Below are positions 1 through 31,958 of a stretch of DNA of 31,958 nt, in pieces. A program made the position numbers and the translations under genes. The notes under the pieces are model-generated. The model was not told the DNA's origin. It saw nothing but the letters and a program-made list of their open reading frames with translations, and ran no database searches. The first letter of the stretch is position 1; each line of letters opens with the position of its first letter. The stretch spans positions 1-31,958 of the forward strand of contig CAJONF010000263.1 in the NCBI GenBank assembly GCA_905236665.1, written 5' to 3'. The DNA is from an uncultured Selenomonadaceae bacterium. Lineage in GTDB: Bacteria > Bacillota > Negativicutes > Selenomonadales > Selenomonadaceae.

Positions 1-66
1 CATGCCGCCTTGAAATATCGGATACTTGATTTTCAGCAACTTACAGATGGCGTTATTTTCAAACAT
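1..66 (-). CDS. fabK: 5' end of enoyl-ACP reductase II / nitronate-monooxygenase-family protein (runs off the window)
   Basis: Minus strand reads MFENNAICKLLKIKYPIFQGGM, a typical FabK N-terminus. A GGAGGAG Shine-Dalgarno lies upstream and the gene follows plsX. Confidence 0.75.
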   Translation of the reverse strand, partial: MFENNAICKLLKIKYPIFQGGM

Positions 67-124
67 CTAATTTCTCCTCCTCAACGGTTTACGCCGCTCG
101 GCTGTTTGCCTGTGATTAACCTAA

Positions 125-151
125 ATTATACGAATCTGCCGCATTTGTCAA
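125..151 (-). promoter_or_regulatory. Possible sigma70 promoter for fabK
   Basis: Perfect TTGACA (151-146) and TATAAT (130-125), but the spacer is only 15 nt. Confidence 0.4.
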
Positions 152-189
152 TGGTTTTAGTTTTGAGCTTATAGCTTATAAAAAAAATT

Positions 190-1179
190 TCAAAGCGCGT
201 TCTTTATACGATAAAAAACATTGCTGTTTACATAATCGCACGTGACGCCGATAGCCGAACAAATCTCCTTGGCATTTGATGAGCCGTGGCTTATCACACA
301 GCAACCGTTGACGCCCAAAAGCGGCGCACCGCCATTCTCGGAAACGTCCAGACGCTTTGACATATTCCTAAAAGTTTCGGCAATGAGTTTCCTGCCCAAA
401 AGTTTTGCGCCGCCGTTTGCAGTCAATTCTTCCGTCAACAGTTGCATTATCGTCAAGGCAAGCCCTTCACCAAATTTTAAAACGACATTGCCAACAAAGC
501 CGTCACAAACTACCACGTCAAATTTTCCGCGGGGAATATCGCGCCCTTCAGCATTGCCCGCAAAATTTATCGTCTGCAAAGTTTTTAACAGTTTATAAGT
601 TTCCTTGGCTTGCTCATTACCTTTAGTTTCTTCCTCGCCGATATTTAGCAGAGCGACGGAAGGATTTTTTATTTTCAAGACGTGCTCGGCATAAAGCGAA
701 CCCATTATCCCGCTTTGAATTAAATGTTCGGGTTTACTGTCGACATTCGCGCCGCTATCCAGTAAAAGAGTAATGCCGCGTGGCGTAGGAATTGGCGTAG
801 CTATAGCCGGTCTGCCAATGCCGTGAATTCTTTTCAAGATAAGTTGAGCCGCCGCAACCGCCGCACCTGTCGAACCAGCAGAAAGTACAGCGTCGCACTC
901 GCTGTCCTTAACCATTTTTGTCGCCACGACTATTGACGAATCTTTTTTATTACGCACGGCGTCGGCGGGATGTTCGCCCATTTCTATAACTTCGCTGGCA
1001 TGGCGAATCGTTATCGGGAAAATTTTTCCGCACGTTTCAGCCTCCAACTCTTCAGAAATTTTTTTCTCATCGCCGACCAAAATAATTTCGCACGGATATT
1101 TTTGAACAGCCAAAACCGCGCCTTTGATAATTTCCGCCGGAGCTTTGTCACCGCCCATGGCGTCGACTGCTATTTTCAC
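190..1179 (-). CDS. plsX: Phosphate acyltransferase PlsX
   Basis: MKIAVDAMGGD start, GRPAI, LLDSGAN, VVCDGFVGN and GAPLLGVNG motifs. GTG start with GGAGG SD. Confidence 0.97.
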   Translation of the reverse strand: MKIAVDAMGGDKAPAEIIKGAVLAVQKYPCEIILVGDEKKISEELEAETCGKIFPITIRHASEVIEMGEHPADAVRNKKDSSIVVATKMVKDSECDAVLSAGSTGAAVAAAQLILKRIHGIGRPAIATPIPTPRGITLLLDSGANVDSKPEHLIQSGIMGSLYAEHVLKIKNPSVALLNIGEEETKGNEQAKETYKLLKTLQTINFAGNAEGRDIPRGKFDVVVCDGFVGNVVLKFGEGLALTIMQLLTEELTANGGAKLLGRKLIAETFRNMSKRLDVSENGGAPLLGVNGCCVISHGSSNAKEICSAIGVTCDYVNSNVFYRIKNAL

Positions 1180-1204
1180 GTGTCCTGCTCCTCCAAAAGT
1201 TTAT

Positions 1205-1233
1205 GTTATAAAAGAAAATAAGCAGGTTTTCAA
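1205..1233 (-). promoter_or_regulatory. Sigma70 promoter for plsX
   Basis: TTGAAA (1233-1228), 17-nt spacer, TATAAC (1210-1205). Confidence 0.55.
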
Positions 1234-1290
1234 TGCCTGCCCAAATTGTTTCCGTATCATCAAGCCGTTTCATTGACACTGCCCCCTACA

Positions 1291-1423
1291 TGAGGGCTTC
1301 TGATTCCTGAGTGAACTACTCCCGCTTATAAGGAGCTTCCTGAATCAACGAGGTTGCGCTTATGCGTCTTATTTCCTCTCATACAGGCTTTACTTTCCGC
1401 AGTCCCTGCGGTAGAGTCGAAAC
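1291..1423 (-). ncRNA. TnpB-type omegaRNA (reRNA) scaffold with putative guide
   Basis: ACCGCAGGGACTGCGGAAAGTAAAGCCTGT translates as TAGTAESKAC, resembling a TnpB C-terminal tail that overlaps the omegaRNA. It continues to GAAGCTCC..GGGAGTAGTTCAC. The putative guide is TCAGGAATCAGAAGCCCTCA (1310-1291). Confidence 0.6.
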
Positions 1424-1429
1424 ATTTTC

Positions 1430-1457
1430 GTTATATCCGAGATGAAAGAACTGTCAA
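1430..1457 (-). promoter_or_regulatory. Element-internal sigma70 promoter pointing into the omegaRNA and toward plsX
   Basis: TTGACA (1457-1452), 16-nt spacer, TATAAC (1435-1430). Confidence 0.55.
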
Positions 1458-1546
1458 GCTCGATTCATCTCGCCGCCTATAAAGGCTGGGAATTTTCGCG
1501 CAAGGTGGTTAAAACGGCTTGATAGACCACCAATCAAAAACATATT

Positions 1547-1723
1547 TTATGCTGTTTCAATAACTTCGCGCCCGTCATAGTAACCGCATTCCAGGCATAC
1601 ATGATGTGGGAGTTTAGGTTCATGGCATCTCGGACATTTTACGTAGTTCGGAGCTTCTAACTTCCAATTTGCACGCCGCCTGTCGCGTCTGCTTTTGCTC
1701 AATTTCCTTTTAGGTGCCGCCAA
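1547..1723 (-). CDS. rpmF: 50S ribosomal protein L32, Zn-ribbon form (58 aa; not in the ORF track)
   Basis: TTG start with AAGGAGGT SD. MAAPKRKLSKSRRDRRRANWKLEAPNYVKCPRCHEPKLPHHVCLECGYYDGREVIETA. Confidence 0.97.
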   Translation of the reverse strand: MAAPKRKLSKSRRDRRRANWKLEAPNYVKCPRCHEPKLPHHVCLECGYYDGREVIETA

Positions 1724-1736
1724 CGCTTACACCTCC

Positions 1737-2189
1737 TTAAACTATTTTAAAATTTTCTAATGCTGAAAGTCGTGGGTCGACAATAAATTTATCGCAACCG
1801 CACTCGCCGTCATTCAAATTCGCACCGCATTTGGGACACAACCCTTTACAGTCCGCCTTGCAAAGATTTTTCATCGGCTGCCCAGCAAGAAGTATATCCC
1901 GCAAAAGTTCAGTAATATCAATTACATCGTCAACTGCCGCCGACTTTTCAAATTCTTCCTCGAATTCGTGCACTTGATTTTCAGAAGCCGGAGCAAGACA
2001 TCTGTCACAGATAAAAGACTTTTTACACTCTATCTGCCCGCGAACGACGTAACAACCTTCCGCGTCTTCAACCTCGCCGAAAACTTTTATATCAGTGAAT
2101 TCGTCTAGAGATTCGCCAAAAAGATTTTCCGCCGTCGCACTGAACTCAAAGGGAGCAATTCCGCCCCTTGCCGTTTGCACTTTCGGCAT
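1737..2189 (-). CDS. yceD: YceD / DUF177 family protein
   Basis: CDRCL and C-terminal CKADCKGLCPKCGANLNDGECGC..DPRLSAL motifs, directly upstream of rpmF. Start is ATG 2189 or GTG 2180. Confidence 0.9.
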   Translation of the reverse strand: MPKVQTARGGIAPFEFSATAENLFGESLDEFTDIKVFGEVEDAEGCYVVRGQIECKKSFICDRCLAPASENQVHEFEEEFEKSAAVDDVIDITELLRDILLAGQPMKNLCKADCKGLCPKCGANLNDGECGCDKFIVDPRLSALENFKIV

Positions 2190-2216
2190 TTTACAACACC
2201 GCCTTTCCCGTGTCAA
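2188..2216 (-). promoter_or_regulatory. Proximal promoter (P2) for yceD-rpmF
   Basis: TTGACA (2216-2211), 17-nt spacer, TAAAAT (2193-2188). Confidence 0.55.
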
Positions 2217-2245
2217 GGCAACTATTTGGGATTTAGAATCTGGAA

Positions 2246-2274
2246 ATTTTACAAAAAAATTTTTTCTGCGTCAA
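2246..2274 (-). promoter_or_regulatory. Distal promoter (P1) for yceD-rpmF
   Basis: TTGACG (2274-2269), 17-nt spacer, TAAAAT (2251-2246). Confidence 0.55.
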
Positions 2275-2326
2275 GATAAGTAGTCGCGTCTAAGGTCTTT
2301 CTAAGAAAAATTTTAATCCTTCCCTA

Positions 2327-2355
2327 ATGACAAGCGCAAAAAAAGTTTGTAGAAT
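2327..2355 (+). promoter_or_regulatory. Promoter for the small-protein cluster
   Basis: ATGACA (2327-2332), 17-nt spacer, TAGAAT (2350-2355). Confidence 0.5.
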
Positions 2356-2385
2356 TAATGCAACAAGTACAAGGGAGGGATTCGT

Positions 2386-2484
2386 ATGTTGCTTATAATG
2401 GCATTAATCGGAATCGCCCTTGACGTTCCAAAGGAAATAGTCGGAGGCTTGCTGGCACTTTTCTTGATAAAGGAGTTTGCTTGA
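2386..2484 (+). CDS. 32-aa hydrophobic small protein (not in the ORF track)
   Basis: AAGGGAGGGA SD 5 nt before ATG. MLLIMALIGIALDVPKEIVGGLLALFLIKEFA*. Confidence 0.6.
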   Translation: MLLIMALIGIALDVPKEIVGGLLALFLIKEFA

Positions 2485-2511
2485 AAATTTTTGAGTAAGG
2501 AAGTGATAAAG

Positions 2512-2841
2512 ATGAAAAAATTTTTGAGCGGCTTAACTGCTCTGGCAATTTGCGGCGCGTTAAATTTTGGGCTGACAACCGACGCGCAGGCAGCTGAATT
2601 GAATTCTGCAATTATAAATGCAACAGAGTATCAAAAACTCGCATCTCCCCATAAACCGCCACCACCACCGCCACGCTATGGACATGATAGACATCGCGAT
2701 TATCCACCGCCACCGCCGCCTCCGCCGCGCTATCGTGACGATCATCGCAGAAAACCACCACCGCCGCCACCGCCGCCACCACCTAGACCGAAAATTTATC
2801 GCGACGGTGAACAACCCCCGCCACCTCCACACAGACGGTAA
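2512..2841 (+). CDS. Secreted poly-proline, Arg/His-rich protein (109 aa)
   Basis: MKKFLSG..AQA-A signal peptide, then four Pro5-9 runs separated by R/D/H/Y-rich spacers. SD-like AAGGAAGTGA upstream. Confidence 0.8.
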   Translation: MKKFLSGLTALAICGALNFGLTTDAQAAELNSAIINATEYQKLASPHKPPPPPPRYGHDRHRDYPPPPPPPPRYRDDHRRKPPPPPPPPPPRPKIYRDGEQPPPPPHRR

Positions 2842-2862
2842 ATATCTTTAAGACAACAGCGT

Positions 2863-2902
2863 AAATGGAAAGTCAGCCCGCGCTTGCTTTCCATTTTGTT
2901 TT
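2863..2902 (+). terminator. Probable intrinsic terminator
   Basis: AAATGGAAAG (2863-2872) / CTTTCCATTT (2887-2896), followed by a T-rich tract. Confidence 0.5.
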
Positions 2903-2942
2903 GAAAAATTTTTGCAAATAATTTGCTAAGGAATGAACTCTC

Positions 2943-3254
2943 ATGAGAAGGTTAGCGAAAAATTTAATATTGGCGACGTCAGTTGTCAGCGCAATATTTA
3001 TCGTTGACCTCTCGTGCGCCGGAGCTGCAAGTCTCCCTTATGAACAAACTTACCACGTAGAAAAATTTCGTTCGCTGAATACGAGCGATAGACAATATTT
3101 AGACTTTTGGTCGAAATTCCGTGATACGGTTATGCCAGACCCCGACGAGCCTCAAAATAATAATCCGCCTAAAGAAATGGAAAAACCTAAACCGGCTGAA
3201 AAACCTAAACCGGCTACGCCGCCACGCGAAGTTAAACCTAACCCTGTTGAATAA
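2943..3254 (+). CDS. Secreted protein with a Pro/Lys/Glu-rich tail (103 aa)
   Basis: N-terminal basic-hydrophobic signal peptide. Tandem EKPKPA repeats (DNA GAAAAACCTAAACCGGCT x2). Confidence 0.7.
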   Translation: MRRLAKNLILATSVVSAIFIVDLSCAGAASLPYEQTYHVEKFRSLNTSDRQYLDFWSKFRDTVMPDPDEPQNNNPPKEMEKPKPAEKPKPATPPREVKPNPVE

Positions 3255-3272
3255 AATCTGTTGACATAAAAG

Positions 3273-3302
3273 ACACTCTCGCTTGAGGGTGTAATTTTTT
3301 TT
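3273..3302 (+). terminator. Intrinsic terminator
   Basis: ACACTCTC-gctt-GAGGGTGT stem followed by AA and a T run. Confidence 0.55.
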
Positions 3303-3378
3303 AGCAGATGTAGCGGCAGGGTTTTTAATAACTTTGGCAAATTATCTTTCTGCAAAATTTAAAGAATGAGGAAAACTT

Positions 3379-4383
3379 ATGGAAAAAATTTTAACGCTTG
3401 GAATTGAAACTAGCTGTGATGAGACGGCAGCGGCAGTACTGCGCGGGGGGCGTGAATTGCTGTCAAATGTCATCTCTACGCAAATTCCCCTGCATCAAAA
3501 ATTCGGCGGCGTCGTGCCGGAAATAGCTTCGCGAAAACATATCGTGAACATTATGCCGGTTATTGATGAGGCAATCAGCAAAGCGGGCGTTGATCTGCGC
3601 GAAATAAATCAAATCGCCGTGACATTCGGGCCCGGATTGGCGGGAGCATTGCTTGTCGGATTATCGGCGGCGAAGTCTCTAGCTTACGCGCTGAAAATTC
3701 CGCTAGTTGCCGTGAATCATTTGGAAGGGCATATCTTCGCGAATTTCATTAGCGCACCCGAATTGGAGCCGCCGTTTTTATCACTTGTAGTTTCTGGTGG
3801 ACACACCGCGCTAATTAAAATGACGGGCTATAATAAATTTGAACTGCTTGGACAATCACGCGACGACGCGGCTGGCGAAGCCTTCGATAAAATTGCGCGT
3901 GTTATGGGCTTGCCGTATCCTGGTGGACCCGAAATTGACAAGCTAGCAAAACTCGGCAACCCCAACGCCATAACTTTTCCGCACCCGAAAGTTACCGGCT
4001 ATGATTTTAGTTTCAGCGGCTTAAAATCTGCCGTGTTGAATTTTTTAAATACCGCGCAGATGAAAGGCGAATCGATTAATTCTGCGGACGTGGCGGCAAG
4101 TTTTCAAAAGACGGTAGTCGATACGCTGGCAGAAAAAACTTTATCGGCGGCAGAAGAATTTAAACTTGATAAAATTGTTTTGGCGGGAGGAGTTGCGGCA
4201 AATTCTTCATTGGAAAAAACTTTGCGCACAGCTTGTCAACGGCGCGGCTTGGAATTTTTTTACCCGTCAAAAATTCTATGCACGGATAACGCCGCAATGA
4301 TTGCTTGCCGCGGTTATTATCAGTCGTTGGAAAAAATTTTCGCTGATTCGACGCTAAACGCCGTGCCAAATTTAGGGCTTTAA
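3379..4383 (+). CDS. tsaD: tRNA N6-adenosine threonylcarbamoyltransferase TsaD
   Basis: [47 protein letters not shown] and CTDNAAMI motifs. Confidence 0.97.
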
Positions 4384-4395
4384 GGAGGATTTATC

Positions 4396-5529
4396 ATGAA
4401 AAAATTTCTTTCAACGCTAGTAATTTTTGTCTTTGCCGTGTCGTTTTTTTCTGTAGTGCACGCAATGGATTATCAACTTGAACAAGTCGTCGTAATAAGC
4501 CGACATAACCTGCGCAATTCACTAAAGGCGGGCGACGACCGCGGGCTTTTGACATTGCGCGGCGGCGAAATGGAAACGCTTATGGGACAATATTTCGAGG
4601 CGCGGTTAAGGGAGCAAGGACTTTTCCCGAAAAACGCGCAACCTAATGTCGGAGAGGTTCGTTTCTACGCGAATTCTTATCAGCGGACAATCGCCACGGC
4701 AAAATATTTCTCGGCGGGTGCATTTCCAGTCGCGAACATTCCGATTGAATATCATCGTGCCTTGGGACAAAAGGATAGAATTTTTCTGCCACCGACCGAT
4801 CCTGCGCTTATAACAAAACTTTTAACCGAAGGCAACGCTAAAAAATTATTCGCCGATATGCAAAAGGAATTCGCAACCGTTGAACGTCTCACGGGTGAAA
4901 AATTTAATCCTGCCGACAGTTCAATGAAAATCCGCACTGAAGCCGTTGAGTGGGAACTTAAAGGCTCGGCGAAAAAACTTAGTCTTGCCGCTGATGCCTT
5001 GCTCATGGATTATTACGATGAAAAAGTTTCTTACAGCGATTCTGAAATGCGCGATGTGGCGAAAATTTCTTCGTTGCTGATTAACACAAACTTTGATCGC
5101 CCGCTCGGCGCAAAAGTTTTTGCAAGCCCGATGCTCGCTGTCATTTCCGACGAACTCAACACGCCCGGTCGCAAGTTCAGTTTCATTTGCGGGCATGATT
5201 CCAATCTTTCCAACGTGTTGACGGCTATTGGCGTGGAAGATTACAATTTGCCAGGCACGATTGAATGGCGCGTTCCGATTGCTTCAAAGATTGTTATCAA
5301 AAAGTTTCGCGGTTCCGACGGCAACGAATACGCCCGCTTTAGTCTTGTCTATCCAGCCACCGCGCAGATTGTTAATCGCGAAATGTTGACTCTTGACAAT
5401 CCGCCAATGAAAGTTCCGTTGAAATTACGCGGACTGCAAATGGTTGACGCGGACGCTATTTATAAACTCTCGGACGTTTTACAAAGACTTTCTGACGCGC
5501 AGATTGTTGACGGTAGACGTGTTGCTTGA
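4396..5529 (+). CDS. Secreted histidine acid phosphatase (Agp / glucose-1-phosphatase / phytase-like)
   Basis: Signal peptide, RHNLR catalytic motif, ANSYQRTIATA and GHDSN motifs as in Agp. Confidence 0.85.
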   Translation: MKKFLSTLVIFVFAVSFFSVVHAMDYQLEQVVVISRHNLRNSLKAGDDRGLLTLRGGEMETLMGQYFEARLREQGLFPKNAQPNVGEVRFYANSYQRTIATAKYFSAGAFPVANIPIEYHRALGQKDRIFLPPTDPALITKLLTEGNAKKLFADMQKEFATVERLTGEKFNPADSSMKIRTEAVEWELKGSAKKLSLAADALLMDYYDEKVSYSDSEMRDVAKISSLLINTNFDRPLGAKVFASPMLAVISDELNTPGRKFSFICGHDSNLSNVLTAIGVEDYNLPGTIEWRVPIASKIVIKKFRGSDGNEYARFSLVYPATAQIVNREMLTLDNPPMKVPLKLRGLQMVDADAIYKLSDVLQRLSDAQIVDGRRVA

Positions 5530-5544
5530 TAAAAAGGAGAAATT

Positions 5545-5979
5545 ATGGAACTTAAAAATCTTGGAAAAATTACTGAATACAAATACGATTACGCGCCCGA
5601 ATTTTTGGAGGCGATTGAAAATAAAAATGTCGGCAGAAATTATTTCGTGACGCTGACCAGCGATGAATTTACTTGCCTTTGCCCGATAACTCATCAGCCC
5701 GATTACGCTACGATTAAAATCCGCTATATTCCCGACGCAAAACTTGTTGAGAGCAAGAGTTTAAAAATTTATCTGACGAGTTTTCGCAACCACGGAACTT
5801 TTCATGAAGACGTTATAAATAAGATCGCCGACGACCTGATTAAACTTTTGGAACCGCGCTATTTGGAAATCGAAGGATTGTTTAGTGTTCGCGGCGGAAT
5901 TTCTATCGTGCCGTTTGTAAATTATGGGCGCGGAGAATTTGAGGAAGTAGCTAAAAAAATTTTGTTGGAGAGACGATGA
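5545..5979 (+). CDS. queF: NADPH-dependent preQ0 reductase, short unimodular type
   Basis: [25 protein letters not shown] and FHED motifs. Confidence 0.95.
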
Positions 5980-6797
5980 TTAAACAAAAAAAAATCGCGC
6001 TGATTAACGACGTGACTGGATTTGGACGTTGTTCAGTAACGGTTGAATTGCCGATAATTTCCGCGCTGAAAATTCAAGTTTGCCCGTTGCCGACCGCGCT
6101 TTTGTCCGTGCACACGGGCGTTAAAAATTATTTCATGGACGATTTTACTGACCGCATGGAAAATTACGTTGACAGCTGGCAGAAAAATAATCTGACGTTT
6201 GACGCCATTGCCACCGGATTTTTAGGCTCCGCCGCGCAGATTGAAATTGTTCGCCGCGCCATAAAAAAATTTCCCGCCGTCGTGATAATTGATCCCGTCA
6301 TGGGCGACCACGGAAAAATTTATAAATCTTATACGCGGGAGATGTGCCGACGTATGCGCGACCTGTTGGAATTCGCCGACCTTATCACGCCGAATTTAAC
6401 GGAGGCTTGCGAACTTTTAAACATTCCCTATCGCGGCGTTGTCTCTGATTCGGAACTGACAACCATGGCGGCGAACATTGCGGCTAAAGCTCGCGGCGGG
6501 CGCGTGGTGATAACGGGCGTGACGCTAGACATTGACGACGGCTCGAACATCACCAATTTTATTTTTGATCGCGGACAAATTAATTTCGTGACTTCAAAAA
6601 AACTCGGCAGTGATCGTTCAGGCACGGGCGACGTATTTTTTGCTGTAGTGGCGGCGTCTTGGCTTAACGGTGAAAATTTAGTTGAGGCGACGCGCAAGGC
6701 GGCAGATTTCGTTGCAAAGTGCATTGTTCACGCCGAAAAATTAAATCTGCCCTGGAATTGGGGCTTGCCATTTGAAGAATTTTTGACCGAACTCTAG
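5976..6797 (+). CDS. pdxK: Pyridoxal/pyridoxamine kinase (PfkB superfamily)
   Basis: [28 protein letters not shown] and GTGDVF motifs. Confidence 0.88.
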
Positions 6798-6807
6798 AAG
6801 AGGTTCA

Positions 6808-9363
6808 TTACAAAGTTTTTCCGTCGTGCAAAAGTGCCGTGCGATTTATTTTGGCGGCGGAAATATCTGCAGGGAAATCGAATTGTTCGTGCAAAATTTT
6901 TAAAACTTCGCTCGGCTTGAGACTTCCTTCCGGCGTTATTTTTACCGAAAATTTTATCAACAGTTCGCCACCGGCAAAAAATATTTCCACGCGTTCAGCC
7001 AGATATTTTTTTAATTCAAGTTCACGGGTTTTCTTCGGCGTCACGCGTGTGAATTTTATTTCGGGCGTGACGTTGAAATTTTTAACCGATAACTGCGCGG
7101 CGTCAAAAAATTTTTCATCGAACGGCAAACAAACTTCATAGCGCGACAAGTCAACCAGCGACATTACCGGCTTTGGCTTGCCGCGTAATTTTTTTAATCG
7201 CAAAATTTCTGCGCCGCGTGGTAACTGTTCGTTCAGACGTTTTAAAACTTCCGGCTCGTCAACGGGCGCGGATAATTCAAAGTCAACGTATTCGCAATCG
7301 CTCGTCACGCCAACTGCTAATGCCGTTGCAAATGAAACTTTCAAATGCGGATTGAAACCTTCGCTCCACGCGGCGGGCAATTTACTTCTTAGCAACGCTC
7401 GCATGAAGACGTTCATATAATCCAGATGACTGAGCACGGCAATTTCTGCACCTTTACGAATCTGCGCACGATATTTTGTAGGAACTAGGAACAAGGAACT
7501 AGGAACTAGTGTTTCTTCGGGCGGAAGATTTTTTTCTTTGTCAAAGTCAACAACGCGAACGCCCAAATTCATGCAGACGCCACAACCCGTACAACTCGTC
7601 CGCCGACAATCACGAGTAGTTTTGCCAATTTGAGATTTTTCCCACTCGTTAAGCAAAAAATTTTTATCCACGCCCGGCGAAGTATTTTCCCACGGCAACG
7701 GCTCCCAAAATTTTATTTCACGCCCGCTGAAAAAGTTCATGTCAATTCCACACGCTGTAAACGCCGCCGACCAAACATCGGGCTTGAATAAATCCGACCA
7801 GCCGTCAAATTTCGCACCATTTTTCCACGCCGTCTCAATAACTTTTGCAAGCCGCCTGTCACCACGAGCCAACGCGCCCTCCAACACGGAAAGTTTTGCA
7901 TTGTGATAGTTGTAAGTTATTGCCTTGTCGCAAATCAAACTTTTTAAAAACTGTTGCCGCCGCTCAAATTCTTCCGCAGAAATTTGCGCCATCCATTGAA
8001 AAGGCGTGAACGGTTTTGGTACAAAGCAAGATACACTAACAGTAACTTTCACATCGCGGCGATTTTTTATTTCTCGATAAAGATTCACAACCTTTTGAGC
8101 AAGTTCGGCAATGCCGGCAATGTCTTCATCAGTCTCGGTTGGCAAGCCCATCATGAAATAAAGCTTAACCGTCTTCCAGCCCTTAGCAAAGGCAGCGGCG
8201 CACGCGTCAAGCAAATTTTTTTCCGTAACATTTTTGTTTATCACATCGCGCAGACGTTGAGTACCGGCTTCAGGCGCGAAGGTCAAACCACTTTTGCGCA
8301 CGGCTTGAACTTTTTCTGCCAAGTCGATTGAAAAGCTGTCGATTCTTAAACTCGGCAGGGAAAAGCTAACTTTCTCGTTGCGGAAATCGCTTTGCAAATC
8401 GTCAATCAATCTGTTAAGGCAGGAATAATCAGCACTGCTTAGAGACGTTAAAGAAATTTCGTCCCAACCGCTCGAATCAATCAGCCGCCGCGCCATTTTA
8501 CGCAGAGTTTCTTTGCTACGTTCGCGGACGGGGCGATAAGTCATGCCAGCTTGACAAAATCGACAGCCACGACTGCACCCGCGAAAAAGCTCCAGCATCG
8601 CTCTATCGTGAACAATTTCCATGAACGGCACAACGGGTTTTTCAACGGACGGCGTAGCGTCAAAATTTTTCACGACGCGTTTTAAAATTTTCTGCGGAGC
8701 GTTCGCCTCCAAAATTTTCATGCCGATAAAATTTTTTTCATCATAGAGCGGCTCGTAAAAACTCGGCACATAAATTCCGCAGACGTTCAAAAGATTTTTT
8801 AGAAAGCCGCGCCGCCCACCGACCTTGCCGAAATTTTTCCACGTGATAAAAGTTTCGACGACTTCGCCAAAAACTTCTTCAGCCTCGCCAACAATAAAGA
8901 AATCAAAAAAATCCGCAACTGGTTCGACATTATAAACGCAAGGACCGCCGCCGATTATAAACGGCTCATCATCACCGCGCTCCAAACTGTGCAAAGAAAT
9001 TTTCGCCAGGTCAAGCATATTTAAAACGTTGGTGTAAATCATTTCGTATTGCAAAGAAAATCCCAGGAAGTCGAAGTCACGAACATTGCGCTTTGATTCC
9101 AGCGCGAACAGCGGGATATTTTCATCGCGGAAAATTTTTTCAGCGTCAATCCACGGCGCATAAACACGTTCGCAGAGAGTATCGGCGCGGCGATTTAGAA
9201 TCGAATATAAAATCGCTAAACCCAGATTCGACATACCGACTTCGTACACATCCGGTAATGCCAACACAATGCGGCAAGCAGTCGCGTCAAAATTTTTCGT
9301 GACGCTGTTAAATTCGCCGCCGGTGTATCTGGCGGGCTTCATAAGTTCAAAAAGATTTTTCAT
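6808..9363 (-). CDS. TIGR03960-type B12-binding radical SAM protein fused to a TIGR03936/DUF2344-type radical-SAM-linked domain
   Basis: KPARYTGGE, PDVYEVGMSNLG, CSRGCRFC and FAPEAGTQRLR motifs. The C-terminal part carries LSHLD..R, SEGFNPH and ITPEGSLKP. Confidence 0.88.
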   Translation of the reverse strand: MKNLFELMKPARYTGGEFNSVTKNFDATACRIVLALPDVYEVGMSNLGLAILYSILNRRADTLCERVYAPWIDAEKIFRDENIPLFALESKRNVRDFDFLGFSLQYEMIYTNVLNMLDLAKISLHSLERGDDEPFIIGGGPCVYNVEPVADFFDFFIVGEAEEVFGEVVETFITWKNFGKVGGRRGFLKNLLNVCGIYVPSFYEPLYDEKNFIGMKILEANAPQKILKRVVKNFDATPSVEKPVVPFMEIVHDRAMLELFRGCSRGCRFCQAGMTYRPVRERSKETLRKMARRLIDSSGWDEISLTSLSSADYSCLNRLIDDLQSDFRNEKVSFSLPSLRIDSFSIDLAEKVQAVRKSGLTFAPEAGTQRLRDVINKNVTEKNLLDACAAAFAKGWKTVKLYFMMGLPTETDEDIAGIAELAQKVVNLYREIKNRRDVKVTVSVSCFVPKPFTPFQWMAQISAEEFERRQQFLKSLICDKAITYNYHNAKLSVLEGALARGDRRLAKVIETAWKNGAKFDGWSDLFKPDVWSAAFTACGIDMNFFSGREIKFWEPLPWENTSPGVDKNFLLNEWEKSQIGKTTRDCRRTSCTGCGVCMNLGVRVVDFDKEKNLPPEETLVPSSLFLVPTKYRAQIRKGAEIAVLSHLDYMNVFMRALLRSKLPAAWSEGFNPHLKVSFATALAVGVTSDCEYVDFELSAPVDEPEVLKRLNEQLPRGAEILRLKKLRGKPKPVMSLVDLSRYEVCLPFDEKFFDAAQLSVKNFNVTPEIKFTRVTPKKTRELELKKYLAERVEIFFAGGELLIKFSVKITPEGSLKPSEVLKILHEQFDFPADISAAKINRTALLHDGKTL
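7479..7510 (+). repeat. Heptamer tandem repeat (TAGGAAC x4) inside the fusion linker
   Basis: TAGGAAC TAGGAAC AAGGAAC TAGGAAC TAGT, encoding LVPSSLFLVP on the minus strand. Confidence 0.8.
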
Positions 9364-9371
9364 CGTGTCAC

Positions 9372-10502
9372 CTAGAAAATAAATTTTTGTCTGTGCATAT
9401 TTATATTCAGCAGAATTGCGATTGATAAAATGTTCGTAGTTAGCGAGCTGATACCATAACTCATAAGCGGCAATGGAATACCCGTGACAGGCATAATCCC
9501 CGTTGTCATTCCGACATTAACCAGCACATGGAAAGCGAGCATTGACGTTATCCCCACGGCAAGCAATCGCCCGAATACGTCGCCCGCCTCTTTAGCAATG
9601 TGTATGCCGCGCCACAACACGATTAAATATAAAATCAACAGCACGACCGCCCCGACAAAGCCCAGCTCCTCACCGACGACAGCAAAAATAAAATCCGTGT
9701 GATTTTCCGGCAAAAAGTTTAGCTGACTTTGCGTGCCCTCGAATAATCCTTTGCCGAAAAGCATTCCCGAACCTATTGCAATTTTTGATTGGATTATGTG
9801 ATAGCCACTGCCTAGCGGATCGACATTCGGATCAAGAAAAACCATGATTCGCATTTTCTGATAGTCTTTTAAAAATTGCCACAGTATCGGCATAGACACC
9901 ACGCCGCAAATAGCCATGCCAACTAACATTTTCCACGGCATTCCACAAGCGATAATCATTCCGAAAAAAATAGCCATGAAGACAAGCGACGTGCCTAAAT
10001 CTGGTTGCTTTAAAACAAAAAAGAACGGGAGACAGACATACGCAGCGATAGGTATCAAATCTTGCAAGGTGTTTATTTTTCCCATGCGATCTTCTAAAAG
10101 CGACGCCATACAAATTATCATCAGTAGCTTTGAAAATTCGGACGGCTGCAAGCTTATCGGTCCGATTTGAATCCAGCGTTGTGCACCTAGTGCCGCGTGC
10201 CCGAATATCATAACAGCTACCAGCATTATCAAATTAAAAGCGTAAAGAATTTTTCCATGCTGAGATAATCCGCGGTAATCAAAATTCATGAACAGCACTG
10301 CGAATAATGCGTTTACCAGCGCGAAAATTCCCTGCCGTTGCACGAACCAGAATCGCTCTTCACCTGGCGTGTTTATGTGAGTTGCACTTGAGATGATTAT
10401 AAGTCCATATATGACAATCGCCGCCGCCGAGCCTAGGAGCGCAAAATCTATACGGCGCAAAAATCTTTTACTGTCTGCAGAAAAAATTGCCAAGAACAAC
10501 AC
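9372..10502 (-). CDS. rodA: Rod shape-determining protein RodA (SEDS family)
   Basis: GAQRWI, LQPSEFSK, QPDLGT, GYHIIQSKIAIGSG, LPENHTDFIF and GIPLPLMSYG motifs. Confidence 0.93.
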   Translation of the reverse strand: MLFLAIFSADSKRFLRRIDFALLGSAAAIVIYGLIIISSATHINTPGEERFWFVQRQGIFALVNALFAVLFMNFDYRGLSQHGKILYAFNLIMLVAVMIFGHAALGAQRWIQIGPISLQPSEFSKLLMIICMASLLEDRMGKINTLQDLIPIAAYVCLPFFFVLKQPDLGTSLVFMAIFFGMIIACGMPWKMLVGMAICGVVSMPILWQFLKDYQKMRIMVFLDPNVDPLGSGYHIIQSKIAIGSGMLFGKGLFEGTQSQLNFLPENHTDFIFAVVGEELGFVGAVVLLILYLIVLWRGIHIAKEAGDVFGRLLAVGITSMLAFHVLVNVGMTTGIMPVTGIPLPLMSYGISSLTTNILSIAILLNINMHRQKFIF

Positions 10503-10568
10503 TTCCTTTGAAAAATCTGCAAAAATGATTCTGCCGCCATGGAAATTTTCCTGCTACAGATTATTTTT

Positions 10569-10597
10569 TTGCAATGGTAAAAGATGTTTGTTATAAT
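10569..10597 (+). promoter_or_regulatory. Sigma70 promoter for tyrS
   Basis: TTGCAA, 17-nt spacer, TG-n-TATAAT (extended -10). Confidence 0.65.
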
Positions 10598-10624
10598 GAC
10601 GCGCATGAAAAGGAGGAAATTAAT

Positions 10625-11830
10625 TTGGATAATGTATTTGATACTTTAACAGAACGCGGATTTATCGCGCAGTGCACCGACGTTGACGAAGTAAAAAAAT
10701 TGCTCGGCGAAAAAAAAGTTACATTCTATATCGGTTTTGATCCGACGGCTGACAGTTTGCACGCGGGGCATTTTATCGCGCTCATGGCAATGGCTCATAT
10801 GCAACGCGCAGGACATCGCCCGATTTGCTTAGTGGGCGGCGGCACCGGCACTATTGGCGACCCTTCCGGTCGTTCAGATTTGCGTAAAGTTATGACGGAC
10901 GAAATTATAGAGCACAACTGCGAATGTTTCAAAAAGCAAATGGCGCGCTTTATCGATTTTAGCGACGGCAAAGCTTTAATGGTGAACAACGGCGACTGGC
11001 TCCGCAAGTTGGGTTATATCGATATTTTGCGCGAAGTCGGCGCACATTTCACGGTTAATCGTATGCTTGCCGCCGAATGTTATAAACAGCGTTGGGAAAA
11101 AGGCTTGACGTTCCTAGAGTTCAATTATATGGTCATGCAGGCTTATGATTTTTACAAACTCAACGGCGATTACGATTGTATTTTGCAAATGGGCGGCGAC
11201 GATCAATGGTCAAACATCATCGCAGGTGTTGAACTCACGCGGCGTAAGACAGGACGTTTGGCTTATGGCTTGACGAATAAACTTCTGCTAAAATCTGACG
11301 GCTCGAAAATGGGTAAAACTGCTGGTGGCGCACTCTGGCTTGATGAGAATAAAGTTTCGCCTTATGATTTTTATCAGTATTGGCGCAACGTGGACGATGC
11401 TGACGTTAAAACCTGCTTGAGTTTGTTGACATTCGTACCAATGGACGAGGTTAATCGCTTGTCGAATTTGAAAGACGCGGCGATTAACGAAGCTAAAAAA
11501 GTTTTGGCTTACGAGGTGACAAAGCTGGTGCACGGCGAGGACGCGGCGCGTCAAGCTCAACAATCTGCGGCAGAAATTTTCGCCGGTCAAAGCTCTGATA
11601 ATATGCCAAGCGTCGCAGTAACAGACGCGGTCGGGAAAAAAATTTTGGACGTGTTAGCCGCCGCAAAAATTATCGAATCAAAAGCAGAAGGTCGCCGGCT
11701 CATCGCGCAGAACGGTTTGACGCTCAACGATAAAAAAGTTTCCGACATTGATTATATTTTCACTGCAAAAGATTTCCCAGCCATTGTTCGTAAAGGTAAA
11801 AAGAAATTTTTTAAGGTGGAGAACGCATGA
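10625..11830 (+). CDS. tyrS: Tyrosine--tRNA ligase
   Basis: [13 protein letters not shown] (HIGH), [13 protein letters not shown] (KMSKS) and a C-terminal S4-like domain. TTG start after AGGAGG. Confidence 0.97.
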
Positions 11831-12423
11831 TAAAAAAATTTTTTATGGTAACACTGGCGGTGAGTTTAATGTTGACAAGTTCAGCACAAGCGATTGATTC
11901 CCGCGTTGAATCTGCAGTTCAGTGGGCGATTGAAATTGCAAACGATCCAATTCACGGCTATTCGCAGGGTGCAGAAAATGCTACGCCCTCTCACCCTTAC
12001 ACAGGCTCGCGTGAAGGTCCCGACTATGATTGCTCGTCGCTGGTTTATCATGCTTTTCAAAACGCCGGCTTTGACATTATCGGCGCATGGCATAAAAATC
12101 CCGAATATATGAAACGCTACAACGGTAGGCAATTTTCCGGCGATGCTGATACAATTTGGGACGATTTAAAAGTTTTGGGCGGCTGGCAAAAATTTTCATG
12201 GGCTGAAGTGGCAGATAATCTTCAGCGCGGCGATATTCTCTGCCGACCGCAATTCCACGTGGCAATTTATATGGGCGACGGCTTGACGGTTGAAGCTCGC
12301 GGCGTAAACAATCCGACGGGCATGGGACGTTACGAGACCGGCGATCAAGGCGGCGAAATTGATTTTTATCCGGCGCAAGGGCGCGGTTGGATTGAAGTTT
12401 ATCGCTACGTGGGAACAGAATGA
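11827..12423 (+). CDS. Secreted NlpC/P60-family peptidoglycan hydrolase
   Basis: Signal peptide, [14 protein letters not shown] catalytic Cys motif and HVAIYMG His. ATGA overlap with tyrS. Confidence 0.8.
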
Positions 12424-12450
12424 TTAACGATTAATCTACCGCGAAAAATT

Positions 12451-12697
12451 GAGCCGTCATGGATGACGGCTCGCCCGCGCAGAAAACGTGATGTTTTCTC
12501 AGCGGGCACAAGTGGTACGATTAGTTGCAACGTTGAAAAAGTTGAGTAGTAACGCCCCCGCGAGGTGCCCATTCTTTTGTAACTTTTCTTTGGGCAAGCA
12601 AAGAAAAGTTTTTCAACATAATAACGGCTCGCCCGCGCAGTCATGAAAAAATATTCGCCCCTGCAAGGGGTTTTTCTTTGGACGAGCAAAGAAAAAA
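12451..12697. repeat. Partly duplicated multi-hairpin intergenic element (REP/MITE-like or structured RNA)
   Basis: GAGCCGTCAT-gg-ATGACGGCTC palindrome. 17-bp direct repeat ACGGCTCGCCCGCGCAG at 12466 and 12624. Two TTTTCTTTG-g(gc/ac)(a/g)ag-CAAAGAAAA hairpins at 12581-12610 and 12671-12696. Confidence 0.7.
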
Positions 12698-12833
12698 TAG
12701 ATTCTAAACATAAAAATAATTTTAAAGTTAAGTTAGCAAATCGCCAGTCGATTATAAATCAATAGCCCTTATTCACTGTTGACAGCCTCTATACATTGGC
12801 GATAAAATTTTCAACAGGAAGGGGGCTTTTAAA

Positions 12834-13496
12834 TTGCCGATATACAACGCGCAGATTTTGAAGATTGACGCGGCGGAAGTTCGTCGATATGCGGGCTTGA
12901 GGAAGGCGCAAAATTTCGGCGAAAAAAATATCCTTGACGTTTGCCAAGAGGCTTTGCTACTTTTGGAAGTGCGCGGTGCGTGGGAAATTTACAATTATAA
13001 AAATCAAACTGTGGCGAGTGAGCCGCCCTTTACAATCTTGAGCAATTCGGTTATAAAACATTTAGACGGTTGCGAAAAAGTTATCTGTATGGCTACAACA
13101 GTCGGCGCGGCGATTGAGCAAGAAATTACAAAAAAATTTGAGCGCGGGGATTATTTAGCGTCGGTGCTGTTGGACGCGGCGGCAACTGCGGCGGTTGAAC
13201 AGGCGGCTGATTTAATGGAAAAAAATTTCGCGGCGCAATTTTCTAAAGACGGTTACAAAATGCGCTGGCGATTCAGCCCAGGTTACGGCGATTGGAATTT
13301 GACGGAGCAAGAGAAATTTTTTAAAATCTGCGGCGCGGAAAAAATCGGTTTGCATTTGACTTCAGCGATGATGTTGGAGCCGAGAAAATCTGTCACGGCG
13401 ATTATCGGTCTGGAAAAAATTTCCACACAAAAAAATTTTTCCATTCAAAAATCTTGCGCGAATTGTAATAAGCTTGATTGCTCAATGAGGAATTAA
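12834..13496 (+). CDS. Stand-alone B12-dependent methionine synthase activation-domain protein
   Basis: MATTVG, LLDAAATAAVEQ, RFSPGYGDW, MLEPRKSVTAIIG and a C-terminal CxxCxxxxC. TTG start. Confidence 0.8.
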   Translation: MPIYNAQILKIDAAEVRRYAGLRKAQNFGEKNILDVCQEALLLLEVRGAWEIYNYKNQTVASEPPFTILSNSVIKHLDGCEKVICMATTVGAAIEQEITKKFERGDYLASVLLDAAATAAVEQAADLMEKNFAAQFSKDGYKMRWRFSPGYGDWNLTEQEKFFKICGAEKIGLHLTSAMMLEPRKSVTAIIGLEKISTQKNFSIQKSCANCNKLDCSMRN

Positions 13497-13502
13497 AAAT
13501 TT

Positions 13503-14408
13503 ATGATAAAGTTTTTCAGGGAGATGTTGCGAAATATGAGACGAAACGACCCGTGTTGGTGTGGCAGTGGCAAAAAGTATAAAAAATGTCACGAAGACTT
13601 TGACGCCAGAATCGGCGAAATAAAATTTATCAAGGCAAAAAATCAAGTTCGCCCGCCAAAAAGATTGATTAACAACGCGGCGGACATTGAAGGCATCAAA
13701 CGGGCGGCAGTTATAAATACGGGAGCACTCGACTTGATGAACGAACTTGTTAAAGAAGGCGTTGATACCTTGACGCTGAACAATGCCGCGCATGAATTTA
13801 TTGTCAGCCACGGCGCGAATCCCAGTTGCCTAAATTTTGAAGGTTTTCCTAAAAGCATTTGCATTTCTGTAAACAACGTCGTTTGCCACGGTATCCCTTC
13901 GCGAAAAGAAATTTTAAAGTCCGGCGATATTCTAAACATTGACATAACGACCGACCTTGACGGATATTTTGCTGATGCCTCGCGAATGTACACCGTTGGT
14001 GAAATTTCTGCAGAAGCAAGGCGATTAATCGATACCACGCGGGAAATTATGGAGGTTGGCATTGCGGCGGCTAAACCGTGGCATTTTGTCGGGGATATCG
14101 GCGCGGCGTGTGGAAAAATGGCGCATGATAACGGCTATTCCGTTGTCACGGATTTAGGCGGACACGGTGTCGGGAAAAAATTTCACCTTGAGCCGTTCGT
14201 CAGCCACGATTGCAAAGCGGAAACCGGTATGCTTTTGGTGCCTGGGATTGTTTTGACTGTTGAACCGATGATTAATGCTGGCAAAAGCAAAGTCACTGTC
14301 GATGATGACGACCATTGGACGGTTCGCACGGCGGACGGAAGTTTATCTGCGCAGTGGGAAAAAACTATTCTGATAACCGAGACCGGCACCGAAGTTTTAG
14401 CCAGCTGA
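13503..14408 (+). CDS. map: Methionine aminopeptidase type I with an N-terminal SEC-C motif
   Basis: RNDPCWCGSGKKYKKCH, VCHGIP, DASRMY, GHGVG and SAQWEKT motifs. Confidence 0.92.
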   Translation: MIKFFREMLRNMRRNDPCWCGSGKKYKKCHEDFDARIGEIKFIKAKNQVRPPKRLINNAADIEGIKRAAVINTGALDLMNELVKEGVDTLTLNNAAHEFIVSHGANPSCLNFEGFPKSICISVNNVVCHGIPSRKEILKSGDILNIDITTDLDGYFADASRMYTVGEISAEARRLIDTTREIMEVGIAAAKPWHFVGDIGAACGKMAHDNGYSVVTDLGGHGVGKKFHLEPFVSHDCKAETGMLLVPGIVLTVEPMINAGKSKVTVDDDDHWTVRTADGSLSAQWEKTILITETGTEVLAS

Positions 14409-14420
14409 GGAGGAGTTATC

Positions 14421-14690
14421 GTGAAAAAAATTATCATGCTTAAAATCGAAGGCTGTCCATACTGCGCGGCGGCTTTTCGGGCGATTGACGAGCTTAAAAA
14501 AAATTACGCGGCAGAAATTGAAATCATCGACGAAAATTTTCAGCCGCAACTCGCAGAAAAGTTCACCGACTATTATTATGTGCCGACCATGTATGTTGAC
14601 GGTAAAAAAATTTATGAAGCGCACCCCGGCGAAACTTACGACGAATGTTTTGCTAACGTGAAAAAAGTTTTTGAGGTGGCAAATGAGTAA
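14421..14690 (+). CDS. Glutaredoxin/thioredoxin-like protein
   Basis: CPYC active site and YYVPTMYVDG cis-Pro loop. GGAGGAG SD. Confidence 0.82.
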   Translation: MKKIIMLKIEGCPYCAAAFRAIDELKKNYAAEIEIIDENFQPQLAEKFTDYYYVPTMYVDGKKIYEAHPGETYDECFANVKKVFEVANE

Positions 14691-15369
14691 AGCAGTAGTC
14701 CTTTCAAGCGGCGGGCTGGATTCGACGACGTGTCTTGCCATTGCCGTGAAAAAATTCGGCGCGGAAAATGTTTCTGCCCTTTCAATTTTTTACGGTCAAC
14801 GCCATTCAAAAGAACTTGGGGCGGCACGAAACGTTGCAAAATTTTACGACGTGGCTCATTACGAATTGGACGCCGCAGAAATTTTCCGCAATTCCAATTC
14901 AACTTTGCTTGACACTTCGACTGAACCTTTAGAGAAAATTTCCTACGCCGAGCAAATAGAAAAGAACAATTCGCCGCGTATTTCTACTTACGTTCCCTTC
15001 CGCAATGGGCTGATGATTTCCATGGCGACGAGCTTTGCAGATGGGCTTTATGATGAGCCGATTGAACTTTATGTTGGCGTGCACTCCGATGATTTTGCCG
15101 GCAATGCTTATGCCGATTGCAGTGCAAAATTTATCGCGGCGATGAACGCGGCAGTTAGAATCGGCACGTATGAAAAAATTCACATGGTCGCGCCCTTCCT
15201 TTGTCAAAGCAAAGCCGATGTCGTGAAAATTGGCTTGGAAATCGGCGCACCGTATCATTTGACGTGGAGCTGTTACGAAGGTAGCGATAAACCTTGTGGA
15301 AAATGTGCTACGTGTCTTGACCGCGCCCGCGCCTTTGAACTTAACGGCGTCAAAGATCCGGCTTTGTGA
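14683..15369 (+). CDS. queC: 7-cyano-7-deazaguanine synthase
   Basis: SSGGLDSTT, YGQRH, TYVPFRN, AYADC and TWSCY..CGKCATC motifs. Confidence 0.96.
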   Translation: MSKAVVLSSGGLDSTTCLAIAVKKFGAENVSALSIFYGQRHSKELGAARNVAKFYDVAHYELDAAEIFRNSNSTLLDTSTEPLEKISYAEQIEKNNSPRISTYVPFRNGLMISMATSFADGLYDEPIELYVGVHSDDFAGNAYADCSAKFIAAMNAAVRIGTYEKIHMVAPFLCQSKADVVKIGLEIGAPYHLTWSCYEGSDKPCGKCATCLDRARAFELNGVKDPAL

Positions 15370-15400
15370 AAAACCGCCTGAAAATTTTTTGAACAACATC

Positions 15401-15429
15401 TTGCAAATGAAAAACTTTTCTGCTACATT
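15401..15429 (+). promoter_or_regulatory. Promoter for an orphan transcript
   Basis: TTGCAA, 17-nt spacer, TG-n-TACATT. Confidence 0.5.
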
Positions 15430-15435
15430 TAGGCG

Positions 15436-15694
15436 GCGGGAAGGACACAGATATTTTCGATAGAAAAATTAATCTGGTTCTAATAATCCTCTAATCATTC
15501 TAAAATACAATTCCCGTTAATCCCATTAAACAAAATACACGCCACAGTGCCGAAGGGCTGTCCCCGCAGCTTGGTCGGCGGCAAATAACCTGCGGTGCCC
15601 ACCAAGCACACGCAAAGAGAAGGTGAGATATGAAGAAATAAAACAACTATTCTACAGCAAACAGAAACGGAGGCGATGGAGCCTCCGTTTTTTT
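15436..15694 (+). ncRNA. Candidate structured non-coding RNA of unknown class
   Basis: Bounded by a promoter and a strong terminator. GC-rich core (15541-15612) with several pairing options including a pseudoknot. The only SD-led ORF is MKK*. Confidence 0.4.
15665..15694 (+). terminator. Intrinsic terminator
   Basis: AAACGGAGGC-gatgga-GCCTCCGTTT followed by TTTT. Confidence 0.8.
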
Positions 15695-15695
15695 G

Positions 15696-15724
15696 TTGCT
15701 ATAAATTTTTTTTTGACTTATAAT
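15696..15724 (+). promoter_or_regulatory. Promoter for the glycosyltransferase operon
   Basis: TTGCTA, 17-nt spacer, TATAAT. Confidence 0.55.
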
Positions 15725-15743
15725 CGGCGGCGAGGTGATAAAA

Positions 15744-16859
15744 ATGCGCGGTGCTTATCTTATTTCTTCTAACGGCAACCCGTCAATCGGCGGCGGTTGG
15801 AACAATCAGCAACTTTTGAAAGACTGCGGACTTGTGCCGTATCTTTTACATAAAAACCACGGTTTTCATTCGGTTATGGTTGGCATAAAGGTTGACGCAG
15901 ATTATCCTTATCTGGAATATGTTCGCGGGCTGGAGCTGGATTTTTTGCCAGAAGACACGCTTAAAGCGCGGATTAATTATATCGATTCACACGCTGGCTA
16001 TATTGACTTGCTGATTTTATACGGGGCTTATCCCGCTTACATTCCGCTAGTTGAACATTATAAAAAAATTCGTCCCGACGGAAAAATTTATCTCGCCACG
16101 GATATGAACATTGCTTGGGGTGATAGAATTCCGCACGAAAATCCCGCTTATAAAAATTTTCTTCATTCTTGCGACGTTATAGCCGCCAGTTGCCGTGCTA
16201 CGCAAAAATATTTATCGGCGAAATGGAGCGTACCCGTCGATTTGATTCGCAACGGCTGGTATAATTTTTTTAAGGTTAAGTTCGACGACGTTAGCAAGGA
16301 AAATATTATTTTAACTGTCGGGCGAATCGGTTCCAATCAAAAACAAAATCATATTCTGCTTGAGGCGTTCGCTAAGGTTGCAAAAGATTTGCCGAATTGG
16401 AAAGTTCGATTGGTCGGCGGCATTGAAGAAAATTTTAAACCGTACATTGAAAAATTTTTTTCAGCACATCCAGACCTGCGCGAACGTGTGATTTTTACGG
16501 GACTGATTGAAAATAAATCCGCGCTCATGGAAGAATACAAGCGGGCTAAAATTTTTTGTCTAAGTTCAAATTTCGAGGGTGCACCGAACGTAGCGGCTGA
16601 AGCTCTTTTCGGCGGCGATTTTGTAATTTGTTCTGATGTTGACGCGGCGGGCGATATGACTGATGATGAAAACTGCGGAAAAATTTTTCCCATTGGCAAT
16701 GTCGATGCGCTGGCTAAAATTTTTTTGAACGTTTGCCGCGATGAAAAATTAATTTCCAACGGCGGACGAAATGCCCGCGATTATGCCCGTGAACAATTCG
16801 ACGCAAATAAAATCGTGGCGCGGCTGAATTATCTGCTGTATGGAGGTGACGCAAATTGA
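15744..16859 (+). CDS. Glycosyltransferase family 4 (GT-B fold)
   Basis: ILTVGRIG..QKQ..LLEAF and FCLSSNFEGAPNVAAEA motifs. GAGGTG SD. Confidence 0.85.
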   Translation: MRGAYLISSNGNPSIGGGWNNQQLLKDCGLVPYLLHKNHGFHSVMVGIKVDADYPYLEYVRGLELDFLPEDTLKARINYIDSHAGYIDLLILYGAYPAYIPLVEHYKKIRPDGKIYLATDMNIAWGDRIPHENPAYKNFLHSCDVIAASCRATQKYLSAKWSVPVDLIRNGWYNFFKVKFDDVSKENIILTVGRIGSNQKQNHILLEAFAKVAKDLPNWKVRLVGGIEENFKPYIEKFFSAHPDLRERVIFTGLIENKSALMEEYKRAKIFCLSSNFEGAPNVAAEALFGGDFVICSDVDAAGDMTDDENCGKIFPIGNVDALAKIFLNVCRDEKLISNGGRNARDYAREQFDANKIVARLNYLLYGGDAN

Positions 16860-17821
16860 GCAAAATAAATTATTCCGGAGGAAAATATTTTTTGGAGGAC
16901 GGCGGGCAATTTTCCTTGCTCGTGGATATTCGCACACCTTCCGAAAATAGAAGCCGCGTTCATTCTCACCAGTTTAAAGAAAAAGGCGGCGTAGAATTTC
17001 CGCTGACAGAGATAGTCAAAGAGGCAACGAAAAATATTTTTAAGAAAACGCCCGAATCACTCGCCCACGTCGTGACATACTTTAGAATCGTCGCCCGCCT
17101 ATTAAAAAAGCCGCAAATACATTCCATGCTGTGCATAGGTAATTGGTCGCCACTTGATGAATCGCTCGCAGAAATTTTGCCGCAATTTAATCCAGTCAAT
17201 AAATTTTACTGCCTATCAGAAATGCGCCCACTAGGAAAATTTCCGTCGGTTAATTTTATTTTTGCGGAGGGCGGAGAATTTCCCTTGCCAGAAAATAAAT
17301 TCGACACGATAATTTTATCTGAACGGCAAATCCCGTCGTTGGAAATGTTGTTGGCAGTCAAAGACTATGGAAAAATTTATTTCACCGCGCTGAATTCTAG
17401 CATAGAAGAATCGCTCCAATCCCTGTCAAAAATTTTTCCGCTGACAGCAGAACTTTCACTGTTAGAGTTAGAAATTTTGCCGCACTTCCGACAAGAAATT
17501 AAACGCCATACGCCAGCGGGAATTTTAGAAAATAAGAAATCCGAAATAATTCAAGTCGTCTCAACATTGCCGGACGTGATAGAAAAATTCCGCACATTGC
17601 CGCGTAAAAAAAGAACCGCCGTATTGGACGAATGCATTTCCGAAATCAGTCGCGCAGAAAAAATTTTGGCAGAAATTTTTCCCGAACTCCACAGCGACAC
17701 GATTAAATTTAATTTCAATGTCATGAAAGAAACTTTGATTGATTTGCGGCTCGACAACGGCTCACTTTCCCGCGTGGACAGGCAATATAAAATTCTTACA
17801 CAAGATTTTGAACAAGCATGA
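16856..17821 (+). CDS. Hypothetical protein coupled to the GT4 gene
   Basis: 321-aa ORF overlapping the GT4 stop (TTGA). Weak methyltransferase-like segment (FPLPENKFDTII) and a helical C-terminus. Confidence 0.65.
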   Translation: MSKINYSGGKYFLEDGGQFSLLVDIRTPSENRSRVHSHQFKEKGGVEFPLTEIVKEATKNIFKKTPESLAHVVTYFRIVARLLKKPQIHSMLCIGNWSPLDESLAEILPQFNPVNKFYCLSEMRPLGKFPSVNFIFAEGGEFPLPENKFDTIILSERQIPSLEMLLAVKDYGKIYFTALNSSIEESLQSLSKIFPLTAELSLLELEILPHFRQEIKRHTPAGILENKKSEIIQVVSTLPDVIEKFRTLPRKKRTAVLDECISEISRAEKILAEIFPELHSDTIKFNFNVMKETLIDLRLDNGSLSRVDRQYKILTQDFEQA

Positions 17822-17833
17822 GGAGGAATATTT

Positions 17834-18688
17834 TTGAAGTTTAGAAAGAAAATCGCTATGCTTATGATTTTGGCGATGATTCAAATTCCCTTTCCAACTT
17901 ACGCGGCAGAAGAAGATAAAGAACTTTCACTGATTGCCGCTGAACAGGAACGCGAAGAAGAACAGCTCGGCGAAATAAATCCCGCGCTCACCGAAAATAT
18001 TTCAACCGATCCGACTAAGGAGACCGATAAAGACAAAAAGGAACGTAAGAAAAAACTTAAACAGACGCGTAAAGAGAAGGAAAAAGAAAATCAGCGCAAA
18101 CTCAAGGAAGCAGCCGATAAAAAATCTGATGAAAAAAAGACTAAAGACATCAAACCGCGTGAGGAAACAGTTATCATTGATGCGGACGAACCGGAAATAA
18201 AACCTGTGCCGCAGATAACTGAACCTGAACCGCCGCAAACAGTTGAAATTGTCAGCACACTGGATCAAAAAATTTCATACGCGAATTTTACTGAAGTCGC
18301 CAGTGCCGTGAAATTTATTCCGCTGTATATGCCGCGCAAATCCGGTTACGAAATCACTTCGCTTTATGCGGGGCAGGGCATTGCTGAAGTTCGTTACGGG
18401 CGCAGGTGGGAGCCGACTGTCTCCTTGACAGTTAGAACTTATCGGCGGGCGGACGGTGAGGAATTGCAGGACATCAGCGGCGTTCAGGGCGTAAAATGGC
18501 GCGTGGACACTACGACTGGCACGACTATTTACATTGCTAAAATTTCTGAAACGCAACACGTCGCGGCATGGGCTGTTGGTCACTACACTTTTTCCGCGCA
18601 GTCAGAAAATTTATCGTTCGCCGGTTTTCATTCGCTTGTTGCCGATGAACTTGTTGAGTTGTCGACGCATTATTATTTAGATTTGTAA
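17834..18688 (+). CDS. Secreted hypothetical protein with a Lys/Glu-rich linker and a compact C-terminal domain
   Basis: Signal peptide (..TYA-AEE), highly charged residues about 30-130, globular C-terminus. GAGGAGG SD. Confidence 0.75.
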   Translation: MKFRKKIAMLMILAMIQIPFPTYAAEEDKELSLIAAEQEREEEQLGEINPALTENISTDPTKETDKDKKERKKKLKQTRKEKEKENQRKLKEAADKKSDEKKTKDIKPREETVIIDADEPEIKPVPQITEPEPPQTVEIVSTLDQKISYANFTEVASAVKFIPLYMPRKSGYEITSLYAGQGIAEVRYGRRWEPTVSLTVRTYRRADGEELQDISGVQGVKWRVDTTTGTTIYIAKISETQHVAAWAVGHYTFSAQSENLSFAGFHSLVADELVELSTHYYLDL

Positions 18689-18743
18689 ACTCTGTAAGGA
18701 CTTCAGGATAATCTGCTAAAATAATTCGCGAGGAGGTCTTAAC

Positions 18744-19658
18744 ATGGGGTTTTTTGACAGATTAAAAGCGGGCTTGAGTAAAACCCGCGAAAAATTTATT
18801 GACAAGATTGACGAAATACTTCACGGCTCAACGAAGATTGACGATGAACTTTTGGACGAATTGGAAGAAACTTTGATAACTTCCGATGTGGGTATTGCGA
18901 CGACTGAAAAACTTATAACCGGATTGAGAAAAGGTGTACGAAAGGCTGAAATAAATTCTCCCGCCGATGTGAAAAATTTTTTGTCGAATCAAATCCGCGA
19001 AATTTTAACGGAAGAAGAAAGCAGTTTCATCAGCGTAAATCCGCCGCACGTTATTTTGATGATTGGCGTGAACGGCGCGGGGAAAACTACAACGATTGGT
19101 AAACTCGCCGCTTATTACAAATCGCAGGGCAAAAGCGTGATGATGGCGGCGGCAGATACTTTTCGCGCAGGAGCGATTGACCAGCTGGAGATTTGGGCAC
19201 AGCGAACAGGTGCGGCGTTCGTCAAACATTCTGAAGGCTCTAATCCCTCAAGCGTGGCTTTGGACGCCGCACGCTCCGCCGTGGCACAAAAAATAGACGT
19301 TCTACTTGTCGACACAGCAGGACGTCTGCAAAACAAATTTAATCTTATGGAAGAGTTGAAAAAAATCAATCGGATTCTCGGCAAAGGGATTCACGGTGCG
19401 CCGCATGAAGTTTTATTGGTGCTTGACGCTACGACAGGACAAAATGCTTTGCGCCAAGCGGAATTATTTTCACAGACGGCGGGCATTACCGGCATTGTCT
19501 TAACAAAACTAGACGGCACAGCAAAGGGCGGTATGATTATCGGTATAAAAGAACAGCTCAACATTCCCGTAAAATGGGTTGGCGTGGGTGAACGGCTCGA
19601 CGACTTGCGACCTTTCAACGCCAAAGAATTTGCTGACGCTTTGTTCAATATAACTTAA
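18744..19658 (+). CDS. ftsY: Signal recognition particle receptor FtsY
   Basis: GVNGAGKTTT, DTFRAGA, DTAGR and TKLDGTAKGG motifs. Confidence 0.97.
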   Translation: MGFFDRLKAGLSKTREKFIDKIDEILHGSTKIDDELLDELEETLITSDVGIATTEKLITGLRKGVRKAEINSPADVKNFLSNQIREILTEEESSFISVNPPHVILMIGVNGAGKTTTIGKLAAYYKSQGKSVMMAAADTFRAGAIDQLEIWAQRTGAAFVKHSEGSNPSSVALDAARSAVAQKIDVLLVDTAGRLQNKFNLMEELKKINRILGKGIHGAPHEVLLVLDATTGQNALRQAELFSQTAGITGIVLTKLDGTAKGGMIIGIKEQLNIPVKWVGVGERLDDLRPFNAKEFADALFNIT

Positions 19659-20724
19659 AAACTTTTATATTATTAACTATTTCCGACGCGGCGAGCGGTC
19701 GGGAAATTTTTTTTGCGCAAATTTTCATTTCGGTTAGCCGCGCAGGATTTTTTAAAAGTTCTGCGATTACTGCCGAAATTTTTTTATCACCTACGGAAAT
19801 TGCCGCACCATGTGATATTGCATATGCCGCGTTAAGAGATTCGGGGCCGGGTATTGGCGCGTGCAAAATCAGCGGTAGCCCTGCCGCAAATGCTTCTGTT
19901 ATCGTCAACGCGCCGGGTTTCGTGATTAATAAATCTGCCGCCGCCATGAGTGAGCATATATTCGAGACATAGCCGAGCACTTCGACGGGGTGAGAAATTT
20001 TTTCGCGCAATTTTTTTAGCCGCGCCAATAAATTTTCATTTTGCCCAGCCACCACGATAATTTTCAGCGGCGATTGAACTTTATCCAATTCTGTCAGCGT
20101 TTCTTCAATCGAGCCGAGTCCTAAACCGCCTCCCATAATTAAAATCGTGGCTCGTGTCGCTGAAATTTTTTCCACTGCTTGAAATTCTGCACCGATTGGA
20201 ATTCCCGTGGCGAAAATTTTTTGTCCCGTTCTGCAATGCGTGGCGAGTTCCCGTTGCATTTCTTCTGTAGCCACAAAATACGCGTCGACTTCGCCATAAA
20301 TCCAAATTTCGTGCAGTGAATAATCTGTCAGCACCGCCGCCAGCAAAAAATTTTTTTCGGATTTGGCGTGCAAAAATTTCCACAGCGAAGCCGCCGCCTC
20401 CGGAAAAGGGTGAGTGCAAATCACTGCGTCGGGGCGAAATTTTTTCAGCAGGCGGGCAAATGGCAAATACATCAGCGCGGCACTTAAAAATCTTGCAGAT
20501 ACACCAACTTTTTTTCCGTCCGCGAATTTGTAAATCCTGTCGTAAAGGTCGGGGATAAATCGCAACGCCGCTAGATAAATTTTTTTCGTCAGCCAATTCA
20601 GCATGGAAATTTCTTTTGACATGAAGTCGACAACCTGCGCGGATTCGCCGAAAATTTTTTGCAGAGCCTCCGCCGCTTTAGTGTGACCGGAACCGATTGA
20701 CGCCGATAAGATTAAAATTTTCAC
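19645..20724 (-). CDS. MGDG-synthase / UgtP-like diacylglycerol glycosyltransferase (GT28)
   Basis: SIGSGHTKAA, CTHPFP, TDYSLH, MGGGLGLG, ITKPGALT and PIPGPESLNA motifs. Confidence 0.85.
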   Translation of the reverse strand: MKILILSASIGSGHTKAAEALQKIFGESAQVVDFMSKEISMLNWLTKKIYLAALRFIPDLYDRIYKFADGKKVGVSARFLSAALMYLPFARLLKKFRPDAVICTHPFPEAAASLWKFLHAKSEKNFLLAAVLTDYSLHEIWIYGEVDAYFVATEEMQRELATHCRTGQKIFATGIPIGAEFQAVEKISATRATILIMGGGLGLGSIEETLTELDKVQSPLKIIVVAGQNENLLARLKKLREKISHPVEVLGYVSNICSLMAAADLLITKPGALTITEAFAAGLPLILHAPIPGPESLNAAYAISHGAAISVGDKKISAVIAELLKNPARLTEMKICAKKISRPLAASEIVNNIKVFKLY

Positions 20725-21446
20725 GCCGTCAACCCACCGTCAACGCTCAAAATTGCGCCGGTTATAAAACTCGCCGCACTTGACGCCAGAAAATAAATCG
20801 CCTCCGCAACTTCTTGAGCCGTGCCGATTCTGCCGAGCGGATAAATTTTTGCCAAATCATCAAGTGTCGAGCCGGAAGTTTTCATCTGCGTCAAAGTTAG
20901 CGGCGTCAAAATATCGCCAGGTGCAATGCAATTCACGCGCACGGGAAAACTCGCCAATTCCAAAGCAAGCGACTTCGTAAATGCAATGACCGCGCCTTTG
21001 CTGGCAGAATACGCCGCACAAAAATAATTTCCGCGAATTCCCGCATCACTCGCCACATTTACAACCGCACCGCGACTTTTAATCAGCTCATCAATAGCCG
21101 CCCGCGTCACAAAAAAAGTTCCCTTGACATTCGTGGCAAAAATTTCGTCAAAAGTTTTTTCGTCCGTGAAAGTTATCGCGCCCTCATGATAAATCCCCGC
21201 GCTGTTTATCAAAACGTCCACGCCGCCGAAAATTTCTACCGTCCGCGAAATAATTTTCTCACAATCCGCTACACGCTGAACATTTGCTGAAATAAATTCA
21301 AAGTTCCCGCTGAGTTCGTGTTTAATCTTGTCAAAACGTTCACGACTTCTTCCGATGAGCACACAATTAAAATCATTTGACAAAAAAATTTTAGCCGCCG
21401 CCAATCCGATACCAGACGTGCCGCCCGTAATTATCGCTGTCTTCAA
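20721..21446 (-). CDS. SDR-family NAD(P)-dependent oxidoreductase
   Basis: TGGTSGIG, NSAG, YSASK and RVNCIAPG motifs. Confidence 0.92.
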   Translation of the reverse strand: MKTAIITGGTSGIGLAAAKIFLSNDFNCVLIGRSRERFDKIKHELSGNFEFISANVQRVADCEKIISRTVEIFGGVDVLINSAGIYHEGAITFTDEKTFDEIFATNVKGTFFVTRAAIDELIKSRGAVVNVASDAGIRGNYFCAAYSASKGAVIAFTKSLALELASFPVRVNCIAPGDILTPLTLTQMKTSGSTLDDLAKIYPLGRIGTAQEVAEAIYFLASSAASFITGAILSVDGGLTA

Positions 21447-21461
21447 AATTTCTCCTCCATA

Positions 21462-21498
21462 CGAAAAAAAGCGGTTCCTAAAAATTTGGAGCCGCTTT
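21462..21498 (-). terminator. Intrinsic terminator
   Basis: AAAGCGGCTCC..GGAACCGCTTT plus a T run on the minus strand, with one mismatch. Confidence 0.55.
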
Positions 21499-21515
21499 AA
21501 AATTTTTATTTACGT

Positions 21516-21956
21516 TTAATCTCTAAGTTCGCAGGAAATTTTTGTGATGATACCGTTGACGACCTTGAATTCAATCTTTTTTGTGCGGTCGGTGCTGTAA
21601 TATTCGTAATCGGTGTCGTCGTAATCGCGATCAACTTTATCTGCCGTGCCATAAGAAGAATTTAAAATTTCCGCCGATTGACCAACACGAACTCCTTCGG
21701 GCGTCATTATTGTATCTGAAGTCGTGGAAACTTTTTCGACAACGCCGCGCTCAATATCAACTTTGAAATTTTTATATGTCCAATCGTCGCCGTCTTTATA
21801 AACGGGTTGACCGAATGCGTTCACCAAATCATTGACGCTCATTCCTGGATAAATGCTGCCCAGCGCAATTTTTCCGCCGTCAACCGCCGCCATGCACAGC
21901 GACGAACTTAAAATCATCGCGCCACAAAGAATAGCCGCCAAATTTTTAAACTTCAT
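21516..21956 (-). CDS. Secreted hypothetical protein with two BLIP/SmpA-like repeats
   Basis: Signal peptide. Internal repeats GMSVNDLVNAFGQP / GQSAEILNSSYGTA. GGAGG SD before ATG 21956. Confidence 0.7.
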   Translation of the reverse strand: MKFKNLAAILCGAMILSSSLCMAAVDGGKIALGSIYPGMSVNDLVNAFGQPVYKDGDDWTYKNFKVDIERGVVEKVSTTSDTIMTPEGVRVGQSAEILNSSYGTADKVDRDYDDTDYEYYSTDRTKKIEFKVVNGIITKISCELRD

Positions 21957-21977
21957 AATGTGAACCTCCAAAAAACT

Positions 21978-23660
21978 TTACTGCTCGAAACGCTTAACGA
22001 ATACGTCCACCGTTTCAGGATAGCCGAAGTAGAAACCTTGAATAATATCCGCGTTGCAAACATCGCGCAGATAAACGTAAGTTGCTTCATCTTCGACGCC
22101 CTCAATGCAAACTTCCATGCCGACTGCGTGGCACAACATGACAACGTGTTTGACAAGCTGGCGATCGTATTCGCTGTTCAAAAGGTCTTCGACAAAGACG
22201 CGATCGATTTTTATCTGGTTGCATTTGAAGTTTTTAAGAAAACCGAGATTGGAATAACCCATGCCGAAATCGTCCATAGAAATTTTTATTCCTAGGTCGT
22301 GGAAGGCTTGGAACTGTTTATTGACATAATCCCAATCGTAAACGTTGTGACTTTCTGTCAATTCAAAAACCAGCGTGCGCGGATTAATCTGGTGGCGTTC
22401 AATGCAATCCTTAACAAAATCGTAGAAGGTGTGCTCCTCAAGTTGATAGAGCGAAATATTTACGCTGACTTCAAAGTCCGGCATGAACTCCTGCCACTTT
22501 TTAGCAGTGATAATCGCATTTTCTATAATCCAGTGCCCAACAGGAATAATCATGCGGGATTTTTCAAGCAAGGGGATAAATTGCATGGGGGCGACTACGC
22601 TACCGTCTTTATCATACCAACGAAGAAGAGCCTCCGCGCCGACAAGTTTACCGGTTTTTGCATCAACCTGCGGCTGATAGCACAGGAAAAAGTCTTCGCA
22701 ACCGCGGGCGATTGAATTCTGCATAAGATTTTGCATACCGATATCATAACGCCAACGGTCGTAAGATTCGCTGTCAAAGAAAGAAATTTGATCTTTACCT
22801 TTTTGACGTGCGAATTCCAAGGCAACTTCAGCATAGCGCGTCAAATTAATCACGTCGTCCGCATCATCAGGATAGAATGCCGCGCCCGCTGACGCTGTGC
22901 AGTAAATCGTATCTTCTATGTTGCGAATTTCGCGCATACAAAGCTGAATACTCGAATAAATAATTTCCAGCTCTTCAGGATAAACTTCCGATACAAAGAA
23001 TGCGAACATATCGCTATCCAATTTGTAAAGGCGGATATCGGGCGGCAAAATGTTTGTGATGTCCTGCGCGAGCTGTTTTAAAGCGTTGTCGCCGAATTCG
23101 TAGCCGTAAGTTTCGGTGATAAGTTGGAAATTGTCCAGCCCGATGAGAACAACCGCGCCGTGCACGTCAGGTGAACTGTTTAACTCCTTCATCAAATCGA
23201 CATGGAAAGAATTTCGATTGAGCAAGCCGGTCACATGGTCAGCTTTAAGTTTTACGTCCATACGAGATATAACGCCCGCGACTATTTCAGGTTGCCCGAA
23301 TTCATCTGCACCTGCCGTCATTCTCAATGAAACCCAGCCATATTCACCGTCGCGATTTAGTAAGCGGAACTCACCGAAAATTTCGACGCCGGGATTTGAC
23401 GAATCAAGCTCGCTCATTGCCGATTCAAAAATTTCGCGGTCATCGTGCCAGATAAACGGCGTGAGGAGCGTGGCAAAATCTTCTACGACGTTATCGGAAA
23501 AATTAAAATCGCGCCGGAAATTTTCCGAGATCATGACTTGTCCGCTACTTACGTCGACGGCAAAAATATATTCGTCCGCAGAATTCTGCAGAGCCTCAAA
23601 ATAAGTTTTGATTCGACCTAACGGGGAATCTTCACCGAGTTGAAATAAATTTGTGTTCAT
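21978..23660 (-). CDS. PAS-GGDEF-EAL protein, probably a c-di-GMP phosphodiesterase
   Basis: DHVTGLLNR and a degenerate GGDEF (DSDMF). Intact YQPQ, EALLRW, ELTES, DDFGMGYS, KIDRVF and EGVE motifs. Confidence 0.88.
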   Translation of the reverse strand: MNTNLFQLGEDSPLGRIKTYFEALQNSADEYIFAVDVSSGQVMISENFRRDFNFSDNVVEDFATLLTPFIWHDDREIFESAMSELDSSNPGVEIFGEFRLLNRDGEYGWVSLRMTAGADEFGQPEIVAGVISRMDVKLKADHVTGLLNRNSFHVDLMKELNSSPDVHGAVVLIGLDNFQLITETYGYEFGDNALKQLAQDITNILPPDIRLYKLDSDMFAFFVSEVYPEELEIIYSSIQLCMREIRNIEDTIYCTASAGAAFYPDDADDVINLTRYAEVALEFARQKGKDQISFFDSESYDRWRYDIGMQNLMQNSIARGCEDFFLCYQPQVDAKTGKLVGAEALLRWYDKDGSVVAPMQFIPLLEKSRMIIPVGHWIIENAIITAKKWQEFMPDFEVSVNISLYQLEEHTFYDFVKDCIERHQINPRTLVFELTESHNVYDWDYVNKQFQAFHDLGIKISMDDFGMGYSNLGFLKNFKCNQIKIDRVFVEDLLNSEYDRQLVKHVVMLCHAVGMEVCIEGVEDEATYVYLRDVCNADIIQGFYFGYPETVDVFVKRFEQ

Positions 23661-23744
23661 TGTCATCTTCCTCTTGAATTTATCGCGCTTATTTCTTTCA
23701 AACCGAATTCGACGCGCCGTTAAAACTTCCTGCAAAATTTTTAG

Positions 23745-23810
23745 CTAATTCCCTACAATCAGTTAAGAATTAGGGATTAGGAATTTTTTTTAACACCTAA
23801 CTCCTAACTA
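23745..23810. repeat. Degenerate heptamer repeats in inverted orientation
   Basis: TAAGAAT TAGGGAT TAGGAAT flanked by CTAATTCCCTA and CCTAACTCCTAACTA. Confidence 0.55.
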
Positions 23811-24551
23811 ACAAAAGATTTCCGCGGCATTAAAAATCGGGCCGTCCTTGCAAACTTTTTTTCGACCGCTGACAGTATCAATCGAACAGCTAAGACACGC
23901 GCCCAATCCACAAGCCATGCGCTTTTCAAATGAAACTTCACACGGCAAATTTTTTTCTAAAGCTATCTTCGCCACGCCACGCATCATAACTTCGGGACCA
24001 CAAGTAAAAATCTCTGAATATTTTCCCGCCGATAAAACTTCCGGTAAAAAATCTGTCACGAATCCTTTTTTAGAGTAGCTACCGTCATCAGTCGTGATAA
24101 AAATTTTTTCAACGTGCGGGAGAAATTCTTCTTGCCAAAATTTTACTTCATCACTTGTGCGCCCGCCGATCAAGACATCAACAGAAAATTTTTCCGCCGC
24201 CAAAAGTAAAGGTGCTAGCCCCATGCCGCCGCCGACTAAAAGAATTTTCCCGCCATGAGCAGAAAAGCCATTTCCAAGCGCACCTAAAATATTTAACCGT
24301 TCGCCCGCCCGCAATCGTGATAAATTTTCTGTGCCGCGTCCGACTGCTCGATAAAAAATTTTTACACGACCACCCGCCGTCGACGCTATGCCAAACGGTC
24401 TGCGCAAAGTGAATTCATCAGAAATTTTTACTTGAACAAATTGTCCCGCCCGCGATATTTCTGCCAATTCGGGCGCGTCGACTATCAGCCGGAAAATTTT
24501 TTCTGCAACTTCTTCGTTCGATAAAATTTTTACATTAAAATTTTTCGCCAT
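23808..24551 (-). CDS. pyrK: Dihydroorotate dehydrogenase electron-transfer subunit
   Basis: RRPFGI, GGGMGLAP, TCGPEVMM and EKRMACGLGACLSC..VCKDGPIF (2Fe-2S) motifs. Confidence 0.88.
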   Translation of the reverse strand: MAKNFNVKILSNEEVAEKIFRLIVDAPELAEISRAGQFVQVKISDEFTLRRPFGIASTAGGRVKIFYRAVGRGTENLSRLRAGERLNILGALGNGFSAHGGKILLVGGGMGLAPLLLAAEKFSVDVLIGGRTSDEVKFWQEEFLPHVEKIFITTDDGSYSKKGFVTDFLPEVLSAGKYSEIFTCGPEVMMRGVAKIALEKNLPCEVSFEKRMACGLGACLSCSIDTVSGRKKVCKDGPIFNAAEIFC

Positions 24552-24665
24552 GAATTTCCCCCCTAATTCTTGATTAATATAGCATTTACATTTGCTCAGC
24601 GTCAAGGACGGCGCGGCTTGCCAAAAACTTTTTCGACAATTATACTGGCGCGGGAGGGATTTAAT

Positions 24666-25649
24666 TTGATAGTCTCATGGAATACGACAAACGCTTGCAA
24701 TATGTATTGCGCCCATTGCTACCGCGACGCCGGCTGTAAGGCGACCGAAGAACTTTCTACCGCCGAGGCAAAGGAACTTTTAAACCAAATCGCCCGCGCA
24801 GGTTTCAAGATAATGATTTTTTCGGGCGGCGAACCTTTAATGCGCCCCGATATTTTAGAATTAGTCGAACACGCCACAAAATTAAAGTTAATCGCGGTTT
24901 TCGGGACTAATGGCACGCTGATAACTGCACAGTTGGCAAAAGATTTAAAAGCGGCGGGTGCTAAGGGCATGGGAATTTCTTTGGACTCCCTAAACGCCGA
25001 TAAGCACGATAAATTTCGCTCATTCGTAGGCGCGTGGCAGGGCGCAGTTGACGGCATGAAAAATTGTCTCAATGCAGGCTTGCCCTTCCAAATTCATACA
25101 ACGGTTATGGATTGGAATCAACACGAATTGGAAGCCTTGACAGATTTTGCAGTAAAAATCGGCGCGAAGGCTCATCATTTTTTCTTTTTGGTGCCAACAG
25201 GTAGAGCCGCAACGATTGAGGAAGAATCTCTGCGCGCTGAAGGTTATGAAAATGTTTTAACTCGGATAATGAAAAAGCAACAAGAAGTTTCTATTGAACT
25301 CAAACCGACGTGCGCTCCGCAGTTTTTAAGAATCGCTGACCAACTTGGAATTAAAACGCGTTTTAGGCGCGGGTGCCTGGCTGGTTTAAGCTATTGCATT
25401 ATCAGCCCGCGTGGAAAAGTTCAGCCGTGCGCTTATCTGAAAATGGAACTCGGCGATGTGCGAGAAATTCCCTTCGATGAAATTTGGCGTTCAAATAAAG
25501 TTTTAAAGACGCTCCGAACTTTAGAATACAGCGGGAATTGCGGCGGTTGCAAATATAAAAATAAATGCGGCGGGTGTCGAGCGCGGGCGGCTTGTTATCA
25601 TGGTGGCGACTTTATGAGCGGCGAACCATGGTGCAATTTTAATAATTAA
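24666..25649 (+). CDS. Radical SAM/SPASM protein of the NirJ2/AhbD type (alternative heme biosynthesis)
   Basis: IVSWNTTNACNMYCAHCYRDAG, ELKPTCAPQF, GCLAG and SPASM CxxCxxxxxCGGCRARA motifs. TTG start after GGGAGG. Confidence 0.8.
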   Translation: MIVSWNTTNACNMYCAHCYRDAGCKATEELSTAEAKELLNQIARAGFKIMIFSGGEPLMRPDILELVEHATKLKLIAVFGTNGTLITAQLAKDLKAAGAKGMGISLDSLNADKHDKFRSFVGAWQGAVDGMKNCLNAGLPFQIHTTVMDWNQHELEALTDFAVKIGAKAHHFFFLVPTGRAATIEEESLRAEGYENVLTRIMKKQQEVSIELKPTCAPQFLRIADQLGIKTRFRRGCLAGLSYCIISPRGKVQPCAYLKMELGDVREIPFDEIWRSNKVLKTLRTLEYSGNCGGCKYKNKCGGCRARAACYHGGDFMSGEPWCNFNN

Positions 25650-25652
25650 AAA

Positions 25653-25687
25653 GTGGCTAGCGACTAAAATTTCTAATCACTAACCAC
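25653..25687 (-). repeat. Heptamer-built hairpin overlapping the dnaB stop
   Basis: GTGGTTAGTGATTAG pairs with TTAGTCGCTAGCCAC on the minus strand, using three G.U wobbles. Confidence 0.55.
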
Positions 25688-27019
25688 AAATTCTTCTTTA
25701 AGTAAATCGCCAAAACGCATAATTTCTTTTTTAAACTGTAAACGTATTGATGTCGTCGGACCGTTGCGATTCTTCGCAATGATTAGTTCGGCGATATTTT
25801 GATTTTCAGTGTCGTCGCGATTATAATATTCGTCTCGATAAAGAAACATGACAATATCCGCATCCTGTTCCAAACTGCCAGATTCGCGCAGGTCGCTGAG
25901 CTGAGGTTTTTTTTCAGCTCGCAATTCCACGCTTCGACTTAATTGGCTTAACGCGAGAACCGGTACATTCAATTCCCGCGCCAATGCCTTAAGTGAACGC
26001 GATATTTCCGAAATTTCCTGCTGACGATTCATTTCACTATTACGCGTGCGCTGTCCCTGCATAAGCTGTAAATAATCTATGACGATTAAATCTAAACCGT
26101 GCTCGTGCTTTATTCGCCGCGCCTTTGACCGCAATTCTAAAAGAGAACTGCCCGCCGTGTCGTCTATGAACATTTTCAACTTTGATAATTCTTCCAGCGC
26201 GTTAATTAATTGGTTCATGTCGTCATCAGAAAGATTGCCCGTGTTCAAATGCAGAGAATTCACACCACTACGCGTGCTTAATAATCTGTTGCCTAATTGT
26301 ATCTTGCTCATCTCCAAGGAAAAAATCGCTACGGTTTTATTTTTTTCAGCGGCGTTCACTGCAATATTCAATGCCAGTGCAGTTTTTCCCATAGACGGAC
26401 GGGCGGCTAGCAAAATTAAATCCGACTTTTGCAAGCCGTTTAAAATTCTGTCCAAATCAATTAAGCCGGTCGGCACGCCTTCCATTTCACTGGGGTTGTT
26501 GTGAATGTGTTGTATCCGCTCAAAAGAACTCTGCAGAATTGTAAACAGTCGCTCAAAGCCGGTTTGATGATTTTCGGAAGTCACAGATAAAATTTTTTGC
26601 TCCGCGCCCTCCAAAATACTTTCAACGGTTTTTTTTTCTTCGTAAGCTTCGTCGGCAATCGTGCGCCCAGCGACAATCAGCCGCCGCAATATCGCCTTTT
26701 GCCTGATAATTTTAGCATAGGAGCTAGCGCGAGCTGTGGAATATTCCAATTCAAGCAACGAATATAAATAGGCTCTGTCTACGCGTGCAAGTTCGTCACT
26801 TCCCTGCAATTCTTGTTCCGTCAACAGAATATCTACCGGTGTCCCGCGATTGTACAGCCTAACCATCGCTTGGAAAATTATCCGGTGTTCTTCGCGATAA
26901 AAATCATCTGCACTTAAAATGTTGGCGACCGTCGGGATAACTTCTCCTTCTTTTAACATCATTGCGCTAAGAAGTTTTTTTTCCATTTCAATCGCGGTTG
27001 GCATTTCCCTTCCGGTCAA
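25673..27019 (-). CDS. dnaB: Replicative DNA helicase
   Basis: AARPSMGKT, FSLEMS, IDYLQLM, LSQLSR, DLRESGSLEQDAD and KNRNGPT motifs. No intein. Confidence 0.96.
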   Translation of the reverse strand: MTGREMPTAIEMEKKLLSAMMLKEGEVIPTVANILSADDFYREEHRIIFQAMVRLYNRGTPVDILLTEQELQGSDELARVDRAYLYSLLELEYSTARASSYAKIIRQKAILRRLIVAGRTIADEAYEEKKTVESILEGAEQKILSVTSENHQTGFERLFTILQSSFERIQHIHNNPSEMEGVPTGLIDLDRILNGLQKSDLILLAARPSMGKTALALNIAVNAAEKNKTVAIFSLEMSKIQLGNRLLSTRSGVNSLHLNTGNLSDDDMNQLINALEELSKLKMFIDDTAGSSLLELRSKARRIKHEHGLDLIVIDYLQLMQGQRTRNSEMNRQQEISEISRSLKALARELNVPVLALSQLSRSVELRAEKKPQLSDLRESGSLEQDADIVMFLYRDEYYNRDDTENQNIAELIIAKNRNGPTTSIRLQFKKEIMRFGDLLKEEFVVSD

Positions 27020-27035
27020 AATTTAAACCTCCACT

Positions 27036-27851
27036 TCATTCGATTATCTGAGCAAGGACGCGGCGAACCTCTTCCATATCCACGCGGGTATTGTAGCAAG
27101 GTCCATTCGGGCGAATGTTCAGCACACCGACCGCCGGCAACGGATAAACGTCTTGAATACCGCTCATCAAATCACGTTCGCAGGCAATCGCCAATACAGC
27201 TTGCGGGCGATTTTTTTTGACAACTTGCCGCGCCAATGTTCCACCTGTCGCCACAAAAAACGTAAAGCCCAATTCATCAGAAAGTTTCATAAGGTCTCCA
27301 ACATTACAGCCGCCACAACGTTTGCAGTTATTCGGATCACGTGTGATTTTATGCGGACAACTCGACAGCTGCAGACAATGCGGACTTAATACCAGTAATC
27401 TTTTAGCCGGAACTTTTATGCCGCTCTTCATGAAAATTAAATTGCTCACCGCCACGAACGAGCCTTCAATTTGCCGCCGCTTAATGCCAAAAATTTTTCC
27501 AATACGCACAGCTACGGGAAACAAAAATTTTATAAGTGCAAAGCTGTAGCGGTGAAACAATTTCAGCGTCGGCAAGCCTTTAATCGCCAAAACCATGTTG
27601 CAGACCGTACCAAATGAAAACGTCGAAATAAAAATCAGGAATGCGCCGAAAACCGCCGGTAAGTATTCAAAAATATTCGCTAGACCAGGGCAACAGATAA
27701 TCCACAAGCCATAAAGTGCTAGTGCAACAAAAAATTCTGCCGCCAGCAACAAGCCTAGGAATAATCTTTTTTTCGGGCGCACCGCCGCCAATGTCCTTAA
27801 CAAAATTATCACCACCTGCAAAAAATTTTCAGCAGTTGCCCGCGTAAACAA
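27036..27851 (-). CDS. DUF116-family membrane protein
   Basis: N-terminal TM segments, PHCLQ..C, CKRCGGC, ATGGTLAR, ACERDL and GPCYNT motifs. Confidence 0.8.
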   Translation of the reverse strand: MFTRATAENFLQVVIILLRTLAAVRPKKRLFLGLLLAAEFFVALALYGLWIICCPGLANIFEYLPAVFGAFLIFISTFSFGTVCNMVLAIKGLPTLKLFHRYSFALIKFLFPVAVRIGKIFGIKRRQIEGSFVAVSNLIFMKSGIKVPAKRLLVLSPHCLQLSSCPHKITRDPNNCKRCGGCNVGDLMKLSDELGFTFFVATGGTLARQVVKKNRPQAVLAIACERDLMSGIQDVYPLPAVGVLNIRPNGPCYNTRVDMEEVRRVLAQIIE

Positions 27852-28659
27852 AGTTCAGATGACGCTTGGCAACCTCAACAAGTTCATAAATTTTTTTAAC
27901 GGGCGTCGGCGGGAGATTCGTAACTTTATAGCGCGGAAAAAATCTGCTGATGTGCAACGGGATATTTTTAGAAATTTTCGCAAGCCACGCCGCCTCTTTA
28001 TCCATATCTTCAAGCGAATCATTTAGCGTCGGCACAATTAGAGTTGTAACTTCGACGTGGCAACTTTTCGCGGTAAGTTCAATCGTTCGGCGCACAGTTT
28101 CAAAATCGCCACCCAACCACGAATAAATTTCTTGACTAAAACCTTTTAAATCAATGTTCAGCGCGTCAATCAATGGCAAAATTTTTTTCAGCGCGGCGGG
28201 CGAAACCGTTCCATTTGTCACCAAAACGCTTTTCAAGCCCGCGGCTTTTAAAAGTTCGGACGTATCGCGGACAAATTCATAACTGATGAATGGCTCGTTG
28301 TAGGTGAACGCGACGCCGATATTTTTTTGCGGCAAAAGTTCTTGAGCAAGGTTTGCAAGTCGTTCAGGAGAAATTTTGCGCGTCGGGAAAGTTGAATCAG
28401 CCATAGAAATTTCAAAGTTCTGGCAAAATGGGCAGTTCAAATTGCAACCGTAGCTACCGACTGACAAAATCCTACTACCGGGAAAAAATTTATACAATGG
28501 TTTTTTTTCAATTGGGTCAAGCGCAATGGAAGTTATCTCACCGTAATTGAGCGCGGTAATTTTTTTGCCGTCATTAAATCTTGCGCGGCACCTGCCAACC
28601 TCGCCTGCTGACAATCGGCAATGATGCGGACATATTTCACAGACAAGTTTATCATTCAT
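27829..28659 (-). CDS. amrS: AmmeMemoRadiSam system radical SAM enzyme
   Basis: CEICPHHC, DPIEKKPLYKFFPG, GCNLNCPFCQNFEIS, FTYNEP and LHISRFFP motifs. Confidence 0.85.
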   Translation of the reverse strand: MNDKLVCEICPHHCRLSAGEVGRCRARFNDGKKITALNYGEITSIALDPIEKKPLYKFFPGSRILSVGSYGCNLNCPFCQNFEISMADSTFPTRKISPERLANLAQELLPQKNIGVAFTYNEPFISYEFVRDTSELLKAAGLKSVLVTNGTVSPAALKKILPLIDALNIDLKGFSQEIYSWLGGDFETVRRTIELTAKSCHVEVTTLIVPTLNDSLEDMDKEAAWLAKISKNIPLHISRFFPRYKVTNLPPTPVKKIYELVEVAKRHLNFVYAGNC

Positions 28660-28682
28660 GACGTTACCTCAAAAAATTTTCT

Positions 28683-30281
28683 TTAGTTCAGCAAATTATT
28701 TTCGTAGACTTGTCGCAGAGCGGCTAAATTTTCAGTGTTCCAATCTTTTCTGCAAATCCATGCCACATCATTTATAACCATAGTCTCTCGATCTTCTGCC
28801 GAATAATTTTTCCACAGCGGCGTTACATAACTTTTCGGCTTACCGGTCGTGGCAAATGATACCCACGCCGCCTGAACTTGTCTAATTAATTTTGCGGAAG
28901 GATTCGGCTCAATTTCGGGGCTGGGATTTCCAAAGACAAACGGCAAATCTAGGGCGTGGCATGAACCTAAATTTTCGACGGGCGATTTCTGATTGAACAG
29001 ATAAAAATAAACGTCGTCGAACGCGGATTGATACTCGGCAACCAATTCATGACCAATGCGCCAATCCAACTGATTTGCAAATTCAAAATAACGTTTAACC
29101 TCGTCAAGCTCCGTGTGATTTTTTTGCCAAGTATTGTAAAGTTCTTCTCGGTAAAAAAATTCGCCTTCATACATAACCGGAGTGAACCGCGCATGGATTT
29201 CCGGCATATTCCTAACAAATGTTTCATCGTAATACAAAGTCCAGTAACGATATTCTTCTTGCATGGTGCCCGTTAAAAGTTTAATGCCGCGAGCCGCACC
29301 GTCCTTTAAAGCTCGGAGCGGGTGCATAGGTAAAAATTTTCCGTCGCAAGTCGGCATATAATCAAGATCCATTGAAAAATCGCGCTGGTCAGAAAATTTT
29401 TCATAGGTGGCGATAAGTTCTCTGGCGGATTTTTTCATCATATCGGACATATTTTTATAGCCGCCAAAATTCATGAAGTCCTCGGCAAATTTAGCCGAGT
29501 AGTTCGGATCTTGATAAAAAGATAAATGCCCCGACTGCGCGATAACTTTGTTGAAAAGATTTTTCGCGGCGGGCGTAACCATTAAAAGCATTGCGGATAT
29601 AGATCCGGCACTCTCACCAAAAATCGTCACGTTGTCAGGGTCGCCACCAAAATTTTCAATGTTCTCTTTAATCCACGTCAACGCCGCGATTTGATCTTGA
29701 AGTCCAAGATAGCCCGTGCCCTCAAAATCAGAATCAATACCTGCGAAATTCATAAAGCCGAAAATATTCAGGCGATAATTTATCGTGACGATAACCACGT
29801 CGCCACTTGCCGCCAAATTCGCGCCATTATAGAGCGGGTCGCCACTGCCGCCATTTATAAAAGCTCCGCCGTGAATAAACACCATAACCGGTAAATTTTT
29901 TTTATCACTGTTCGTCCAGATATTGAGCGTCAAACAATCTTCACTTTGCTTGAGTAGGGAAGCTGGCTCGACGGAGTCGCGGTCTTGCATAGGCGAATTA
30001 CCGAATTTTTTTGCGCTGAACTCTTTGTCGCTCGGATTCAACTTTTCGGGCGTGTGCCAGCGTAAATTTTTTATAGGTGGTTTAGCATAAGGGATACCCA
30101 GCCAAGTTTTAACGCCGCGTTTATCGATAAAGCCGTTAAAAATTCCGTAGCGGGTCTTGATTCTGCAATTTTTATTTGCGGCTTGAACGGTACTAGAGAA
30201 AAAATCCGGCGTAGCAAATGCCAAGGCAGTTAAGGCTGTCATCTTTACAAAATCTCTGCGCGAAAAAATTTTATCGGACAA
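28683..30281 (-). CDS. Tat-exported type-B carboxylesterase/lipase
   Basis: SRRDFVK twin-arginine signal, SEDCLTLNIW, HGGAF, GESAG nucleophile and CHALDLPFVF His. Confidence 0.88.
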   Translation of the reverse strand: MSDKIFSRRDFVKMTALTALAFATPDFFSSTVQAANKNCRIKTRYGIFNGFIDKRGVKTWLGIPYAKPPIKNLRWHTPEKLNPSDKEFSAKKFGNSPMQDRDSVEPASLLKQSEDCLTLNIWTNSDKKNLPVMVFIHGGAFINGGSGDPLYNGANLAASGDVVIVTINYRLNIFGFMNFAGIDSDFEGTGYLGLQDQIAALTWIKENIENFGGDPDNVTIFGESAGSISAMLLMVTPAAKNLFNKVIAQSGHLSFYQDPNYSAKFAEDFMNFGGYKNMSDMMKKSARELIATYEKFSDQRDFSMDLDYMPTCDGKFLPMHPLRALKDGAARGIKLLTGTMQEEYRYWTLYYDETFVRNMPEIHARFTPVMYEGEFFYREELYNTWQKNHTELDEVKRYFEFANQLDWRIGHELVAEYQSAFDDVYFYLFNQKSPVENLGSCHALDLPFVFGNPSPEIEPNPSAKLIRQVQAAWVSFATTGKPKSYVTPLWKNYSAEDRETMVINDVAWICRKDWNTENLAALRQVYENNLLN

Positions 30282-30401
30282 AGCTCATCTTCCTTTCAAA
30301 ATATCTTGTCAAAGTTTAAATCAAAATACTTCAAAAGTTTATAAAAAAAAATCAGCAGTAAGATTTTTTCCTAAATGCTAACAATTAAAGTTGCTAAAAA
30401 T

Positions 30402-30998
30402 TTATATGAAACGATTTAATTCTTTAAGCGCGAATTTTATCAACTGTTCAGTCGTAGAATTTTTCGGAGCTTTGTTAAATGCTGAAGAAATTTCTGCCGA
30501 AGTGTAGCCCAATGCGGACAATGCCTCTTCAGCCTCGTCAAAGGGTGTAGATTGAATCGGTGCGGGCTGAAATTTTTCTGCTGAAAAATTTTCGGCGAGT
30601 GGTTGAACTTTTTCTTTTAACTCTAACAAAATCCTTTCTGCAGATTTTTTTCCGACGCTTGGCAATCGCATTAAAGTTTTTAAATCTTGAAGAGCTACAG
30701 CTCGTGCAAAGTCCGCCGCAGAAATTTTTGACACGATAGCCAGAGCACTTTTTGCGCCGATGCCCGAAACCGTCAACAGCAATTCAAACATCTCGAATGC
30801 CGCTTGATTGTTCATGCCGAAAAGTGTTATTGAATCTTCGCGAACTGCTGTATGAATAAAAAATTCTGCCGCCATTCCGGCTGATAAATTTTGCCGCGTC
30901 TGTGCATCCACGAAAACTTTATAACCGACACCGTTTACATCTAAAATGCAGGCGTCGTCGAAAAGGAATTTAACTTTGCCGCTCAAATAACCAATCAT
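30402..30998 (-). CDS. ruvA: Holliday junction branch migration protein RuvA
   Basis: DVNGVGY, VREDSITLFG, VSGIGAK, GKKSAERI and ALSALGY motifs. Confidence 0.96.
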   Translation of the reverse strand: MIGYLSGKVKFLFDDACILDVNGVGYKVFVDAQTRQNLSAGMAAEFFIHTAVREDSITLFGMNNQAAFEMFELLLTVSGIGAKSALAIVSKISAADFARAVALQDLKTLMRLPSVGKKSAERILLELKEKVQPLAENFSAEKFQPAPIQSTPFDEAEEALSALGYTSAEISSAFNKAPKNSTTEQLIKFALKELNRFI

Positions 30999-31501
30999 AA
31001 ATTTGCCTCTAAAAAATTTCTACGTGCTAAGCTGTTCGCCTCGTGACCTGCCGCGATTGCTATTGCTAAAGCGTCCGCGGCGTCATCAGGTTTAGGTGGC
31101 TCATCTAGGTTTAAAATTTTCGTCACCATGTAGATAACTTGTTCCTTTGTTGCGCCGCCATAACCCGTGATTGACAGCTTAACTTCGTTTGGCGATATTT
31201 CCACAATATCAAGATTATTTTGCGCCGCACTCAGAAGAACTACTCCTCGCGCTTGTCCAACGGGAATTGCGGTCGTTGCGTTTTTGCCGAAAAAAAGTTT
31301 TTCAATTCCCATAACTTGTGGCTGAAAATTTTTTATCAGCGCGTCCAATTCCGTATGAATTTTTAAAAGTCTGTCCTGCATACGGGCTTTAGGGCTGGTA
31401 GTTATCACGCCGAATTTTTTTGCGATTAATTTCCCGTCGACTTGTTCAACAAAACCATAACCGCAAATCGCCGTTCCAGGGTCAATCCCCAATGCCAACA
31501 T
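30995..31501 (-). CDS. ruvC: Crossover junction endodeoxyribonuclease RuvC
   Basis: LGIDPG, EKLFF, GQARGV and DDAADALAIA motifs. Confidence 0.96.
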   Translation of the reverse strand: MLALGIDPGTAICGYGFVEQVDGKLIAKKFGVITTSPKARMQDRLLKIHTELDALIKNFQPQVMGIEKLFFGKNATTAIPVGQARGVVLLSAAQNNLDIVEISPNEVKLSITGYGGATKEQVIYMVTKILNLDEPPKPDDAADALAIAIAAGHEANSLARRNFLEANL

Positions 31502-31514
31502 CTCATCACCAATT

Positions 31515-31958
31515 CTAAAGATATTTTGGATAGCTGAACCGCCCCGCCTTTTTATCGCTAATTAACTGATCGATAGTGTTAATGACTTGCCGCGCAGAAA
31601 TTTTCTTTTGACATTCATAAGCGCGGTCAGTTCCTGCGTAATTTGGACAATATTCCCATGTTCCCCAAGTGATATTGGTGTTACAGTGACAGCCAAAACA
31701 AACAAGCCGATTGACAACGCGATAGGGCGTGGAAAATTCGTACCAAGGCGGTGTTATTCCGCTGATTAAAATAGCAGGACAGTTTGCCGCCCAAGCTAGC
31801 CACGACAAGCCGCTTGATCCTCCGATAAAAAAATCTGCATAAGCAAGGAGATTTATTCGCTCGCTCAAGGGTATGTTGCCTGTAAAATCTTCTGCACCTT
31901 CGGGCATTTTTACTGTTAAGCCGTGGTTAGTTTGTTCAGCGTCTTTATCAATACACAG
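31515..31958 (-). CDS. C-terminal part of an Aah/TibC-type (BAHT) protein O-heptosyltransferase (5' end outside the window)
   Basis: Open frame to the window edge. LCID..GAEDFTG..PLSERINLL..FFIG..SGLSWLAWA..PYRV..CFGC..YCP..YEC matches the TibC/Aah C-terminus, including the four Fe-ligand Cys. Confidence 0.82.
   Translation of the reverse strand: MCIDKDAEQTNHGLTVKMPEGAEDFTGNIPLSERINLLAYADFFIGGSSGLSWLAWAANCPAILISGITPPWYEFSTPYRVVNRLVCFGCHCNTNITWGTWEYCPNYAGTDRAYECQKKISARQVINTIDQLISDKKAGRFSYPKYL

Follow-up and report, generated by a model that had tools for sequence, protein, structure and literature searches.

Tandem IS200/IS605-type right ends between rpmF and plsX: a gene-less mini-element probably nested in the tail of a second insertion sequence

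Introduction

The guide of an IS200/IS605 omegaRNA is whatever DNA adjoins the right end of the element. Insertion sequences (IS) also occur nested, one IS being interrupted by another at the preferred target of the invader. At the locus described here two IS right ends follow one another directly, such that the guide position of a putative omegaRNA holds the right end of another IS. The question is whether such a guide arises from ordinary nesting or serves to direct one transposon into copies of another. A sequence-only reading of the locus proposed the latter, namely that a TTGAT-specific element had homed into the omegaRNA of a relative, and that its guide, together with TnpB supplied in trans, cut the uninvaded copies of the host IS. 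The letters that this reading quoted for the tandem ends are all present where it placed them. The window, i.e. the whole stretch of DNA analyzed, comprises 31,958 nucleotides from an uncultured Selenomonadaceae bacterium (contig CAJONF010000263.1), the genome of which is a MAG of 308 contigs and 78% complete.

Results

The insertion between rpmF and plsX

The minus-strand gene order is a yceD-like gene, rpmF, a 367-nt spacer and plsX, and the tandem right ends are located in the spacer. The features that define the site are:

190..1179, minus strand: plsX, the next gene of the rpmF-plsX operon (Pfam FA_synthesis, E 1.2e-108).
1547..1723, minus strand: rpmF, encoding ribosomal protein L32 (Pfam Ribosomal_L32p, E 6.5e-29; taken from the ORF list).
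1560..1563, minus strand: TTAT in rpmF, the target motif of family B; in 19 relatives this motif is directly followed by the sequence that here comes after 1273.
1509..1559, minus strand: left piece of 51 nt, which starts with a synonymous copy of the rpmF end, TGAAACAGCATAA, ends with TTTAA and is like no IS family scaffold.
1512..1523, minus strand: inverted-repeat arm ATCAAGCCGTTT, a perfect inverted copy of 1259-1270 (12 nt, 100% complementary).
1259..1272, minus strand: original end of rpmF, now displaced, TGAAACGGCTTGAT, which is the ortholog of the stop region of this gene in the relatives and holds the second inverted-repeat arm.

The empty site is represented by 19 orthologous loci of the genus, which read ..GAAGT(C/T)AT^TGAAACGGCTTGA(G/T)GATA.. 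without any insert (^ marks the joint; in shorter form, rpmF ..GT(C/T)AT^TGAAACGG) and in which rpmF ends E-V-I-E-T-A-stop. The window contains 287 extra bases (1559-1273) between TTAT (1563-1560) and TGAAACGG (from 1272). These correspond to the 51-nt left piece (1559-1509), a mini-element referred to as mini-A (1508-1311) and a 38-nt tail referred to as RE2 (1310-1273). The final rpmF codons, E-T-A-stop, lie within the first bases of the inserted block, and synteny with the rpmF 3' end of the 19 relatives restarts exactly at the end of RE2, position 1273.

A Logan contig from sequencing run X1 spans the junction of the two right ends (1229-1361) with one letter different, and thus the junction is not an artefact of the window contig alone; X1 may be the source sample of the genome, so that this contig is supporting rather than independent. 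No contig in the sequencing runs covers the left junction (1434-1526), X1 being the only run that holds part of the locus. Chimeric assembly was considered and judged unlikely, since the mini-A copy of the window is only ~ 80–85% identical to the other MAG copies, all of which break contigs. A pre-insertion form of the window strain was also considered for joints that leave out about 294-300 nt; these proved to be the empty sites of diverged relatives.

Mini-A, a gene-less element of family A

The first right end belongs to an element with the following parts:

1311..1508, minus strand: mini-A, a gene-less IS200/IS605 element (PATE type) of 198 nt, comprising a left end, a promoter-like site, an omegaRNA scaffold and the right end RE1.
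1509..1513, minus strand: TTTAA, the target or transposon-adjacent motif (TAM) of family A, directly 5' of the left end of mini-A.
1469..1490, minus strand: left-end subterminal hairpin with the core GCC-TTTATA-GGC (family consensus CCCGCC-TCTATA-GGCGG), as read from the sequence.
1430..1457, minus strand: promoter-like TTGACA-16-TATAAC in front of the scaffold, read in the same way.
1311..1415, minus strand: putative omegaRNA scaffold of family A, from the consensus fold of 14 copies, with weak Rfam likeness to HPnc0580 and Ref70.
1336..1348, minus strand: TTGAT-TCAGGAAG, a conserved scaffold strand predicted to pair with CCUGUAU (about 1381-1388; columns 41-47 with 88-94).
1311..1340, minus strand: RE1, consisting of a degenerate right-end hairpin and, behind it, the terminal motif ..GTTCAC.

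RE1 reads GGAAGCTCC..GGGAGTAGTTCAC and ends at 1311. Subterminal imperfect hairpins are present at both ends of mini-A, the right one being shortened in that its 5' arm falls short of the family consensus CTCCCGCC/GGCGGGAG. Searching the spacer against the MAG and its relatives identified 8 more family-A right ends in the former and 15 in the latter. All 23 stop at (A/C)(G/C)TTCAC, beyond which the flanks are unrelated. Position 1311 is therefore a true right end, because at least 23 other family-A copies stop alike and then diverge. In this respect the sequence-only reading is borne out; moreover, the 23 other ends stop at a single terminus, and the tandem pair is not the usual end of the family. 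Most of the MAG copies are found at contig ends, as the repeat breaks the assembly.

At the other end, TTTAA^CC occurs at 10 independent family-A left flanks with nothing conserved further upstream, and none of the 10 has TTGAT directly 5' of the left end. Mini-A thus has flush ends and lies directly 3' of a short conserved motif, as IS200/IS605 elements do (10 left ends and at least 23 right ends). The proposed specificity for TTGAT does not hold, since the corresponding place in a further family, C (see below), has TTTAA and the TTGAT of the scaffold is one strand of a stem. An empty site for one of the relatives' family-A copies (L055), the flanks of which are not syntenic, was not found among 76 genus genomes.

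Full-length family-A copies in relatives (L053, L054, L060-L062 and L065) encode TnpB proteins, the C-termini of which are reached 120-165 nt before the shared right end. The product ends ..HDRDxNAAINIKNEG.., and the Pfam OrfB_IS605 and TNB domains were detected in it. The scaffold of full-length copies thus overlaps both the 3' end of tnpB and the right end, which identifies it as the omegaRNA region of a TnpB. The contigs of the 78% complete MAG contain neither a family-A tnpB nor a match to the Y1 tnpA (PF01797), which makes present-day activity doubtful. The sole TnpB of the MAG belongs to family B and is 42% identical to the family-A TnpB over the C-terminal half, and a Y1 TnpA scores above the cut-off in 10 of the 76 genus genomes.

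A sigma-70-like promoter is kept directly upstream of the scaffold in mini-A copies (1430-1457 of the window, L055 and contig C238). A consensus promoter scan did not flag the site of the window, TTGACA-16-TATAAC, the last base of which is C; other mini-A copies have better promoter-like matches at the equivalent place, for example TTGACT-17-TATAAT in L055. With a promoter of their own, mini-A copies could have their RNA made without a tnpB message.

The omegaRNA scaffold and its internal TTGAT

The consensus fold of 14 scaffold copies contains 24 pairs, 5 of which exhibit compensatory changes, for example C-G to U-A in 6 of the 14 sequences. Rfam yielded nothing in the window at gathering thresholds; with E-value thresholds only the weak likenesses to HPnc0580 and Ref70 appeared, neither reaching the gathering score. 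The single-sequence fold of the putative RNA has a z of -0.16, and single-sequence folds of this RNA and of the whole spacer gave no signal beyond the long-range stem of the 12-nt inverted repeat.

The TTGAT that the sequence-only reading took for a target occupies 1348-1344, with TCAGGAAG (1343-1336) behind it. The stretch TTGATTCAGG is conserved in family A and forms, in the consensus fold, the 3' strand of a stem with the upstream CCUGUAU. On this conservation and modeled pairing, the TTGAT of the scaffold is RNA structure and not a TAM followed by a target, and should not be read as a TAM.

Transcription of the omegaRNA at this locus is a prediction, with the 5' end expected just downstream of 1430 and the 3' end, within the guide, near 1295. 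RNA contigs of run X18 cover the conserved family-A scaffold alone and are not assignable to the window locus, these RNA data being contig-level and derived from other organisms. In the guide position (1295-1310), CAGG and GAAUCA are complementary to CCUG and UGAUUC of the scaffold (1342-1347 and 1381-1388), and the minimum-free-energy fold pairs them. According to this model, pairing with the IS-derived guide could come at the expense of the stem within the scaffold.

The 38-nt tail and families B and C

The second right end and the guide position that it occupies are:

1273..1310, minus strand: RE2, an orphan tail of 38 nt from a second IS200/IS605 family, with the hairpin GCCCTC/GGGGGC and terminal AGTGTCAA.
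1295..1310, minus strand: guide position of mini-A, 16 nt TCAGGAATCAGAAGCC, placed relative to RE1.

Three co-resident IS200/IS605 families of this gut-associated genus are distinguished by their terminal motifs and by target motifs derived from their flanks:

Family A: target TTTAA, terminal TTCAC.
Family B: target TTAT, terminal GTCAA.
Family C: target TTTAC, terminal GTCAC.

RE2 reads TCAGGAATCAGAAG-CCCTC/GGGGG-CAGTGTCAA from 1310 to 1273. The pattern AGGAAT..GGGG..AGTGTCA(A/C) matches 13 times in the MAG, at 12 family-B right ends and at the window, and 0 times in five shuffled genomes, so that RE2 is more than a chance resemblance. The family-B tnpB on contig C271, the only tnpB of the MAG, has the right end ..AGGAATCC-hairpin-GGGGAGTGTCAA. 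About a dozen further family-B ends stop at the identical motif, most of them in 75-nt mini-elements, and the family-B left ends, CATACGCGCCGTAAGA.., are preceded by T(T)TAT. Family C is present in many genus genomes with tails of the form ..TTTAA^T(C/T)(T/A)AAAATCAGAAGCCC(T/C)-hairpin-GGGAGTGTCAC; TTTAA is conserved at this spot in 12 of the 14 tails listed, and the left ends are preceded by TTTAC.

Alignment of the 38-nt tail yields a score of 17 with family C (31 of 43 columns), 13 with family B and 7.5 with RE1. With family C, RE2 has AATCAGAAGCCC in common, and with family B the terminal GTCAA. The better fit to C, the terminus of B and the poorer fit to RE1 together identify RE2 as a C/B-like tail and not a copy of RE1. 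The 38 nt are accordingly a second right end, flush with the boundary at 1273, and what occupies the guide position is indeed the right end of another IS, closest to families C and B; on both points the sequence-only reading stands. When mini-A is taken out of the window sequence TTTAA^mini-A^TCAGGAATCAGAAGCCCTC..CAGTGTCAA, the remainder is identical to two family C copies (L130 and L132) at 16 of 19 positions right after TTTAA. The first base of the tail corresponds to the one directly behind the conserved TTTAA of family C, and with the left end of mini-A placed at CC, TTTAA+TCAGGAATCAGAAGCCCTC fits the family C TTTAA+TCTAAAATCAGAAGCCCTC gap-free.

No intact member of the subfamily to which the tail belongs was found in the MAG, the 76 genus genomes or the public collections searched, and exact-word scans for RE2 and for the left piece gave 0 matches in genome_contigs and metagenome_contigs.

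Three side observations concern these families. The 75-nt family-B mini-element is present in at least 7 copies (MAG contigs C284, C294, C34, C205, C69, C272 and C210), always after T(T)TAT; in all copies 17 nt of left end are fused to 58 nt of right end at the same deletion joint, and it has apparently spread as a unit despite the missing left-end hairpin. Full-length family C elements (L147 748-1926 and L149 741-1955) contain an open frame of ~ 390–405 amino acids ending ..SCGYTAHRDIHGARNIL.., the product of which looks TnpB-like from its sequence. The genus as a whole has at least four or five IS200/IS605-type families with very unlike scaffolds, a near-identical right-end hairpin and a GAGTGTCA(A/C) terminus (seen in L096-L115, L117 and L127-L137), which recalls the single TnpA of Geobacillus that serves several ISGst families.

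Origin of the tandem right ends

We favor, with a probability of roughly 0.7, the explanation that mini-A is nested at a TTTAA in the tail of a C/B-like IS, and that the locus is the joint of two unrelated IS200/IS605-type insertions. From the boundaries of both ends, the target motifs of the three families, the kinship of the tail, the empty site of the relatives and the uniqueness of the arrangement, all of which are demonstrated, we infer the following order of events. A C/B-like host element would have inserted at the TTAT of rpmF; RE2 is flush after the empty-site TTAT, as expected had the host element itself inserted there. Mini-A would then have entered 3' of a TTTAA within the omegaRNA/right-end region of this host. 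That it entered a C/B-like element at its own motif is indicated by the tail beginning right after the family C TTTAA and by the gap-free fit of the joined flanks. The recognizable remnant of the host would be its last 38 nt (1310-1273), family-C-like with the terminal motif of family B. The nesting may have taken place at rpmF, in which case the left part of the host has since disappeared or been rearranged, or at another site before the nested pair reached this locus. The proposal that the element entered at a place homologous to the scaffold's TTGAT^TCAGGAA is thus half retained: the entry point is homologous, whereas the target was not TTGAT, the left flanks having TTTAA in 10 of 10 cases.

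The nested arrangement draws on documented properties of such elements. PATE elements that lack genes but keep an omegaRNA are known, a single TnpA can act on several IS families with like ends, TnpA and TnpB share the TAM, and the donor joint is the natural target (PMC10055086); TnpBs with TTTAA and TTAT TAMs are on record (PMC12908284). After excision of mini-A by a cognate TnpA, a family-A TnpB carrying the RNA of this copy would have its normal donor-joint target in TTTAA^TCAGGAATC...

An unlikely alternative is that the unit LE_A..RE1..RE2 (236 nt) formed elsewhere, moved as one via RE2 and inserted 3' of the TTTAA at this locus. TnpA would in that case have used RE2, the RE1 hairpin being degenerate, so that RE2 would be the functional terminus and the true guide would run from 1272. 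The shortened 5' arm of RE1 beside the 6-bp stem of RE2 agrees with such a composite, as does the DNA to the left of mini-A, which has no similarity to a host IS; a 12-bp hairpin with TTTAA partly in the loop would result from joining the flanks, ..ATCAAGCCGTTTTAA^TGAAACGGCTTGAT.., and the likeness of the A, B and C hairpins makes cross-recognition by one TnpA plausible (PMC10055086). However, neither the 236-nt unit nor any A end followed by a tail has a second copy in the MAG or the 76 genus genomes. Family-A right ends with short hairpins are multi-copy and hence apparently mobile, so that RE1 need not be dead, and the flush position of RE2 after the empty-site TTAT is that of an in-place insertion of a TTAT-type element. 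The composite also leaves the 51-nt piece unexplained. Either way, the arrangement looks like an ordinary one-off insertion, nested or composite, of known kinds of element.

The guide and its possible targets

As the guide is the DNA after the right end, mini-A has TCAGGAATCAGAAGCC by accident of position, as an ordinary flank. The homing proposed in the sequence-only reading would give this guide a function, and several facts speak for it: the guide is truly IS-derived, mini-A entered at the homologous counterpart of the scaffold's TTGAT^TCAGGAA, TnpB cuts any vacant homologous site (PMC10055086), and the TTTAA in 12 of the 14 listed family C tails could serve as a recurrent landing pad. Homing nevertheless requires further copies of the host, in which TTTAA is followed by TCAGGAATCAG.., and none was found. 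The MAG has no other site with up to 2 mismatches to the guide, no near match preceded by TTTAA and no family-A TnpB. Among the 76 genus genomes the tail pattern has only two near matches, both family C tails with mismatches to the guide at positions 2, 4 and 5 behind TTTAA. TTTAA plus the guide has no second copy in the MAG or in these genomes, and nowhere else among the latter is an A end followed by another tail. The search for IS copies with the guide behind its cognate TAM was thus negative as far as the data reach.

Exact TAM-plus-guide scans of two public collections returned one match in a Burkholderiales MAG and one in a metagenome contig. Both are chance matches, with neither a hairpin nor a terminal motif nor any other IS feature.

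With no other TTTAA-plus-guide site and no second tandem end, homing lacks a detectable target. Considering also that the family-A motif is TTTAA and that the TTGAT of the scaffold is a conserved RNA stem strand, we regard the homing of a TTGAT-specific element from IS copy to IS copy as very improbable. A variant in which family-A mini-elements use the family-C-like TTTAA as a landing pad, the nested guide matches all uninvaded copies of the host subfamily, a family-A TnpB cuts these so that recombination copies the invader into them, and the locus is the relic of a host subfamily now extinct, strains belief to much the same degree; if true, one transposon would exert a gene drive on another by means of its guide RNA. 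Transposon-on-transposon homing would be the weightier result, and the present data give it no target. Finally, the idea that RE2 is a local slippage duplication of RE1 or a chance look-alike, which is suggested by the TCAGGAA opening both modules and by the 13-nt direct repeat GTT(C/G)A(C/T)TCAGGAA linking them, can be all but dismissed, as the tail fits families C and B better than RE1, shares AATCAGAAGCCC with C and GTCAA with B, follows an end pattern absent from shuffled genomes and ends at the insertion boundary.

Discussion

Relation to known systems

Under the preferred reading, nested insertion of mini-A in a C/B-like tail, the closest parallel is provided by the ISGst PATEs of Geobacillus stearothermophilus (PMC10055086). 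Both they and mini-A are gene-less with left and right subterminal hairpins, lie 3' of a short AT-rich motif without target duplication, have an omegaRNA scaffold that abuts the right end, need TnpA and TnpB in trans, and share their host with several like-ended IS families. Unlike the ISGst PATEs, mini-A lies inside the right-end remnant of another family, so that its guide is IS sequence, and it has a promoter-like site of its own directly upstream of the scaffold. ISDra2 of Deinococcus radiodurans (TAM TTGAT) has the same general architecture, with a guide supplied by the sequence just beyond the right end and a scaffold overlapping both this end and the 3' terminus of tnpB. In contrast, the target of family A is TTTAA, and the TTGAT in its scaffold is an RNA stem strand. 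The motifs of families A and B equal those of ISAam1-type (TAM TTTAA) and ISDge10-type (TAM TTAT) TnpBs, respectively (PMC12908284), a likeness by motif alone, as deduced from insertion flanks. The locus differs from nested IS in general in that the host is reduced to 38 nt and its left side is a rearranged copy of the end of the neighboring gene.

The locus offers a worked example of how the guide of an omegaRNA becomes transposon sequence through ordinary nested insertion. Compact mini-elements that combine a promoter with an omegaRNA are candidates for use with the TnpBs of relatives.

The repeated rpmF end

The 51-nt left piece (1559-1509) is the part of the insert that nesting accounts for least. 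Its alignment with family C scaffolds scores 21, no better than the shuffle mean of 20.9, it has no resemblance by eye to family B, and no copy was found elsewhere in the MAG, the relatives or the public collections. Since it is unlike the scaffolds of C or B, no left part of the host element is demonstrable at the locus. The copy TGAAACAGCATAA that now ends rpmF differs from the displaced end TGAAACGGCTTGA at 3 positions, each of them synonymous, so that the C-terminus of L32 is unaltered.

Neither the direct nor the inverted copy of the rpmF end is expected from a simple nested insertion. Possible causes are an aberrant repair or template switch that copied the neighboring rpmF end while the left part of the host was lost, recombination with a foreign rpmF allele through a one-sided anchor, or the arrival of mini-A together with its tail, as a composite, in the loop of a pre-existing hairpin. 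Within what would be the match to the host element's own guide (TTAT^TGAAACGGCTTGAT), the inverted arm stops at nt 14, and the published TnpB cut on the non-target strand is 15-16 nt from the TAM (PMC12908284). This proximity is a coincidence and not evidence.

The 12-bp inverted repeat brackets mini-A and RE2 and accounts for the long stem in the fold of the spacer. In total, the rpmF 3' end is present three times, as the synonymous direct copy that now ends the gene, as the 12-nt inverted copy and as the displaced original. This triple end may be a repair or template-switch scar beside an IS, and as such may merit attention.

What the first reader, a model, noticed from the sequence alone, without database searches (positions are those of the whole stretch)
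15401..15694. Stand-alone promoter-to-terminator transcript of about 260 nt with a pseudoknot-forming core
Seen: own promoter (15401-15429), strong terminator (15665-15694), and a separate promoter for the next gene, so this unit encodes no normal protein. Pairings: CGGGAA 15437-42 / TTCCCG 15511-16; CAGAT 15448-52 / ATCTG 15472-76 enclosing TTTTC/GAAAA; GGGC 15555-58 / GCCC 15597-600; CCGCAG 15564-69 / CTGCGG 15590-95; and CTTGGT 15570-75 / ACCAAG 15601-06, which crosses the previous helix (pseudoknot). A mutually exclusive fold (GCCGA/TCGGC plus GCTG/CAGC, then GGC..ACC/GGT-GCC) resembles the P2-P3 part of SAM-clan riboswitches but lacks P1. Downstream are an SD (AAGGTGAG) and ATG AAG AAA TAA. 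Removing one A would give a 30-aa ORF (MKNKTTILQQTETEAMEPPFF..) running through the terminator. Inference: a novel sRNA, ribozyme or riboswitch-like RNA, or the stranded leader of a lost mobile-element gene.
Basis: partly seen in the sequence, partly recalled or inferred. Interest (0 to 1): 0.7.

Follow-up and report, generated by a model that had tools for sequence, protein, structure and literature searches.

The report
Abundant genus-specific small RNA gene
This is a real, highly expressed, roughly 260-nt non-coding RNA gene with its own promoter and terminator. It is found only in about half the species of one uncultured rumen Selenomonadaceae genus.

Summary
The unit at 15401-15694 is real. 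It has a conserved A/T tract, a -35 box and an extended -10 box, then a transcript of about 260 nt ending in a strong intrinsic terminator.

- **Distribution:** one copy in 35 of 76 genomes of one uncultured rumen Selenomonadaceae genus. Three divergent relatives occur in two further genomes. I found no convincing copy in 39 other genera of the family.
- **Independence:** the flanking genes differ between species. The RNA usually lies divergent from a malic-enzyme gene; here it lies after queC. It is therefore an independent gene, not a leader.
- **Expression:** in sheep-gut metatranscriptome contigs its summed depth is 100-fold or more above both flanking genes.
- **Known families:** Rfam gives no match.
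- **Structure:** covariation supports a 5' stem with a variable hairpin and two conserved G-poor unpaired stretches carrying CCUCU and UCCC motifs. It also supports a junction of two hairpins with invariant loops, UCCCC and CCACCAA.
- **Mini-ORF:** an invariant Shine-Dalgarno plus AUG starts a tiny ORF (three codons or fewer in 22 of 31 copies). No peptide is conserved.

My best reading is an Hfq-type, trans-acting base-pairing sRNA with C-rich seeds, in the manner of RoxS or LhrC (confidence about 0.45). No targets are known. An unchecked scan note on other DNA (e1-4107660) describes a similar SD-AUG mini-ORF.

The parts
15378..15394 (+). A/T tract (UP-element-like) at about -58 to -42 of the sRNA promoter
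   Evidence: The GAAAAATTTTT core is conserved in all homologous loci. In this genome, similarity to the other species begins exactly here.
15401..15429 (+). Promoter: -35 TTGCAA (15401-06), 17-nt spacer, extended -10 TGC-TACATT (15421-29)
   Evidence: CTTGCAAA and TTTCTGCTACAGT are nearly invariant across species. The match to consensus is too weak for the generic scan.
15436..15694 (+). Inferred transcript, about 259 nt; the start is inferred from the -10 box
   Evidence: A covariance-model hit spans 15433-15695. RNA contigs cover 15446 to about 15657, and an adapter abuts directly at 15446. Many G-U pairs fix the strand.
15436..15517 (+). 5' domain. P1 (15436-42 with 15511-17) encloses a variable hairpin (about 15442-15481) and a conserved unpaired stretch (15482-15510) that contains AAUCCUCU.
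   Evidence: P1 is 84% paired, and 4 of its 7 pairs show changes on both sides. The P1-plus-hairpin fold recurs in single-sequence folds of most of the 31 copies.
15518..15548 (+). Second conserved unpaired stretch: UAAUCCCAUUAAA, an A-rich run, and the invariant CGCCACAG (15540-47)
   Evidence: These columns are invariant or nearly so. The span 15478-15548 has 3 G against 19 C in 71 nt. CGCCACA is also kept in the three divergent relatives.
15549..15579 (+). Hairpin A: outer GCCGA/UCGGC, inner GGGCUGU/GCAGCUU, invariant C-rich loop (UCCCC, 15561-65)
   Evidence: One inner pair appears as CG 13, AU 12, UA 5. An outer pair appears as CG 28, UA 2. Pairing is 93-99%.
15591..15614 (+). Hairpin B: UGC/GCA plus GGUGC/GCAC, invariant loop CCACCAA (15599-15605)
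   Evidence: One pair appears as AU 15, GC 9, GU 6; another as CG 12, UA 10, AU 3. The divergent relatives keep the same loop on unrelated stems.
15540..15625 (+). Possible junction-closing helix, CGCC (15540-43) with GGUG (15622-25), which would occlude part of the SD
   Evidence: RNAalifold predicts it. All four pairs are invariant in 31 of 31 copies, so covariation neither supports nor refutes it. It is not kept in the divergent relatives.
15619..15641 (+). Shine-Dalgarno GAAGGUGAG (15619-27) and mini-ORF AUG AAG AAA UAA (15630-41)
   Evidence: GGUGA(G/U)A(U/C)AUG is found in 31 of 31 canonical copies. The ORF has 3 codons in 18 of 31, three or fewer in 22 of 31, 5-15 in 6, and no stop in 3. 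UAA, UGA and UAG alternate at the stop position. No peptide is conserved.
15663..15694 (+). Intrinsic terminator: GC-rich stem, 6-nt loop, run of seven U
   Evidence: Found by the scan. The stem is kept with G-C/G-U changes while the loop and the spacer before it vary freely.

Best explanation
SHOWN. This is a stand-alone non-coding RNA gene of about 260 nt. A conserved A/T tract, -35 box and extended -10 promoter drive it, and an intrinsic terminator ends it. It occurs once per genome in about half the species of one uncultured rumen Selenomonadaceae genus. It keeps its identity while both flanks change, and it is far more abundant in sheep-gut RNA libraries than its neighbouring genes.

The RNA folds into two parts. 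The 5' part is a stem with a variable hairpin that leaves about 60 nt of conserved, G-poor sequence unpaired. That sequence carries CCUCU and two UCCC motifs. The second part is a junction of two hairpins whose loops, UCCCC and CCACCAA, never change.

INFERRED. It acts in trans as a base-pairing regulatory sRNA, probably with Hfq. Its exposed C-rich motifs would pair with G-rich ribosome-binding regions of mRNAs; the commonest SD pentamers called in this genome are GGAGG, AGGAG, GAGGU and GGUGA. This is the mode of action recalled for RoxS/RsaE and the LhrC sRNAs.

The invariant SD plus AUG inside the RNA most likely binds ribosomes. An early stop codon is favoured because it releases them before they reach the terminator and the 3' end. 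What that binding achieves (stability, or control of the fold) is open. The targets are unknown.
For: Independent gene:
- 35 strong covariance-model hits, one per genome, in 76 genomes of the genus.
- Upstream is a divergent malic-enzyme gene in most loci (23 cluster together; 2 more are inferred from antisense shadow ORFs) but queC here. There are five or more different downstream genes, some convergent.
- Genomes without the RNA have no such unit upstream of the malic-enzyme gene.

Promoter and terminator are conserved.

Expression: summed contig depth over 15441-15657 reaches about 2600, 627 and 183 in RNA runs from two studies. Depth is 1-20 over queC and 0-3 over the downstream gene. The contigs are short and end in adapters.

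Non-coding: the longest ORFs use different frames in different species, and the mini-ORF peptide varies.

Structure: 91.5% paired, 13 pairs with double changes, 0 of 500 shuffles reach this; slid controls give 31-47% paired.

The exposed conserved motifs are invariant. The unpaired stretch has 3 G and 19 C in 71 nt.

Hfq is encoded in all five genomes checked. The RNA has a U-tailed terminator.

The organism's SDs are GGAGG/GAGGU/GGUGA-rich. This list is biased because I chose start codons by SD strength.
Against: - No target was found. There is no extended complementarity anywhere in the genome.
- No target k-mer is over-represented.
- The real unpaired segments pair with translation-initiation regions no better than shuffled versions of themselves (for example -8.99 against -8.58 +/- 0.43 kcal/mol).
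- About 100 nt of near-invariant sequence is more than most seed-based sRNAs need. That much conservation would also fit a protein-binding platform.
- The internal SD/AUG is not explained by a pure base-pairing model.
- The RNA evidence comes from unstranded assembled contigs. Depths sum related species, and the runs were chosen because they hold this stretch.
Confidence: 0.45

Rival explanations
1. Protein-binding (sponge or scaffold) RNA. The repeated CCAC-type motifs (GCCACA, UCACCAA or UCCCC, CCACCAA), shown in or near hairpin loops, and the long G-poor unpaired tract bind and titrate an RNA-binding protein. The logic is that of CsrB with CsrA or 6S with RNA polymerase, but with a different, unknown partner such as a KH-domain protein, Hfq itself, or Rho, which prefers C-rich, G-poor unstructured RNA.
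For: - Abundance is very high relative to the neighbouring genes.
- About 100 nt are nearly invariant, including the loops.
- The three divergent relatives keep CGCCACA and two CACCAA loops on otherwise unrelated stems.
- The unpaired tract has 3 G and 19 C in 71 nt.
- No mRNA target signal was found.
Against: - No known protein is recalled to recognise CACCAA loops.
- The CsrA motif GGA does not occur repeatedly, although CsrA is encoded.
- A separate 6S RNA exists.
- The motifs occur only two or three times, not in the many copies usual for sponges.
Confidence: 0.17
2. Ribosome-engaging RNA. The conserved strong SD, the AUG and the 1-3-codon minigene are the functional core. The RNA would load ribosomes, either to stabilise itself, to sequester 30S subunits, or to release short peptidyl-tRNAs as the lambda bar minigenes do. 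The rest of the RNA would tune access to the SD, for example through the CGCC/GGUG helix.
For: - SD plus AUG is invariant in 31 of 31 canonical copies, with good spacing.
- An in-frame stop within three codons occurs in 22 of 31 copies, and UAA, UGA and UAG interchange there.
- A predicted invariant helix would occlude GGUG of the SD.
- One divergent relative also has an SD, an AUG, three more codons and a UAA.
Against: - Nine of 31 copies have longer ORFs or none that stops, so minigene length is not fixed.
- Two of the three divergent relatives lack a well-spaced SD-AUG.
- This model does not explain the 200 nt of conserved upstream sequence.
- There are no translation data.
Confidence: 0.15
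3. Cis-acting leader, riboswitch or leader-peptide attenuator that controls read-through into the downstream gene.
For: A three-way-junction-like domain is followed by an SD, a tiny ORF and a terminator. That layout resembles an aptamer with an expression platform. The downstream gene runs in the same direction in about two thirds of loci.
Against: - Downstream genes are unrelated: a GT1 glycosyltransferase, IspG, unknown proteins and a response regulator. They are convergent in about a third of loci.
- The next gene here has its own near-consensus promoter.
- No riboswitch model matches.
- RNA depth falls about 100-fold or more at the terminator.
Confidence: 0.04
4. Decayed or unrecognised small-protein or toxin gene: the RNA would be the mRNA of a micro-protein on either strand.
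For: ORFs of 30-60 codons can be drawn on the minus strand in most copies. In three species the plus-strand ORF runs 21 codons to the 3' end.
Against: - The frame of the longest ORF changes between species, and 1-2-nt indels lie inside conserved blocks.
- The plus-strand peptides share nothing except translation of the terminator stem.
- Compensatory changes and G-U pairs point to RNA-level selection on the + strand.
Confidence: 0.03

Closest known systems
RoxS / RsaE (Bacillales sRNA, Rfam RF01820)
   Same: It is a stand-alone sRNA with its own promoter and terminator. It has C-rich motifs exposed in loops and unpaired stretches. From memory, those motifs pair with G-rich SD regions of metabolic mRNAs, and RoxS responds to malate. 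Here the gene usually sits next to a malic-enzyme gene.
   Different: No Rfam model, this one included, matches the stretch even at E up to 10. This RNA is more than twice as long (about 260 nt against about 100). It has a CCACCAA loop, an internal SD-AUG mini-ORF, and a different phylogenetic range (one Negativicutes genus). The link to malate is only gene adjacency.
LhrC family of Listeria (redundant UCCC seeds)
   Same: Several copies of a UCCC/CU-rich motif sit in loops and single strands of one sRNA. From memory, these act as redundant seeds against ribosome-binding sites.
   Different: There is no sequence or model similarity. LhrC RNAs are about 110 nt and occur as multicopy siblings, whereas this RNA is single-copy in the canonical form. 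No targets were found here.
Lambda bar-type minigenes and very short leader ORFs
   Same: A strong SD and AUG are followed by one to three codons and a stop.
   Different: Those are parts of mRNAs or phage transcripts, and their effect is drop-off of peptidyl-tRNA or antibiotic sensing. Here the mini-ORF is embedded at the 3' end of a conserved non-coding RNA, its codons vary, and no downstream gene depends on it.
ldh2 motif (riboswitch candidate of Negativicutes; PMC8632094)
   Same: It occurs in Negativicutes, has a three-stem junction with conserved nucleotides, and has an RBS that may be occluded.
   Different: That motif sits almost always directly upstream of Ldh_2-family genes. This RNA has no consistent downstream gene and ends in a terminator. 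I had no ldh2 model, so I could not compare sequences.

Membership tests
Any Rfam 15 family | Covariance-model score at or above the family's gathering threshold | tested here: not met
   There are 0 matches in the whole window at gathering thresholds. At E up to 10 the hits are far below the gathering scores, and nearly all lie over the terminator or promoter rather than the conserved core.
   No SAM or preQ1 model appears even at E up to 10. queC is the neighbour only in this genome, and it lies upstream of the RNA, not downstream.
Trans-encoded, Hfq-type base-pairing sRNA (functional class) | Own promoter and intrinsic terminator with a U-tail; independent of the neighbouring genes | tested here: met
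Trans-encoded, Hfq-type base-pairing sRNA (functional class) | Expressed as a discrete abundant RNA | tested here: met
   RNA contig depth is 100-fold or more above both flanks in two studies. The contigs are unstranded, so the strand is inferred from G-U pairs and the promoter.
Trans-encoded, Hfq-type base-pairing sRNA (functional class) | Conserved unpaired seed that pairs with mRNA targets | tested here: inconclusive
   Conserved unpaired C-rich stretches exist. A crude duplex test against 1290 initiation regions did no better than shuffled segments, and no long complementarity exists.
Trans-encoded, Hfq-type base-pairing sRNA (functional class) | The chaperone gene is present in the host | tested here: met
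   Hfq (PF17209) scores above the cut-off in all five genomes checked, including this one.
6S RNA | Match to RF00013; it would be the only such RNA in the genome | tested here: not met
   A separate 6S gene is found in genomes with the element (G016, G077) and without it (G003, G007). The fold here is not a long bubble-containing hairpin.
T-box leader | Match to RF00230; located upstream of aminoacyl-tRNA synthetase or amino-acid genes | tested here: not met
   No T-box hit in this region on either strand, and none in the whole genome, which is 78% complete.
Leader-peptide or ribosome-mediated attenuator | A consistent regulated gene directly downstream in the same direction | tested here: not met
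   The downstream genes are unrelated and often convergent.
RoxS/RsaE | Match to RF01820; about 100 nt with CCCC motifs | tested here: not met
   There is no model match. Only the general feature of C-rich exposed motifs is shared.

The most novel reading that the evidence does not exclude
This abundant RNA acts on translation initiation itself rather than on a few mRNAs. It combines a near-perfect SD-AUG minigene with several look-alikes of the 16S rRNA 3' tail (AUCACC/CCACC loops, CCUCU, UCCC). It could therefore sequester 30S subunits through its SD. It could also compete with the ribosome for the GGAGGUGA-type SDs of many mRNAs. Either way it would be a global, possibly growth-phase-dependent, brake on initiation.
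Probability: 0.08. Interest if true: 0.75.

Novelty: new member of a known kind. Interest (0 to 1): 0.36.

Why it matters
No sRNA biology turned up for Selenomonadaceae in my literature searches, although they are major lactate- and succinate-handling bacteria of the rumen. This adds a well-delimited, highly expressed sRNA family with a covariation-supported structure, so it can be annotated in dozens of rumen genomes. Its usual position next to the malic-enzyme gene gives a concrete lead to carbon and redox regulation. The conserved SD-AUG mini-ORF inside a non-coding RNA is an unusual detail and worth a direct test. Otherwise it is one more lineage-specific sRNA and not a new kind of element.

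Tried and rejected
the preferred fold with a pseudoknot did no better than shuffles or slid controls.
- **Known RNA families:** Rfam gave nothing, including SAM, preQ1 and T-box models.
- **T-box mimicry:** I considered that the CCACCAA loops mimic tRNA 3' ends and bind T-box bulges. This genome has no T-box leader.
- **6S RNA:** a separate 6S gene exists.
- **Neighbouring malic-enzyme mRNA as target:** there is a 9-bp interrupted match to the SD region in some species, but the sRNA side is not conserved.
- **Long antisense targets:** none in the genome.
- **Over-represented target 7-mers:** none.
- **Duplex energies against 1290 initiation regions:** no better than shuffled segments, so the test is uninformative.
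- **Sibling hairpins with YCACCAA loops in this genome:** 11 against 1 for the control motif, but they look like coding sequence and my scan missed the true hairpin, so I drew no conclusion.
- **ss1 CCUCU pairing with the SD GGAGG/GAAGG:** judged by eye on the alignment, there is no consistent covariation.
- **Collection-wide pattern scans:**
It gave only six true copies, all Selenomonadaceae or Selenomonadales rumen MAGs.
  - The metagenome-contig scan for the double-CACCAA form returned 120 chance hits. None had the hairpins.
- **Weak covariance-model hits in other genera:** these were tRNA or terminator artefacts.
- **Literature:** I found nothing on sRNAs of Selenomonas or Negativicutes that matches.

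Full report
**What is in the sequence**

The stretch lies between queC (14671-15369, PF06508) and a GT1 glycosyltransferase gene (start near 15745).

- The terminator is strong: 15663-15692, 12 pairs, then a run of T.
- The next gene has its own near-consensus promoter, TTGCTA-17-TATAAT at 15696-15724.
- The unit's own promoter (TTGCAA 15401-06, extended -10 TGC-TACATT 15421-29) is too weak for the generic scan. It is nearly invariant in relatives, as is an A/T tract at 15378-94.
- The + strand folds better than shuffles (z = -3.9) than the - strand does (z = -2.1).
- Rfam 15 gives no match at gathering thresholds. At E up to 10 it gives only hits far below the gathering scores, nearly all over the terminator or promoter.

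**Who has it**

The window is contig C263 of a 1.64-Mb, 78%-complete MAG. Named homologous contigs are 'Selenomonadaceae bacterium' MAGs from sheep, goat and buffalo gut.

- A covariance model built from 15 copies finds 35 strong hits, one per genome (E 1e-36 to 1e-59), in the 76 genomes held for the genus. Among high-quality genomes, 10 of 19 have a match at E <= 0.001. That count includes the two genomes that carry only divergent relatives.
- Genomes that are 99-100% complete can lack it. In those, the region upstream of the malic-enzyme gene holds no comparable unit.
- Three divergent relatives exist: two in G014 and one in G089. They keep CGCCACA, a first hairpin whose loop is UCACCAA instead of UCCCC, a second hairpin with loop CCACCAA on an unrelated stem, a GGAGG, and a terminator.
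- A specific pattern recovers exactly the same 37 genomes in the genus, with 1 control hit. Outside the genus it returns only 14 chance-like hits in 186 genomes, and the control pattern gives about as many.
- I found no copy in 39 other genera of the family. The metagenome scan added nothing.

**It is an independent gene**

- In most loci the upstream neighbour is a divergently transcribed NAD-malic-enzyme gene about 165 nt away. Twenty-three cluster together, and two more are inferred from antisense shadow ORFs.
- In this genome that gene lies on another contig with a different upstream region. The RNA unit, beginning exactly at its A/T tract, follows queC instead.
- Downstream genes fall into at least five unrelated groups, and about a third are convergent.

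This rules out a leader or riboswitch for a particular gene.

**It is expressed**

I laid four sheep-gut metatranscriptome runs from two studies on 15100-16000.

| Region | Summed contig depth |
|---|---|
| RNA, 15441-15657 | peaks near 2600, 627, 18 and 183 in the four runs |
| queC | 1-20 |
| glycosyltransferase gene | 0-3 |

The contigs are short (about 80-240 nt). Sequencing adapters abut directly at 15446 and 13-24 nt beyond 15633-15643, which is just before the terminator stem.

Three caveats apply. These are unstranded assembled contigs. The depths sum related species. The runs were found with this very stretch. The contrast with both flanks still argues for a discrete abundant RNA.

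**It does not encode a protein**

The longest ORFs are mostly on the minus strand and use different frames in different species. Indels of 1-2 nt lie inside conserved blocks.

**Structure**

I used a structure-blind MAFFT alignment of 31 distinct copies.

*The two-hairpin model*
- It is 91.5% paired.
- It has 13 pairs with changes on both sides.
- 0 of 500 shuffles reach this.
- Slid controls fall to 31-47% paired.

Its elements are:
- P1 (15436-42 with 15511-17).
- Hairpin A (15549-79; one inner pair appears as CG 13, AU 12, UA 5).
- Hairpin B (15591-15614; pairs appear as AU 15/GC 9/GU 6 and CG 12/UA 10/AU 3).
- The terminator.

- It is 74% paired overall.
- It is indistinguishable from shuffles.
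- Its three core helices are 60-78% paired.

A possible junction-closing helix, CGCC/GGUG, would cover part of the SD. It is invariant and therefore cannot be tested by covariation.

Single-sequence folds show that most copies stack a variable hairpin on P1. This leaves about 30 nt unpaired before P1's 3' strand and about 30 nt after it. The two stretches carry AAUCCUCU, UUCCCG and AAUCCCA plus an A-rich run, and they have 3 G against 19 C in 71 nt. The loops UCCCC and CCACCAA are invariant.

**The mini-ORF**

All 31 canonical copies have GGUGA(G/U)A(U/C)AUG.

| ORF length | Copies (of 31) |
|---|---|
| 3 codons | 18 |
| three or fewer | 22 |
| 5-15 codons | 6 |
| no stop before the 3' end | 3 |

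UAA, UGA and UAG interchange at the common stop position, and the amino acids vary. I infer that the SD-AUG is under selection and that an early stop is favoured because it avoids non-stop translation into the terminator. Only one of the three divergent relatives keeps this arrangement.

**Mechanism**

The anatomy is that of a trans-acting sRNA: its own promoter, a U-tailed terminator, conserved exposed C-rich motifs, Hfq in the genome, and GGAGG/GAGGU/GGUGA-rich ribosome-binding sites. It resembles what I recall of RoxS/RsaE and LhrC.

I could not find targets. There is no long complementarity, no enriched target words, and no better pairing with initiation regions than shuffled segments give. 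The base-pairing model is therefore my best guess at about 0.45.

Two rivals stay open: a protein-binding RNA (0.17) and a ribosome-engaging RNA centred on the minigene (0.15). Cis-regulation and a hidden protein gene are largely excluded.

**Comparison and novelty**

It fails membership of every described family I could test: all Rfam models, 6S, T-box, and the SAM and preQ1 riboswitches. The ldh2 motif of Negativicutes has a different genomic context.

It is a new family within the familiar class of lineage-specific bacterial sRNAs. Its interest is moderate to low. The points in its favour are good delimitation, strong expression, the malic-enzyme neighbourhood and the odd conserved mini-ORF.

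An earlier unchecked note from this scan (e1-4107660) describes the same GGGGAGGTGAGAT-ATG start of a mini-ORF running into a terminator in another genome. That may be a further copy.

Noticed in passing
G000 contig C117:1-1338 (not in the window) compared with window 15370-15400: In most carrier species the RNA gene lies about 165 nt from a divergent malic-enzyme gene. In this genome that gene sits on another contig with an unrelated upstream sequence. The RNA unit, starting exactly at its A/T tract, follows queC. This is a lineage-specific rearrangement whose breakpoint is at the promoter.
   Followed up: partly
L174:1501-1753, L175:1501-1759, L180:195-463 (genomes G089 and G014): These are divergent relatives of the RNA in which both hairpin loops read (U/C)CACCAA, and CGCCACA may form a third small loop. 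G014 carries two such copies and no canonical one. The family may have sub-types.
   Followed up: partly
window 16856-17821 and 17834-18688: Two ORFs (321 and 284 aa) downstream of the glycosyltransferase gene have no Pfam match at E <= 0.001.
   Followed up: no
window 12834-13496: A 220-aa ORF matches only the activation domain of B12-dependent methionine synthase (PF02965). It stands alone and is followed by a methionine aminopeptidase with a SEC-C motif.
   Followed up: no
L145:1833-2765 and seven related loci: In 8 of 31 carrier loci the gene downstream of the RNA is a conserved protein of 310-347 aa with no Pfam match.
   Followed up: no
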